Shown here piece by piece: positions 1 to 64,000 of a stretch of 64,000 nucleotides of DNA. Positions within the stretch are counted from its first letter, which is position 1; each line of letters starts with the position of its first letter. Made by a program: the position numbers and the translations under genes. The DNA lies in NCBI GenBank assembly GCA_963752045.1, contig CAVVWN010000002.1, positions 31,498 to 95,497 of the forward strand. Reading direction: 5' to 3'. Below the pieces are notes generated by a model. It had not been told where the DNA came from. It ran no database searches and saw nothing but the letters and a program-made list of their open reading frames with translations. This stretch comes from an uncultured Acidobacteriota bacterium. GTDB lineage: Bacteria; Acidobacteriota; Vicinamibacteria; Vicinamibacterales; SCN-69-37.

Positions 1-258
1 AACTCCGGGCCGGTCCAGTTCCTGGTAGAGGTCCGGGACGAACAGCTTGCAGGCCAGGCGCTCGCCGAAGAGCTCGACGTTCGTGCCGACGACCGGCCCC
101 AGATCGAGCACGACCGGCGCGGGCTGCCGGGCCACGGCCGCGAGAAAACGCGGCAGTACCTTCGACGCGGCCACCGCGTCGCTCGCCGTCTCATCCACGT
201 GAACCGCTGCCGGCGGTTCCTCGGGCTGGCGGCCCGCCCACTTGAAGAACGTCGCCAC
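1..258 (-). CDS. Class I SAM-dependent methyltransferase-like protein, N-terminal part (runs off window start)
   Basis: Hand translation from GTG at 258: MATFFKWAGRQ...PVVLDLGPVVGTNVELFGERLACKLFV, open to base 1; VLDLG motif I-like; co-oriented downstream of bactofilin. Confidence 0.55.
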   Translation of the reverse strand, partial: MATFFKWAGRQPEEPPAAVHVDETASDAVAASKVLPRFLAAVARQPAPVVLDLGPVVGTNVELFGERLACKLFVPDLYQELDRPGV

Positions 259-307
259 GCGAATCCGTCACGGCTCGACGGCGGCCAGCGGCCACCCGGA
301 CCGATGG

Positions 308-829
308 CTAGTGCGTCGCCGCGGCGACCGGCGTTGCCGGCGCGGGGCTCGCCGCAGTCGGCTTCGCGTCGGCTGCGCGCCCCTCGGCTTTCGCCCCTGC
401 CCGCTGCATGTCGATGCTGCCGCGGAAGTGCGCCCCGTCGGCAATCGACACGCGCGGCGCTGACACATCGCCGTCGACCGATCCGTTGTCGCGAATGTCG
501 ACTCGCTCGGTGGCGGAAATGTCGCCGTGGACGTCGCCCTGAATGACGACGATCTTGGCCACGATCTGAGCCTTGATCTTGCCGTTCGGGCCGATGGTGA
601 GCACGTTCTGCTTGAGCTCGATCTTCCCTTCGACCTGCCCTTCGATCGTCAGGTCCTCGCTCCCGGTCAGCTCACCCTTGATGACGACGCTCTTGCCGAT
701 GTTCACATTGTCCCTCATGGCCGTTCGGCTCGTGGCCTCCGGCCGACTCGACACCGGTTCCGGCGTTTCCCGCGCGGTGGTCGGCGCCGCCGGCTGCGGC
801 GCCCGAACAGGCTCTTCTCGTTTCCACAT
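308..829 (-). CDS. Bactofilin / polymer-forming cytoskeletal protein (CcmA family)
   Basis: NIGKSVVIKGELTGSEDLTIEGQVEGKI...GDVHGDISA...IADGAHFRGSIDM beta-helix repeats; likely start ATG 829 (MWKREE) after GGGGGC. Confidence 0.9.
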   Translation of the reverse strand: MWKREEPVRAPQPAAPTTARETPEPVSSRPEATSRTAMRDNVNIGKSVVIKGELTGSEDLTIEGQVEGKIELKQNVLTIGPNGKIKAQIVAKIVVIQGDVHGDISATERVDIRDNGSVDGDVSAPRVSIADGAHFRGSIDMQRAGAKAEGRAADAKPTAASPAPATPVAAATH

Positions 830-934
830 ATGTTTGCCCCCGGTCCCCCACTCTATCGGCTCGTCGGGCCCGATCTGTAGCCTGGATCCGACCCGGTCCG
901 GTGGCCGGATGCTACGATGGGACCCGAGAAACGC

Positions 935-2101
935 GTGCGGATCTACCTCGACTATAACGCCACTTCCCCGATGGATTCCGAGGTCATCGAGGCCGTTCAC
1001 TCGGCCATGGCGGAGAACTTCGGCAACCCGAGCTCGATTCATGCCTACGGCCAGCTGGCCAAGGCGGCGCTCGACGACGCGCGCGCATCGGTCGCCGCGC
1101 TCATCGGCGCCGGGCCGGCTGACGTCGTCTTCACATGCGGCGGGACCGAGTCGGACAACCTCGCGCTGCGCGGCGCCGCCGAGGCGCTCGAGGCCTCTGG
1201 CCGGCGCCAGCTCATCATCTCGGCCATCGAGCACGAGGCCGTGCTCACGACGTGCCGGGCGCTCGCGCGCCGAGGCTGGACCGTGACCGAGCTGCCGGCC
1301 GGCCAGTCCGGGGTGGTGACTCCCGACCGCCTGGCGGCCGCCCTCTCGCCGGACACCGCCCTCGTCTCGGTCATGCACGCGAACAACGAAGTCGGGACGA
1401 TTCAGCCGATCGCGGAGCTGGCAGCGCTGGCCAGGGCGGCCGGCGCGCTGTTCCACACCGACGCCGTCCAGTCAGCCGGCAAGATCCCGGTGTCGGTGCG
1501 GCAACTGGGCGTCGACCTGCTTTCGCTCTCCGGGCACAAGTTCGGCGGCCCGAAGGGCACCGGAGCGCTCTGGATTCGCCGGGGCGTTCGGCTGGTGCCA
1601 ACCTCGACCGGGGGCCGGCAGGAGCGCAACAGGCGCGCCGGTACCGAGAACCTCCCCGCCCTTGTGGGTCTCGGCGTGGCCGCCCGGCTCGCCGCCGCCC
1701 GGCTCCATGACCACACACGCCGCGTGGCCTCGCTGCGCGACCGGCTGGAGCGCGACATCCTCTCGGCCGTGCCAGACACGCTCGTCAACGGCGACACCGC
1801 GTGCCGCGTGCCCAACACGTCGAACGTCAGCTTCGACGGCGTGGAGGCTGAATCGCTGCTCATCGCCCTCGATCTCGAGGGCATTGCCGTCTCGACCGGA
1901 TCGGCCTGCTCGTCCGGATCGCTCGAGCCCTCCCATGTGCTCCGGGCCATGGGCCTCCCGGACGCCCGTACGCGCAACGCCATCCGTTTCAGCCTCGGCC
2001 CCGGCACGACCGAGTCGGACATCGCCGCGGTCGTGGCGGCTGTCCCCCGTGTCGTGCACAAGCTCCGCCACCTCGGCCGGACGGCGGCGGCACTCAGGTA
2101 G
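935..2101 (+). CDS. iscS: Cysteine desulfurase (NifS/IscS family)
   Basis: [31 protein letters not shown] (PLP Lys), STGSACSSG (catalytic Cys); adjacent to mnmA. Confidence 0.93.
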
Positions 2102-2105
2102 TCTC

Positions 2106-3171
2106 ATGCGCATCGTCATTGCCATGTCCGGCGGCGTAGACTCGTCGGTCGCCGCGAGCCTGCTGGCCGACGCCGGCCACGACGTCATCGGTCTCTCGAT
2201 GCAGCTCTACGACCAGCGTGACTCGCCCGAGACGTTCGGCACGTGTTGCAGCATCGACGACCTGCACGACGCCCGTCGGGTGGCGGCCGCGCTCGGAATC
2301 CCGCACTACATCGTCAATTTCGAAGCGCCGTTCCGGCGGCTGGTGATGGACAACTTCATCGCCGAGTACGCGTCCGGTCGCACGCCCATTCCGTGCGTTC
2401 ACTGCAATGCCGACCTCAAGTTCGCCACGCTCGCCGACAAGGCGGCGGGCTTCGGTGCGGCCGCAGTAGCCACCGGCCACTATGCACGCGTCGTCTTCGA
2501 CGAGGACCGCCGGCAGTATCGGCTCCTCCGCGGCGTCGATCCCGAGAAGGACCAGTCGTACTTCCTGTTCTCGCTCACGCAGGAGCAACTCGCACACGCC
2601 GTCTTTCCGGTTGGACACATGACGAAGGCCGAAGTTCGGGCCTACGCGGCCAGCCGGGCAATCCCGGTGGCCGACAAGGCCGACAGCCACGAGATTCTGC
2701 TTCGTGCCCGACGGGAACACCGCGGGTTTCGTCGAGCGCCACCTCGAGGCCGCGATGCCGGAAGGCGACATGGTCGATACGTCCGGTCGCGTGGTCGGGC
2801 GCCATCGGGGCATTCACCGTTTCACGATTGGCCAGCGGAAGGGCCTCGGCCTCGAGACCGGGTCACCCATGTATGTGCTGAAACTGGTGCCGGACGAGGC
2901 GCGGGTCGTCGTCGGGCCGCGCGAAGCGCTCGGCAGGGACACCCTGACGGCATCTTCGGTGAACTGGGTGATGGGGCGTCCGCCCGAGGGCCCCGTGCGC
3001 GTGACGGCGCGGATACGCCACCGGCATCACGATGCTCCGGCACTGGTTGACGCGGACGCGAGCGGACGGGCCAGCCTGCGCTTCGACGAGCCGCAGATGG
3101 CCGTCACTCCGGGTCAGGCCGTGGTGTTCTACGACGGCGAGACGGTCCTCGGCGGCGGGTGGATCGACTGA
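2106..3171 (+). CDS. mnmA: tRNA 2-thiouridine(34) synthase MnmA; +1 frameshift near 2696
   Basis: [32 protein letters not shown] in one frame; [10 protein letters not shown] and [11 protein letters not shown] in the next; GAGATTCTGCTTC versus expected GAG ATC TGC TTC (EICF). Confidence 0.93.
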
Positions 3172-3175
3172 GAGG

Positions 3176-4108
3176 TCAGAGCCCCTCGTGCTCGAGGAAG
3201 CGCTCCGCGTCGAGCGCGGCCATGCAGCCTGAGCCGGCCGCCGTGATCGCCTGGCGGTAGACGTGGTCCTGCACGTCGCCGCACGCGAACACGCCGGGCA
3301 CGTTCGTCTTCGCGCCGTCCCGCGTGACGAGATAGCCGGTCTCGTCCATCTCGAGCTGACCGGTGAACAGGCTCGTGTTCGGCCGGTGCCCGATCGCCAC
3401 GAACACGCCCTCGACCGGCACGTCCTTCGTTTGGCCCGTCTTCAGGTTGCGCAGCCGAATCGCGGAGACCAGCCCCTGTTGCGGGTCGAGCACGTCGAGG
3501 ACTTCCGAATCCCACTCGAACGAGATCTTCGGATTGGCAAACGCCTTGTCCTGCATGATCTTCGATGCCCGCAGCGTGTCGCGGCGATGAACGACCGTGA
3601 CACTTGACGCGAACCGTGTCAGAAAGACCGCTTCCTCCATCGCCGAATCGCCGCCGCCAATGACGGCAATCGGCTTGCCGCGGAAGAAGAACCCGTCACA
3701 GGTGGCGCAGGTCGACACGCCGCGCCCCATGAGAAGCCGCTCCGACGGGAGCCCCAGGAGTTTCGCCGAGGCGCCCGTCGCGATGACCAGCGCGTGGGTG
3801 GCGAACGTGCCCTCGTCGGTCGTGATGGAAAACGGCCGACGGCTGAGGTCGACCGCGCTGACATTGCCGCGCACCAGTTCCGCGCCGAATCGTTCGGCCT
3901 GCGCGCGCATCGCCGCCATCAGGTCGGGCCCCATGATGCCCTCCTGAAAGCCGGGAAAGTTCTCGACGGCGGTGGTCAGCATCAACTGACCTCCGGCCTC
4001 GAGCCCTTCAATCACGAGCGGCTTCAGGTTGGCGCGGGCCGTGTAGAGCGCGGCCGTGAGGCCCGCAGGCCCTGAGCCGATGATGACGACGTGACGCGTG
4101 TCCGACAT
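3176..4108 (-). CDS. trxB: Thioredoxin-disulfide reductase
   Basis: [14 protein letters not shown] active site, [24 protein letters not shown]. Confidence 0.97.
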
Positions 4109-4135
4109 GTGTGGCCGAGGATCGAGGCGCGGGTG

Positions 4136-4462
4136 TCAGAGGTGACGGTCGACCATCTGCGCAAGCGACCCTTTGTCGACGAGGCCGACGATCTGATCGA
4201 CGATCTGTCCGTCCTTGAAGAGAATCACCGTCGGAATACCGCGCACCATGTATTTCATCGTCGTGCCCGGATTGTCGTCGACGTTGAGCTTGCCCACGGT
4301 CACTCTTCCCGCATAGTCGCCGGCAAAGGCCTTGATGGCCGGCTCCATGGCCCGGCACGGGCCGCACCACTCCGCCCAGAAATCCACGACGACCGGGGTC
4401 GCGGCCTTGAGCACGTCGCTTTCAAAGTTGGTGTCCGTGAACGTCTGAATGCCTTCCGCCAT
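4136..4462 (-). CDS. trxA: Thioredoxin
   Basis: VDFWAEWCGPC; about 108 aa; upstream of trxB. Confidence 0.95.
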   Translation of the reverse strand: MAEGIQTFTDTNFESDVLKAATPVVVDFWAEWCGPCRAMEPAIKAFAGDYAGRVTVGKLNVDDNPGTTMKYMVRGIPTVILFKDGQIVDQIVGLVDKGSLAQMVDRHL

Positions 4463-4540
4463 GTCGCTCCACTCTGCCCTTTCCGCCTCCGGCCCCATCA
4501 TCGGGCCCGGACCATTGTCACATCCTTGGACGCGCGTGTC

Positions 4541-6055
4541 TCATCGATCGTGTCGCGCCCGCCTGTACACTCTGCCATAGTCCCTGGCCCGCTTCCGCCA
4601 GGAGTGGTCCTCGGACATGCCCTGCTGCATGAGCTTCGCCCAGGCCGCCTCGTCACGATACACGCGTAGCGCCTGGCGAACCGTGCGGACGAGCGCGTCG
4701 GGCGTCGCCTCCCGGAACTTGAACCCGTTCGCCCGGAGCGCCCTGGCCGTATAGGGCTGAACGGTATCGTCGAGCCCCCCGACGCCCCGCACGATCGGCA
4801 CCGTGCCGTACCGGAGACTGTACATCTGGTTCAAGCCGCAGGGCTCGAACCGCGACGGCATGAGAAACGCGTCCGCGCCGGCCTCGACGAGGTGCGCGAG
4901 GCCCTCGTCGAAGCCGACGACGGCACCCACGCGCGTCGGATGCACAGCAGCCATATGCTCGAGCCACCGCTCGTAGCGCGCGTCGCCGGTGCCGAGGAAC
5001 ACCCACGTGGCGTCGAGTCCGACGAGCGACGGGCTGGCCGCCTTGATGAGATCCAGCCCCTTCTGATCGACCAACCGGCTGACGAGGCCGATGAGCGGCC
5101 GACTGACGGCATCGTCCCCCAGCGGAAAGCCGAAACGCTCCAGGAGTGCGCGCTTGCACGTCGCCTTCCCGGAGAGTTCTCGACGACTGTAGGTGGCCGG
5201 GAGCAGCGGGTCCCGCTCCGGGTCCCACAACCGGTCGTCGATGCCGTTGAGGATGCCCAGGTAGCGGCTGCCCTTGGCTGACAGCACGCCTTCGAGACCA
5301 CAGCCGTAGGCGGGCGTGAGCGTTTCGCGTGCGTATGACGGGCTGACCGTCGTCACCCAGTCGCTGTAGTTGATGCCGGCCTTGAGCAGGCTGAACTGGC
5401 CCCAGAACTCGCCGGTCTCCATCTCGAATGCGGTCCACGGCAACCCGAGCTGCGTCACCGTCTCGCGCGGCGAAAGCCCCTGGTACGCCAGGTTGTGGAT
5501 CGTGAAGACGCGGCCGGCCTGCGCCATCCCGGGCCAGCGCGCCGGGTCCGTCGCGAGGAGCGTCGGCACGAGGCCGGCCTGCCAGTCGTGGCTGTGCACG
5601 ACGTCGTACGGCCCTTCGGCATCGCGCTCGCCCACCGACAGCGCCGCGGCCGCGAGCACGGCGAAGCGCTCGGCGCTGTCCTCGTAGTCCCGACCGCCCT
5701 CCCCGTACAGGCCGACGCGATCGAAGTGAGTGGGCGAATCGACGAAGACGACACGGTGACGAGGGCCGACATCGGCGCTCTCGAGGCCAACGTCGGCACG
5801 GACCTCGCCGACGCTGACATGCAGGCTGGACCGCGATGAGGCCGGGACACGAACCTGCCGGTACTTCGGAGTGACAACGGTCACCCGGTGGCCCAGGTCG
5901 GCGAGCGCCGACGGGAGGCCACCGAGGACGTCGGCCAGCCCGCCGGTCTTCGAGTACGGCGCCACCTCCGAAGCCACCATGAGCACGCGCAATGCCGGAG
6001 GTCGGCCGGCTCGTCGACGACGCTCGCGATCGGCACCGTTCTCGGTCGGGGTCAC
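4541..6055 (-). CDS. glgA: Glycogen synthase
   Basis: SEVAPYSKTGGLADV, HSHDWQ, TIHNLAYQG, PSRFEPCGLNQ, GGLDDTV. Confidence 0.95.
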   Translation of the reverse strand: MTPTENGADRERRRRAGRPPALRVLMVASEVAPYSKTGGLADVLGGLPSALADLGHRVTVVTPKYRQVRVPASSRSSLHVSVGEVRADVGLESADVGPRHRVVFVDSPTHFDRVGLYGEGGRDYEDSAERFAVLAAAALSVGERDAEGPYDVVHSHDWQAGLVPTLLATDPARWPGMAQAGRVFTIHNLAYQGLSPRETVTQLGLPWTAFEMETGEFWGQFSLLKAGINYSDWVTTVSPSYARETLTPAYGCGLEGVLSAKGSRYLGILNGIDDRLWDPERDPLLPATYSRRELSGKATCKRALLERFGFPLGDDAVSRPLIGLVSRLVDQKGLDLIKAASPSLVGLDATWVFLGTGDARYERWLEHMAAVHPTRVGAVVGFDEGLAHLVEAGADAFLMPSRFEPCGLNQMYSLRYGTVPIVRGVGGLDDTVQPYTARALRANGFKFREATPDALVRTVRQALRVYRDEAAWAKLMQQGMSEDHSWRKRARDYGRVYRRARHDR

Positions 6056-6172
6056 AATCGGCCAGTCTAGCAGGCCACGGGAGGGTTGGTGAATCGCGAA
6101 AGTCGGGGCGCCGAGACTTCCGGCGCCGGCATCAGCCAGGCCAGGCGGAACTGCGTCAGCGAGGCCGGCAGG

Positions 6173-7078
6173 CTAGCGAGCAGGCTCGCTCGGCACGAGA
6201 CCGCCGTCGAGCCCCTGGGTTCGCGCCACCAGCCACTGGAACAGGTGCCGCGCTTCGGCGAAACGGAGGCTGCTCGTCGACGCACCCAGCACGACCACAG
6301 ACACCTGCGGTCCCTGGGGAATCTGCACGAGGGTGGCCAGGCAGTACCCCGCCTTCCGGATGAAGCCGGTCTTTCCGCCAAGAACGTCCACTTCGGTGCC
6401 GAGCAGCCGGTTGGTGCTCTTGATCTTGATGGTGCGCCGGTTGGTGCGCGCATCGTAGGTCGCCCGGCGCATGATGCGCGACAGGCGATCGTCGGACGCC
6501 GCATACGCGACCAGTTGCGAGACGTCGTACGCCGACGACACGTTGCGGGCATCGAGGCCGGATGGATCCGCGTACTCGGTGTTGGTCAGGCCCAGGCTCG
6601 TGGCCATCCCATTCATCCGGGCCACGAACGCGGCCGTGCCGCCTTCCGATGTGCGGGCAAGCACGCGCGCCGCGGCGTTGTCCGATGCGATGAGCGTGAG
6701 GTGCAGCAGATCGCCATGGGAGATCCGCTCGCCTGCCTGGAGGTAGGTCACCGACGCATTCCGCACGTCGGCACGCGTCACGAGCACCTGCTGGCTGAGG
6801 TCGGGGGCCTCGGCGAGGAAGGTCACGGCCGTCATCAGCTTGGTCAGGCTGGCAATCGACCGCTGGTCGTGCATGTTCTCTTCCCACAGGACCGCGCCGG
6901 TCTGCGGGTCATAGATGATTGCGGCTGCGGCGCGCACGTGCGGCACGACGTTGCCGAGCATGTCGCGCTTGTAACTCGGCGTAGACGCCGACTGCGCGCT
7001 GACCACTGCGCCGGTGCCGAACGTCAGCATGACGCCAGCAAGCACCAGCACGCGAACCGACTGAGGTATTACACGCAC
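6173..7078 (-). CDS. D-alanyl-D-alanine carboxypeptidase/endopeptidase (peptidase S11, PBP7-like)
   Basis: Signal peptide; SxxK (SLTK), SDN and KTG motifs. Confidence 0.88.
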   Translation of the reverse strand: MRVIPQSVRVLVLAGVMLTFGTGAVVSAQSASTPSYKRDMLGNVVPHVRAAAAIIYDPQTGAVLWEENMHDQRSIASLTKLMTAVTFLAEAPDLSQQVLVTRADVRNASVTYLQAGERISHGDLLHLTLIASDNAAARVLARTSEGGTAAFVARMNGMATSLGLTNTEYADPSGLDARNVSSAYDVSQLVAYAASDDRLSRIMRRATYDARTNRRTIKIKSTNRLLGTEVDVLGGKTGFIRKAGYCLATLVQIPQGPQVSVVVLGASTSSLRFAEARHLFQWLVARTQGLDGGLVPSEPAR

Positions 7079-7541
7079 GCGTCCTCCGTCACCCGTCCGC
7101 CTCCCGACTCGGGAGCCGCCATCTCACAGAAAAGTGCAGGAATGGTACCATCCAAGTGCTTGCGCCGCAACGGGTACCGGCGGCCGGCAGCCCCCGCCAT
7201 CCCCGGAGATGGCTTCGGGACGCCGAGGCAGGGCCACCCAAGGGTTATCGACCGCAGGGACGCAGTGCCGTAGCAGAGGCAACCGGCAAGGCACGTCGTG
7301 CCTTTCTGCGGCAGCGGCCCGAAGGACTTCTCCGCACGTCGCGGCACGCGACGGGAACAAATGGAATCAAGATCCAATCGTTTGGTGTCAGAAATCCAAC
7401 GGCAGTCAACAGGCGCTGCCGGTTTCCCGACTCTGCCGTCCCAGGAGACAGCCAGCCGGATCTCTCAAATCAGCGGGAATCGCGACGCATTCGCAGTCTG
7501 TTGCCAGACGGAGCAGTCGCCGCTGCTCCGACCGAGAACAC

Positions 7542-7557
7542 GGGCCCAATTCTTGCA
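7542..7557 (+). promoter_or_regulatory. Putative sigma-54 (-24/-12) promoter
   Basis: GG(7543-44)-N10-GC(7555-56) in GGGCCCAATTCTTGCA, with TTGCA at -12; about 24 nt upstream of ATG 7580. Confidence 0.45.
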
Positions 7558-7579
7558 ACTCGGCCGCCTAGAGAACGCG

Positions 7580-7789
7580 ATGAGCCTCGTCAAACTACTC
7601 GGATTCACGACGCTGGGCTGCGGGTGCGTGCTCGGACGGTACCGCGAGGTCGGCACCAACCGGGAAGTGACCTATATCGAAGAGAAGGGCACCTCCTGCT
7701 CCCTGCGGAACCACCTGCGCAACCAGCCTCTGAGCGCCGGCCGGGTGGCACACGGATTCCGCGCGGCCGACACCGCCCAGGCGTCCTAG
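7580..7789 (+). CDS. Small hypothetical protein (69 aa) with CGC motif and distal Cys/His
   Basis: MSLVKLLGFTTLGCGCVLGRYREVG...CSLRNH; typical GC3-rich codon usage; fills the intergenic gap. Confidence 0.6.
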   Translation: MSLVKLLGFTTLGCGCVLGRYREVGTNREVTYIEEKGTSCSLRNHLRNQPLSAGRVAHGFRAADTAQAS

Positions 7790-7873
7790 CCCGTTCCGAA
7801 GCTGCCCGTGCGCCGCCCGGGCGCGCGCCCCTCCCTGTACTCGCAACCGCGAACGGCCGAAAAGCCCTAGCGT

Positions 7874-8782
7874 ATGGGCCTTGCACTGCTCTCCCCCAGG
7901 TCGGCTCGTCCCAGTTTCGACTTCGAAGTTGGCCGCTCCCGGATTCGCCTCTACCAGGGCGACTGCGTGTCGGTCCTCTCGGCGCTCGAACCGGCCTCAA
8001 TCGGCGTCGTGATCACCTCTCCACCGTACAATCTCGGCATCAAGTACCGGAGCTACGCTGACGATCTGCCCCGGGCCGACTACCTGTCCTGGACGGACCA
8101 GTGGATCCGCCGGGTGCGCCGGGTGGCCGACGAGCAGGCGTCGTTCTTCCTGAACGTCGGCGCCAAGCCCACCGACCCATGGATTCCGCTCGAAGTCGCC
8201 CAGGTTGCCCGTCGCCATTTCAAGCTGCAGAACACCATCCACTGGGTCAAGTCCATCGCCATCGAACGGGCGCAGGCCGGATCGGCAGTCGGACTCGAGC
8301 GAGACGTCGCCGTCGGGCACTACAAGCCGATCAACAGCGACCGCTTCGTCAACGACTGCCACGAGTACATCTTCCACTTCTCGCCGGCCGGCCGTACGCG
8401 GCTCGACCGCCGGGCCGTCGGCGTGCCGTATCAGGACCCGTCGAACGTCAAGCGGTGGGCCTCATCCGGCAACGGGCTGCGCTGCCGCGGCAATACGTGG
8501 TTCGTTCCGTACGAGACGATCCAGAGCCGGGATCGCGACCGGCCCCATCCGGCGTCCTTCCCGCCGAAGGTCCCCGAGCAGTGCATTCGCCTGCACGGCC
8601 TCGACCGTGCTGGCGCCATACTCGATCCGTTTCTGGGGCTTGGGAATACGGCGATCGCCGCCGTGCGGCTGGGCCTCGACTTCGTCGGCATCGAGCTCGA
8701 CGGCCACTACCTCGAGGAATCCGTCCGCCGCATCAAAGCGGCGGCGCCCGACGATCGCAAGCGCACGCGAACCCGGCCGTAG
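7874..8782 (+). CDS. Site-specific DNA methyltransferase (N4-C/N6-A, beta class), orphan
   Basis: Catalytic TSPPYN motif before SAM-binding LDPFLGLG; HPASFP; GIEL. Confidence 0.9.
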   Translation: MGLALLSPRSARPSFDFEVGRSRIRLYQGDCVSVLSALEPASIGVVITSPPYNLGIKYRSYADDLPRADYLSWTDQWIRRVRRVADEQASFFLNVGAKPTDPWIPLEVAQVARRHFKLQNTIHWVKSIAIERAQAGSAVGLERDVAVGHYKPINSDRFVNDCHEYIFHFSPAGRTRLDRRAVGVPYQDPSNVKRWASSGNGLRCRGNTWFVPYETIQSRDRDRPHPASFPPKVPEQCIRLHGLDRAGAILDPFLGLGNTAIAAVRLGLDFVGIELDGHYLEESVRRIKAAAPDDRKRTRTRP

Positions 8783-10087
8783 CTAGCGCCGGTTTCCGGA
8801 GCGGTCCAGCGTGTACTCAGGCTTGTACTGCAACGACACTTCCGGCCGGCTTGGCGTCTTGATCTCGACGATGCGCCGCACGCGAAGCGGGTCCGGATTC
8901 GTGCTGCTGTATCCGATGATGTAGTAGTCGCTGGTCTCAGCGTCGATGCGCTGCAGCCCGCGCCGGAAGTCGTTCGTGTTGACGATGGCAAAACCACCGG
9001 TCTCCTCGGCCAGGATCTGCAGCGAGCTGATCGTGGTCGTGATCCACTCGCGCCATTCCCCCACCGACAGCGTGTTGTTGAGCGTGGGGCCGGCGTCGAG
9101 CCCGCGGGGATCGACGGTGTAGAAGACCACGTTCGCACGCCGCGCGGCGCGCGTGAGCTCCGCGATCTGCGCGACCAGGTCCGTTTCCGCAAACTGCTGC
9201 CCGCTCGATTCGAACGGATTCTCCCAGCGCGACTGGACCGCCGGGCTGACCACGGAGCTGTCCGGGTCGGTCGGCTCGGGCCCACCAGACGCCGTCATCC
9301 ACTCGTACTGCTCCTTCGCCTGCTTGTAGCGCGAGTCCTTGAACGGGTTGAACGAATAGCCGCTGCTCACATAGATGAACGACTTGCGCCGATCGGTAAT
9401 CTGGCTGGCCTGCGCGAGGATGTCGTAGGCGGTCCGAAACGCCACGTTCGCGTTGTAGCGGAGCTTCGAAATGCCCTCGGACGACTCGGGCATGGCGAGC
9501 ACTTCCTGCGGCGTATCGGCGCTGCCCATCAGCTTGTTGATGGCTTCGTTGAACCGGCGCCGGTTGAAATCGTACGTGAGGTCGGTCGAAATCGACGAGA
9601 ACCCGGTCGACACGAGGCCGATGAGATCGTTGTCGTGAATGACCTCGTCGCGGATCTGCTCGAGCACCTTCCTCGCCCGAATCGAGTCGGCCGGCTGCAG
9701 ATGCATGTCGTCGATGAAGATGATGAAGATCCGCCCGGAGACGTCCGTTCGCGCCCGGCTCTTGGGCAGGATGAGGCCTTCGCGGGGCGCGTCGCTCGCC
9801 CGCGGCGTGAGATCGCCCATGGCGCGCCCGCCGATGATCGGCTCGAAGTGCGCGATGGTCTGCTTGACGCCGTCCTCGTAGACCTCGAAATCCTCGGGCC
9901 GGAGGTTGGCGACGAACTGTCCGCTGGAGTCCTTGGCGATGACGTCCGTGGTGACGTAGTCGGACCTACCCCGAAACGTCGTCTGGTTCTGTCCCTGGGG
10001 CGTCGGGGTCTGTCCCGATACGACGGCCGTCGCCACCAGCATCGGGAACCCGATCCGTCCCAGCCACCTGCGGGCTTTCCAACGCAT
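8783..10087 (-). CDS. VWA domain protein (VWFA-related acidobacterial type)
   Basis: Signal peptide; TFR..DYVTTDVIAKD..GQFVANLRPEDFEVYEDGVKQTI; LAEETGG; YYIIGYSS; GGAG RBS before ATG 10087. Confidence 0.85.
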   Translation of the reverse strand: MRWKARRWLGRIGFPMLVATAVVSGQTPTPQGQNQTTFRGRSDYVTTDVIAKDSSGQFVANLRPEDFEVYEDGVKQTIAHFEPIIGGRAMGDLTPRASDAPREGLILPKSRARTDVSGRIFIIFIDDMHLQPADSIRARKVLEQIRDEVIHDNDLIGLVSTGFSSISTDLTYDFNRRRFNEAINKLMGSADTPQEVLAMPESSEGISKLRYNANVAFRTAYDILAQASQITDRRKSFIYVSSGYSFNPFKDSRYKQAKEQYEWMTASGGPEPTDPDSSVVSPAVQSRWENPFESSGQQFAETDLVAQIAELTRAARRANVVFYTVDPRGLDAGPTLNNTLSVGEWREWITTTISSLQILAEETGGFAIVNTNDFRRGLQRIDAETSDYYIIGYSSTNPDPLRVRRIVEIKTPSRPEVSLQYKPEYTLDRSGNRR

Positions 10088-10775
10088 CAGATTCTCCACT
10101 TCCATCCATTATGGCAGAAGCCCCCGGGGGCAGCCCCGGGTCGGCGCCCCGCCCTCGGCCGCCCCGGCGTCCCCGCCGCCGCTGCGGGAGCTCCTCGGCG
10201 ATGGCCGCCACGTCGGCGTCGAACGTGGCCGCGCCGGCGGTGACCGCCGCCTCATCAGACCACTCGTCAGGATTGAGACGCCGGGCACGTTCGGAGAGTC
10301 TGTCGCGGTCCTCGGGCGTGCGGGCCCGTCGCGCAATTCGTTGCAGGAGCTCCAAATAGCTGCGCCTGAGGCGAGCCGCCTCCGGGGCGCCGAGCGCGCT
10401 ACCGAGCATCGTCTGGTCGTCGACCTGGACGACTTCCGGCTCGCGCGGCCGACCCTTCGCTGGCGCCCCCGCACGGTCCGCCACGGACCCGGTGCCTCGA
10501 GCGCCGGCTCGACGCGGCTTCGGACGCGCTTCGGCGCGCGTCTCGATTCTGTCTCTCAAGAGGCCCGGCCAATCGAACGTGAGGTCCGGATGGGTGTGTT
10601 CGAGGGCCTCCACCACTTCCTCGTCGAGCGGACGTCGTCCAACCTGCAGATTCGAGGGCGAGCGAAACAGGTAGAGCACGCGACTCTGCTGTCCGCCCTG
10701 GGGCGTACGGTAGGCGTGCATCACAAGCGTGGTTTCGTACCCACGCTTGTCGCGGTTATAGCGGATGAATGGCAC
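9966..10775 (-). CDS. Conserved-looking hypothetical protein (Arg-rich); 3' end overlaps VWA gene
   Basis: PFIRYNRDKRGYETT...LYLFRSP..QVGRRPLDEEVVEALEHTHPDLTFDW; directly downstream of the 10779-11477 gene. Confidence 0.65.
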   Translation of the reverse strand: MPFIRYNRDKRGYETTLVMHAYRTPQGGQQSRVLYLFRSPSNLQVGRRPLDEEVVEALEHTHPDLTFDWPGLLRDRIETRAEARPKPRRAGARGTGSVADRAGAPAKGRPREPEVVQVDDQTMLGSALGAPEAARLRRSYLELLQRIARRARTPEDRDRLSERARRLNPDEWSDEAAVTAGAATFDADVAAIAEELPQRRRGRRGGRGRGADPGLPPGASAIMDGSGESDALESPQVAGTDRVPDAGGDGRRIGTDPDAPGTEPDDVSG

Positions 10776-10778
10776 CAA

Positions 10779-11477
10779 CTACCTCTTGCGAAGGGCCTTT
10801 CGCGCGCGCGGGGCGACCTTGGATGCGGCCTTGGCCGCCGGTTTTCCCGCGCCCTTGGTCTTCTTGCCAGCCGCCGCCTTGGTGACAGCCTTTGCAGGCT
10901 TGGCCGGCTTGCTGGCCGCGGCCTTGCGGACGCTTGCCTTCTGCCCCGCACCCTTCCGCGGCTTGGCAGCCGCGGGAGCCGCCTTGGCGGCGGCCGCTTT
11001 GCGGACGGGCGGTTTTCCGACCGACGTGGCGGCCACGGCTATCGACCCACCAGGAGCCTTCGGGTCGTGCACCATGCGGACGAGATCGAACCCTTCGTGG
11101 GTCGGCCTGTAGGTCCAGAGCTCGCTGATCTTGGCGCCGTGCGCCTGGCACAAGCGGCGCGCAACCTCAAAGGACTGCACCGGCACATACAGGTGGAACG
11201 GCACGCGGGCCTTCGCAAAATGAACCCACTGAGCCATCACCTCGAGGTTGTTCACAGACTCGCCGCTCTCGACCTCCACCAGGCCGACGAGCTTCTTCCC
11301 ATCAGTCAACACGACGTCTGGATAGAACGTGGCCGTGCCAAGCTTCACGGGGGCGGTCTGCTCGTCGCCAATGTTGACGGCAACTTCGCCCTTGCGCTTG
11401 TACTTGGCCTGCAGGAACCGAATCAGCCGGTCGTGTTCGAGCTGTTCGCGCACTGGGCGCACGAAGATGGGCGACAC
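10779..11477 (-). CDS. Hypothetical protein with PD-(D/E)xK-like N-domain and Lys/Ala/Pro-rich histone-H1-like tail
   Basis: GTG start after GGAGG; FYPDVVL...LVEVES motif; C-terminal KAAAAKAAPAAAKP...KPAKPAKA repeats. Confidence 0.75.
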   Translation of the reverse strand: MSPIFVRPVREQLEHDRLIRFLQAKYKRKGEVAVNIGDEQTAPVKLGTATFYPDVVLTDGKKLVGLVEVESGESVNNLEVMAQWVHFAKARVPFHLYVPVQSFEVARRLCQAHGAKISELWTYRPTHEGFDLVRMVHDPKAPGGSIAVAATSVGKPPVRKAAAAKAAPAAAKPRKGAGQKASVRKAAASKPAKPAKAVTKAAAGKKTKGAGKPAAKAASKVAPRARKALRKR

Positions 11478-11593
11478 GGAGCCTCCCGCGCTCTTAGGTC
11501 TTATGCCCGAACACACGAAAACCCCCCGTCGGGCAGGAAGATAAGGGGCGCGTGTATCCTAACACTTTCCGGCCAATGCCATAATCCTTTCAG

Positions 11594-11986
11594 GTGGCGA
11601 GGATCCTCATCGTCGACGATGACCCGGTGGTGAGCCTGACGTTGTCGCGCATGCTCGAATGGACCGGCCACGAGGCGGTTCTGGCCGAATCGGCCCGATC
11701 AGGCCTCGAACGAGTGGCCGAGGGCGCGCCGGACGCGATCATCCTCGACATGCGGATGCCCGGCATGAACGGCCTCGATTTTCTGAGGGAACTCAGAGCG
11801 TCCCCCGCGCATGGCGCCCTTCCGGTCGGCATCGTCACGGGAGACTACTTCATGAATGAGCACGTCCTGGCGGAGCTCGCGGCCCTTGGCGCTACCGTCC
11901 GCTACAAGCCGATCTGGGTGGAGGACCTGTCGGCGCTGCTCGAAGTCCTCCTTGGAGGGCGGCCGTCATCGGCCGCCGAGAAATGA
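11594..11986 (+). CDS. Single-domain response regulator (CheY-like)
   Basis: ILIVDDD, ILDMRMPGMNGL, IVTG, KP motifs. Confidence 0.9.
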   Translation: MARILIVDDDPVVSLTLSRMLEWTGHEAVLAESARSGLERVAEGAPDAIILDMRMPGMNGLDFLRELRASPAHGALPVGIVTGDYFMNEHVLAELAALGATVRYKPIWVEDLSALLEVLLGGRPSSAAEK

Positions 11987-12897
11987 TGAGCCGGCCGGTC
12001 CATATCCACGGTGTGCAGCTCGATCTGGGCGGCGGACGACGAGGCGTCGACATGGGCCCCTCGGCGGTCCGCATCGCGGGGCTTGGCGAACGCCTCGCGA
12101 GCCTCGGGTGCGTCGTCATCGACCGGGGCGACCTATCGGCGCCAATTCCGGAGACCCGCGTGGCCCGCGATCCGAAGAAGCGGTACATCCGCGAAATCGC
12201 CCGCGTCTGCCAGCGCCTGTACCAGCAGGTCTACCAGTCGCTCTCGTCGGGCGCGTTGCCGGTCGTGCTCGGCGGCGACCACTCACTCGCGGCCGGCTCG
12301 GTCGCCGCGTCCGCCGACTATGCCGCGGCCAGCAAGCGCGAGATCGGTCTGCTCTGGGTCGATGCGCACGGCGATATGAACACGCCGGAAACCACGCTGA
12401 GCGGCAACGTGCACGGAATGCCGCTCGCCGCTCTGCTCGGCCCCGAGCCGGCCGAACTGGCCCGGATCCGCCAGCGCGTGCCGCACGTCCGGCCCGACAA
12501 GACCGTACTCATCGGGTTGCGGGATGTCGATCGCCTCGAGCGGGAGCGCATCAAGTCGTCGGGCGTGCATGTCTTCACGATGAAGGACATCGACAAGCAC
12601 GGCATTGCCACGGTGATGAAGCGGGCGATCGCGCTTGCGGGCAAGGACACGATGGGCATCCACGTCTCGTTCGACGTCGACGTCTGCGATCCCTCGGTCG
12701 CCCCGGGCGTCGGCACGCCCGTGCGCGGCGGCCTCGACTACCGGGAGGCCCACATGGTCATGGAGATGGTTGCCGACTCCGGCCGGTTGCTGGCGCTCGA
12801 CCTGGTCGAGGTCAATCCCATCCTCGACATCCAGAATCAAACGGCGATTCTCGGTGCCGGCCTGATCGCGTCGGCGACCGGCATGCGGATTCTGTAG
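11983..12897 (+). CDS. rocF: Arginase
   Basis: [53 protein letters not shown]. Confidence 0.95.
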
Positions 12898-12948
12898 AGC
12901 GGTTTCGATTTCGGTCTAGTGGCGCGGGGTGGGCGTCAGGTCGAAATG

Positions 12949-13023
12949 TGGTGGGCCGCGGAGGAATCGAACCTCCGACCCTCTGGTTAAAAGCCAGGTG
13001 CTCTACCCCTGAGCTAGCGGCCC
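12949..13023 (-). tRNA. tRNA-Lys (anticodon UUU)
   Basis: GGGCCGCTAGCTCAGGGGTAGAGCACCTGGCTTTTAACCAGAGGGTCGGAGGTTCGATTCCTCCGCGGCCCACCA; cloverleaf, TTC loop, encoded CCA. Confidence 0.96.
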
Positions 13024-13065
13024 ACTGGGTCCGACATCGGTACTACACGGCCGAGAGTTCCTGGC

Positions 13066-14205
13066 CTATCGCTGGCGGAGTGTGTCGAAGCACGTCCCGG
13101 CGCGAGCGAGGCCTTCGGCGAAGATGTCGGGCCGCTGGCCGATGCCGAGCCGCAGATGGTGCTCGTAGCCGAACGCCGATCCGGGGGCCAGCATGACGCT
13201 GTACTCTTCCGCCAGTCGATCGGCCAGCTCGAGCGACGCGATGGGCAGATCGTATTTGATGAGGGCGAGCAGACCGCCGCGCGGCGGCGTCCACGAGAGA
13301 AAGTCCGCGCGCGCGGCCATCCAGCGCGCGGCTTCCGCCAGATTCGCACGGACGATCCCGAAGTTCCGCTCGATGATGCGTTCGCGGTGCTTCATGCCCA
13401 GACGGGCGAGTGCGTCGTTGAGCTTGCCCGGGCTGAGCGTGATGTAGTCGCGCATGCCCCAACAGGTCTGAATCAGGTCCGGCGGCCCCATGATCCAGCC
13501 GATCCGCAGCCCGGGGAGACCGAGCGGTTTCGAGAGCGTGCCCACGCTGACGCCGGCCGGTCCCTGGTCGAACATCGGCGGCGCAAACGGGTCTCCATCC
13601 GGCACCGCCAGCCACCGGTAGGCCTCGTCGCCGATGACGTACGCGCCGACCGACCGCGCCAGCTCGTACACGCGGCGGGCAGCCTCCGGCGAGAGCATCG
13701 CGCCCGTCGGATTGTGCGGCGTGTTCACGACGATCACGCGCGTGTTGGGCCGCACCAGCTTCTCGAGCGCATCGACGTCGTAGCGATAGCCGGTCTCCGG
13801 ACCCACTCGCCACAGCGAGACCTCACTTCCAATCGCTTCCGGCACGCTGTAGAGCTGCTGGTAGGCCGGGTACGGGACGATGGCGTGGTCGCCCTTCTCC
13901 AGCAGCACGTTGAACAACAGGAAGTTCGCCTCGATCGCGCCCGTCGTCACCAGGACGTGGTCGGCGTCTCCGTGCGAGTAAGTGGCCGCGATCTGGCTCC
14001 GAAGCTCCTCGGTCCCCCGCGCTTCGCTGTAGCCGAGCGGCGTGGCGAGGATTCGCTCGAGCGTCGCCGCCCGTTCCCCCACAGGCTCGAAGTCGAGCAG
14101 GTCGTTGGTCGTGAGCGGCAGGATCCCGCTTTCGGCGATGTCGTACTGGCAGTGCGTCTCGTGACGCGACATCCAGCGCTCGAGCAGAAAGGTGTCTATC
14201 TTCAC
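13066..14205 (-). CDS. PLP-dependent aminotransferase class I/II
   Basis: VTTGAIEA, NTPHNPTG, GDEAY, LSKPLGLPGLRIGW. Confidence 0.9.
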   Translation of the reverse strand: MKIDTFLLERWMSRHETHCQYDIAESGILPLTTNDLLDFEPVGERAATLERILATPLGYSEARGTEELRSQIAATYSHGDADHVLVTTGAIEANFLLFNVLLEKGDHAIVPYPAYQQLYSVPEAIGSEVSLWRVGPETGYRYDVDALEKLVRPNTRVIVVNTPHNPTGAMLSPEAARRVYELARSVGAYVIGDEAYRWLAVPDGDPFAPPMFDQGPAGVSVGTLSKPLGLPGLRIGWIMGPPDLIQTCWGMRDYITLSPGKLNDALARLGMKHRERIIERNFGIVRANLAEAARWMAARADFLSWTPPRGGLLALIKYDLPIASLELADRLAEEYSVMLAPGSAFGYEHHLRLGIGQRPDIFAEGLARAGTCFDTLRQR

Positions 14206-14273
14206 GCCGAGATTCTATAGCGGCTTGGGGCTCCCGCTGACGCCCGGACCAGGCCCGCGCCGGCCGAGGCGCA

Positions 14274-15509
14274 TCAGGTCTCGGAACGCAGCGCGTCAAT
14301 CGGGTCGAGCGACGACGCCCGGTGCGCCGGGTAGTACCCGAACACGAGGCTGGCGCCGACGGCGGTCACGACCGCCGCCATCACGGCGTCCCCGGAGATC
14401 ACCATCACCCAGCCGAGTTGCTGCATGATGAGCGCCGACCCGCCCCACCCCATGGCGACGCCGAGCGTGCCGCCGATCACGCCGAGCATGGCGGCCTCGG
14501 TGAGGAACTGGAACCGGATGTCGCCCATGCGCGCGCCGACCGCGAGCCGCAGTCCGATCTCGTGCGTCCGTTCGGTGACCGACACCAGCATGATGTTCAT
14601 GATGCCGACGCCGCCGACCACCAGGGACACGGACGCGATGGCGATGAGCATCCACGCCATCGTCTCGGTCGCCTCGGCGCGCAGCGTGATCCAGTCTTCC
14701 GGGCGCCGGATGCCAAAGTCGTCGTCCTCGCCCTCCTCGATGCCGTGGCGAATTCGCAGGAGCGCCGAGGCCTGGAATTCGGCACGGTCCATGAGGTCGG
14801 GGTCCGTCACCGAACAGTAAATGTCGTCGATCCACTCCCGGTTGTAGAGGTAGCGCTGGGCGGTCGTGTAGGGCAGGAACATGACGTCATCGCGATCGAC
14901 GCCCCCGCTCGAGGTGCCCTTCGCCTCGAGCACGCCGAGCACCTGAAACGGCATGCGCCCCACGCGCATCGTCGCCCCCACCGGATTCGTCTCTCCGAAC
15001 AGGCGCTCTGCCGCCACCTGACCGAGCACCGCGACGCGAGTCTCGCGGGTGATGTCGAAATCGGTGAAGAAGGTCCCGGCCAATAGCTTCCAGTTGCGAA
15101 TCTGGAACATCTCCGGCGAGACGCCCACATAGCGCGTGTTCCAGTTCTGATTCCCGACGATGATCTGCTCGCGACCGTCGAGCTGGGGCGAGCACATGGC
15201 GATTTCCGGAACCTGGGTGACGATCGCAAACGCGTCCTCAGGTCGAAGCGTGCGAGCCCCGCCCCAGCCGGTGCGGACTCCCGCCGCGTTGTAGCTGCCA
15301 GCCTCGATCCAGATGAAGTTGTCGCCGAGGTTGTCGAGCTGCCGTTCGACCTCGCTGGCGCTGCCTGCTCCGAGCGCAACGGTGCAGATCACGGCGGCGA
15401 TCCCGATGCTGATCCCGAGCGTGGTGAGCAGGGTGCGCATGCGATGGCGCAGGAGCGAGTCGATCGACGTCTTGAGCGTGCGAGAGAACACTGACGAACA
15501 CCTCCCCAT
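14274..15509 (-). CDS. ABC transporter permease (MacB/FtsX family)
   Basis: RTLLTTLGISIGIAAVI; SLVVGGVGIMNIMLVSVTERTHEIGLRLAVGA; YPAHRASSLDPIDALRSE; start uncertain. Confidence 0.9.
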   Translation of the reverse strand: MGRCSSVFSRTLKTSIDSLLRHRMRTLLTTLGISIGIAAVICTVALGAGSASEVERQLDNLGDNFIWIEAGSYNAAGVRTGWGGARTLRPEDAFAIVTQVPEIAMCSPQLDGREQIIVGNQNWNTRYVGVSPEMFQIRNWKLLAGTFFTDFDITRETRVAVLGQVAAERLFGETNPVGATMRVGRMPFQVLGVLEAKGTSSGGVDRDDVMFLPYTTAQRYLYNREWIDDIYCSVTDPDLMDRAEFQASALLRIRHGIEEGEDDDFGIRRPEDWITLRAEATETMAWMLIAIASVSLVVGGVGIMNIMLVSVTERTHEIGLRLAVGARMGDIRFQFLTEAAMLGVIGGTLGVAMGWGGSALIMQQLGWVMVISGDAVMAAVVTAVGASLVFGYYPAHRASSLDPIDALRSET

Positions 15510-15564
15510 CTGGCATACTCCAGATGGGTATATGGTGTTTACGGCGGCGCACCCTTCGCCTCAG

Positions 15565-17049
15565 TCATGGCCCCTCGCGTGAGGCGCACAGGAACCACTG
15601 CCCCATCGGCCGCCCCCCCGCGCACGGCCTGTCGCTGATGAGGGGCGCCGACGTCCCTGCCTCGTCAGCCAGCCGCTGATACTCGGAGATGCGGACGAAG
15701 TCGGTCGAGGCCACGCGCACGCGCTCTCCGGTGAGGAACGTCAACTCGTAGGCGACCCAGTACCCGGCCCTCGCCACCGGAACGCCGGCCTCGACGAGGG
15801 CTTCGGCGGCCTCCCCCATCTCGTTCGGCACGCGTCCGCCCACGAACGCCCCGACGTAACGCGCGTGGTCGACGATCGATCCGGCCGCCCAGATGCACAC
15901 GACGACGACCGCCAGCCGTCGCACCCTGACGTCGGGCTCGAGCGCCATCCACAACGCCGACAGGCCGACCGGCACGAGCAGCGCAAGCAGGAAGTATCGC
16001 GGCACGGATGCGTCGACGGGCCGCGAAGCCACGTAGACCAGACCGGACAGCAGGCCCGTGCCCAGCAGGTACCAGGCGAACCCGACCTGTCGCGCCGCGA
16101 CCCTTCCGCGCCCGGAGAAGGCGAGTTGCCCGACGCGCAGAGCGGCCGCGAGTCCCGCCGCACCGGAGAGCCAGCCGATCCAGGCACGCCCCTGCGTGCT
16201 CACGCCGCCGTCGACGCTGACTCCGCCCAGCATCGACGAGAAGTCGCGGCTGACCCACGTCCATGCTCGAGCGGGCAACTCGGCCGGCGCGAAGGCCATC
16301 CGGCCCGTGAGATTGGCCAGCTGCGAGCCCGCATATCCGCCCACAAGATCGCCGCGGGTTCCCGGCCCCAGGAGGTCCGCGACCGGCAGCAGCGCCTGGA
16401 CGACCTCACGCACGAGCACGAATGCCACGGCGACGGTGAGCCACCTGGCGGCAAAGGCGCTCCACGTCTCCCTGCGCCACGCTAGTTCGAGGACGAGCAG
16501 CACGGGTACGGCATAGAACGTGAACTCGCGATTGAGCACGCCCACGGCCAGCACGACGCCGAACGCCCACGCCCGGTGCCGCAACCACCACAGCAGAACC
16601 ATGTAGAGAAACGGCTCGATGTTCCCGCCCTGCGCCTCGACGAGCTGAGCCGCGGTGAACGGCGGCGCGAGAGTGAAAAACGCGGTGGCCGCAAGCGCGA
16701 GCAGGGGCCGAAGCCCGCAAGCCCGGTAGAGGAACCCGATCATCAGCCAGCTGACAACCAGATTGGTAAGGATGAGCGAGGCGCGTAGCGAGGCCACCGA
16801 CGACCCGAATGCCAGGATCCACGGAGAGGCCAGCCACGCCTCCACGCCGAGCATGTAGGTCTGGCCGTAGAAAAACAACGGGAAGGCACGCCCCTGCGCC
16901 AGATGCGTGGCCATCAGGCCGACGATGGCCTGGTCCGAATCGAAGTAGGCGTGCTCGTAAACGGCAAAGACGAGGCTCCGGCCGATGACGAAGAGCGAGG
17001 CCAGCGTGATCGCCGTCCACCATTCGCTCGAGCCTCGTCCGGCCGGCAT
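15565..17049 (-). CDS. Polytopic membrane protein, probable GT-C glycosyltransferase (ArnT/PMT-like)
   Basis: FDSDQAIVGLMA..P LFFYGQTYMLG motif in the first loop; many TM segments; GYWVAYELTFL. Confidence 0.7.
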   Translation of the reverse strand: MPAGRGSSEWWTAITLASLFVIGRSLVFAVYEHAYFDSDQAIVGLMATHLAQGRAFPLFFYGQTYMLGVEAWLASPWILAFGSSVASLRASLILTNLVVSWLMIGFLYRACGLRPLLALAATAFFTLAPPFTAAQLVEAQGGNIEPFLYMVLLWWLRHRAWAFGVVLAVGVLNREFTFYAVPVLLVLELAWRRETWSAFAARWLTVAVAFVLVREVVQALLPVADLLGPGTRGDLVGGYAGSQLANLTGRMAFAPAELPARAWTWVSRDFSSMLGGVSVDGGVSTQGRAWIGWLSGAAGLAAALRVGQLAFSGRGRVAARQVGFAWYLLGTGLLSGLVYVASRPVDASVPRYFLLALLVPVGLSALWMALEPDVRVRRLAVVVVCIWAAGSIVDHARYVGAFVGGRVPNEMGEAAEALVEAGVPVARAGYWVAYELTFLTGERVRVASTDFVRISEYQRLADEAGTSAPLISDRPCAGGRPMGQWFLCASREGP

Positions 17050-17076
17050 CGGCGGGCATGCTAGCATGCCCGCCGA
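17049..17076. promoter_or_regulatory. Perfect 28-bp palindrome between divergent genes; TAGCAT -10-like box on both strands
   Basis: TCGGCGGGCATGCTAGCATGCCCGCCGA is its own reverse complement. Confidence 0.6.
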
Positions 17077-18877
17077 CTCGATGCCTGACGCGCAGCGGTC
17101 GCAATTGAACGCTTCGGGTGGCTCCTGGCTGCTCGCTCTGCTGGCCCCGGCGCTCGCCCTGAGTGCGGCCACACGCCCAGCGCTCCTGTCCGATCCGTCC
17201 GGCTGCCCCGGCCTCGTCGACTGGCTCCTCATCGTCGTCCTGCGTAGCGTCCCGACGATGGCGATCGGCAGCCTGCTGTGGTGGACGCACGCCGCGATGG
17301 TGCTCGCGGCAACGACCGGGTTCTGGATACTGGTTCGCCGTCAAGGGGCCCATCCCCTCGTAGCCGCCGGACTCGCCGCTGGCTTCGCGTTCACACTTCC
17401 ATTTGCCTTTGCCCTGACTCCGACGCCCGTCGGCGCGTACGCCGCGGCCACGCTCGTGCTGTGCTGCATCAGGCCGCATGCGCCTCCGGCATGGTCATCA
17501 GCCAGCCTCCTGTCGACGATGGGCCTCGCGCTGTTTGCGCTGATGGCGCCGGCGATGGCATTACCCGCCGGAGTTGCGGCTGGGCTGCTTGTCTGGATCG
17601 ACCGCCGGGGCACCGGAGTCACGAGGCGAGCGGCCGCGGCCATCGCCGCGGCGATGGCAACCGTCATCGCGCCGTCGCTGCTGATGGCTGCCGTGCCGGG
17701 GCCGCCTCCCCTCGTCGAAGCGACGGTCCCGGTCTTGGGCTGTGTTCCCGCGTTGCTCACGGGCGGGGCCACGGCGTTCGGCGACGGCTACCGGCTCGTG
17801 CTGGACTCGACCGGCCCGCTTGTCCTGACGCTCGCGCTCTTCGGGGCCTTCGCAGACCGGACGCGCGCCGGAGACCCGCGCGTCTGGGTGATTGCGGCGC
17901 TCGCAGCCGTCTCACTGCTCATCTCGTCGGAAGGGGATTCCGGGGCCGCCGCGCCGGCGCTCGTCTCCGCCTGGGTTCTCGCGGCGGCCGGCGTCGGCGC
18001 CCTTGCCCGTGCCTCGCTCGCGCGGGGAGCGCGGCCGGTGGCGGCCTGGACACTCGGCCTCGCCATTCCGCTCCTCACCTGGGCGGCGACGAGCCGGCAG
18101 CCGGTCGATCCCGACGAGACACCGCTCGGGCACGAATCGCTCTCGCGAACGTCCTTCGCGCGGCTGCTCGGGACGCTCCCGGACAAGTCGGCCCTCGTCG
18201 AGGAGGACGCGGTTTCCGAGCTTCTGCTGCGGAGCCTCGACGGCTGGTGGCAGGCCACGGGAAAGGACCTCGCGCTCGTGCCCCGCGATGCCGACGCGAT
18301 TCGGGCCGCGCTTCGCACGCGCGGCGTGTACGCGTTGCCGCGTGCACAGCGGTCCCTCCAGCATCGCGGTGTTCGGCTCAGTGACGGCGGTCTGCTGGCG
18401 AACGGAGCGGCCACGGTGCTGTCGAGCACGCCGTGCGCGGCGCTGGCTGGTTCGTGGATGGCGCTGCCGGACGCCGACGGCCTGCGGGGTTTTGCGGTCG
18501 TCGCCGGCGCGAAGCCCGCCCGCGGTCCCTTCCTGATCTATGCCGGTGGCCATGCGGCACTCGATCCAGCGCCGGCCGACTGGCCGCCGAGAACCCGCCG
18601 CGGATTCTTCGCCGAGGGCTTCACGACGGCAACCGAAGACGAGCGCGCGCGACTCGGCGAGGCTCTGGCGCGCGACGGTGCGCCGGCAGACCGTCCCGTC
18701 ATGGAATCGCCGTTCGTGGTCCGACTGGAACTCTGGCGCACGCCGGATGCGCCGCTCGCGCTCGCGGTCGCCGTGAGCTCGCCCGTTTCGTACGTACTCG
18801 CCAGAACTGTCGGCGGGCCGGTCGCACCTCGCACGCGCCTCTGCGCGTCGTTTCCCTTCGACGTCGGCCGCTTCTGA
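17066..18877 (+). CDS. Hypothetical polytopic membrane protein with soluble C-terminal domain
   Basis: About 600-aa ORF with multiple hydrophobic helices; start 17066 or 17081. Confidence 0.6.
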   Translation: MPADSMPDAQRSQLNASGGSWLLALLAPALALSAATRPALLSDPSGCPGLVDWLLIVVLRSVPTMAIGSLLWWTHAAMVLAATTGFWILVRRQGAHPLVAAGLAAGFAFTLPFAFALTPTPVGAYAAATLVLCCIRPHAPPAWSSASLLSTMGLALFALMAPAMALPAGVAAGLLVWIDRRGTGVTRRAAAAIAAAMATVIAPSLLMAAVPGPPPLVEATVPVLGCVPALLTGGATAFGDGYRLVLDSTGPLVLTLALFGAFADRTRAGDPRVWVIAALAAVSLLISSEGDSGAAAPALVSAWVLAAAGVGALARASLARGARPVAAWTLGLAIPLLTWAATSRQPVDPDETPLGHESLSRTSFARLLGTLPDKSALVEEDAVSELLLRSLDGWWQATGKDLALVPRDADAIRAALRTRGVYALPRAQRSLQHRGVRLSDGGLLANGAATVLSSTPCAALAGSWMALPDADGLRGFAVVAGAKPARGPFLIYAGGHAALDPAPADWPPRTRRGFFAEGFTTATEDERARLGEALARDGAPADRPVMESPFVVRLELWRTPDAPLALAVAVSSPVSYVLARTVGGPVAPRTRLCASFPFDVGRF

Positions 18878-18897
18878 AGCGGTTTGCAGCCTCCAAC

Positions 18898-18953
18898 GTA
18901 ACCACCGGGTAACGAACGGGGTCTCGCGCGCGGTCTTTTAACCGACCGTTAAC
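18898..18953 (+). promoter_or_regulatory. 11-bp-period direct repeats (Pho-box/OmpR-family-like) upstream of TonB-dependent receptor
   Basis: GTAAC at 18898 and 18909; TTAAC at 18938 and 18949; -10-like TAGCAT at 18986-18991. Confidence 0.5.
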
Positions 18954-19054
18954 ACCGGCTTTGTACCGGGATCATCCCCGCCTCCTAGCATCAGGCCCGG
19001 GATGCTTGCGGAGTGATTCCGCGCGTCGTTCGTACCCTTCGGAGGTTTCATCAC

Positions 19055-21818
19055 ATGTCTCAACGTATCTGGGCCCTGGTCATGTCGCTCCTGCTGTTCG
19101 GCATGACTCCGGCTGCAGCACAGACCCGTACGGCCCGCGTCAGCGGGCGCGTGCTCGACGCCATCAACGGCCAGCCTCTTCCCGGCGTGTCGGTCTCGGC
19201 CGGGACGGTCGTCGTCGTGACCGACCTGGAGGGGGTCTACATCATCGACCTTCCCGCCGGCGAGCACGAGATGAAGATCTCGCTCGCGGGCTTCCAGGCA
19301 CGCACCGTGCGGGTCGCGATCACGGCTGCCGATGTGGGCACGGTCCATCCACACCTCGACATCACGCTGCCGCTCGAGGGGTACTCGGAGCAGGTCAACG
19401 TGACGGCCGAATCGGTCGACGCGACCGCGGCCAGCATCGAGTCGCAGCTGCTCGAGCGCAAACGGGCCGTCACGATCAACGACAACGTCGGCGGCGAACA
19501 GATGAAGGCCAACGCCGACTCGACGGCCGCCTCGGCCCTGCAGCGCGTGACCGGCGCCTCGGTCGTCGATGGCGCCTATGTCTACGTCCGCGGCCTGGGC
19601 GAGCGCTACAGCAACACGTCGCTGAACGGCGCCATTCTGCCCTCGACCGAACCCGAGCGGAAGGTCGTGCCCCTGAACCTGTTCCCGTCCAGCCTGCTCG
19701 AGGGTGTCTCCATCATCAAGACGTATTCACCGGACCGGTCAGCGGAGTTTGCCGGCGGCATGGTCGACATCATTCCGTCCCGCCTGCCGGTCGGCCCGCT
19801 CGTGAGCTTCGACTACCAGTGGGGCATGAACAGCCAGACCCGCGGCAAGGACATCTTCGACCACTCGGCCGGCGACCGGGACTGGCTCGGCCTGCCCAAC
19901 GACAGCCGCGGCCTGCCCTCGTCGATTCCCGCGCCGCCCACGCGCCTGATTCGCGGCGGCATCTTCACGCCGGAGCTCGGCGTCGGCCAGGCCGAGCTCG
20001 AGCAGATCGGTGAATCGCTCACGAACGAATGGACGCCGACACCGGCCACCGGCAAGCCGTACCAGGGCTTCTCGGTCAGCTTCGGCAACCGCTGGGACAA
20101 GATCGGCGTCTCGGCGGGTGTCACGCATGGCTACAAGCAGGACTACCAGGAAGAGGCTCAGACCTACTACCGCACGGACGATGCGGGTGGGCTCTCGGAG
20201 TTCTCGACGTACGACTACAACATCGCGGCAGTCAATTCGGGCCTCTCGGTGCTGGCCAACGTGGGCTACGCCCTCGACACGAACAACCGGATCAACTTCC
20301 AGCTGTTCACCTCGAACACCGGCCTGCGCGAGACCCGGACGTTCGAGGGCTTCAACTCGGACGCGGGCCGCAACCTCCAGAACTCGCGCCAGCGCTGGCT
20401 CGAGCAGGGCCTCCAGACCTATCAGTTCAACGGCGACCACTACCTGCCGGGGGCCTCGAACAGCCGCATCGACTGGCGCGGCAGCTTCGGCAAGACGACG
20501 CGGGACGAGCCGGACATGCGCGAGGTGCTCTACGAGGAGATTGCCGGCAATTACCAGCTCGCCGACGAATCACAGAGCGGCCTCCACATGTGGAATGGCC
20601 TCAAGGAAGACTCCTGGGACTTCGGCGTCAACTGGAGCACGCCGTTCACCGGCATCGGCGGGCTTCCGGCGCTCGTGAAGTTCGGTCCGTACGTCAGCAG
20701 CCGCGACCGCGACTTCTCGTCGCGTCGCTTCCGGTTCGTCCCCGTCAACGTGGTGCGCTTCGACCTGACACCGGCGCCCGAGGACCTGTACACGCCCCAG
20801 AACATCGGGTCGGTCTTCGAGCTGCGCGAGGAAACGCGCGCGACGGACTTCTACACCGGCACCCAGGACATCGCCGCCGGCTACGGCATGATCGACATCG
20901 CGTTCTCGGCGGGCTCGCGACTCATCGCCGGCCTCCGTGTGGAGAAGTTCAAGCAGGTCGTTGATACCTACGACGCGTTCGACATCGACCTCGACGGCGA
21001 AGTCGAGCGCATCACCTCGACGCATCGACAAGACCGACTGGTTCCCGTCGATCAACTACGTGCACGCCGTCGGCGCGCAGCAGAACCTGCGCCTGGGCTT
21101 CAGCCAGACGGTCAACCGGCCGGAGTTCCGCGAGGTCGCGCCGTTCGAGTACACGGACATCGTGGGCGGCCGCGCCACGGTCGGCAACCCCGATCTCGAC
21201 CGGTCGCTCATCCAGAACTATGACGCCCGGTGGGAGTGGTTCCCGGGAGCCGCCCAGGTGGTCTCCGCGAGTGTCTTCTACAAGCACTTCGACAAGCCCA
21301 TCGAGCGGTTCGTCGAACCGACGTCGCAGCTCCGCACGTCCTATCAGAACGCCAAGTCGGCCCGGAACGTCGGGTTCGAGCTGGAAGCGCGGCGGGAGAT
21401 TGTCGAACACTTCACGCTCGCCGGCAACTACACCTTCGTCGATTCGAACATCGAGCTCGAGCCCGGGCAGCTCAACGTGCTCACGACGCTCGACCGGCCG
21501 CTGGCAGGCACGTCCCAGAACATCTTCAACGGTTCGCTCGAGCTCGACTACCCGACGTTCTCGGCCCGGCTCCTCATGAACTACTTCGACGACCGCATCG
21601 CCGATGTGGGTTCGCTGGGATTGCCTGACATCTACGAAGACGGCCGCTTCACCCTGGATCTGGTCGGCACCGTCCGGTTTGGCCGCCACGTCAGCCTGCG
21701 CGTCGCCGGCGAGAACCTCACCGACGAGCAGGTACGGTACAGCCAGGGCGGCCTCGACCAGCGCCTCTACACGGCGGGCCGGGTCTTCACGATCAAGTTC
21801 GGGTATTCGGGCTTCTAG
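19055..21818 (+). CDS. TonB-dependent receptor with carboxypeptidase-regulatory-like N-domain; frameshift near 21023
   Basis: GGAGG RBS; signal peptide; YVRGLGERY plug; AEFAGG; second frame continues FPSINY..SQTVNRPEFRE..GNPDL, ends in Phe. Confidence 0.9.
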
Positions 21819-21849
21819 GCCCTCCATTCAGGAACGGAGACAAGCACTC

Positions 21850-23215
21850 ATGCGCATCTTCATGAAAGGTATCCTGGCTCTCGCGGTCGTCCTCGGGATG
21901 ACGGCCGCGTGGCCGCAGCCGGTCGAAACGCAGTCGAACGGCAGAATCCTCCGGTGCGGGCCCGTGGCGGGCATCGCCAAGCCGGTGTGCGTCGTGACGG
22001 GCCGATTCACGTCGAACCTCACCTTCACGGCCGATTCCATCTGGGTGCTGCGCGGCGCCGTGTTCTTCGGCGCGCCGGCCGCGCTCACCATCGAGCCCGG
22101 CACGCTCATCGCCGGCGAGACGGCCACGCGCGGCACGCTCGTCATCGAACGGGGCGCCAGAATCTTCGCCAACGGCACCGCAGACAGCGCCCATCGTCAT
22201 GACCTCGGATCAGCCGGTCGGCTTCCGCGGCCGCGGTGACTGGGGCGGGCTCATCCTCAACGGCAACGCTCCTGTGAACCTGCCGGGCGGCGTCGGCATC
22301 GGTGAGGGCTCCACCGGCATCTACGGCGGCAGCGACCCGGACGACAGTTCCGGGGTGCTCCGCTACGTGCGCGTGGAGTTTGCCGGCATCGAGTTCAGTC
22401 CCGACAACGAGCTGAACGGCATCGCCTTCCAGGGCGTCGGCCGCGGCACCATCGTCGAGCACGTCCAGGTGCACTTCAACAAGGATGACGGCGTGGAGTT
22501 CTTCGGGGGCACGGTCGACGCCAAGTGGCTCGTGCTGACGGGCATCGGCGACGACTCGATCGACTGGACGTTCGGATGGCAGGGACGCATTCAGTTCGCC
22601 GTGGTCCAGCAGCGCGGCGATGACACCGACAACGGCATCGAAGCCGACAACAACGGCAACAACAACGACCTGCTGCCCCGCTCGGCGCCGACGCTCTACA
22701 ACATCACGCTCATCGGCGACCCGAGCTTCACCAACTTCGGCCCGGAGAGCACCGACGGGATGCGCCTGCGTGAGGGCACCGCCGGCATCATCCGCAACGC
22801 CGTGGTCATGGGCTTCAAGAGCGAGGCCATCGACGTGCGCAACACCTCGACCCAGAACCAGATCACGCTGGGCACGCTGCAGGTGACCCACAGCATCGCC
22901 TACGACAACCGGTGCGCCACGACGGGGTGCGGGGGATCCGGATCGAGTCAGGCGCGCAATACGGCCGGGGCTCCCCTGTGGGATCCGGCCGGCAACCTCA
23001 ACAGCACCGCCAACCCGGTGCTGGCCGATCCGTACAACCCGCTCCTGCCGAACTGGCAGCCGCTGCCGGGCTCGCCGGCGCTCACCCTGCCGGCGGCCGC
23101 GGTCCCAGCGACGCCTCCGGACGTCGAGCCGTTCTGGACGCCGGTCACCTACCGCGGCGCGTTCGACGGCGTGACCAACTGGATGCTCGGCTGGACCAAC
23201 TTCGCGCAGAAATAG
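21850..23215 (+). CDS. Secreted beta-helix-type partner of the TonB receptor; frameshift near 22188
   Basis: Signal peptide; LTIEPGT..LVIERGARIFANGT then PIVMTSD..GDWGGLILNGNAP, SGVLRYVRVEFAG, DDGVEFFGGTV, DDSIDWTFGWQG, NWMLGWTNF. Confidence 0.8.
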
Positions 23216-23229
23216 CCCACATGCACGAC

Positions 23230-23260
23230 CCGGGAGGCCGCTGGCCATGCGGCCTCCCGG
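23230..23260 (+). terminator. Stem-loop after receptor operon
   Basis: CCGGGAGGCCGC-N7-GCGGCCTCCCGG, 12-bp perfect stem, weak U tail. Confidence 0.55.
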
Positions 23261-23299
23261 CCCTCCGGCTCGTTGCCGGGATAAGCTGACACCTCGTCG

Positions 23300-23818
23300 A
23301 TGCCTGCGTTGATCACCCGCCTGACTGCTTGGTGCCTGGCTGCCGCGGTCGCCCTGCTCCTCGGCGCGTGCTCGGCCGATGCGCCTCCGGAGTTCCAGCC
23401 GGTTTTCGAGACCAAGGAAGCAGCGGTGACGGCGCTCCTCGACGCCCTCTGGCAACGTGACGTGGACCGCATGCGGAACCTCGCCGTTTCGGAGACAGAG
23501 TTCAGGAAGCACGTCTGGCCGAGGCTCCCGGCTGCCGCTGGCGCGGCAGAAAGCTCGATGAGCTACTGGTGGGAGGACCTGCGGGCAAGAAGTCTCGGGT
23601 CGATGGCCCAGGTGCTCGAAGAACACGGGGGCACGCGGCTGTCACTCGAAGCGGTGAGCTTCGAGGGCGGTGTCACCGATTACGGTACGTTCCGCGTGCA
23701 TCGCGAGGCTCGCGTCTCGGCTCGAGACACGGCCGGCAACCTGCGAGAACTCCGGTTGTTCGGGTCGCTCGTCGAAGCGCCGAGCGGCTGGAAGATCTAC
23801 AGCTACGTCATCGACTGA
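23300..23818 (+). CDS. Hypothetical lipoprotein
   Basis: Lipobox LLGAC; C-terminal LFGSLVE..GWKIYSYVID (NTF2-like ending). Confidence 0.7.
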   Translation: MPALITRLTAWCLAAAVALLLGACSADAPPEFQPVFETKEAAVTALLDALWQRDVDRMRNLAVSETEFRKHVWPRLPAAAGAAESSMSYWWEDLRARSLGSMAQVLEEHGGTRLSLEAVSFEGGVTDYGTFRVHREARVSARDTAGNLRELRLFGSLVEAPSGWKIYSYVID

Positions 23819-23851
23819 GCCGGCGCCGAGGTCGACCTCGCGCGACCCGCG

Positions 23852-24715
23852 TCAGGGCTGGCCGCGAAGGCGCTGCGCCACGCTTCGCGCGCGCTCGCGG
23901 GCGCTCAGCAGCTCGGCCTCGGCGGAGTCCGGCCCGCTGGCTGAGGCGGGCGTCGGTCCGTCGCCGCCAGACTCCTCGGACGGGAAGTCTCCGGCAGATG
24001 GAGCCGCGCCCCGCTGTGGCGCGCCCGCCGCGGAGGCCGGTGTCGGTTCACCCGGAGCCGCCGGCCCAGGCGGCGCCTCCCCCGGCGCGCCATCCCCGGT
24101 TTCGAGCTTCCGCTGCGCACCCGCCTCGTCGCCTGAACCGGCAGCCTCCCGCTCTCTCGACTCCACGAGCGAGGACGCCGCGAGCAGTCGATCCGCGGGC
24201 AACTCGAGCTCGCGGTCGGCCATCTTGTCGATGCCGCTCACGGTAATCGCCAACTGGCCGCTGTCGAGCGTCTCGAGCCACCCGCGCTGACGCAGATACC
24301 ACAGGGGAAATTCCAGATGCTGCCGCGGCACGCCCAGGAGTTTCTCGAGACTCACGGCTCCGAGACCGCCGTGCAACGGATCGCGGCGTCGCGCCACGTA
24401 AAGCAGCGACAGAATCCCGTGGAACAGACGGCGGTCCGACTCGCGCCCGTCGGCAGCCGAATTCTGATCGAAGATCTTCCACTGGACGCTGCGGTTGTCG
24501 TCGTACTTGACGTCGTAGGCAGCGCGGCGCTTGGGATCGTTCAGCACCTCGTAGGCCTCGTGGACCTCGGAAAAGCGCGACGAGTCCCCGGTGGTTTGAT
24601 TGTCCGGGTGGTAGCGTTTCGCGAGCAGGCGGTACACGCGCTCGAGCGTCTCGGAGTCCGCTGACTGGCTGATCTGCAGAACTTCGTAGTAGTCGACAAA
24701 CGGCCGCTCGGTCAC
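23852..24715 (-). CDS. J-domain (DnaJ N-terminal) protein with C-terminal winged-helix-like region
   Basis: DYYEVLQI..YRLLAKRYHPD..EAYEVLNDPKRRAAYD; LWYLRQRGWL..ITVSGID. Confidence 0.85.
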   Translation of the reverse strand: MTERPFVDYYEVLQISQSADSETLERVYRLLAKRYHPDNQTTGDSSRFSEVHEAYEVLNDPKRRAAYDVKYDDNRSVQWKIFDQNSAADGRESDRRLFHGILSLLYVARRRDPLHGGLGAVSLEKLLGVPRQHLEFPLWYLRQRGWLETLDSGQLAITVSGIDKMADRELELPADRLLAASSLVESREREAAGSGDEAGAQRKLETGDGAPGEAPPGPAAPGEPTPASAAGAPQRGAAPSAGDFPSEESGGDGPTPASASGPDSAEAELLSARERARSVAQRLRGQP

Positions 24716-24845
24716 GTCATGCACCTTTCGAGCCCGACACAGACAACTCGTGGAGCTCTTCCTGAGTGAGGGTGACCCCACTATAGGCACCCCCTGAGAG
24801 CGCCGCAAGTCCTGGACGATGCCGGCCGCTCGAAGCCGCCCGGGT

Positions 24846-25304
24846 TCAGCGACCGCGCCCGCCGCCCGGCCCACTGGCCGGCCGGGGCTCTCGTGTAGCT
24901 GTTTCGGCCGCAAGCTCGAAGCACACCAGTCCCCTGTCGTGGACCCAGAACCGCTCGGCCAGCTCGACCGGTTCTCCGGCGCTGGCGGTGGCGAACGTCG
25001 CGCACAGCTCGTACCTCGGCGGTTCCAGCACCCGGTAGGGATACGGCTCACCCGTCTCCGGATCGGCCGCCGTGAGCTCCAGGCCCAGCTCGGACTGAAG
25101 GTCATCGAGTGAGGCGGGCAAGCGTTCGTGGCGCGACCAGAGCACGTCGATCTGACGGGCGATCTGGGCCAGGTCGCCGACGCGCCTGGCATCGAGACGC
25201 CGCGCGCGTGCCTCTCCGGGCGACCCCATCATCACGACACCGGCGGCAACGGCCGCTCCGACGACCAGCGCCACCACGAGCCCGACCACGCCCCGGCCGG
25301 TCAT
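24846..25304 (-). CDS. Hypothetical membrane-anchored protein, partner of DUF5671 protein
   Basis: N-terminal TM helix; GSPGEARARRLDARRVGDL; DPETGEPYPY; YELCATF..CF; ATGA overlap with upstream gene. Confidence 0.7.
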   Translation of the reverse strand: MTGRGVVGLVVALVVGAAVAAGVVMMGSPGEARARRLDARRVGDLAQIARQIDVLWSRHERLPASLDDLQSELGLELTAADPETGEPYPYRVLEPPRYELCATFATASAGEPVELAERFWVHDRGLVCFELAAETATREPRPASGPGGGRGR

Positions 25305-25951
25305 GGGCGACCTCCCGCCTCGTCAAGCGCGAGCTCGGTCCGGTAATACGCGAAGACGGCGCCGGCAACCACGCCGACAACCAGCACCTTCAACACGAAC
25401 CGCATCGTCAACTCGCCTCCCAGAAGGTTGTAGACGAGCGCCATCACATCTCCGGCAAGAACAGAGGCCGCGACGAACAAGGTCAGGTACGTCAACCAGC
25501 GGCGCACTTTCGAGGCCCGCTTCGCCGGGTCACGGCGCCCCTCACGCCCGACGAGCGCCGACACCCACAAAAGGACGGGCGTGGACACGACGAGCGCCGA
25601 GATGGGCCACCGGAGCGCCTCGGCCAGGTACTCAGGAGGCACCTGCCGGTCGAGGGCCGGGTCCGGCAGCAGGCGGTCGATGAGTACGAACATCAGGCCG
25701 CCGAAGTTGATGGCCACCGTGTAGAGCGCAGAGAAGATCACGAGATGAAGGAAGGCGTCCCGCGCAGACAGATACGGCTTCGGCCTTGGCACCGGAATGG
25801 GGAACGGCACGTCGGCGAAGCCTCCGAGCGCCTCGCTGACCTCGGCCGCCGGCCAGCCGGCGGTTCGGAGGGCCGCCTCGATCTCCTGCCGCGAGATGCC
25901 ACGCGCCAGTCCGTCCTTCACAAACGCCGTGAGTTCGTCCTGAGCTGCCAT
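25301..25951 (-). CDS. DUF5671-like membrane protein
   Basis: GISRQEIEAALRTAGW..PVPRP..SARDAFLHL; SKVRRWLTYLTLF; NLLGGELTMRFVLK; GGAGG RBS. Confidence 0.7.
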   Translation of the reverse strand: MAAQDELTAFVKDGLARGISRQEIEAALRTAGWPAAEVSEALGGFADVPFPIPVPRPKPYLSARDAFLHLVIFSALYTVAINFGGLMFVLIDRLLPDPALDRQVPPEYLAEALRWPISALVVSTPVLLWVSALVGREGRRDPAKRASKVRRWLTYLTLFVAASVLAGDVMALVYNLLGGELTMRFVLKVLVVGVVAGAVFAYYRTELALDEAGGRP

Positions 25952-25965
25952 GGCAACCTCCTCCC

Positions 25966-26952
25966 CTACCGGCCCGGCGGCTTCACGACGACCGGATAGG
26001 CCTTCTCGCCTGCGAGGATCTTCACCGGCAGCCGGTTCTCGCGAAGCGGAATCGGACATGTCGTGTAGACATTGAACGCGCAGGGCGGATTGTACGCCTC
26101 GTTGAAGTCGAGCACGGTCGTCCCATCCGGAAGAAGATCCGCATACAGGAAGCGCGCCGTTTCGTACGTCTCGACGCCGCTCGACGCGTCCCGGAACACG
26201 AAGTAGAAGCGATTGGGCCGCGTGGTAAACGGGCGAAGCCGAAGCGGCTCGCCGCCCAGCTCGAACTCCACGACGCCTTCGGTGCTGTATGTGTCGATGT
26301 CGCCGTAGGTATTGAGGACCTCCAGGTCGCGCGGCTGCGCATCGGGAACGAACCGCGCCGTCACACGATAGGCCTCGTCAATCGGAAACCACGAGAACCC
26401 GAGAAACGCGCGCGCCTGAGGGCTCTGCGGGTCCCGCACGCGCAGCGACAAGTTGCCGCCGCCGGTGTGGATCACGAGACGCACGCTGCCGATCGCGACT
26501 TCGGTCGGCGATGTCAGGCCCGGCTCGTGCAGCACGATGGGCCCGGTGAGCGGCTCGTCGGGTGTCGCTCCCGGTTGCGGCAGGACCTTGGAGCCCTTGC
26601 GGACCGCGGCCACGTGCGGCTCGGCCTCGAACCGCACGACGTCGCCTTCCACCGTGACCACGCCGGCCCGCGGCGGCAGGTGCGGTATGACGATGTCGCT
26701 TTCCGGACCGCTGCCGATGACGTGAACCCCGGGCGCGAGCGAATGCAGGGCCGAGATGCTCACCCACTCGTAGCGGTAGTCTCGCTCGTGCTTCTCGCGC
26801 CATGCCTGAACTTCGGCAACCGGATCGGCCGGCGCGGCGGTTGAATCGGGAACGTCTCCCGATGGCGGGCCGGTCCGGTCGACGCGCTCGCCGCACGATG
26901 CCAGCGCAACCGCGAGCACCAGAACACCCGGCCAGGACTTGTGCGCAACCAT
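25966..26952 (-). CDS. DUF1684 family lipoprotein
   Basis: LASC lipobox; LRVRDP..F; FRDASSGVETY..RFL; LDFNEAYNPPCAF..TCPIP..N.L...ILAGEK. Confidence 0.85.
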   Translation of the reverse strand: MVAHKSWPGVLVLAVALASCGERVDRTGPPSGDVPDSTAAPADPVAEVQAWREKHERDYRYEWVSISALHSLAPGVHVIGSGPESDIVIPHLPPRAGVVTVEGDVVRFEAEPHVAAVRKGSKVLPQPGATPDEPLTGPIVLHEPGLTSPTEVAIGSVRLVIHTGGGNLSLRVRDPQSPQARAFLGFSWFPIDEAYRVTARFVPDAQPRDLEVLNTYGDIDTYSTEGVVEFELGGEPLRLRPFTTRPNRFYFVFRDASSGVETYETARFLYADLLPDGTTVLDFNEAYNPPCAFNVYTTCPIPLRENRLPVKILAGEKAYPVVVKPPGR

Positions 26953-27011
26953 GCCCAAGTGCGTACCATATCGCAGGCCGGCCCTTCAGTCCCGGCCCGG
27001 AAGGAGCGACG

Positions 27012-28673
27012 ATGAGCGACGGGCCCGCAAGACCTGGATTCGGACGTCGGGAGTTTCTCAAGACCGCCGGCGCAGGGGGCCTGGCGCTCACGGCCGTCGG
27101 AGGCGCCTCCTGCGCGCCACGACCCGAGAGCGTTCCGGCCGCCGACCTCCATCGCTGGAACGTCCCCGACTTCGAGCTTGCCGAGATCACGGCCGACGAC
27201 CTCCAGGCCGGCCTCGCCTCCGGGCGCTGGTCGTCGGTCGAGGTGACGCAGGCGTATCTCGATCGCATCGAGGCGATCGACCGAAACGGTCCGACGCTGC
27301 GCTCCGTGATCGAGACGAATCCCGACGCGCTCGACATCGCACGCACGCTGGATGCCGAGCGCGCATCCGGCCAGGTGCGCGGGCCGCTCCACGGCGTGCC
27401 GATCCTCATCAAAGACAACATCGGGTCGGCCGATCGCATGACCACCACGGCCGGCTCGCTCGCGCTCGAGGGGTCGACTCCCCCGCGCGACGCCTTCATC
27501 GTGGCGAAGCTCCGGGAGGCCGGCGCCATCATCCTCGGCAAGACGAACCTGAGCGAGTGGGCCAACTTCCGCTCAACGCGGAGTTCGAGCGGATGGAGCG
27601 GGCGCGGCGGACAGTGCGCCAACCCGTACGCCATTCACCGCAACCCGTGCGGGTCGAGCTCGGGTTCGGGTGCGGCGGTCGCGGCCAACCTGACGGCGCT
27701 CGCCATCGGCACCGAAACGGACGGGTCGATCGTCTGCCCGTCTTCGGCCTGTGGCATCGTCGGCCTCAAGCCGACGGTCGGCCTCTGGAGCCGCTCGGTC
27801 ATCATCCCGATTTCGCACACGCAGGACACGGCCGGCCCAATGACGCGCACGGTGCGCGATGCGGCGCTCCTGCTTGGCGCGCTCACCGGCGTCGACGGAT
27901 CCGATCCGGCCACTGCGGCCAGCGCCGGCCGAAGCCACGCCGACTACACGACGTTTCTCGACCCGGCTGGCCTCGTCGGCGCGCGCATCGGCATCGTGCG
28001 CGCGCGCTTCGGCTTCGACGACCGCGTGGACCGCGTGCTCGGGGAGGCCATCGCGGCCATGCGTGAGGCGGGTGCCGTCATCGTCGACGAGGTGGACATC
28101 CCCAATCAGGAGGGACTAGGGCAGCTCGAGGGCGACGTCCTGAGCTTCGAATTCAAGGCGGGCCTCAACGCGTACCTCGAAGCCCTGGGCCCGGGCGTCG
28201 CCATCCGGTCGCTCGAAGAGGCGATTCGCTTCAATGAGGAGCATCGGGATCGCGAGATGCCGTACTTCGGGCAGGAGGAGTTCCTCGCGGCCCAGGCGCG
28301 CGGGCCGCTCTCCGAGAAGGCCTATCTCGACGCGGTGGACCGGACCCGCAGGCTATCGGGTCCCGAGGGCATCGACGCGGCGATGGATGCGCACACGCTC
28401 GACGCGCTCGTGGCGCCGACCGGCGGACCCGCCTGGGTCACCGACTGGGTCAACGGCGACCACTTCGGCGGCGGAAGCTCCGGCACGGCCGCGCGGGCCG
28501 GCTATCCGAACATCACCGTCCCGGCCGGGTTCGTGATGGGCCTGCCGATAGGCCTGTCGTTCTTCGGCCGCGCGTGGAGCGAACCGGTCCTGCTCAAGAT
28601 CGCGTTCGCCTTCGAGCAGGCGACCAGAGCCAGGCGTCCGCCGACGTTCCGCACCGACGACGTGATGGTGTGA
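27012..28673 (+). CDS. Amidase (amidase-signature family) with Tat signal peptide
   Basis: GRREFLK Tat motif; GPLHGVPILIKDNI; GSSSGSG; GTETDGSIVCP; AAGGAG RBS. Confidence 0.93.
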   Translation: MSDGPARPGFGRREFLKTAGAGGLALTAVGGASCAPRPESVPAADLHRWNVPDFELAEITADDLQAGLASGRWSSVEVTQAYLDRIEAIDRNGPTLRSVIETNPDALDIARTLDAERASGQVRGPLHGVPILIKDNIGSADRMTTTAGSLALEGSTPPRDAFIVAKLREAGAIILGKTNLSEWANFRSTRSSSGWSGRGGQCANPYAIHRNPCGSSSGSGAAVAANLTALAIGTETDGSIVCPSSACGIVGLKPTVGLWSRSVIIPISHTQDTAGPMTRTVRDAALLLGALTGVDGSDPATAASAGRSHADYTTFLDPAGLVGARIGIVRARFGFDDRVDRVLGEAIAAMREAGAVIVDEVDIPNQEGLGQLEGDVLSFEFKAGLNAYLEALGPGVAIRSLEEAIRFNEEHRDREMPYFGQEEFLAAQARGPLSEKAYLDAVDRTRRLSGPEGIDAAMDAHTLDALVAPTGGPAWVTDWVNGDHFGGGSSGTAARAGYPNITVPAGFVMGLPIGLSFFGRAWSEPVLLKIAFAFEQATRARRPPTFRTDDVMV

Positions 28674-28680
28674 ACGAGGG

Positions 28681-29328
28681 TTAGCGCAGACCGCCCTCAC
28701 CGGCTTTCATGAGGCCCATGTGCTGCTGGGCCTGCGCGAGCCCGCCTTCGGGCGCCTGCCAGCCGATACGGCCGTCGCCGTTGGCATCAGCGCCGGCCGT
28801 GAGCTGCTGGGCGAGCTCGTGCAGCTTGACCACGAGCGGCGCCGCGTCGGCGGCCGTCGAGGCCGCGCGAATCTGGGAGACGAGCGCGGTGATGGCGTCG
28901 CATCGGGCCACGACGCTTTCGGCGGCCCCGGCCACGTGCGTGGCGTGCAGCTTCACGTTGTCGCTCGCACCCTCGGACTTGGCCGCCAGCCCAATGTGCG
29001 TCGCGACGCCGGCCGCCGCCTTCTTCACGCCGTACCCCTTGCCGGGCCCCTGGGCTTCCGCCGTCGGGTCGACGGCATGCAGCACGTGCCCGGCGTGACG
29101 CTTCATCGAGTCGAGGTTGTCCGAGGTCTTGGCGGCGAGCCCCGCGTGCTGCTCGGCGATCGCCGCTTCGGCCGAGGCCGTCGGCAGCAGCCCCGCGCCA
29201 TCGGGTGTTCCGTTCATCCCGTCGAGCACGTGCCCCATATGGGTGTGCGCTGGGTTCGACTGCTCTTTCGCCAGGCCGACAACCACAACGGCGAGAGACA
29301 ACAATCCACAGAGCAGGGCTTTCCTCAC
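28681..29328 (-). CDS. Secreted His-rich helical hypothetical protein
   Basis: Signal peptide; repeated HxxHV and HxGLAAK motifs; DANGDGRI; AGGAAGG RBS. Confidence 0.7.
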   Translation of the reverse strand: MRKALLCGLLSLAVVVVGLAKEQSNPAHTHMGHVLDGMNGTPDGAGLLPTASAEAAIAEQHAGLAAKTSDNLDSMKRHAGHVLHAVDPTAEAQGPGKGYGVKKAAAGVATHIGLAAKSEGASDNVKLHATHVAGAAESVVARCDAITALVSQIRAASTAADAAPLVVKLHELAQQLTAGADANGDGRIGWQAPEGGLAQAQQHMGLMKAGEGGLR

Positions 29329-29395
29329 GACGCACCTTCCTTTCGGCTGAGCGATGAACCTCGAGGATATCGCCGGCGCCCGCCTCGAGCAAGGC

Positions 29396-30166
29396 TCAAG
29401 CGAGGTCCTTGATGCCGACCACCTGGAAGCGGGCGTTCTTGAAGAACAACCGCTTGAGGCGGTCGCCGAGATGCCTCGGCGGCGTCTCCCTCGCGAGGGC
29501 CCGAGCGGCCGCAATGCCGTCGCGCTCCTCCCATACCCGGACGGGCAGCGCCTCGACGAGTCGTCTGGCGGCACCGAGCGTGAGGTGAACCGTGTGGTCG
29601 GCAAAGGGCCCGATCTCGAAGGGAACACCCAGCGTCGTCCACCCGGCGTGAAGCCATGCCCCGACGCGGTAGACGGGATGGTGCACGTTCACGGTGAAGA
29701 ACAGCACGCCGCCGGGCTTCAGCACACGCGCGAGCTCGCGCATGATGGCGCCGGGCCGCTCGGCATGGTCGATGACGTTGTCACAGAGCACGACGTCGAA
29801 CGACTCGTCGGCAAACGGCAACGCCTCGCCGGCGGCGGCAGAAGTCGGCACGCGGCGGTGCCACGGGAACAAACCTGCGTACTGCACCGCGAGCGGGTCG
29901 ATGCCCACGCGCAACCCGGCCGGTTCCCAGAAGAAGATGAGGCCCCGCGACCCGCACCCGACCTCGAGGACGCGCGCCTCGTCGGCCATGGGCGCGACGG
30001 CGCCGATGAGCGCGCGCGCATCGGCCGATCGCCGCCGCATCCACGGCACGACCTCGTCGGCGGCGAGCGCTCCGACCCTGGCCTGCTGATACGCCCACTG
30101 CCGATCGAGCGCGCGAGCCGCGCGACGTCGTCGACCCCGGGCCATCCACGACTGCACGTCCGGCAC
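29396..30166 (-). CDS. Class I SAM-dependent methyltransferase
   Basis: VLEVGCGS, LPFADESFDVV, ARVLKPGG. Confidence 0.88.
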   Translation of the reverse strand: MPDVQSWMARGRRRRAARALDRQWAYQQARVGALAADEVVPWMRRRSADARALIGAVAPMADEARVLEVGCGSRGLIFFWEPAGLRVGIDPLAVQYAGLFPWHRRVPTSAAAGEALPFADESFDVVLCDNVIDHAERPGAIMRELARVLKPGGVLFFTVNVHHPVYRVGAWLHAGWTTLGVPFEIGPFADHTVHLTLGAARRLVEALPVRVWEERDGIAAARALARETPPRHLGDRLKRLFFKNARFQVVGIKDLA

Positions 30167-30397
30167 GCCGCCAGTCTACGGCGATCGCGATGTCTCTGTA
30201 ACCGCGTCTGTCGGCCGTCGGCTTCTCGTCACTCCCTCCGTCCGACCGGCCACTCCGTCAGCTATCATGGGTCGCCAAGAGCGCCGGAAGCACAGCTCTC
30301 GCCAGGCTGGGCCTGCATCCGCTCGCCGCTCGCATGGCGATTCGCGACGCGCTCAGCTAGTCCCGCGTGGCGACGGCCGGCCGTCGCAGGAGGCAGG

Positions 30398-30907
30398 ATG
30401 GAAGTTTCGTACGACGGCTCCCGGGCGGTCTTTCAGGGCATTAAGGCCGCGGGCATCACGTCCGTGTCAGCCCTTCCCGAGACGTGGCTCGGTCTCATGC
30501 TGCAGTGGGCCGAAGCCGACCCGGACATCCGGCTGATTCAGGTGGCCAAGGAGGAAGAGGCCGTCGGTGTGGCCGCCGGCGCCTGGTTCGCCGGAGAACC
30601 GCACGTGTTGCTCATGCAGAACCACGGCTTCCTCGCCGCCATCAACGGCATCGTCTCGCTCGCGCAGTTGTATTCGATTCCGCTCTGCATGCTCATTGCG
30701 CTGCGGGGACACTGGGGCGAGCCCTACGCCTGGCACACGCGCGGGGGCATCGTCACCGAGCCGGTGCTGCGCGCCCTCGGCATTCCGTTCGAGTACGCGC
30801 GCGACCCGACGCAGGTGGCGCGCCAGATTCGCGAGGCGCGCACGTTCGCCGAAAGCTCGCTCTCGCCCGTGGCGCTGCTGCTCACGCGCGACCTCATGGA
30901 GGAATGA
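30398..30907 (+). CDS. TPP-dependent decarboxylase alpha subunit (sulfopyruvate decarboxylase ComD-like)
   Basis: LPETWL, KEEEAVGVAAGAW, LLMQNHG..AING, LIALRG; GGAGG RBS. Confidence 0.8.
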   Translation: MEVSYDGSRAVFQGIKAAGITSVSALPETWLGLMLQWAEADPDIRLIQVAKEEEAVGVAAGAWFAGEPHVLLMQNHGFLAAINGIVSLAQLYSIPLCMLIALRGHWGEPYAWHTRGGIVTEPVLRALGIPFEYARDPTQVARQIREARTFAESSLSPVALLLTRDLMEE

Positions 30908-31482
30908 CCATGAAGCGCGCCGAGTGCATCGCGATGATGTATCCCGAGCTCGACGACAAGCTCGTGGTCACGATCATGGGCGCCTGCGCGCAGGAGCTCT
31001 ACGACCTCGGTCATCGCGAGAACTTCTTCTACCTGCAGCACGCGATGGGCCTGGCCTCGTCGATCGGACTCGGGCTGGCGATGCACGCGCCGGACCGGAC
31101 GGTCGTCGTGCTCGACGGTGACGGGTCGGTGCTCATGAACCTCGGCACGTTTGCGACGCTCGCGCGGTACAAGCCGAAGAACCTCGTCCACGTCGTCTTC
31201 GACAATGGCAGCCTGCTGTCGACGGGAGGCTTCGACTCGCACACGACGTCGGGGGTGACCGACCTCTCGGCGATCGCCCGCGGTGCCGGCATCGAACACG
31301 TCGCCGACGTCGATTCGGTCATCGCGTTCGGCGATGCTGTGCTCGACGCGTTCAGGCGCGACGACTTCAGCGTCATCGTCGCGCGCGTGTCGGCCGTCGG
31401 ACCCGGGCACTACGGCATGGACCTGCTATTGCCCGAGAACGCGTTCCGGTTCAGGCGGCACATCAGAGAGATCAAGCGATGA
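30904..31482 (+). CDS. TPP-dependent decarboxylase beta subunit (ComE-like)
   Basis: MGLASSIGLGLA, DGDGSVLMNLG..VFDNG (TPP-binding motif); ATGA coupling. Confidence 0.82.
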   Translation: MTMKRAECIAMMYPELDDKLVVTIMGACAQELYDLGHRENFFYLQHAMGLASSIGLGLAMHAPDRTVVVLDGDGSVLMNLGTFATLARYKPKNLVHVVFDNGSLLSTGGFDSHTTSGVTDLSAIARGAGIEHVADVDSVIAFGDAVLDAFRRDDFSVIVARVSAVGPGHYGMDLLLPENAFRFRRHIREIKR

Positions 31483-31562
31483 TGAGACTACGGTCGATTC
31501 TTCGCAGGCTTCGTCACCTTCGCTGGCCCCGCCACTGGCCGCGCTGGTTCAGCAGCGTGTGA

Positions 31563-31721
31563 TTAGCCGCGCGGCCCATCGACCACGAAGGCCGGTGTGC
31601 CGCCGCGGACGACGCGCCAAGCCCAGTGCATGCGTGACCACAGGCCCAGGAGCCGAAGCACGGCCCACGTTCCCGCGCACGCAAGGGACATGAACGCCAG
31701 GCCCGGGACGAAGTCGCTCAT
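31563..31721 (-). CDS. Putative small membrane protein (52 aa)
   Basis: MSDFVPGLAFMSLACAGTWAVLRLLGLW...; TAAACT -10-like box 8 nt upstream of ATG. Confidence 0.4.
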   Translation of the reverse strand: MSDFVPGLAFMSLACAGTWAVLRLLGLWSRMHWAWRVVRGGTPAFVVDGPRG

Positions 31722-31937
31722 GCCTGCCGAGTTTACAGCGCGGGGCCGGCCCGCGGGCACCTTCCGGTGAGCTCCAGGTTGCTCGATAATGGCCCTGCCG
31801 CCGAGGGATCCGACCCTCGGGGCGCCTCGAGAGGCCGACGGTGGGAATTCCGTCGACTCGGGAGGGGCGTACAATAAGGCTCGACACTGGTACGGCCGAC
31901 GCCGCGCCAAGTCCGAGATTCAGGAAGGGAACGCCGC

Positions 31938-32849
31938 ATGGACATGAGCCAGCTCGCCAGCCTTGCCGATTCGGTGCGGGCGCTACCCGTCGAGAGCGCG
32001 TCGCGCCTCCGGCGGCTGCACCGGCTCGTGGACCTGTACGCCGAGGCCGAAGCCGAGGCCGCGTTCAAGGCGGCGGCCCGTCGTGCCCCAGCCGGGACGG
32101 ATGTGGAATCAGGCGTGATCGCGGCGGCCTGGTCCGTCTGGGAACGCCGGGCAGCCGGTGGCACGTCGTTCGGCGACGATGAGGCGGCCCACGACTCGCT
32201 GCGGCGCGATCTGCTCTCGGACGAGTTCAAACCGGTCGTGGCGGCCTGGATTCGCGAGATGCGCGTGCTTGCGTCGGAACGTCCGGACAGCGGCTCCTGC
32301 ACGCTCGGTACGGCGCTGCAGCTGTGGCTGTGGACGCTCGACCATTTCCGCCGGGAGGACCGCGCGGGCAGTGGCCACGCGACACGCGCCATCGACGAGC
32401 TCGTCGATGGCCTCGCGCCGGTGCTGGCGGCCCGCAGCCTCGTACGCGAAGTCACCGGCCGGGTGCCGTCGGTCCCGGGAGAAGAGGGGCATCGGGCCGA
32501 CCTCAGCCACGTGTACTCGGCGCGCGCCTCGGCCGCGCTCGGTGCGCTCTGCGCCGAATTGGTCTTCGGCTATCGACGCCATCTCGTGTGGGATGAGGAA
32601 GGGTGCGCGACGTGTTATCGCGCCGGCGAGCTCGACGAGCTCGAGGCGTTCATCCCCGGTTTCGCGACGGGCGCCCGCGCCGTGGTCGACGTCATCGAGG
32701 ACGACGGGTCGCATCCCACCAAAGCCGGCCCCTGCGTGCGCTTCGACGGCGTGGATACGTTCACGCGGCTGCGCAGCCGGCTCGACGGCTGTCTGACCGG
32801 TGGGAGGCTGGCCAAGGCCCGCGCCGCGGTCACCCTCGGAGGCCGGTAG
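31938..32849 (+). CDS. Hypothetical protein coupled to acyl-CoA dehydrogenase (Cys-containing, CATC)
   Basis: AGGAAGG RBS and upstream TACAAT; stop codon abuts the ACAD start. Confidence 0.7.
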   Translation: MDMSQLASLADSVRALPVESASRLRRLHRLVDLYAEAEAEAAFKAAARRAPAGTDVESGVIAAAWSVWERRAAGGTSFGDDEAAHDSLRRDLLSDEFKPVVAAWIREMRVLASERPDSGSCTLGTALQLWLWTLDHFRREDRAGSGHATRAIDELVDGLAPVLAARSLVREVTGRVPSVPGEEGHRADLSHVYSARASAALGALCAELVFGYRRHLVWDEEGCATCYRAGELDELEAFIPGFATGARAVVDVIEDDGSHPTKAGPCVRFDGVDTFTRLRSRLDGCLTGGRLAKARAAVTLGGR

Positions 32850-34469
32850 ATGGCACTGGCGCGACTCGATGCCGGCGATCTCGACATGATCGTCAGCACG
32901 CTCAAGGAGTTCACGAACCGCACGACACCGCTCGATCGCCGGCTCGCCTGGGACGGGGCGGACACCTGCCCGGAAGATGCCGTGCGGGCGATGCTCGGGC
33001 CCGAAGTCGGACTGCACCTCGCGTTCCTGCCGGCTGAATACGGCGGCATGGGTGGCGGCGCGTACGACATCTACCGCCTCTCGTGCGAGTTCGCCAGAAT
33101 CGACCTGGGGTTGGCGACGTCGATGCTTGCCGTCGCGCTTGGCACCGACCCGATTCGCGTCGGATGCACCGAGGCCCAGAAGCAGCGATGGCTGCGGCGC
33201 ATCGCCGAAGAAGGCCTGATCGTGGCCTACGCGGTCACGGAGCCTGAGGCGGGCTCGAACGTCCAGAACATCAAGACCGAGGCCGAGCCGGTCACCGACG
33301 CCAATGGCATGGTGACGCACTACCGGCTGAACGGCGTGAAGCAGTTCATCTCCAACGGGTCGATTGCCGATCTCTACACCGTGCTCGCCAAAGCGCCCGG
33401 CGGTCCCACGTTTTTCATCGTCGAACGGCGCACGCCAGGCCTGACGCCCGGCAAGCACGAGGTGAAGCACGGCATCCGGCTGTCGGACACCGCGCAGGTG
33501 CTGCTCCAGGACGTCGTCGTGCCCGCCGATCAGCTCGTCGGCGATCGCGAAGGCGAGGGGCTCAAGCAGGCCAACAAGGTGTTCGGCTTCACGCGTCTGA
33601 TGGTGGCCGGTTTCGGCCTCGGCGCGGGGTTCGCGGCCCTCGAGAAGGCGATTGCGTACTCGAAGCAGCGCCGGCAGATGGGAACGCTGCTCTGCGAGAA
33701 GCAGGGATTCACGCACAAACTACTCGTGCCGAACAGCGTGCGGCTGGCCGCCGCCGAGGCCTACATCGAGCAGGTGGCCGACATCCTCGATTCAGGCGAT
33801 CACGACCGGCAGGTCGAGGGCGCCATCGCCAAGTTCTACGCGACCGAGGTCGGCAACATCGCGGCCGACGATGCCGTCCAGGCGCTCGGCGGGTACGGCT
33901 ACTGCGTGGATTTCGAGGTCGAGAAGATCAGGCGAGACGCGCGCATCCTGCGCATCTACGAGGGCACCTCGGAGATTCTCCAGAACATCATCGGCGTGTT
34001 CCGCATGCGCGAGAGCGTGCGCAGCAAGGGACGGTTCTACGGCAACCTGGCGGCTGAAGTCGAGCCGATGACCGAGGCTGGCGGGCCGGCCGCGGCGCGC
34101 ACGGCGCGCTTTCTGGCCACTGCCCTCGACCTGGCGTTTCGTCGAAAGCTCACCAAACAGCAGCATGCGCTCTTCGAGTGCGCGACGTCGATCACCGAGC
34201 TCGAGACGGCCATCGCGCTCGTGCGGGCCGCGGGGACGAGCGGGAACCCGCTGCGACAGGCGCAGGCGCGCGTGTCGGCCTCCGACGCCGCCCTGTCCGT
34301 GCCGACGCGGCTCGTCAAGCTCTTTGCGGCGGCCGGCGTGCTCTCGGCCGACGAGATGGCCTCGCTCGAGGCCGCCGCGGATCTGCCCGGCGCCATGGCG
34401 CTGCAGGCCGGCCGCCTCGCCGACATGAACGCGATCGCGGAAGGCATCACGGGCTACGCGCCAAGCTGA
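32850..34469 (+). CDS. Acyl-CoA dehydrogenase with C-terminal extension
   Basis: PAEYGGMG, YAVTEPEAGS, LNGVKQFISNG, QALGGYGY, RIYEGTSEI. Confidence 0.93.
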   Translation: MALARLDAGDLDMIVSTLKEFTNRTTPLDRRLAWDGADTCPEDAVRAMLGPEVGLHLAFLPAEYGGMGGGAYDIYRLSCEFARIDLGLATSMLAVALGTDPIRVGCTEAQKQRWLRRIAEEGLIVAYAVTEPEAGSNVQNIKTEAEPVTDANGMVTHYRLNGVKQFISNGSIADLYTVLAKAPGGPTFFIVERRTPGLTPGKHEVKHGIRLSDTAQVLLQDVVVPADQLVGDREGEGLKQANKVFGFTRLMVAGFGLGAGFAALEKAIAYSKQRRQMGTLLCEKQGFTHKLLVPNSVRLAAAEAYIEQVADILDSGDHDRQVEGAIAKFYATEVGNIAADDAVQALGGYGYCVDFEVEKIRRDARILRIYEGTSEILQNIIGVFRMRESVRSKGRFYGNLAAEVEPMTEAGGPAAARTARFLATALDLAFRRKLTKQQHALFECATSITELETAIALVRAAGTSGNPLRQAQARVSASDAALSVPTRLVKLFAAAGVLSADEMASLEAAADLPGAMALQAGRLADMNAIAEGITGYAPS

Positions 34470-34667
34470 CCCGGCAGGCTCGCGAACCAGACGTAGCGCG
34501 ACGAGGGTGCGATGGCGTCCCCAATTTGCGCGAGTTGGAACCACCTCTATCTGTGGATCCGTGCAGTGGACGGCCTGCGGACGGCGGCATGAGCCTCGGA
34601 ACTGTAGGCAGACACTGCGCGCTGGGTTGCCGACAGTCGCGGTTGGTGGCCGAGCGCGCAGGAGCGG

Positions 34668-35000
34668 CTACGCGGCGTGTCCGGGAATACGTTCGAGTTC
34701 TGCCCCGAGCGCCTGTTCGGCGTGCCACACGTCAAAGGCCTGCTGCATCCCGAGCCACAGCGCCGGTCCGTTACCGGCCCACTTCCCGAGCCGAACGGCC
34801 ATCTCTGGCGTGACGGGCGCCCTACCCGCCAGGATTCGGTGCAGGAGCTGTCGTGACACGCCGAGCTCGCGGGCTGCCTGCGAGACATTCATCCGCAACG
34901 CTGGCAGCACGTCCTCACGCAGGACCTCACCGGGATGGGTCGGTTCCCGCTTCAATGGCTGCCGAACAGGGAGCCCCTTCGTCGTCTTCGTCGTCGCCAT
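34668..35000 (-). CDS. higA: HigA family addiction module antitoxin
   Basis: PTHPGEVLREDVL..MNVSQAARELGVSRQ..ILAG..VTPEMAVRLG..WLGMQ..D. Confidence 0.92.
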   Translation of the reverse strand: MATTKTTKGLPVRQPLKREPTHPGEVLREDVLPALRMNVSQAARELGVSRQLLHRILAGRAPVTPEMAVRLGKWAGNGPALWLGMQQAFDVWHAEQALGAELERIPGHAA

Positions 35001-35014
35001 CGTCGTCCTTCCGT

Positions 35015-35293
35015 TCAGTGATACTGCTCGAGATCCAGCTCGTGGGCGTCCTTGCCGTCCCAGCGGAACGTGATGCGCCAAGGGCCACTGACTGCCATCG
35101 CGTGCCGGCCCTCTCGATTGCCCTTCAATGGGTGCACACTCCAGCCCGGCATGTTCAGGTCTGAGAGCGCCGTTGCAGCATGGAGCGCGTCCATCGCCCT
35201 TCTGCACCGTTTGTGCAGGTCCGGCTGCACCTTCCGACTCTTGCCGGTCTCGAAGAACTCCCGCAACCCGGCGTGTCGAAAGCTGACGACCAC
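35015..35293 (-). CDS. higB: HigB-like RelE/ParE toxin (plasmid maintenance killer family)
   Basis: SFRHAGLREFFETG..HPLKGNREG..VSGPWRITFRW..DLEQYH; toxin-first gene order. Confidence 0.9.
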   Translation of the reverse strand: MVVSFRHAGLREFFETGKSRKVQPDLHKRCRRAMDALHAATALSDLNMPGWSVHPLKGNREGRHAMAVSGPWRITFRWDGKDAHELDLEQYH

Positions 35294-35300
35294 AGTGTCG

Positions 35301-35329
35301 AGCGTAAAGCAAACGTGACAGAGTGTCAA
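35301..35329 (-). promoter_or_regulatory. Sigma-70 promoter of higBA with overlapping operator palindrome
   Basis: TTGACA-17 nt-TACGCT; TGACA-N3-TGTCA (35316-35328) overlaps the -35; GTG start 7 nt after the -10. Confidence 0.75.
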
Positions 35330-35408
35330 CTATCGATTTACACTCCGGCCAGTGCCGGACGCCAACGCTGGACGCGAGGTGAACTTCATCGAGTTAATCT
35401 AAAAGGGG

Positions 35409-35483
35409 TGGCGTCCCCACCGGGAATCGAACCCGGGTCTCGGCCTTGAAAGGGCCGCGTCCTGACCGCTGGACGATGGGGAC
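35409..35483 (-). tRNA. tRNA-Glu (anticodon UUC)
   Basis: GTCCCCATCGTCCAGCGGTCAGGACGCGGCCCTTTCAAGGCCGAGACCCGGGTTCGATTCCCGGTGGGGACGCCA. Confidence 0.96.
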
Positions 35484-35523
35484 GCACGACGTGCAGCCCT
35501 TAACGATACCAGATGCCGCCCCG

Positions 35524-36396
35524 CTACCTGAACCGGATTGTCGCCGTCACTGGAAAGTGATCGGACGGTAATCGACCGTCTCGGCTCGTCCGCACGATGG
35601 ACGCCGCGAGCACCTCCGTCAGCGGCTCGACGAAGACGTAGTCGATCTTGTCGCCGCCGGTGGCCTCAGGGTTGAAGCCGGTGAACGTTCCAACGGGTTG
35701 CACGCCCGGGTAGAGAACGCGGAACGAGTCCACAAGACGCCCCGGGCGATCGGCTGGACCAGCCACGAGAAGCGCCACCGCCGGATTGTCCTCGCCGGCG
35801 TTCAGGTCGCCCGTGACGACAACCGGCTCCCCCGCCGGCTGCCGATCCGCGATGCGCCGCGAGAGCAGGTCCGTGCTGCGCTCGCGTGACGGCTGCGACT
35901 GGTGATCGAGATGCACGTTGAAATGCCAGAACGCGCGACCGTCGCGATCGACCAGACGCGCCCAGGTCGCGATGCGCGTGATCGTGTTGCCCCACGACCG
36001 CGACGCGACCACCTCGGGCGTGTCCGAGAACCAGAACGTGCCCGACCGGTCCACCCTGAGCCGGCTCGTCCGGAACAGGATCGCCGCATGCTCCCCAGCC
36101 CGACGCCCGTCGTCGCGCCCGACGCCCACCGCCGCGTAGCCGGGCACGGCCGCCAGGATCTCGTCGATCTGGAAATCGAGCGCCTCCTGCAGGCCGATGA
36201 GGTCCGCGTCGGCGCTTCGGACGACGTCGAAGAGCAACGCCCGCCGGTCTTCCCACCGGTTCTCGCCGTCGTTGGCCGTGCCGTACCGGATGTTGAACGA
36301 CACGACTGTGAGCGGCTCGGATGCGGGTGTCTGGGCACGCTCCTCTGCGGCCCCAAGCGCGACCAGGGCGACGACGGCGAGGACGATGCGAATCAC
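35524..36396 (-). CDS. Secreted endonuclease/exonuclease/phosphatase family protein
   Basis: SFNIRY, IGLQEA, NVHLDH, GDLN, KIDYVF, PSDHFPV. Confidence 0.9.
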   Translation of the reverse strand: MIRIVLAVVALVALGAAEERAQTPASEPLTVVSFNIRYGTANDGENRWEDRRALLFDVVRSADADLIGLQEALDFQIDEILAAVPGYAAVGVGRDDGRRAGEHAAILFRTSRLRVDRSGTFWFSDTPEVVASRSWGNTITRIATWARLVDRDGRAFWHFNVHLDHQSQPSRERSTDLLSRRIADRQPAGEPVVVTGDLNAGEDNPAVALLVAGPADRPGRLVDSFRVLYPGVQPVGTFTGFNPEATGGDKIDYVFVEPLTEVLAASIVRTSRDGRLPSDHFPVTATIRFR

Positions 36397-36464
36397 TGAC
36401 TGATCCTAACCCCGGTGGCCCGGTGGCCAGTTGCGTTGACGAAGCCGATGCGTCGTCGGGTGTC

Positions 36465-36518
36465 GGAGGGGCGGGCTTCAGCCCGCCCCGCGGTGGGCCG
36501 GCTGAAGCCGGCCCCTCC
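36465..36518. repeat. REP-like inverted doublet
   Basis: GGAGGGGCGGGCTTCAGCCCGCC ... GGCCGGCTGAAGCCGGCCCCTCC; partial copy TGTCGGAGGGGCGGGCTTC at 42518-42536. Confidence 0.65.
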
Positions 36519-36568
36519 TGGGGATCCCGTGGACGGGCACGACGCCGCCGTGCTTTGATAAGGCCGCT

Positions 36569-37426
36569 ATGCGATGGCAACAGGGACGCCGGAGCCGTAA
36601 CGTCGAGGACCGGCGCGGGATGCGCGTCGGGTCCCCCATGCGGATGGGCGGCCTCGGCCTCGGTGGCCTGCTGCTCATCCTGCTCCTCGGCTACGTGACC
36701 GGCAGCGATCCGCTGCAGCTTCTGACCGAGGTCTCGAGCGAGCTCGAACCAGGCATGACCGAGACAACCGGCGTCCCGGGCGCGCTCCCCGGCGCCCCCG
36801 ATGACGAAGCCGGCCAGTTCGCGGCGACGATCCTGGCGGACACCGAAGACACGTGGACGACGATCTTCGAGGACGCGGGCCGGCGCTACCCGCTGCCCAC
36901 GCTCGTCCTCTTCTCCGACGCCGTCCAGTCCGCGTGCGGCATGACGTCATCGGCAGTCGGCCCCTTCTATTGTCCGGGCGACTCGAAGGTCTACATCGAC
37001 CTCACGTTCTACCGCGAGCTGGCGGATCGGTTCGGCGCGCCGGGCGAGTTCGCGCGGGCCTACGTCATCGCCCACGAAGTCGGCCACCACGTACAGAACG
37101 TGCTCGGCATCTTCGACGCCGTCCGCTCGGGTCAACTCGGCAGCGGAAGCCAGAACGAGCTGTCGGTTCGCCAGGAGCTTCAGGCCGATTGCTTTGCCGG
37201 CGTCTGGGGCCACTACGCCGCCGCCCGCGACATGCTCGAGCCGGGCGACCTCGAGAGTGGCCTGAACGCGGCGGCCGCCATCGGCGACGACCGGATCCAG
37301 CGGCAGACGCAGGGCCGCGTGACGCCCGAAACCTGGACGCACGGCTCGTCGGCCCAGCGCGTGGAGTGGTTCAGGCGCGGACTCGAGTCCGGCGACATCA
37401 ACGCGTGCGACACCTTCGGGGGCTGA
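36569..37426 (+). CDS. Neutral zinc metallopeptidase (YpfJ-like)
   Basis: MRWQQGRRSRNVEDRRG; GPFYCPGD; YVIAHEVGHHVQ; ELQADCFAG; THGSSAQR. Confidence 0.92.
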   Translation: MRWQQGRRSRNVEDRRGMRVGSPMRMGGLGLGGLLLILLLGYVTGSDPLQLLTEVSSELEPGMTETTGVPGALPGAPDDEAGQFAATILADTEDTWTTIFEDAGRRYPLPTLVLFSDAVQSACGMTSSAVGPFYCPGDSKVYIDLTFYRELADRFGAPGEFARAYVIAHEVGHHVQNVLGIFDAVRSGQLGSGSQNELSVRQELQADCFAGVWGHYAAARDMLEPGDLESGLNAAAAIGDDRIQRQTQGRVTPETWTHGSSAQRVEWFRRGLESGDINACDTFGG

Positions 37427-37457
37427 ACGACGTCGTGACCTCCCGAGCCTCGAGCCG

Positions 37458-39179
37458 ATGAGCGTGCCGCGGCCTCCGGCAGTCGGCCGCCACTACGCCG
37501 TGAGTTCGATGAAGCCGCTCGCGACCGACGCGGCGCGCGGCGTCCTCGACGCGGGCGGCAACGCCTTCGACGCGGCCGTGGCCGGCCAGGCCGTCCTCGC
37601 GCTCGTCGACCCCGGCATGAACGGCTTCGGCGCCGACGCCGAAGTGCTCGTCTACGACGCGCGCCGAAACGCAGTCGTCTCGATCAACGGCACCGCTCCG
37701 GCCGCGCGCCTGGCGACAATCGACTACTTCAGGGCGCATAGCGGCGGCCGCATGCCGACCGACGATGGCCTGCTCGTGGCGACGGTGCCAACCGTCGTCG
37801 ACGTCTGGTGCCTGCTGCTCGAGCGCTGGGGCACCCGGACGCTCGGCGAGCTCCTCGAACCCGCCATCGGCATTGCCGAGCGTGGATTCGCCCTCACGCG
37901 GGCCGTAGCGGATGCGGTCGCCGCCGCCGACAAGCTCTCCCGCTCGCCCACGAGCGCGCGTCTCTACCGGACCCGCGAGTGGCACGCCGGCGACGTCTTC
38001 CGGAATCCCGACGCCGGCCGGTTCCTCGGTCGTCTCATCGAAGCCGAGTCGCGGGCGAGCGTCGATGGCCGCGTCGCCGGGCTCCGCGCCGCGCGCGACC
38101 TCTTCTACAAGGGCGACATCGCGCGCGAGATGGCCGGGTTCTGCGAGAGCCAGGGCGGCCTGCTCCGTTACGAGGACTTCGCCACCTACGAGGTCATCGT
38201 GGAGGCCCCCGTCTCGGCGAGCTACCGGGGACATGACGTGTTCAAGAACGCGAGCGCGACGCAGGGGCCGGCCGAACTGCTGGCGCTCACCATCCTCGAG
38301 GGCTTCGATCTCGCTGCGATGGGGCACGGCTCCGCAGACCACATCCACGTGATGGCCGAAGCCGTGAAACTGGCGATGGCCGACCGCGAGCGGTTCATGG
38401 GCGACGCCGCGTTCCTCGAGATTCCATTCGAGGGCCTGCTCTCGAAGGACTACGCGGCGGCGAGGCGCACGCTCATCGACCTGTCGCGCGCCTCGATGGC
38501 GCTTCGCCCCGGCGACCCGTCGCCCTGGATGCGCGGCGACCGGTCGTACGCCTATCCGTGGTGCGCATCTCTCGAGGACGGCGCGGACCACGACGGCGAC
38601 ACGAGCTACCTGGCCGTCGTCGATCGCGACCGCAACATGGTGAGCTTCGAGCCAAGCCTGCACAGCCAGTTCGGCACGGGTGTCGTCATGGGCGACCTCG
38701 GCATCATCCTGAATTGCCGCGGCGACTACTTCCGGCTGCAGCCCGGCTTTGCCAACTCCCTCGAGCCGGGCAAGCGGCCGCGATCGACGCTGCAGAGCAC
38801 GCTCGTCATGAAAGACGGCCGCCCCTTCATGATCACCGGCAGCCCCGGCGGCGACGACCAGGTGCTTCGCACCCTCCAGACGCTCGTCAACGTCGTCGAC
38901 TTCGGGATGGACGTGCAGCAGGCCATCGAGGCGCCGCGCTGGTCGACGAAGGCCTTCCCTGCCTCGCCCTTTCCCCAGACGATGGTCCCGGGACATCTGG
39001 CTGTCGAGTCGCGCGTGGACGAGGCGACGCAGGTTGAGTTGCGCGCGCGCGGTCACCGGCTCGAGGTCGTCGATCCGTGGTCGCTCGGGTCGAATGCCGC
39101 TATCATCGTGGACTTCGAAGGTGGCACCCTCTCGGCCGGCGCCGACCCGCGCGTGGAGGCGCAGGCGACTGCGGGGTGA
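37458..39179 (+). CDS. ggt: Gamma-glutamyltransferase family protein
   Basis: GGNAFDAAVA; DTSYLAVVD (Thr nucleophile); LEPGKRPRSTL; GSPGGD; GADPR. Confidence 0.9.
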   Translation: MSVPRPPAVGRHYAVSSMKPLATDAARGVLDAGGNAFDAAVAGQAVLALVDPGMNGFGADAEVLVYDARRNAVVSINGTAPAARLATIDYFRAHSGGRMPTDDGLLVATVPTVVDVWCLLLERWGTRTLGELLEPAIGIAERGFALTRAVADAVAAADKLSRSPTSARLYRTREWHAGDVFRNPDAGRFLGRLIEAESRASVDGRVAGLRAARDLFYKGDIAREMAGFCESQGGLLRYEDFATYEVIVEAPVSASYRGHDVFKNASATQGPAELLALTILEGFDLAAMGHGSADHIHVMAEAVKLAMADRERFMGDAAFLEIPFEGLLSKDYAAARRTLIDLSRASMALRPGDPSPWMRGDRSYAYPWCASLEDGADHDGDTSYLAVVDRDRNMVSFEPSLHSQFGTGVVMGDLGIILNCRGDYFRLQPGFANSLEPGKRPRSTLQSTLVMKDGRPFMITGSPGGDDQVLRTLQTLVNVVDFGMDVQQAIEAPRWSTKAFPASPFPQTMVPGHLAVESRVDEATQVELRARGHRLEVVDPWSLGSNAAIIVDFEGGTLSAGADPRVEAQATAG

Positions 39180-39251
39180 GGGACGCGAATCTTTGGTCGC
39201 AGAACGCAGGTCGTTGAATGGTGGAGGTGGTCAGTGACGGTTCGAGGAAGA

Positions 39252-40812
39252 ATGCTCGCCACCGGCGGAGTCGTGCTCCTGTTCATCCTGCTCGCAACCG
39301 CGGAGCCCTCGATGATTCGCCAGCAGCCAGCTTTTGACGTGGTCGAGGCCTCGATCGCCGACATTCACGCGGCGATGCGGGAGGGACGACTCGACGTGCC
39401 GCCAGCTCGTCGAAGCGTACCTCCGGCGCATCGACGCGTACGACAAGCAGGGCCCGGCCCTCAACGCCCTCGTCGTCGTCAATCCCGACGTCCGCGCCGA
39501 AGCGGACGAAATGGATCGCCGATACCGCGCGAACGGGCCGACGGGCTCCCTGCACTGCATTCCCGTGATCGTCAAGGACAACTTCGACACGGTGGGACTG
39601 CAGACGGCCGCCGGATCGCTGTCGATGGCCGGGTTCGTCGCCGCGAAGGACGCATTCCAGGTCAGGAAGATCAAAGAAGCTGGCGCGCTCGTGCTCGCCA
39701 AGTCGAACATGGCCGAGTTCGCCTTCTCCCCGTACGAGACGGTGAATTCGATCCTGCCGGGCTACACGAAGAACCCGTACAGGCTCGACCGCGTGACGGC
39801 CGGGTCGAGCGGCGGCACGGCCGCGGCCGTCGCCGCGAGTCTTGGCGCCGTCGGCCTCGGCACCGACACGGGCAACTCGATTCGGGGACCGTCATCGCAC
39901 CAGGCGCTCGCCGGCATCCGCTCGACGATGGGGCTCACGAGCCGGGCCGGCGTGGTCCCGCTGAACCTGCGCGCCGACATCGCCGGGCCCATGGCGCGCA
40001 CGCTCGCCGATGCGGTCGCCGTCTTTCAGGTCATCGTCGGGGAAGATCCGGATGACGCCGTCACCGCCCGCGGTCGGGGACGAACCATCCCCGACTACTC
40101 GGCCGCGCTCGCGCCGGGCGGCCTCGGTGGCGCGCGCATCGGCGTGCTGCGACAGGCCTACGAGCGCGGCGGCGTCGACGACGACATCGCCGCGGTCTTC
40201 GCACGCGCGGTGGCGGATATTCGCGCGGCCGGCGCCGACATCGTGGACCCGGCCGACGTGGACCTGTCGGGCGTGACACGGGCGCGAGGACTCGGCGCCT
40301 GCATGGGTTTCAAGTACGACATCAACGAGTACCTCGCCGCGCGCGCCGACCGCGTGCCCGTCAAGACGCTCGAAGAGATCATCGCGTCGAGGAAGTTCCA
40401 CCCGTCGATACAACAGCGGCTCCAGTCGGCCCAGCAGGGCGACCCGCAGGGCCCGGAGAGCGAGGCCTGCAGGGCCGACGACGCGTATCGCGCCGCCTAC
40501 GGCGAGGCCGTCACCCGCGCGATGGATGCGCTCCGGCTCGACGCGTTCGTCTATCCCACCTGGAGCTATCCGCCGCGCCTCATCGGCGACCTGAACACGC
40601 CCCATGGCGACAACAGCCAGGTGTTCTCGCCCACGTCGGGCTTCCCCGCCATCAACGTGCCAATGGGCTACACGCGTGACGATACGCTGCCGGCCGGCAT
40701 CACTTTCTTCGGCCGTGCCTGGGACGAGGCGCGCCTGATTCATCTGGCATACGGGTACGAACAGGCGACGCGGCATCGGCGCCCGCCGCCCACCACGCCG
40801 CGGCTGCAGTAG
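39252..40812 (+). CDS. Secreted amidase; +1 frameshift near 39393
   Basis: FDVVEASIADIHAAM then TCRQLVEAYLRRI..IVKDN..GSSGG..GTDTGNSIRGP. Confidence 0.88.
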
Positions 40813-40813
40813 C

Positions 40814-41821
40814 GTGCGCCTGTTCCTGCTCGTCGCCGCGACGCTCATCGGGTTCGCCTCCAACTCGCTCCTCACCCGGGGCGCGCTCGGGAGCGGCCTG
40901 CTCGATCCGGCAACGTTCACGCTCGTCCGCCTGGTGACCGGCGCGCTGACGCTTGCGCTGCTCGTCCGGCTGCGCGGGCGCCGGGCAGGCGGCGACGAGT
41001 CGTGGGGTTCTGCGCTCTGGCTCGTCGGATACGCGATCACGTTCACGCTCGCCTACGTGCGCATCGGCGCCGCCGCCGGCGCGCTGCTGCTCTTCGGTGC
41101 CGTGCAGGTGACGATGATCGGGGCGGGCCTGGTCAGCGGCGAACGGCCGGCGCGCATCGACTGGGCCGGCGTGGCCCTCGCGCTCGCGGGCCTCGTGGTT
41201 CTCACGCTGCCGGGACTCACGGCCCCGGATCTCGCCGGAGCGGCGCTGATGCTCGTGGCGGGCGTGTGCTGGGGCGCCTACTCGCTGGCCGGACGCGCGG
41301 GAGCGGACCCTCTGGGGCGCACCGCCCGAAACTTCGCGCGCGCGGGCCTCCTGGCAGTCCCGTTCATGCTCGTCTCGTTGGGCAGCGTGGAGGTGACGCC
41401 GACCGGACTGTGGCTGGCCGTGGCGTCCGGATCGCTCGCGTCGGGCGTGGCCTACACCCTGTGGTACATGACGCTGCCCAGCCTGGCCGCGTGGCGCGCT
41501 GCCGTCATTCAACTGATCGTGCCGGTCGTCACGGCGCTCGGCGCCGCCCTGCTCCTCGCCGAAGCGATCACGCCGAGACTCGTGGCGGCCACGGCACTGG
41601 TCGCCGCCGGCGTGTGGCTCACCGTCTGGCCGTCGCGGCACCCGCGGTCCGCGTCGGCGCACTCGGGCCCAGGCGACCGTTCCGTCCCGGCGATGATCGG
41701 CCGATCGACAATTCAGGGCCAGACTCCAGCCGATTGCGCTATCTTGTCTTTCGCGCCCGCCAGGCGCCCGACGAGGAGACCGACGCACGATGTCCGAACG
41801 CACCGCCCCATCGCTCGCTAA
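40814..41821 (+). CDS. DMT/EamA family transporter
   Basis: FASNSLL, GALLLFGAVQVTMI, WGAYSL, ASGVAYTLWY; about 10 TM helices; last ~50 codons look like a non-conserved extension. Confidence 0.85.
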   Translation: MRLFLLVAATLIGFASNSLLTRGALGSGLLDPATFTLVRLVTGALTLALLVRLRGRRAGGDESWGSALWLVGYAITFTLAYVRIGAAAGALLLFGAVQVTMIGAGLVSGERPARIDWAGVALALAGLVVLTLPGLTAPDLAGAALMLVAGVCWGAYSLAGRAGADPLGRTARNFARAGLLAVPFMLVSLGSVEVTPTGLWLAVASGSLASGVAYTLWYMTLPSLAAWRAAVIQLIVPVVTALGAALLLAEAITPRLVAATALVAAGVWLTVWPSRHPRSASAHSGPGDRSVPAMIGRSTIQGQTPADCAILSFAPARRPTRRPTHDVRTHRPIAR

Positions 41822-42080
41822 GCTCGACGAGCTCATCCCGCGCCTCGTCGCGGCCAAGGGCACCCCCGACGCCGACCGCTTGATTGAGGAAGCCCAGGCC
41901 CTCCGCCGGGCCGTCGCCGCGTTCCACATGGAGGCCATTCGCTTCCGCATGCACGCGGTGGACCGGCTGATCAGGTTGACCGGCGACGACGTGATGTCGC
42001 GCCAATTGTTCGAGGAACTGCGGACCACGCTCGAGGCGGCAGGGTTCCACACGCGGTCGCACGCGGCGCCGGGTCAGTAG
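41790..42080 (+). CDS. Small hypothetical protein (96 aa)
   Basis: GAGGAG RBS; LRRAVAAFHMEAIRFRM..LEAAGFHTRSH; typical codon usage. Confidence 0.7.
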   Translation: MSERTAPSLAKLDELIPRLVAAKGTPDADRLIEEAQALRRAVAAFHMEAIRFRMHAVDRLIRLTGDDVMSRQLFEELRTTLEAAGFHTRSHAAPGQ

Positions 42081-42081
42081 G

Positions 42082-42130
42082 GGATCTGAGATCTGGGATC
42101 TGGGATCTGGGATCTGGGATCTGGGATCTG
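42082..42130. repeat. Heptamer tandem repeat (GGATCTG)x7
   Basis: Seven units, one variant AGATCTG; degenerate units again at 42483-42515. Confidence 0.95.
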
Positions 42131-42144
42131 CTGACGAAACTGCA

Positions 42145-42407
42145 ACCGTTGAGAACGTGGAGTGCATGGAGAACCTCCGGCGACCACAAGCCGCAGCAGC
42201 GCTTGGTCGCCGTGGCCGCGAGCGGCGCTCGCGCGGCCTCCGGCCGCGGGCGTCGGGTCCGACCGGGCGCCGATGAGCCGCCGAGTGGGGTGGCCCGGCG
42301 CCGGACGGGGCGGCTCGTCGGCGCCCGGTCGGACCCGACGGTCCACGGCGACCGGTTGACCACACGGGACGGCCGGCGTACCTCCACGGGCTCCACGTCT
42401 CCACGGT
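42145..42407 (+). repeat. 263-bp structured dispersed repeat, copy 1 (MITE/REPIN-like or ncRNA)
   Basis: Highly similar to the reverse complement of 57584-57846; imperfect terminal inverted repeats; 32-bp internal stem 42251-42282/42309-42340. Confidence 0.9.
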
Positions 42408-42554
42408 CCCCCGGCCCTGCCGTCCGGTACCGCCACAGGCATGTTCGTCGTGTGTGGGCGTCGCGGCACGCGACGCGAACAACTGGGATCTGCAATCTGC
42501 AATGTGGGATCTGGGAGTGTCGGAGGGGCGGGCTTCGGTCGCCGCGTTCCAGGC

Positions 42555-43274
42555 TCACGGCTCACCGAAGAGGGTTGCGAGCACGCGGTCGGTGGGCTCG
42601 AGATTCTCGAGCTCGGGGACCGACGCGTCGGGTGAGGCCAGTCCGAGCCGATTGAACCAGACGGCGCGTATGCCGACATCACGGGCACCGGTGATGTCGG
42701 TGTGCCACGCGTCGCCCAGCATCACCGCTTCTCCCGAACCCGCGCCGCCGGCTTCGAGCGCCACTTCGAAAATGCGCCGGGCCGGCTTCGAGACGCCGAC
42801 CTCTTCCGACGTGACGAGCGCCGAGGCGTGGCGCGCCAGCCCGACGCGCTCGAGCTTGCGGCGCTGCTCGGCCACGCCGTTGTTGGTCACGATCACCACG
42901 GGCACGCCTCTGTGGCCGAGCGTGGTGACAAGCGCAATCGCGCCAGGCACGGCCTGCCAGGCTCGCTCGTAGGCCGTGCGATAGAAGGTCGCTGCCGCCT
43001 CCGCGCGGTCTCCGATACGGTCGGCTCCGGCGGCCTCGAGCAGCCGGCCGAACCGCTCCCGCCGCGCCTCGTCAATCGTGCGCCGCCCGGCGAGCACGTC
43101 CACGTGCAGCTCTTCGAGAATCCCGGCATGCCGGTGCTCCAGCTCGGCCGCCGGCCAGCGTTCGAAGGCCGGCTCCTCGCTCCGGAGCTCGGCCAACGCG
43201 GCCCGCGTGGCGTGCCGGTGGTCGAACAGGGTATCGTCGAGATCGCAAAGCACGGCTCGGATTGGGCCGGACAT
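42555..43274 (-). CDS. HAD family hydrolase
   Basis: DLDDTL motif I, VTNN, KPARRIF, LGDAWHTDI. Confidence 0.9.
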   Translation of the reverse strand: MSGPIRAVLCDLDDTLFDHRHATRAALAELRSEEPAFERWPAAELEHRHAGILEELHVDVLAGRRTIDEARRERFGRLLEAAGADRIGDRAEAAATFYRTAYERAWQAVPGAIALVTTLGHRGVPVVIVTNNGVAEQRRKLERVGLARHASALVTSEEVGVSKPARRIFEVALEAGGAGSGEAVMLGDAWHTDITGARDVGIRAVWFNRLGLASPDASVPELENLEPTDRVLATLFGEP

Positions 43275-43372
43275 ATAATCATTGTAGTTCTCGTCGCGCC
43301 TGATGCTCGGACGCCCGGTGGGGCGCGGAGCGCGAGGCACGACGCGCGTCTTTCTCATTGAAGGAGTCACGA

Positions 43373-43811
43373 ATGCCGTATCCCGAATATCTGGTTGCCC
43401 CCATGCGTCAGGAGCTCGTCGAGCTGGGTGCCCGCGAGTGCCGAACCGTTGCCGACGTCGACGCCGTGGTCACGTCGCCGGGCGTGGTGATGATGGTGGT
43501 CAACTCCGTGTGCGGCTGCGCCGCCGGAAAGGCCAGGCCGGGAATCGCCATGGCGCTCCAGCACGACAAGCGACCCGACACGGTGGCCACCGTTTTTGCC
43601 GGCGCCGACGTCGAGGCCACCGATCGGGCCCGCAGCTACTTCACCGGCTTTCGCGCCCTCGTCGCCGTCCATTGCCCTTCTCAAGGACGGCAAGCTCGTC
43701 TACATGGTGGAGCGGCGCGACATCGAGTCCAGGTCGGCCGAGTCGATCGCGGATCTGCTGACACTCGCCTTCGACAAGTACTGCGCGCCGGAGACCGCGC
43801 CGGCACACTGA
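43373..43811 (+). CDS. BrxA/BrxB family bacilliredoxin; +1 frameshift near 43651
   Basis: MPYPEYLVAPMRQEL, VNSVCGCAAGKARP, TVFAG.D; continues PSSPSIALLKDGKLVYMVERRDIE in the shifted frame. Confidence 0.88.
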
Positions 43812-43842
43812 GGCCGCCGCCGACACCGCACGTGCGACCTGA

Positions 43843-43883
43843 GGCGCCCGGGCCCTCGAGAGAGGACCCGCGGCGCCCTTTTT
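43843..43883 (+). terminator. Rho-independent terminator after bacilliredoxin
   Basis: GGCGCCCGGG..CCTC-GAGA-GAGG..CCCG.GGCGCC followed by TTTTT. Confidence 0.65.
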
Positions 43884-43918
43884 GTCACTACAATAGGCGC
43901 GTCCTAAGGAGACGGCTC

Positions 43919-46762
43919 ATGCGCAATCACGCACGACAGCTTCCCGGCCGCACGCTTTCGCTGCGGCTCGCACTCATCGCCATCGTCGGCCTCGCGAGCG
44001 CAACCCTGCCGCTCGTCGCCCAGCAGCCGGCCGAGATCGTTGGCGCCATCAGTTTCCGTGAAATCGGCCCCACCGCTCAGGGTGGCCGCTTCGTGGACTT
44101 TGCCGTCGTCGAAGCCACGCCGCGCATGTTCTACGCCGCATCGGCCTCGGGCGGGCTCTGGAAGACCGAGAATCACGGCATCACGTGGACATCGGTATTC
44201 GACGACCAGCCGGTGATCTCGATCGGCGCGGTGGCCGTCTCACAGTCCAACCCGAACGTCGTGTACGTGGGCACCGGCGAGGCGAACAACTCCCGAAGCT
44301 CGTATTCGGGCAACGGCGTGTACAAGTCCACCGATGCCGGCGCCACCTGGACCCACCTCGGGTTGCCGGGCTCGCAGCACGTTGGTCGCATTGCCGTCCA
44401 TCCGACCGATCCGAACACGGTCTACGTGGCCTCGCTCGGCCCGCTCTACTCGGACAACGACGAACGGGGCGTCTACAAGACGACCGACGGCGGACGCACA
44501 TGGGCGCGGTCACTCGCCGTCGAGGTCGGCGGCAAGCAGATCGGCGCGGTTGACCTGGCGATGGACCCCGGCAACCCGAACGTGGTCTACGCGGCCACGT
44601 ACGACAAGGTGCGTCGTCCCTGGACGTTTGCCGAAGGCGGACCGGGCAGCGGCCTGTACAAGACCACTGATGCCGGCCGAACCTGGACGAAGCTCGGCGG
44701 CGGCCTGCCCGACGGGATCCTCGGCCGCATCGGCGTGTCGATCTCCCGGCAGGACTCGAACACGGTGTACACGATCATCGAGAACGCCGGACCACTCGAC
44801 GACGCGCGGCGGCAGCGGTACGCGGACGGATTCGGCGCGCCGAGCGGCTCGCCGTCCGAGTTGTACCGTTCTGACGATGCCGGAAAGACCTGGCGCCGGG
44901 TGGCGCCGCCGGTCACGCCCCCGGTTGCGCCGGGCGCGGCGGCCGGACGCGGCGCTGGCGGGCGTGGGGCAGGTGGAGGCGGTGGCCGGGGCGGCGGGTT
45001 CGACGGCGGCAATCCCGGCTACTACTACGCGCAGGTGCGCGTCGACCCCAACGACAAGGAAACGGTGTACGTGCTGAGCGTGGGCTGGTCGCGCAGCCGG
45101 GACGGCGGCGCCACCTGGGAACGGATGTCGTTCGGCGGTGACAACCACGCGCTCTGGATCGACCCGGCCGACAGCAACCACCTGATCCTGGGACACGACC
45201 ACGGCATGGGCGTCTCGTTTGACGGCGGCGCGAACTGGTTCAGCCCCGACAACATGCCGCTCGCGCAGTTCTACGCGGTCGGCTACGACATGGACTACCC
45301 GTACAACGTCTACGGCGGCCTGCAGGACAACGGGTCGTGGAAGGGGCCGAGCACGATGCCCGGCGGCGGGTCGATTCCCTTCGAGGCGTGGACGAGGGTG
45401 GGCGGCGGCGACGGCATGTACAACGTCGTCGACTGGAAAGACAGCCGGTGGCTGTACAACGAGAGCCAGTTCGGTCCGCTGCAGCGCGTCGACCAGCTGA
45501 CCGGCGAGACGAAGAGCATCCGCTACAGCCGGCCGCAGGGCCAGCCCGAGCTTCGCTGGAACTGGAACGCGCCCATCCTGGTGTCGCCGCACGACAGCAA
45601 CGTGATCTACCACGGCGCCAACGTCCTTCTGCGGTCGAGCTTCCGAGGCGAGACCTGGGAAGAAGTCAGCCCTGACCTCACACAGAACGACCCGGCACGC
45701 CAGGGCGGCAGCGGCAACATTCAGTACGCCACGCTCACGACGATCTCCGAGTCGCCAATCGTGCGCGGCCTCATCTACGTCGGCACCGACGACGGCAACG
45801 TGCAGGTGACGCAGAACGGCGGCGGCACGTGGACCAACGTGCGCGATCGCCTCCCCGGACACCAGGGCTACTGGATCAGCCGGGTGGAGACCTCGCATCA
45901 CGATCCGGCCGTCGCCTACGTCTCGGCCACCGGCTATCGCCGCGACGACTTCCGCCCGTTCGTGTGGAAGACGTCCGACTACGGGCAGACGTGGACGTCG
46001 ATCGCCGGCAACCTGCCGAACGAGGCGATCAACGTCGTCCGGGAGGATCACAGAAACCCGTCGCTGCTCTTCGTGGGCACCGAGCCCGGCCTGTACGCGT
46101 CACTCGACGGCGGCGCGACCTGGCACGACATGCAGCGCAACATGCCCACGACGCCGGTGTACGACCTGCAGATTCACCCGCGCGAGAACGAGCTGATCGT
46201 GGCCACCCATGGCCGCGGCATCTTCATCGCGGACATCACCGCCCTGCAGGGCCTGACGACATCGACGCTTGCGGGCGAGGCCGCGCTCCTCGACGTGCAG
46301 CCGGTGGTCCAGTGGGTGCGGGGCCAGTCGAAGGCGACGGCGGCGCTCAACTTCAACGGCGAAAGCCGCCCGGCCGGAGCCGCCATTCACTACTACCTGC
46401 GGTCGGCCGCAAGCGGCGTCACGGTTCGGATCTACGACGGCGCGCGCGTGATTGCGGAGGTCGATGGCCCGGGTGCGGCCGGCGTGAACACGGTGCGCTG
46501 GAACCTGCAGGCGAGCCGGAGTCTCATGCCTGGCGAGCAGGCCGGCGGCCGCGGACGCGGCGGGCGCGGCGGCGGTGGTGGATTCGGGCGCGGCGGCGGC
46601 CGCGGCGGCGACACGGCCACCGTCTTCCCGGCCGGCGCACCGAACACCGTGCTCACCGAGGTTCAGCCGGGCACGTATCGTGTCGTGCTCAGTGCCGGGG
46701 GCCGCGAGTACGAAAAGTCGGTGACCGTGCTCGCCGACCATTGGTACGAGAACAGGAAGTAG
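43919..46762 (+). CDS. Secreted BNR/Asp-box (VPS10/sortilin-like) beta-propeller glycosyl-hydrolase-like protein
   Basis: TACAAT, AGGAG RBS, signal peptide; repeated (S/T)xDxGxTW Asp-boxes; GGLQDNG; RWNWNAP; ATHGRG. Confidence 0.9.
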   Translation: MRNHARQLPGRTLSLRLALIAIVGLASATLPLVAQQPAEIVGAISFREIGPTAQGGRFVDFAVVEATPRMFYAASASGGLWKTENHGITWTSVFDDQPVISIGAVAVSQSNPNVVYVGTGEANNSRSSYSGNGVYKSTDAGATWTHLGLPGSQHVGRIAVHPTDPNTVYVASLGPLYSDNDERGVYKTTDGGRTWARSLAVEVGGKQIGAVDLAMDPGNPNVVYAATYDKVRRPWTFAEGGPGSGLYKTTDAGRTWTKLGGGLPDGILGRIGVSISRQDSNTVYTIIENAGPLDDARRQRYADGFGAPSGSPSELYRSDDAGKTWRRVAPPVTPPVAPGAAAGRGAGGRGAGGGGGRGGGFDGGNPGYYYAQVRVDPNDKETVYVLSVGWSRSRDGGATWERMSFGGDNHALWIDPADSNHLILGHDHGMGVSFDGGANWFSPDNMPLAQFYAVGYDMDYPYNVYGGLQDNGSWKGPSTMPGGGSIPFEAWTRVGGGDGMYNVVDWKDSRWLYNESQFGPLQRVDQLTGETKSIRYSRPQGQPELRWNWNAPILVSPHDSNVIYHGANVLLRSSFRGETWEEVSPDLTQNDPARQGGSGNIQYATLTTISESPIVRGLIYVGTDDGNVQVTQNGGGTWTNVRDRLPGHQGYWISRVETSHHDPAVAYVSATGYRRDDFRPFVWKTSDYGQTWTSIAGNLPNEAINVVREDHRNPSLLFVGTEPGLYASLDGGATWHDMQRNMPTTPVYDLQIHPRENELIVATHGRGIFIADITALQGLTTSTLAGEAALLDVQPVVQWVRGQSKATAALNFNGESRPAGAAIHYYLRSAASGVTVRIYDGARVIAEVDGPGAAGVNTVRWNLQASRSLMPGEQAGGRGRGGRGGGGGFGRGGGRGGDTATVFPAGAPNTVLTEVQPGTYRVVLSAGGREYEKSVTVLADHWYENRK

Positions 46763-46792
46763 CGCCGGCCGATCCGGCGGGCGGCACGTGCG

Positions 46793-48139
<1,347 letters not shown>

Positions 48140-48174
48140 TCACTCGACATGGCGCCGGCCCGCGGTAGACGCCC

Positions 48175-49716
48175 ATGATTGCGCTTGACGGATCCTCACT
48201 GAGCCTGACCGATCTCGGCCGCATTGCCTTCGACGCGACACGCGTGACGATCGCGCCCGAGGCGGCCGCGCGCGTGGTCGCCTCGCGTGCCGTCGTCGAC
48301 GCGCACGTCGAATCGGGCCGGCCGGTCTACGGCGTCAACACCGGCTTCGGCGCGCTCGCCGACGTGGCGATTCCGCGCAGCCAGGTCGCCGCGCTGCAAC
48401 TGAATCTGCTGCGAAGCCACGCGGCAGGCGTCGGCGAGCCGCTTTCGGTACCGGCGGTGCGCGCGCTGATGGCGCTTCGCGCGAACGTGCTCGCCAAGGG
48501 CTTCTCGGGCATCCGGCTGGGCACGCTCGAGGCGCTCGTGGCGCTCCTCAACGCGGGCGTGCACCCGCGAGTGCCCGCCCGCGGCTCGGTCGGCGCAAGC
48601 GGCGACCTGGCACCGCTTGCGCACCTGGCCCTCGTCCTCGTCGGCGAGGGCGACGTGCTGAGTGGGGCCGAGCCTGGGTCGACCGGCTCGGCCATCAGGG
48701 ACAGTTCCGGCGGCGCGGCGCTCGAGCGCGCCGGCCTGCGGCCGGTCGCGCTCGAGGCGAAGGAGGGGCTCGCCCTCATCAACGGCACGCAGGCGAGCAC
48801 GGCCGTGCTGGGCCTGGCCGTGCTCGAGGCGGGCCGCCTCGCGCGCGTCGCCGACATCGCGGCCGCGATGTCGATCGACGCGCTGCGGGGCTCGATTCAC
48901 CCGTTCGAGGCCCGCATCCACGCGGCCCGGCCGGTGCCCGGCCAGGCCGCGTCGGCCGCCAACCTGTCCCGTCTGGTCGGCGGCAGCAGCATCAACCAGT
49001 CGCACGAGCTCTGCGGCAAGGTGCAGGACGCCTACGCGCTGCGGTGCGCGCCGCAGGTGCACGGCTCGATGCGCGAGGCGCTCGGCTTCGCCCGCCGGCT
49101 CGCCGAGATCGAGGCCAACGCCGCCACCGACAACCCGATGGTGTTCGCCGACACCGGCGAGATCGTCTCCGGCGGCAACTTCCACGGCGCGCCGGTCGCG
49201 CTCGCCGCCGACACGCTCGCCATCGGGCTGGCGCAGCTCGCCACGATCAGCGAGCGGCGCACCGACCGCCTGCTGACGGCCAGTGAGAGCGGACTGCCCG
49301 CGTTTCTCACGCGCACGTCCGGCCTGAGCTCCGGGCTGATGATGGCGCACGTGACGGCCGCGGCGCTCGTCTCCGAGATCAAGACGCTTGCGCACCCGGC
49401 CGCGGCCGACACGATCCCGACTTCGGCCGGACGCGAGGACCACGTCAGCATGAGCATGGGCGCTGCGCTCAAGGTCTCGCGCGCGCTCGAACTCGCCCGC
49501 CTGGTCGTCGCGATCGAGCTCGTCGCGGCCTGCCAGGCGATCGATCTGCTCGCGCCGCTCGAGACGTCCGCGCCGCTCGCGCGCGTCCATCGCGCGATTC
49601 GCGAGCGGGTGCCTGTGCTCGGTGACGACCGGCCGCCGTCGCCGGACATCGAAGCCGTCGCCGCGCTCGTCGCGTCCGGCCGGCTCGAGGGAGTTTGCGA
49701 TGTGGAACTCGAGTGA
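48175..49716 (+). CDS. hutH: Histidine ammonia-lyase
   Basis: VYGVNTGFG, RSHAAG, GSVGASGDLAPLAH (MIO), QDAYALRC, SGGNFH, EDHVSM. Confidence 0.96.
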   Translation: MIALDGSSLSLTDLGRIAFDATRVTIAPEAAARVVASRAVVDAHVESGRPVYGVNTGFGALADVAIPRSQVAALQLNLLRSHAAGVGEPLSVPAVRALMALRANVLAKGFSGIRLGTLEALVALLNAGVHPRVPARGSVGASGDLAPLAHLALVLVGEGDVLSGAEPGSTGSAIRDSSGGAALERAGLRPVALEAKEGLALINGTQASTAVLGLAVLEAGRLARVADIAAAMSIDALRGSIHPFEARIHAARPVPGQAASAANLSRLVGGSSINQSHELCGKVQDAYALRCAPQVHGSMREALGFARRLAEIEANAATDNPMVFADTGEIVSGGNFHGAPVALAADTLAIGLAQLATISERRTDRLLTASESGLPAFLTRTSGLSSGLMMAHVTAAALVSEIKTLAHPAAADTIPTSAGREDHVSMSMGAALKVSRALELARLVVAIELVAACQAIDLLAPLETSAPLARVHRAIRERVPVLGDDRPPSPDIEAVAALVASGRLEGVCDVELE

Positions 49717-49718
49717 CT

Positions 49719-49757
49719 TGTCAATCGTTGACACGACTCGACGCCGTTCTTTAGAGT
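49719..49757 (+). promoter_or_regulatory. Putative internal sigma-70 promoter and operator before hutU
   Basis: TTGACA(49728)-18 nt-TAGAGT(49752); palindrome TGTCAA-TCG-TTGACA 49719-49733. Confidence 0.55.
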
Positions 49758-49809
49758 GGCCCCTTCCCCGGCACGCGACGCGCGCAACCGCCCGTGCCGC
49801 CGACCGCTC

Positions 49810-51482
49810 ATGAGCCTCGCCACTCGCGTCATTCGTGCCCCGCGCGGAACGACCTTGTCGTGCAAGGGCTGGCCGCAGGAAGCCGCGCTGCGCATGCTCA
49901 TGAACAACCTCGACCCGGACGTGGCCGAACGGCCCGCCGATCTGGTCGTCTACGGCGGCTCCGGCCGCGCGGCGCGCAGCTGGGAGGCCTTCGACGCGAT
50001 CGTCGCCGCCCTGCGCGACCTCGAACACGACGAGACGCTGCTCGTGCAGTCGGGCAAGCCCGTCGGCGTCTTCCGCACGCACCCCTGGGCGCCGCGCGTG
50101 CTCATCGCCAACGCGCTCCTCGTGCCGGCCTGGGCCAACTGGCAGACGTTCCGCGACCTCGAAGACCGCGGGTTGACGATGTTCGGGCAGATGACGGCCG
50201 GGTCGTGGATCTACATCGGCACGCAGGGCATCCTGCAGGGCACCTACGAGACGCTCGCGGCCGTCGCCCGGCGCCATTTCGGGGGATCGCTCCGCGGCAC
50301 GCTCACCGTCACGGCCGGCCTTGGCGGCATGGGCGGCGCGCAGCCGCTCGCCGTCACCATGAACGAAGGCGTCGCGCTCGTGGTCGAGGTGGACCGGAGC
50401 CGGATCGAGCGCCGCCTGGCGACCCGGTATCTCGACGAGACGGCGCCGACGCTCGACGCCGCGCTCGAGCGCGTGGATGCGTGCCGCAGGCAGGGACTTC
50501 CCCGCTCGATCGGTCTCGAGGCAACATCGCCGACGTGCTTCCCGAGCTCGTCGCCCGCGGCATCACCCCCGACGTGCTGACCGACCAGACCTCGGCGCAC
50601 GACGCGCTGGCCGGCTACGTGCCGAACGGGATGACGTTCGAGGCGGCGCTCGCGCTCCGCAGGGCGGACCCGGACGAGTACGTGCGCCAGTCGATGCGCA
50701 CGATGGCGGCGCACGTCCGCGCCATGCTCGACCTCAAGGCCCGCGGGTCGGTGACGTTCGACTACGGCAACAACCTCCGCGCGCAGGCCGAGCAGGCCGG
50801 TGTGGCCAACGCGTTCGACATCCCCGGGTTCGTCCCGGAGTACGTGCGCCCGCTCTTCTGCGAAGGCAAGGGCCCGTTCCGCTGGGCGGCGCTCTCGGGC
50901 GACCCCGAGGACATCCGCGCGACCGACCGTCTCGCGCTCGAGATGTTCGCAGACGACGACGCGCTGTGCCGCTGGATCACGATGGCCGGCGAGCAGGTGG
51001 CGTTTCAAGGGCTGCCGGCGCGAATCTTCTGGCTCGGCTACGGCGAGCGCGCGCGCTTCGGCCTGGCGCTGAACGACCTCGTGCGGCGCGGCGTGGTCTC
51101 GGCGCCGATCGTCATCGGCCGCGACCACCTCGACACCGGCTCGGTGGCCTCGCCCAACCGCGAGACCGAGGGCATGCGTGACGGCAGCGACGCGATTGCC
51201 GACTGGCCGGTGCTCAACGCCCTGCTCAACACGTCGTCGGGCGCCACCTGGGTTTCGGTGCACCACGGTGGCGGCGTCGGCATCGGCTATTCGCTTCACG
51301 CGGGCATGGTGATCGTGGCCGACGGCACGCGCGAAGCCGACGAGAAACTGCAGCGCGTGCTCACCTGCGACCCGGGAATCGGCGTCGTCCGGCACGCCGA
51401 CGCGGGATACCCGGAAGCCATTCGCACCGCGCGCGAGCGCGGCGTGCGCATGCCGATGGCGCGTGCGACGGAGCCGGAGTGA
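49810..51482 (+). CDS. hutU: Urocanate hydratase; -1 frameshift near 50520
   Basis: [33 protein letters not shown] then [28 protein letters not shown]; GAG GC AAC lacks one G. Confidence 0.95.
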
Positions 51483-52603
51483 TGATCACGCCGAGACCGT
51501 CGGTCGAGCGCCGGGTGCTCGCGTCGCTCGACGCGGGCCGCATTCCCGTGCTGCTCGGCGGCTGCGGCAGCGGGCGTACGTCGCTGCTCCTGCATCTCGA
51601 GTCCCGCCTCGGCCAGTCGCGAAGCCAGTACCTGGACCTCTCGGCCGCGGCCACGACGCCCGAGCGCTGCCTCCAGGCCGTGATCGAAGTCAGCCGCATT
51701 GGCGCGCCCGTTCCGCCGCCGGCGTCGGCCAGGGCCGCCTTCGACGGCCTCATCGACTTCTTCGACAGCGCGTCGGCCGGCTCGGCCGAGCCGTCCACGT
51801 TCCTGATTGACGAGTTTCACGACGTCCGTACCTTCGAGAACTTCCCGGGACTGCGGCACGTGCAGCGCGATTTCATCGCGCGGCTCTCCGACTCGCCCAC
51901 CCGCTTCGCGCTGGCCTCACGCTTCACGTCGCGCGCCCATCGCCTGCTGCGCGACGCGCCGGCCCGCTTCGAGGTGATTCACGTTCCGCCGCTCGACGTC
52001 GCCGAGGTGGCCGAGGCCTCCCGGCTCTTCAACGGCGCCTCCCGGGGCATCCCGCAGGACGTGGCCGGTCTGGTCGCCGGGCTCACGCAGGGCCGAACGG
52101 CCTACGTGCATCTGCTCCTGGCCGCCATGAACGGCTCGGGCCAGGCGCCCGATCCGGTCGGCGCGTTCGCCTCACTGCTCGCGCCGGGCGGCCGGCTCAC
52201 CGCTCGGTGCCGCGAGAGCTACGACATGCGCCTCAACCGCGCGCGCGGTTTCGGCGCGCTCAAGGCGATCCTGGGCGTGCTGGCCGAAGCCGAGCCCTTG
52301 AACCTGACGGAGATCGCGCAGGCGCTCCACCGCACGCCGGGATCCACCAAGGACTATCTCTCGTGGCTCGAGGACGTCGACCTCATTGCCATGCGGAGCA
52401 AGCGCTACGTGTTCGAAGATCCGGTCCTTCGTTTGTACCTGAGGCTCCACGGCCGCCCCGTGCCCCCGACCGACGACGACATCGTCCGCGAAGTGTCGGG
52501 CTACGCGCGGTCCAAACTGCCCGCCGCGCCGGTCTCCGTTGCCGAAGCGGCCGACGGCCTGGCGGCGACGCCGGATCGATCGGGCATCATCGAAATCGAC
52601 TAG
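51482..52603 (+). CDS. P-loop ATPase-like protein with C-terminal winged helix
   Basis: GGCGSGRT (Walker A with K to R), FLIDEF (Walker B), LTEIAQAL..STKDYLSWL..DLI..Y.FEDPVL. Confidence 0.75.
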   Translation: MITPRPSVERRVLASLDAGRIPVLLGGCGSGRTSLLLHLESRLGQSRSQYLDLSAAATTPERCLQAVIEVSRIGAPVPPPASARAAFDGLIDFFDSASAGSAEPSTFLIDEFHDVRTFENFPGLRHVQRDFIARLSDSPTRFALASRFTSRAHRLLRDAPARFEVIHVPPLDVAEVAEASRLFNGASRGIPQDVAGLVAGLTQGRTAYVHLLLAAMNGSGQAPDPVGAFASLLAPGGRLTARCRESYDMRLNRARGFGALKAILGVLAEAEPLNLTEIAQALHRTPGSTKDYLSWLEDVDLIAMRSKRYVFEDPVLRLYLRLHGRPVPPTDDDIVREVSGYARSKLPAAPVSVAEAADGLAATPDRSGIIEID

Positions 52604-52609
52604 AGGATC

Positions 52610-52696
52610 AGGGGACAGGTCTCGCCTGCGCGAGCAAGACCCGTCCCCCTACTTGGGTCATGCGCAGGGCGGACTGAACTGCAGTCCGCCCTACGC
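52610..52696. repeat. Two GTAG-type REP-like hairpins between convergent genes
   Basis: Minus strand GTAGGGCGGACTG..CAGTCCGCCCTGC and GTAGGGGGACGGGTCT..AGACCTGTCCCC. Confidence 0.6.
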
Positions 52697-53683
52697 GTCG
52701 TCGGCCTCTGGCGCAGCCGCGGGCGTGTCGAACGACGCGAGCGCGGCGCGCGCCGCCTGCTGTTCGGCGTCCTTCTTCGACCGGCCCGAGGCGCGGGACA
52801 CGGGTTGGCCGCCCACGAGCACCTCCACTTCGAACCGCTTCCGGTGGTCGGGCCCTTCGGCACGGGCCAGCCGGTAGGTCGGCAGGCCACGTCCTTCCGC
52901 CTGCAACCGCTCCTGGAGCGCAGACTTCCAGTCCTCCGTGAAGGAGGCCTCCGCCGCGCGCTCCCCGGCCCCGGCGATGAGCGGGCCGAAGTGCGACAGG
53001 ATGAAGGCTCGTGCCGCATCGACACCGCCGTCGAGGTAGATGGCGGCAATCAGCGCCTCGTAGCTGTCGGCCAGGATCGCGTGCTTGCGCCGGCCGCCGG
53101 TCTTCTCTTCCCCGCGACCGAGGAACACGTACCGCCCGAGGTCGATGTCGGCCGCCAGCCGGGCGAGCGACGCCGACGAGACGATGCCGGCCTTCACCTT
53201 CGACTTGTACCCTTCGGAATGCGTGGGGAACCGATGGAACAGCATGTCGGCGATGACGAACCCCAGGATGGCGTCGCCCAGAAACTCCATCGACTCGTTG
53301 TCGATGACGCCGCCCGACGCATCTTCGTGCGCGCGCGATCGGTGCGTGAGCGCGTGCTCGAGCAGGCCCAGATCGCTGAAACGGTAGCCGATGCGCTCCT
53401 CGAGCGGACCGAGGTCCTCGCTGAGGCGCCGGACCTCGGCGGCGGCCGCTTCGTCGAGATGGCTGGCGATGAGATCGCGCGCGCGCGCCGCAGCGGTCGC
53501 GGCGACGGCCACGCGGAACTCCGCCTGCCCGAACCGCATCGGAAACACGGATGGCGCGAGCGCCGATCCCACCACGGCCTCGATGCCGTGCGCGGCGAGC
53601 AGGCCGCGCACCACCTCCACCTCGATCGACGAGTGACTGCGGAAGATGTCCACGGGCGGTCCGGCCTGCCGCCCGGCCGTCAT
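52691..53683 (-). CDS. rnc: Ribonuclease III with N-terminal DUF2007-like domain
   Basis: ALTHRS, NESMEFLGDAIL, LGRGEEKTGG, ADSYEALIAAIYLD, dsRBD (WKSALQE..SKKDAEQQAA); N-terminal EVEVVRGLLAAHGI. Confidence 0.93.
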   Translation of the reverse strand: MTAGRQAGPPVDIFRSHSSIEVEVVRGLLAAHGIEAVVGSALAPSVFPMRFGQAEFRVAVAATAAARARDLIASHLDEAAAAEVRRLSEDLGPLEERIGYRFSDLGLLEHALTHRSRAHEDASGGVIDNESMEFLGDAILGFVIADMLFHRFPTHSEGYKSKVKAGIVSSASLARLAADIDLGRYVFLGRGEEKTGGRRKHAILADSYEALIAAIYLDGGVDAARAFILSHFGPLIAGAGERAAEASFTEDWKSALQERLQAEGRGLPTYRLARAEGPDHRKRFEVEVLVGGQPVSRASGRSKKDAEQQAARAALASFDTPAAAPEADDA

Positions 53684-55716
53684 GCCGACCGCCTCGCGGC
53701 CCCGGCGCCCGCGATCTTGATGATGATCATCGTCATGTCGTCGTGGGGTTCGGCGTCGCCGACGAAGGCGCGCACGTCGCGAAGCACGCGCTCCCGGATG
53801 CCCGCCGCATCACGATCCTGCTGGGCCACGACGATACGGGCTAGCGCGGCATCGCCGAACAGCTCGCCGTCCGTGTCCATGGCCTCGGTGATCCCGTCCG
53901 TGTAGAGGACGAAGACGTCGCCGTCGGCGATGCGGCGCGTGTGTTCGGCCAGCAGTTCCGAGAACCGCTCGCTCGCGCCGGGCAGGCGCAGGCCGAGCAC
54001 CATGCCTTCGGGCACGATGACCTGACTCTCGCCGCCCGACACGACGATGAGCGGCGTGTGCCCGGCCCGGGCGCAGGTCAGCGTGCCGGCGTCCAGATCG
54101 ATGACGGCATAGGACATCGTGATGAAGCTGCGGTTGTCGAGGTGCCCCGCAAGCAACCGGTTCACCTCGATCAGCAGCTGTCGCGGCGAGCGCTCCTGCT
54201 GGCTGAGCGCGATCATCAGCCCCTTGAGCTCGGCCATGTACAGCGCGGCCGACGTGCCTTTGCCGGCCACGTCGGCGACGAGCACGCCGAGCTGGCGCGG
54301 TCCGAGCTGGAAGAAGTCGTAGTAGTCCCCGCCCACTTCCCGCGCCGGTTCGCAGAGCGCGGCGATCGTCAGGCCGTCGATCGCGGGCGGCTCGACCGGC
54401 AGGAGCGACTGCTGGATCTCGCGGGCGATGCGCAGCTCGTCGTCGAGCCGCTGCTTCTCGCGCTGGACGTGGAGCAGATGCTCGATGCTCCCGCTCATCT
54501 TGTTGAACGAGTCGGCCAGCTCGCCCAGCTGGTCGGTCGAGTCGATGTTGATGCGGTGGGTGAAATCGCCCGAGCGCACCCGCTCGGTGCCCACGAACAG
54601 CTCGTGCACGGCCGACGTGATCGACCGCGCCAGCAGCACGCCGCCGACGAGCGCCGACCCCTGGATCACGAGGAAGAGCGAGCCGAGCAGCGCGAGGACG
54701 ACGAGCAGGCCGGCGGCCGACGTGAATTGCGCGGGCTGCACGGACGCGACCTGCTCGTAGAGGCGGCCGACCGGCGCGTCGAGCCCCACGGCCACACGCA
54801 GCGCGCGGCCGGTCGTCCAGTCGGTGTAGTCCATGAACGCGACCGTCTGCCGGAACAGCTGGCCGACGCTGGCCGCGCGCTCGAGCGCCGGCGCGGCCAT
54901 CGTGGCCCCCGCATCGAAGGCCAGGCTGCGGATGCGCGTGCCCCGCCGGGCGTCGATCCGCGTGACGAGGTCGGTGTCGACCGGCAGGTCGGCGATGACG
55001 ACGCGGCGCCCGTCGCCTGTCGGCACGGCCGCGCGGACGAGCAGGCCCGGTTCATCGCTGCCGTCCACGCGCACCTCGAGAACCCCGCTGAACCGCCGCG
55101 CGACGACGAGCCACGCGGGCACCGCATCGACGGGCGGCTGATGACGCCAGCTGCCGGCCGCGGTGACGCCGTCGGCTGCCCGGGCCGCCGGTGCGCCCTC
55201 CTGGCCGACCGGCAGCACCACGAGCGAGAGCGACGGGTACGTGGTCTGATGACCACCCAGCTTGCGCGCGAGCACGTTGGCCTCGCGCGCGCCGGGCTCG
55301 CCGAGCTCCGCACTGGTCGTCTCGGCAATCTGGGTGATGTCGTCGACGATGTCCTGGAATCCCTCGCGGAACATGTAGCCGGCCAGCGTCGTGTAGAGCA
55401 CGACGCCGCCGGCGAGCGCAAACGCCAGGACGAGCACTACCGGCACGAACCCCAGGAACACGTACGAGAGGAAGAGCTTCCGGCGCACGCGCCACAGGAA
55501 CCGCTGCCGGCCGCGAACGAAGCCCAGTACGAGCAACCAGCCGGCGCCGACGACGAAGGCCCCGGCCAGCACCTTGCGGAAGAGCTCGACGAGGTCAGGC
55601 AGGACGACGAACTGCTGGATCACCACCAGCACGAGGAGGAGCGGTCCTGAGAGAATGACGAGGCGACCCGGGAGGGTCTCGAACAACCGTTTCACAAGGG
55701 TCCTGTGAAATTGCAA
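53680..55716 (-). CDS. Membrane SpoIIE/PP2C family phosphatase with HAMP domain (RsbU-like)
   Basis: DQLGELADSFNKM, AREIQQSLLP, VGGDYYD, ADVAGKG, RAGH, YTDGITEA, DDMT. Confidence 0.92.
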   Translation of the reverse strand: MQFHRTLVKRLFETLPGRLVILSGPLLLVLVVIQQFVVLPDLVELFRKVLAGAFVVGAGWLLVLGFVRGRQRFLWRVRRKLFLSYVFLGFVPVVLVLAFALAGGVVLYTTLAGYMFREGFQDIVDDITQIAETTSAELGEPGAREANVLARKLGGHQTTYPSLSLVVLPVGQEGAPAARAADGVTAAGSWRHQPPVDAVPAWLVVARRFSGVLEVRVDGSDEPGLLVRAAVPTGDGRRVVIADLPVDTDLVTRIDARRGTRIRSLAFDAGATMAAPALERAASVGQLFRQTVAFMDYTDWTTGRALRVAVGLDAPVGRLYEQVASVQPAQFTSAAGLLVVLALLGSLFLVIQGSALVGGVLLARSITSAVHELFVGTERVRSGDFTHRINIDSTDQLGELADSFNKMSGSIEHLLHVQREKQRLDDELRIAREIQQSLLPVEPPAIDGLTIAALCEPAREVGGDYYDFFQLGPRQLGVLVADVAGKGTSAALYMAELKGLMIALSQQERSPRQLLIEVNRLLAGHLDNRSFITMSYAVIDLDAGTLTCARAGHTPLIVVSGGESQVIVPEGMVLGLRLPGASERFSELLAEHTRRIADGDVFVLYTDGITEAMDTDGELFGDAALARIVVAQQDRDAAGIRERVLRDVRAFVGDAEPHDDMTMIIIKIAGAGAARRSA

Positions 55717-55755
55717 AAGGCATGATAACAGACTAGTCTTGAGGGCTGCGGCCGC

Positions 55756-56910
55756 ATGAAACTCACAAAGAAAGCACGATTCTCAACCATCTGCATCCAC
55801 GCCGGCCAGACGCCGGACCCGGGAACCGGCGCCATCATCACGCCGATCTTCCAGACGTCCACCTACGTGCAGGACGCGGTCGGGCAGCACAAGGGCTACG
55901 AGTACGCCCGCACGCAGAACCCGACGCGATCGGCGGTCGAAGCCAATCTGGCGGCGATCGAGGGCGGCAAGGCGGCCTTCGCCTACGCCTCGGGGATGTC
56001 GGCCATCAACGCCATCGTCTCCCGGCTGTCGTCGGGCGACCACGTGATCGTCACCGACAACACGTACGGCGGCACGTTCCGCCTGTTCGACAAGGTGATG
56101 ACGCGGTTCGGGCTGACGTTCAGCTTTGTCGACACGTCGAACCTCGACGCCGTCGCGGGCGCCTTCACGGACCGTACGAAGCTCGTCTTCATCGAGACAC
56201 CGACCAACCCGGTGCTTCGGCTCACCGACATCGCCGCCGTGGCCCACGAGGCACACCGGCATGGCGCCACGCTCGTCGTCGACAACACGTTCGCCAGCCC
56301 CTGCCTGCAGCGCCCCATCGAGCTCGGCGCGGACCTCGTCATGCACAGCACGACGAAGTACCTCAACGGGCACAGCGACTCGATCGGCGGCGTCGTCGTC
56401 GCCACGCGTGACGAGGACATCGAGTGGCTGCGGTTCATCCAGAACTCGGCCGGCGCCATCCTGAGCCCGTTCGACTCGTGGCTGGTGCTGCGCGGCACGA
56501 AGACGCTGACGCTTCGGATGGCGCAGCACTCGGCGAACGGCCTGGGCCTGGCCACCTACCTCAGTGAGCACCCGAAGGTCACGCGCGTCATTTACCCCGG
56601 CCTGCCGAGCCATCCGCAGCACGAGCTGGCCAGACGGCAGATGCCCAACGGCTGCGGCGGCATGCTGTCGTTCGAAGTGGCCTCTCCCGACGAGGCGAGG
56701 CGCGTGCTGAACCGGTTCAAGCTCATGGCGCTCGCCGAGAGTCTCGGCGGCGTCGAAACGCTCGTGTGCCACCCGGCGTCGATGACGCACGCCTCGGTGC
56801 CGCCCGAACGGCGGGCCGCCATCGGCCTCTCCGACAGCCTCATCCGAATCTCGGCCGGCATCGAGGACCTGGCCGATCTCACCGAAGACCTCGCTCAGGC
56901 ACTCGACTGA
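55756..56910 (+). CDS. Cystathionine gamma-synthase/lyase family PLP enzyme
   Basis: YEYARTQNPTR, IETPTNP, VDNTF, HSTTKYLNGHSD, AESLGGVE. Confidence 0.93.
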   Translation: MKLTKKARFSTICIHAGQTPDPGTGAIITPIFQTSTYVQDAVGQHKGYEYARTQNPTRSAVEANLAAIEGGKAAFAYASGMSAINAIVSRLSSGDHVIVTDNTYGGTFRLFDKVMTRFGLTFSFVDTSNLDAVAGAFTDRTKLVFIETPTNPVLRLTDIAAVAHEAHRHGATLVVDNTFASPCLQRPIELGADLVMHSTTKYLNGHSDSIGGVVVATRDEDIEWLRFIQNSAGAILSPFDSWLVLRGTKTLTLRMAQHSANGLGLATYLSEHPKVTRVIYPGLPSHPQHELARRQMPNGCGGMLSFEVASPDEARRVLNRFKLMALAESLGGVETLVCHPASMTHASVPPERRAAIGLSDSLIRISAGIEDLADLTEDLAQALD

Positions 56911-57527
56911 TGACCGCCGGCGGGTTGCTCGCGGCGCCGCGGCGCTGGGTCCGTTCGCTCTACGACTGGACGATGCACTGGGCCGACACGCGCTTTGCGC
57001 TGTCGGCGCTCTTCGTCATTGCGTTTGCCGAGTCGTCGTTCTTCCCGGTGCCGCCCGACGTGCTGCTCATCGCCATCGTCGCCGCCAACCCGGCCCGATG
57101 GCTCGTGGCTGGCACGCTGTGCACGGCCGGATCCGTCCTCGGCGCCCTTCTCGGCTACGTCATCGGACAGGCGTTCATGGCGACGGTGGGCCAACCGATC
57201 GTGGATTTCTATGGGGCGCAGGCCGCGTGGGACGAAGTGGTGGCCCTCTACACCGGGACGTGGGGTGTGTGGTTCCTGGCGGCGGCGGCCTTCACGCCGA
57301 TCCCCTACAAGGTAGCCACGATTGCCGCCGGCGCGACGGGCATGCCCATCGTGCCGTTCGTCTTCGTGAGCGCGATCGGCAGAGCCGGCCGGTTCTTCCT
57401 GGTCGCCGGCCTGCTCCGCATGTTCGGCTCGCCGATCCGGACGTTCCTCGAGAAGCACTTCGACGCGATGGCCCTGCTCTTCGTCGCGCTGCTCGTGGGC
57501 GGGTTTCTGGTCATTCGCTGGCTATAG
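56910..57527 (+). CDS. YqaA/DedA family membrane protein
   Basis: FAESSFFPVPPDVLL, GSVLGALLGY, FTPIPYKV, GRAGRFFL. Confidence 0.9.
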   Translation: MTAGGLLAAPRRWVRSLYDWTMHWADTRFALSALFVIAFAESSFFPVPPDVLLIAIVAANPARWLVAGTLCTAGSVLGALLGYVIGQAFMATVGQPIVDFYGAQAAWDEVVALYTGTWGVWFLAAAAFTPIPYKVATIAAGATGMPIVPFVFVSAIGRAGRFFLVAGLLRMFGSPIRTFLEKHFDAMALLFVALLVGGFLVIRWL

Positions 57528-57529
57528 TT

Positions 57530-57577
57530 CCCAGATCCCAGATTCCAGATTCCAGATCCCAGATCCCAGGTCCCAGT
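57530..57577. repeat. Heptamer tandem repeat (CCAGATC/CCAGATT, about 6-7 units), reverse orientation of the 42082 array
   Basis: cccagat cccagat tccagat tccagat cccagat cccaggt cccagt. Confidence 0.9.
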
Positions 57578-57583
57578 TGTTCG

Positions 57584-57846
57584 ACCGTGGAGACGTGGAG
57601 CCCGTGGAGGTGCGCCTCCGCCCCGTGTCGTCCACCGGTCGCCGTGGCCCCGTCGGGTTCGACCGGGCGCCGACGAGCCGCCCCGGACTGGGCCGGCCCC
57701 CCGGACTCGGCGGCTCATCGGCGCCCGGCCGAACCCGACGCCGGCGGCCGGAGGCCGCGCGAGCGCCGCTCGCGGCCACGGCGACCAAGCGCTGCAGCGG
57801 CTTGTGGTCGCCGGAGGTTCTCCATGAACTCCACGTTCTCAACGGT
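57584..57846 (-). repeat. 263-bp structured dispersed repeat, copy 2
   Basis: Reverse complement matches 42145-42407; same length. Confidence 0.9.
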
Positions 57847-57864
57847 GGTCTTTTCGTAGCAGAT

Positions 57865-58197
57865 TCACGATTCCCTCTTCGGCCCGACGCTTCGTTCCAC
57901 CCAGCGCAGGTAATCCTCGCTCCCGTCGATAACAGGAATGACAAGGAACTCGGGCACTTCGTAGGGGTGTCTGGCCCGCACGAGCTCCCAGAGGGCGTCG
58001 GCGTGCTCGGACGTGGTTTTGATGATGAGTTGCTGTTCCTGGTCGATCTGGGGCACGCCTTGCCAGGTGTAGACCGAGCGGATGCCGGGAACGATGTTGA
58101 CGCAGGCGGCCAGGCCCGAGCCGACGAGCTCCTGGGCAAACGGCGTCGCCTCGAAATCACCGGGGAGCGTCGTGACGGCCATGACGAGTTCACTCAT
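57865..58197 (-). CDS. cutA: Divalent-cation tolerance protein CutA
   Basis: LAACVNI..SVYTWQG..LIIKT..HPYEVPE..YLRWV; GAGG RBS. Confidence 0.92.
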   Translation of the reverse strand: MSELVMAVTTLPGDFEATPFAQELVGSGLAACVNIVPGIRSVYTWQGVPQIDQEQQLIIKTTSEHADALWELVRARHPYEVPEFLVIPVIDGSEDYLRWVERSVGPKRES

Positions 58198-58251
58198 GCG
58201 CGTATTTTCCTCTTGTACGGGCGAAAGAAAACTGATAAAAGAAGGACGTTC

Positions 58252-58650
58252 ATGATCCCGGACCCGGCCACCCCGTCGCATGAAGATCGTCCACCGAGTC
58301 GCCGTGCGCGTCGGCGGCTCGAGCCGGCGCATGCCGTCCGCGCGCGCCGGCGCCGCCTGCTCGGCTGGGCGGTGTTCGGGGTGTCGTGCCTGCTGATGGT
58401 CAACGCTCTCGTCGGCGACAACGGCTACCTGGCCACGGTGAGGGCCCAGCGGGAATACGACGCGCTCGAGGCGAGCCTGGCGAAGATCCGTTACGAGAAT
58501 CTGCAGCTGCGCAACGGCATCCGGCGCATGCACGACGACCTGACGGCGCTCGAGGAAGTGGCCCGGGGTGAGCACGGCCTGATGCGGCCGGGCGAGACCG
58601 TCGTGATTCTGAAAGACCCCTCCAGAGACACACCCGCCCCCAACCGGTAG
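58252..58650 (+). CDS. ftsB: Septum formation initiator (FtsB/DivIC family)
   Basis: TM helix, GDNGYL, coiled coil, ALEEVARGEHGLMRPGETV. Confidence 0.82.
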   Translation: MIPDPATPSHEDRPPSRRARRRLEPAHAVRARRRRLLGWAVFGVSCLLMVNALVGDNGYLATVRAQREYDALEASLAKIRYENLQLRNGIRRMHDDLTALEEVARGEHGLMRPGETVVILKDPSRDTPAPNR

Positions 58651-58689
58651 ACCCGGGACGTCGGGCAGCGAATCGGAAGAGCAAACGCG

Positions 58690-58718
58690 AAAGGGGTTAC
58701 GACCCGTGTCGTAACCCC
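58690..58718 (-). terminator. Terminator hairpin downstream of cold-shock genes
   Basis: GGGGTTACGAC-N4-GTCGTAACCCC, 11-bp stem with short U tail on the minus strand. Confidence 0.7.
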
Positions 58719-58742
58719 CTCGAGGACAACCGGCCGCAGAGC

Positions 58743-58943
58743 CTAGGAGGCCCTGACGTTCTCGGCGCGCGGCCCCTTCGGGCCCTGCCCAGGCTCGAAC
58801 GTCACCGTCGCGCCCTCGCGAAGGCTGTCGAACGACTCGCAGGACGACTGGTGGAAGAAGTACTCCTGCCCGTCGGCCGCTGCTACGAATCCAAAACCCT
58901 TTTCACTCACCAACCGCTTGATCGTGCCCTGCACTGCTGCCAT
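58743..58943 (-). CDS. Cold-shock domain protein
   Basis: GTIKRLVSEKGFGFV..EYFFHQS..GPKGPRAENV; GGAGG RBS. Confidence 0.93.
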   Translation of the reverse strand: MAAVQGTIKRLVSEKGFGFVAAADGQEYFFHQSSCESFDSLREGATVTFEPGQGPKGPRAENVRAS

Positions 58944-59166
58944 GTGACCTCCCTGGTCTGGCTCGACGGTCGAGACGCACTCGAACCGCACGTGGTCCAC
59001 TGATAGGGTCGGCGACCAGGTCGAAACGCACTTCGACACGGGCCTCCAACTCGTCGTACTTCGTACCCCGGAGGTCGCTCTTGTGAAAGAACACCTCCTG
59101 CCCGCTGGACGCGCGTATGAAACCGCACCCTCCGGCCCGGACGATCTTCGTAATACGCCCGGTCAT
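58903..59166 (-). CDS. Second, divergent cold-shock domain protein
   Basis: MTGRITKIV..GCGFI..EVFFHKSDL..GPRAVRV. Confidence 0.8.
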   Translation of the reverse strand: MTGRITKIVRAGGCGFIRASSGQEVFFHKSDLRGTKYDELEARVEVRFDLVADPISGPRAVRVRLDRRARPGRSHGSSAGHDQAVGE

Positions 59167-59302
59167 CGGGTCACGTGGATGATCTGCGTGCCGGTGAGAG
59201 ACATAAGCGCTCCGGGGCCGGAAAGATGGGCCCGTCGGCGCGCACGCGATTGGCGTGCTGAGCGACGTGAATCAGGGCTCAGCTTAGGGCGAACGAGGGG
59301 AC

Positions 59303-59311
59303 AGCATACCA
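59303..59311 (-). promoter_or_regulatory. Extended -10 promoter (TGgTATGCT) for the csp pair; implies a ~130-nt 5' UTR
   Basis: TG-N-TATGCT on the minus strand; long 5' UTRs are typical of csp genes. Confidence 0.5.
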
Positions 59312-59425
59312 CGGTACGGCCCTGGTGGGTCTTTCGGGCCGCAAGCGGGCCCGCGGCGGCCGGACACGGTGCCGGCCGTCGCCTTGCCCCGGTCCCGCCC
59401 GCCGGATACCCTACGGCCTCCGGCC

Positions 59426-60970
59426 ATGCTCAATCTGGCGGTCTTACTCGACGACACGGCCCGCCGCCACGCGGACGCTCCGGCGTTCGTGCTGGGCGAC
59501 CACCGGCTCACCTACGCCGGCCTGGACCGGTCGGCACGGCAGGTGGCCGGCGTGCTCGCCGCCCTCGGCGTGCAGCCGGGCCACAAGGTCGCGCTCACCT
59601 GTCCGAACCTGCCGTGGTTCCCGGTGGCCTACTACGGCATCCTCAAGGCCGGCGCCGTCGTCGTCCCGCTCAACGTGCTGTTCAAGCGGCGGGAGATCGC
59701 CTACCACCTGGCCGACAGCGAGGCTCGCGTCCACCTCTGCTTCGAGGGCACCGATGCGCTGCCGATGGCCGTCGAGGGCCGGGCCGGCTTCGACGAGGCG
59801 CCGGCCTGCGAGCACTTCGTGGTGATTTCCGCCCGCGACGAGACCTCGTCGGCCGGCGGCGGCCCGACACTCCAGTCTCTTCTGGCCGGCGCGTCTGTCG
59901 ACTGGTCCACAACCGCGACCGGCCCTGACGACACGGCCGTCATCCTCTACACGTCGGGCACGACCGGCACGCCCAAGGGCGCCGAGCTCACGCACAGCAA
60001 CATGGTGCTGAACGCGATGATCTCGGCCGAGCTTTTCGACCTCCAGGCGGGTTCGCGCTGGCTGACGGCGCTGCCGCTCTTCCATTCGTTCGGGCAGACG
60101 GTCCAGATGAACGCCGGTATGCTGCGTGGCGCAACGAACGTCCTGCTGCCCCGCTTCGAGCCGGGCGCGGCGCTCGCTGCGTTCGGCGGCCAGGCCATCA
60201 CCCACTTTGCGGGCGTGCCGACGATGTACTGGTCTCTGCTGGCGCATGCCGACGCCCAGGGCATCGATCCCGCCCGCGCTGCGCCCAACCTCGAGTGCGC
60301 CGTGTCGGGCGGCGCCGCGCTGCCTTTGCAGGTCCTGAGGGACTTCGAGGCGCGTTTCGGCGTCCCCATTCTCGAGGGGTATGGCCTGTCCGAAACGTCG
60401 CCGGTCGCGAGCTTCAACCAGCGGGACCGGGTGAGAAAGCCCGGGTCCATCGGCACGCCGGTCTGGGGCGTCGAGATGCGAGTCGCGGACGCGGAGGACC
60501 GGGACGTGGCGCCGGGCGAGCCGGGAGAAGTCCTGATACGCGGCCACAACATCATGAAGGGCTACTACCGCCGCCCCGAGGCGACCGCCGAAGCGATGCG
60601 CGGGGGCTGGTTCCATTCGGGCGATGTCGCGCGCCAGGACGAGGACGGGTACTTCTACATCGTCGACCGGACCAAGGATCTGATCATCCGCGGCGGGTGC
60701 AACGTGTACCCGCGCGAGGTTGAAGAGGTGCTGATGGAGCATCCGGCCGTCTCGCTCGTGGCGGTCGTCGGCGTACCCGACGAGCAGTACGGGGAGGAAG
60801 TGAAGGCGTTCGTCGTGGCGAAGCCTGGAGCCGCGCTCGCCGAGGCGGACGTCACCGCGTGGTGCCGCGAGCGGATTGCCTCGTTCAAGGTGCCGCGCAA
60901 AGTCGAGTTCCGGGAGAGCCTGCCGATGACGGCGACGGGCAAGATCCTGAAGACGGAACTTCGAGGCTGA
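59426..60970 (+). CDS. Long-chain fatty acid--CoA ligase
   Basis: [52 protein letters not shown]. Confidence 0.93.
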
Positions 60971-61010
60971 GGAGCGAGAAAGCCGACGATCCGGCCGCCC
61001 CACACGAAGA

Positions 61011-61041
61011 ACCCCGCGTGCCGTACGACGGCACGCGGGGT
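61011..61041. terminator. Terminator hairpin between convergent genes
   Basis: ACCCCGCGTGCCGT-ACG-ACGGCACGCGGGGT, 14-bp perfect stem. Confidence 0.75.
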
Positions 61042-61072
61042 GAGTCAGCCGCGGGTCCCGAGCCCGCGGGGG

Positions 61073-64000
61073 TCAGAAGAGCAACTTGAAGCTGAAGCGG
61101 ATCAGCCGGGGGCCCTGGAAGGCACTCGACTGCAGGAACCGCGGGTCGATGACGATGTTCGCCGGACCGAGGTTCGCAATCTCCTGATCGAAGTTGATCT
61201 GGCCCGCGTAGAAATCGGGTTCGTCAAAATCGACCGCTTCGCCGGATGCCAACTGCGTCCGGAACTTGTCGGTTTCCCCGCTCTGGTTGAACAGGTTCTC
61301 GATGTTCATGCCGACCTGGAAGCCCAGCTGCCCACTGAAATTGAAGCGGTGCTGGATGAAGATCCCCGTCTCACTGAACACGGCCGTGCGGCCGTCGCTC
61401 AACCGGCCCTTGTACTGGATCGGGAAGTTGTTCCCCTGAATGGCCGCCGCCTCTCGTGTCACGGGCACGCCGCTCGCAGCATAGAAGTTGAGACCAATCG
61501 TGGTGCCGAACGTGAAGTCGTAGAAGCCCTGCAGCTTGAACTGGTGCGGGCGGTCGGTCGCGAGGCGACCGTAGACCGGCTGCCCGTCGTCGCCGAAGGC
61601 CATCAGCGGGTAGTCGAAGTTGCGGCCGACGTTCGGGCTGGTGCGGCCGTTCTCGTCAGACTGCGACAGGCCCGAGTAGTTGCCGTAGAGCTTCGAGAAC
61701 GTGTAGGTGGTACGCACGGTCCAGTTGTTCGAGAGCCGCTTGTCGAACAGGAACTCGACCGCATCGTAGTCACGGACGGCCTTGGGAAACGGGATGGCTG
61801 TCGTGCCGCCGGAAGGGAAGAAGTCCTTGGCGGCGCCGAACCCCGGGTTGCCGATCGTGTAGATCTCATTGAAGTTCTCGTCGAGGGCTCCGACGTCCTC
61901 GATGGCAACGTCCACCTGCTTGTGGATGTAGCGCACGCCCACGGCCATGCGACTGCCGATCTGGCGCTCGATCCCGAACGAAGCCTCCTGCAGCTTCATC
62001 GGCTTGAGGTTCGGATCAATCGTCTCCGAGTCCGGTGCATTCGACGGATGCCGGAAGTCGACCGGTCCTCGGATGAGCGTTCCGTCACATGCCGGCGGGC
62101 AGCTGGGGGAGACGATCAGGTTCGGGTAGTCCGGCCGATCCAGCGTGTAGTAGTACTCGAGCCACTTGTCGCCGCCGAACGAGCCACGGGGCAGCTCCAT
62201 CTTGAAGATGTCGTAGAAGACGCCCCAGTTACCGTAGACCTTGGTCCTGCCGTCGCCGTTGACGTCCCAGGCGAAGCCGAGCCGCGGCGCGAACTTGTCA
62301 CCGAAGCCCCACTTGACGGCCACGTCGGAGATGCCCTCGGCCGTCGTGTACGACGGCACCGACTCGTTCTCGGTCCGGATGCCGAGGTTGAGCGTCAGCC
62401 GGTTGGAAATCGTCCAGCTGTCCTGGATGAACAGGCCGACGTTCGTGTTGCTGATGTCCCCCTGCGTGATGAAGCCCAGCTTGGGGTTCACCCCGTTGCT
62501 GCGCACCCGGTAGTAGCCGTATTCGCCGCGCTGGCCGCTCAGCGTGCGGTCCCAGAACAGCAACACACGGTTGCCGGTCTCACCTGAAAGGACGTCGTTG
62601 GCGATCGTGTCGAACTGCATGCCACCACGAAGCACGTGCTGGCCGCCCGCCTCCCCGTACCACGTGGCGTCAACCTGGAAGTTGGTCCGCTTGTAGATGT
62701 TCCGGTTGGTACCGAAATTGGTCACGAGGTTGGAGAATCCGACGATGTTCTGGTACTCGGGCGGCACACCCGCCTGTCCGATGTTCGACGTCTGATAGAT
62801 GAAGCGCGGCCCCTCCGGAATCCCCTCGGTGAACGCGTTCTGTTTGTAGTAGCCGCCCCGCACTCCGACCGTGAAGGTGCTCGTCGGTACCCAGTCGAAG
62901 TTGCCCGAGAACGACCAGTTCGGGTTGACGTTGTTCGTGTCGAACAGCGCGGTCGGCGCGGTCGAGCCGTTCTCGTCCGACAGCGACTGGCTGGGCAGGG
63001 TGCCCGTGGTCTTGCTGCTGCTGAGGTTGTAGGCCACCTTCAACCGCATGCTGTCGACCGGCTGCGCCGTGACGTTGCTGCTGGAATTGTGACGGACGAA
63101 GTCCTGGGTCTTCGTGACCCTCGTGCCGTCGCTCAGATTGGACGTCCGGTCCGTAGACTGCACCTGCGGCAGATAGCTCGTGAAGAACCAGAGCTGGTTC
63201 ACCATGATCGGCCCGCCGAACGTGAAGCCGATATCGGCATTCGTGTACGGGTCCTCGTCGAACGTCACGTACTCGGCCTTGGTCGAATCGGTCGGCACAC
63301 GCCGCAGCGTCCTGCGAGGACTGGCCTCGAGCCCCGAGCCGGCGATGTACATGCCCACGTCGCCGCTGAACCGGTTCGAGCCGCTCTTGGTGACGACGTT
63401 GATCACGCCGCCCGTCGAACCGCCGAACTCGGCCTCGTAGCCCGACGACTTCACCTGCAACTCGCCGATGAAGTCGACCGTCAGCCGCTTGCCCTGCGTG
63501 CCATTCTGCGGGTTGGTCGTCTCGACGCCGTCGACGATGTAGCGGTTCTCCGACGCACTCGATCCGTCAATCGAGATGCCTCCGGACCGCGATTCCTGGT
63601 TGGCGCCTGGGGCGGCCGTGACGAATGACGAGAAGTCGCGACCACCGGGCAGCTTCGCGAGAAGCTCCTGGTCGATGCTGAAGCTCTTGGCGCTCTGCTT
63701 GGAGGCGATGAGTGGCGACTCGGCCGTGACCTGAATGGTCTCGGCGACGCCGCCCGGGTTGAGGGCGAGATCGACGGTCAGCAACTGACCGAGACGAAGG
63801 TCGACCTGTTCGACTCTGGCCGCTGAGAAACCCTGCAGCCTGGCCGTCACGTTGTACAGCCCCGGTAGCAGACCGACGAATCGGTAGACTCCGGATGCGT
63901 CGGCGACCGTGGTCCCGACGATTGCGCCACGCGCGATGCTCTCGACCTCGAGGGTGGCCCCCGGCAGCACGGCGCCGGAAGCGTCTCGAACGGTGCCTGA
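61073..64000 (-). CDS. Oar-like TonB-dependent receptor (N-terminus beyond window end)
   Basis: LPGAT..Y..L.PG.Y carboxypeptidase-regulatory-like domain; GYEAEFGGSTGGVINVVTKSG; FIQDSW..LTLNLGIR; FAPRLGFAWD; C-terminal Phe. Confidence 0.92.
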   Translation of the reverse strand, partial: SGTVRDASGAVLPGATLEVESIARGAIVGTTVADASGVYRFVGLLPGLYNVTARLQGFSAARVEQVDLRLGQLLTVDLALNPGGVAETIQVTAESPLIASKQSAKSFSIDQELLAKLPGGRDFSSFVTAAPGANQESRSGGISIDGSSASENRYIVDGVETTNPQNGTQGKRLTVDFIGELQVKSSGYEAEFGGSTGGVINVVTKSGSNRFSGDVGMYIAGSGLEASPRRTLRRVPTDSTKAEYVTFDEDPYTNADIGFTFGGPIMVNQLWFFTSYLPQVQSTDRTSNLSDGTRVTKTQDFVRHNSSSNVTAQPVDSMRLKVAYNLSSSKTTGTLPSQSLSDENGSTAPTALFDTNNVNPNWSFSGNFDWVPTSTFTVGVRGGYYKQNAFTEGIPEGPRFIYQTSNIGQAGVPPEYQNIVGFSNLVTNFGTNRNIYKRTNFQVDATWYGEAGGQHVLRGGMQFDTIANDVLSGETGNRVLLFWDRTLSGQRGEYGYYRVRSNGVNPKLGFITQGDISNTNVGLFIQDSWTISNRLTLNLGIRTENESVPSYTTAEGISDVAVKWGFGDKFAPRLGFAWDVNGDGRTKVYGNWGVFYDIFKMELPRGSFGGDKWLEYYYTLDRPDYPNLIVSPSCPPACDGTLIRGPVDFRHPSNAPDSETIDPNLKPMKLQEASFGIERQIGSRMAVGVRYIHKQVDVAIEDVGALDENFNEIYTIGNPGFGAAKDFFPSGGTTAIPFPKAVRDYDAVEFLFDKRLSNNWTVRTTYTFSKLYGNYSGLSQSDENGRTSPNVGRNFDYPLMAFGDDGQPVYGRLATDRPHQFKLQGFYDFTFGTTIGLNFYAASGVPVTREAAAIQGNNFPIQYKGRLSDGRTAVFSETGIFIQHRFNFSGQLGFQVGMNIENLFNQSGETDKFRTQLASGEAVDFDEPDFYAGQINFDQEIANLGPANIVIDPRFLQSSAFQGPRLIRFSFKLLF

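Follow-up and report, generated by a model that had tools for sequence, protein, structure and literature searches.

BOX, ERIC/IRU and Correia elements are non-coding, multi-copy repeats that fold strongly, are modular in construction, are co-transcribed with their neighbours and may repeat in tandem. Small hairpin repeats of this sort crowd the spaces between bacterial genes, and for most of their families we know of no explanation of the moving enzyme or of the reason for their shape. The element analyzed here has no sequence relation to BOX, ERIC/IRU or Correia and differs from all three in being without terminal inverted repeats or a demonstrable TA-type duplication. To our knowledge, a four-way junction with sub-family covariation and a near-absolute sense polarity, both of which are seen here, are not features of these groups. 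A different kind of folded sequence, the retron non-coding RNA, is laid out as an outer pairing, two small hairpins and one long hairpin.

Two further systems are closer in one respect each. The REPIN/RAYT systems, as outlined in PMC3337134, involve short, gene-less, hairpin-forming intergenic repeats that are thought to move as folded single strands. The element resembles them in this, whereas it is three times longer and branched, and the only Y1 gene of its genome is embedded in a different repeat family. Tandem G-rich intergenic heptamers are outlined for Xanthomonas (GGGAATC) and for Nostoc, often as convergent pairs and with a preference for sites no more than 50 bp from a stop codon (Rehm et al. 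2015, PMC4692102). The GGRATCT arrays next to our element match that class as outlined there (tandem, G-rich, intergenic, near stops and with convergent pairs), a likeness that concerns the flanking arrays only. Unlike the arrays in that outline, direct arrays here flank a structured cargo and move with it. The element also links tandem heptamer arrays with inverted-repeat hairpin elements, two classes that are usually kept separate. Tested against the features that define MITEs, REPINs, IS200/IS605 derivatives, retrons and the Rfam families, it failed in each case, and it is an array-armed sub-kind of hairpin-forming intergenic repeats.

Extent, architecture and copy number of the unit

The window is a stretch of 64,000 nucleotides (G000:C2:31498-95497) of the genome under study, G000, an assembly of 5.0 Mb in 16 contigs with 68% G+C and 93% completeness. 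A first-pass annotation had placed two copies of a 263-bp element in it, copy A at 42145-42407 on the plus strand and copy B at 57584-57846 on the minus strand, and these positions are right. The copies are 92% identical over 264 alignment columns. Both lie between convergent genes, as had been claimed, and the flanking genes were identified in each case (Table 1). The short flanks said to be shared by the two copies are present, as are the heptamer arrays said to adjoin them.

The 263-bp element is real and repeated, but alignment of the copies together with their flanks shows that the repeated unit is larger, ~350 bp. Its order is one or more GGRATCT units, a linker of 13-15 nt, the left arm, a spacer, the core of ~150 nt, a spacer, the right arm, a tail of ~75 nt and again one or more GGRATCT units. 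The inverted repeats made of three TGGAG-type units, which had been taken for the ends of the element, do bound the 263-bp part but are internal to the full unit. Copy A is a complete unit and copy B is one without the tail.

Table 1 Parts of the two copies in the window and their neighbouring genes (positions count from the first base of the window)
Feature	Position	Strand	Remarks
Copy A, left neighbour (ORF)	41790..42080	+	TAG stop at 42078-42080
Copy A, 5' array	42081..42129	+	Seven GGRATCT-type heptamers, directly after the TAG of the co-oriented ORF
Copy A, 5' linker	42130..42144	+	CTACGAAAA-type; family-wide; most variable part (16.9% from consensus)
Copy A, left arm	42145..42178	+	Three TGGAG-type 9-mers; pairs with right arm
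Copy A, core	42205..42353	+	Four-way junction; 119.7 bits with model R1
Copy A, P1	42205-42215 with 42343-42353	+	
Copy A, P2 hairpin	42217-42233	+	
Copy A, P3 hairpin	42234-42246	+	
Copy A, P4 long hairpin	42252-42282 with 42309-42339	+	
Copy A, variable apex of P4	42283-42308	+	
Copy A, right arm	42380..42407	+	Three CTCCA-type 9-mers
Copy A, 3' tail	42408..42484	+	Ends in CAACT
Copy A, small hairpin within tail	42459-42475	+	
Copy A, 3' heptamer units	42485..42517	+	Partly degenerate; same orientation as 5' array
Copy A, right neighbour (HAD hydrolase gene)	42555..43370	-	
Copy B, facing neighbour (VTT-domain gene)	56766..57527	+	TAG stop
Copy B, 3' array	57526..57574	-	Seven heptamers, co-oriented with the element; overlaps TAG stop of VTT-domain gene
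Copy B, tail remnant	57575..57583	-	Last nine bases; other ~68 nt deleted
Copy B, right arm	57584-57611	-	
Copy B, core (P1, P2, P3, P4)	57637-57786	-	123.7 bits with model R1
Copy B, left arm	57813-57846	-	
Copy B, heptamer unit and linker	57847..57866	-	One unit, overlapping TGA stop of CutA1 gene
Copy B, co-oriented neighbour (CutA1 gene)	57865..58575	-	TGA stop

The genome holds far more copies than the two from which the element was recognized. With the 263-nt copy as a blastn query against the 5.0-Mb genome, 15 loci (the query included) were retrieved that align over at least 237 of the 263 nt at 86-100% identity, together with 8 partial loci, two of which are without the central hairpin. 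All of these loci are intergenic. Model R1 gave 53 matches in the genome, which correspond to 32 distinct forward-strand loci: 15 of the main family, 3 damaged members of it, 13 divergent cores and 1 partial core. The divergent cores are single-copy and have the same fold and TGGAG/CTCCA arrays of their own, and they are without linker, tail or heptamers. Pairwise identity among copies has a median of 92% and reaches 97.3% in the best pair; since near-identical copies are absent, there is no sign of current activity.

The tail, with its small hairpin and CAACT end, is found in 12 of the 15 near-full copies. It is absent from copy B, shortened in a second copy and lost together with the 3' end in a third. 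A separate search of the genome with the tail returned 16 long matches, every one of which abuts a copy or a fragment of one, and no match longer than 23 nt away from the element.

The proposal that the heptamer arrays form part of the unit is borne out. All near-full copies but one, which is truncated at its 5' end, carry on either side a heptamer unit that is exact or one-off, in the orientation of the element and always of the same heptamer type at both ends, and the 10 arrays that adjoin copies are all co-oriented with it. Being always direct and co-oriented around the element, the arrays behave as part of the unit. Genome-wide we counted 92 GGRATCT arrays of at least two exact units. Many are foldback elements with defined outer ends, often supplying a TGA stop, and 42 of the 82 arrays away from the element are convergent pairs. 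None of the 15 copies is accompanied by an inverted arm, to a distance of 330 nt on the downstream side and 160 nt on the upstream side.

Open reading frames do cross the unit, but the apex carries indels of 1, 2, 6 and 7 nt between copies and therefore no reading frame is kept across them; a coding element was rejected. Copies that enclose an ORF, which the first-pass annotation had suggested looking for, were not found, and no gene lies between TGGAG/CTCCA arms anywhere in the genome. The related suggestion of a gene-less relative of array-armed hairpin elements holds up better: the element has its TGGAG/CTCCA arms, and all four PF05635 four-helix-bundle genes of this genome likewise sit between inverted arrays, each with a repeat unit of its own and never TGGAG. 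Shared by the two kinds are inverted short-repeat arrays that serve as hairpin arms around a cargo, and a position between genes. Unlike the PF05635 elements, this one is gene-less, and its main family has multiplied and has direct heptamer ends, a linker and a tail in addition.

Fold, constraint and strand asymmetry

All cores adopt one and the same four-way junction, with predicted energies of -105 to -163 kcal/mol. P1 has 11 bp, P2 has 7 bp and a triloop, P3 has 5 bp and a triloop, and P4 has ~32 bp and a variable apex. The left and right arms pair with each other and thereby lengthen P1 into a long stem. The GGTCGCCGTGG/CCACGGCGACC stem and the hairpin of ~32 bp that had been described from the two window copies are both present.

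Covariation was measured on an alignment of 14 main and 6 divergent cores. Compensatory changes occur in 27 of the 55 predicted pairs, with 97.9% of cells paired. These values were not attained in any of 500 column shuffles, and when the partner was slid by 1-3 columns, 3-8 compensatory pairs were left. The signal that had been sought is thus strong and exceeds both controls, and it includes the single C-G to U-A change first noticed between copies A and B (alignment columns 55/138). A distal stretch of P4 is a sequence-conserved box, while the remainder of P4 covaries. In another genus the arms read CGGAG/CTCCG instead of TGGAG/CTCCA, and since CGGAG is paired there with CTCCG, arm and counter-arm change together. 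The covariation shows that structure matters. It leaves strand and molecule unnamed, because a near-perfect palindrome pairs on both strands and its arms may correct each other.

One feature of the wider family hints at DNA. P2 reads GCGNAGC, with all four bases found at N, in 12 of the 13 divergent cores and in all three cores of relatives, and this P2 does not occur in the main family. GCGNAGC is presented in PMC13037366 as an extraordinarily stable DNA mini-hairpin.

Divergence from the consensus follows the fold. It amounts to 0-1.2% in P1, P2 and P3, to 1.9-3.2% in the P4 arms, to 2.5-2.9% in the 9-mer arms and to 6.6-8.9% in the spacers and tail, and the linker is the most variable part (Table 1). 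The free divergence of the loop that had been remarked on is real, with the apex at 15.8% from the consensus against 2-3% in the P4 arms. Variants private to a single copy number 23 in 167 paired columns and 67 in 171 unpaired columns (Fisher p = 1.6e-7), and private substitutions are ~3 times rarer in helices than in unpaired parts. This constraint fits selection on each copy, variation among unsampled source copies, or self-correction of the hairpins. Helices that resist mutation are unexpected for dead selfish copies, and function in place or self-correction fits them as well as mobility does.

It had also been claimed that G-U pairs occur on one strand only. This is real for both window copies and for the main family, but is absent from 12 divergent cores. 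In the main-family consensus 4 pairs are G-U and none is A-C, and private stem changes in that family are of the G-U type 11 times and of the A-C type 4 times. The sense strand is the more stable one in 15 of 15 main copies, with 36 G-U pairs versus 9, compared with 4 of the 12 divergent cores, with 22 versus 24 (Wilcoxon p 0.57). The pattern was mostly inherited from the founder of the main family, and because the 15 main copies share that one founder the asymmetry is weak evidence overall. As a proof of RNA it is weakened by the divergent cores that are without it. The wider claim of strand-specific selection therefore stands in part: gene-relative orientation and the 11:4 excess of G-U changes speak for it, whereas the divergent cores fold equally well on both strands.

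Gene polarity, insertion sites and competing explanations

Genes were called with a codon-usage scorer. The gene on the 5' side is co-oriented with the element for 14 of the 15 main copies (13 by the gene caller, plus the CutA1 gene that it missed), and the one remaining copy is flanked by divergent genes. The stop codon and the first heptamer or linker are 0-85 nt apart, and several stops fall inside the first unit. Between co-directional genes, 13 elements are in sense (6 main, 7 divergent) and 1 is antisense. The divergent cores alone, which point the same way as the upstream gene in 8 of 13 cases and as the downstream gene in 11 of 13, provide weaker evidence of polarity. Element orientation agrees with the sign of the local GC skew at only 12 of 28 cores (genes, 56.5%), so that polarity goes with the adjacent gene and is not tied to the replication strand. 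Nor is it imposed by the heptamer arrays, as 40 single arrays include 12 sense-sense and 12 antisense-antisense placements.

We compared sites with G001, a genome of the same genus that is 86% complete and in 270 contigs. Eight loci were tried and four were informative; at the others there was no match, the flanks lay on different contigs (twice) or a contig ended 77 nt short of the site. Empty sites, for which a search had been proposed, were found at all four informative loci. The copy B site spans 51 bp in G001 versus 345 bp in this genome, the site of the copy at G000:C8:252402 spans 85 versus 447 bp, and that of the divergent core at G000:C6:60651 spans 317 versus 704 bp. The copy A site is ~530 bp shorter in G001, where the small ORF is inverted; in another genus (G004) it holds a different 9-mer-armed hairpin with CATGAAG-type arms. 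The first-pass picture, here extended to a structured element without a gene that exists in many copies and has entered many unrelated sites, is supported by these empty sites and by the 15 near-full and 8 partial loci. Left and right heptamer units are identical in 3 of 11 copies compared by eye as a check for target duplications, and the empty sites of G001 are too diverged for base-by-base alignment.

Decay was observed as well. A metagenome contig of a sister strain, with flanks 98% identical to those of the copy at G000:C14:627247, carries that copy with P4 cleanly removed between short direct repeats, and the P4 hairpin is deleted also in two copies of this genome. These losses are the decay expected of palindromic DNA.

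On balance, we favour the reading that this is a mobile element of the hairpin-repeat type, non-autonomous and specific to its lineage. The genome holds many versions of its central module, in which inverted 9-mer arms close a long stem that ends in a four-way junction, itself composed of P1, a pair of short triloop hairpins and the 32-bp hairpin. In the main family the module would have gained its 5' linker and 3' tail, and the resulting asymmetric unit of ~350 bp would spread whole, with co-oriented GGRATCT units bounding it on both sides. Movement may proceed through a folded single strand recognized by an enzyme supplied in trans, and the element would be transcribed as the 3' end of the message of the upstream gene. 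Its polarity would then stem from transcription, by way of the insertion route or of selection on the transcript, and not from replication. Several results count against this reading: no mobilizing gene turned up in the 93%-complete genome, the true ends show neither inverted repeats nor a demonstrable target duplication, no two copies are near-identical, the helices resist private substitutions, and the strand asymmetry in pairing stops short of the divergent cores.

The element offers three testable handles on hairpin repeats, namely a branched fold that covaries, a polarity relative to the upstream gene that is near-absolute and unexplained by replication, and helices that resist mutation in single copies. 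If the polarity proves to stem from the insertion route, the element would point to a new transposition mechanism; if it stems from selection, mobile elements would be seen to supply the 3'-end structures of genes; and if neither holds, an uncultured acidobacterium simply has another repeat peculiar to its lineage.

That the element is primarily a cis-acting RNA module is an unlikely reading. The fold would then be selected at each site for the 3' end of the transcript, as a terminator, an exonuclease barrier or a processing site of the RNase III type, and mobility would just distribute the modules. Sense polarity behind stop codons in 14 of 15 copies, orientation unrelated to GC skew, the threefold scarcity of private substitutions in helices and the G-U bias of the main family (both among private changes and in the consensus) all agree with this. 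So does the site at G000:C6:60651, where in G001 a canonical hairpin-plus-T-run terminator immediately follows the stop codon and this genome has an armed core, with the T-run retained behind the right arm. A T-run after the stem is, however, found only at this divergent member and not in the main family. A scan of 41900-42700 gave no terminator-like site, and an intrinsic terminator, that is a G+C-rich hairpin with a T-run, was rejected for copy A. Termination could moreover do harm at the six main copies and seven divergent cores that lie between co-directional genes. The divergent cores are without strand asymmetry, P4 has been lost three times with the rest retained, a four-way junction with a conserved box in P4 exceeds the needs of a stabilizer, and the GCGNAGC form of P2 in the divergent cores and in those of relatives is known from PMC13037366 as a mini-hairpin of DNA.

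Somewhat more speculative, and in our judgement quite unlikely, is a version of mobility in which the junction on its repeat-armed stem is the recognition structure of an undescribed, transcription-linked movement of DNA. Copying would run from or into the sense strand (the non-template strand or the RNA) at gene 3' ends and would involve neither inverted ends nor a target duplication; the element would there replace the terminator and be selected as part of the message.

Spread without any dedicated enzyme, by homologous recombination between GGRATCT arrays, is very improbable. A circle excised between direct arrays would re-integrate into another array, which would suit the direct arrays on both sides, the varying unit numbers and the constant junctions. 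A head-to-tail pair of non-identical copies at G000:C8:681134-681857, which share one or two heptamer units, would suit it as well, and the linker and tail do resemble unique sequence that has hitch-hiked. Yet 42 of the 82 other arrays are convergent, and an inverted arm is missing from the surroundings of all 15 copies; single arrays are without gene polarity whereas 14 of 15 elements have it; and several copies have one unit per side, which is too short for recombination of the RecA type.

Mobilization of a single-stranded DNA element of the REPIN or PATE kind by a Y1 (HUH) transposase, from a RAYT-like gene or from a lost IS200/IS605 relative, is very improbable. The unit is without inverted terminal repeats, has a hairpin ~10 nt from its 3' end (42459-42475) and a constant short sequence that precedes its 5' end, and the wider family carries the DNA-type mini-hairpins GCGNAGC, as such an element might. 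The genome has one Y1_Tnp gene, and this RAYT-like match is the only one (G000:C6:4678-5019, 38.6 bits, between purN and purM). It lies, however, inside nested inverted repeats of 28 bp that recur as ~24 gene-less doublets unrelated in sequence to the element, a classic REPIN/RAYT arrangement. As this RAYT has REPINs of its own, it was rejected as the mobilizer, and the REPIN-like identity proposed in the first pass falls with respect to this transposase. The word GAATCTG next to the Y1 gene lies in the variable part of those REPINs. No TnpB was found by a zinc-ribbon search of the 93%-complete genome, and agreement with GC skew at 12 of 28 cores runs contrary to the lagging-strand insertion that is predicted; on these two counts a palindrome-associated element derived from IS200/IS605 was rejected.

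The MITE interpretation, the other mobile class put forward from the sequence of the window, does not stand either. The true ends are co-oriented direct heptamers next to an unrelated linker and tail, and the TGGAG inverted arms are internal. No parent insertion sequence with matching ends was found either, with no gene between TGGAG/CTCCA arms in the genome and no match in plasmid or phage collections.

Extremely improbable, finally, are free-standing small RNA genes or retron-like templates, in which P1 would stand for the a1/a2 pairing, P2 with P3 for the msr hairpins and P4 for the msd hairpin: covariation is strong and the succession of P1, two small hairpins and a long hairpin resembles the retron order, but the 93%-complete genome has no RVT_1 reverse transcriptase match (on which ground a retron ncRNA was rejected), no promoter-like site was found at the element, Rfam gives no match, the helices are near-perfect and no unpaired bases are conserved, and no copy is kept at orthologous sites, which makes the free-standing ncRNA gene once suggested for this locus unlikely.

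Occurrence in other genomes and sequence collections

Outside this genome, model R1 recovered the core from 2 of the 70 further family genomes (43 candidates scored per genome) and from none of 150 other genomes of the order (20 candidates scored per genome). A blastn search of 60 relatives with a 376-nt query returned nothing above chance-level matches of 42 nt. A degenerate pattern of the core, run over ~185,000 species genomes, matched 60 loci, of which only 2 pass R1. Both are in one record of an uncultured Acidobacteriota bacterium, from the genus with CGGAG/CTCCG arms. Six pattern matches in Vicinamibacterales proved to be response regulator coding sequence and were rejected.

One scan of viral contigs gave no match and 2 further matches are unconfirmed; plasmid and phage collections gave none. 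The element lies outside the known Rfam families, as had been supposed: at gathering score the window holds only 2 tRNAs (Rfam 15), and below threshold the best score over 42000-42600 reaches 18.5 bits, where 40 would be required. A literature search, mostly of titles and abstracts, found no description of the element. A scan of metagenomes for an exact 33-nt string of the core retrieved 1 contig. Sequencing runs that share words with the sequence comprise 19 runs of DNA, with a share of up to 0.37, and one of RNA, with a share of 0.06.

Sites orthologous to element insertions

At the site of copy A (one of the two window copies of the element, between convergent genes), the ortholog in a genome of another genus, G004, is occupied by a different hairpin, which is A+T-richer and carries CATGAAG-type 9-mer arms. 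This gene junction has been colonised independently in G004 and in G000, the genome under study. At a second site, the same-genus genome G001 has a terminator consisting of a perfect hairpin and a T-run, bidirectional in appearance, and an armed four-way-junction core lies at exactly this spot in G000.

Features of G000 outside the window, and orthologous sites in G004 and G001
Feature	Location	Locus	Remark
PF05635 gene	G000:C14:153894		flanking inverted tandem arrays
PF05635 gene	G000:C4:135053		flanking inverted tandem arrays
PF05635 gene	G000:C4:203723		flanking inverted tandem arrays
PF05635 gene	G000:C5:250193		flanking inverted tandem arrays
Satellite-like TGGAG array	G000:C12:130117-130611		
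Satellite-like TGGAG array	G000:C8:901301-901639		
Satellite-like TGGAG array	G000:C14:652475-652623		
Satellite-like TGGAG array	G000:C14:511797-512019		
tRNA-Met (CAT) gene	G000:C8:508634-508709		region 508577-508887
moeA-like gene	G000:C14:57197-58519 (region)		enclosed by GGRATCT arrays
RAYT-like Y1 transposase gene	G000:C6:4545-5250 (region)	L184	
Copy A site in G004	G004:C12:135680-136060	L116	ortholog of window 42080-42560
Terminator in G001	G001:C138:12440-12500	L191	ortholog of G000:C6:60516-60920

Repeat arrays around genes and satellite-like arrays

GGRATCT arrays adjoin 4 of the 48 tRNA genes of G000. Around tRNA-Met (CAT) they are inverted, one with 7 units and the other with 6, within 90 nt, and resemble a processing stem. 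Inverted GGRATCT arrays also enclose an entire moeA-like gene (373 aa), in which an in-frame ATG starts ~10 nt past the end of the left array. All four PF05635 genes (23S rRNA intervening-sequence protein family) have inverted tandem arrays on both flanks, with a different repeat unit at each gene.

The satellite-like arrays have a period of 42-50 nt, and every unit contains a TGGAG 9-mer triplet. They are alike in composition to the arms of the element; no element core adjoins them at the four loci.

A REPIN/RAYT system and a contig of low G+C

The single RAYT-like Y1 transposase gene of G000 lies between purN and purM, has a discernible HUH motif and is enclosed by nested inverted repeats. 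These repeats are found again genome-wide as ~24 doublets of ~120 bp without a gene, frequently immediately 3' of stop codons. The gene and its doublets give this uncultured acidobacterium a textbook REPIN/RAYT system.

The 68.8-kb contig G000:C13, at 62% G+C versus 68-69% in the rest of the genome, may be foreign or mobile DNA.
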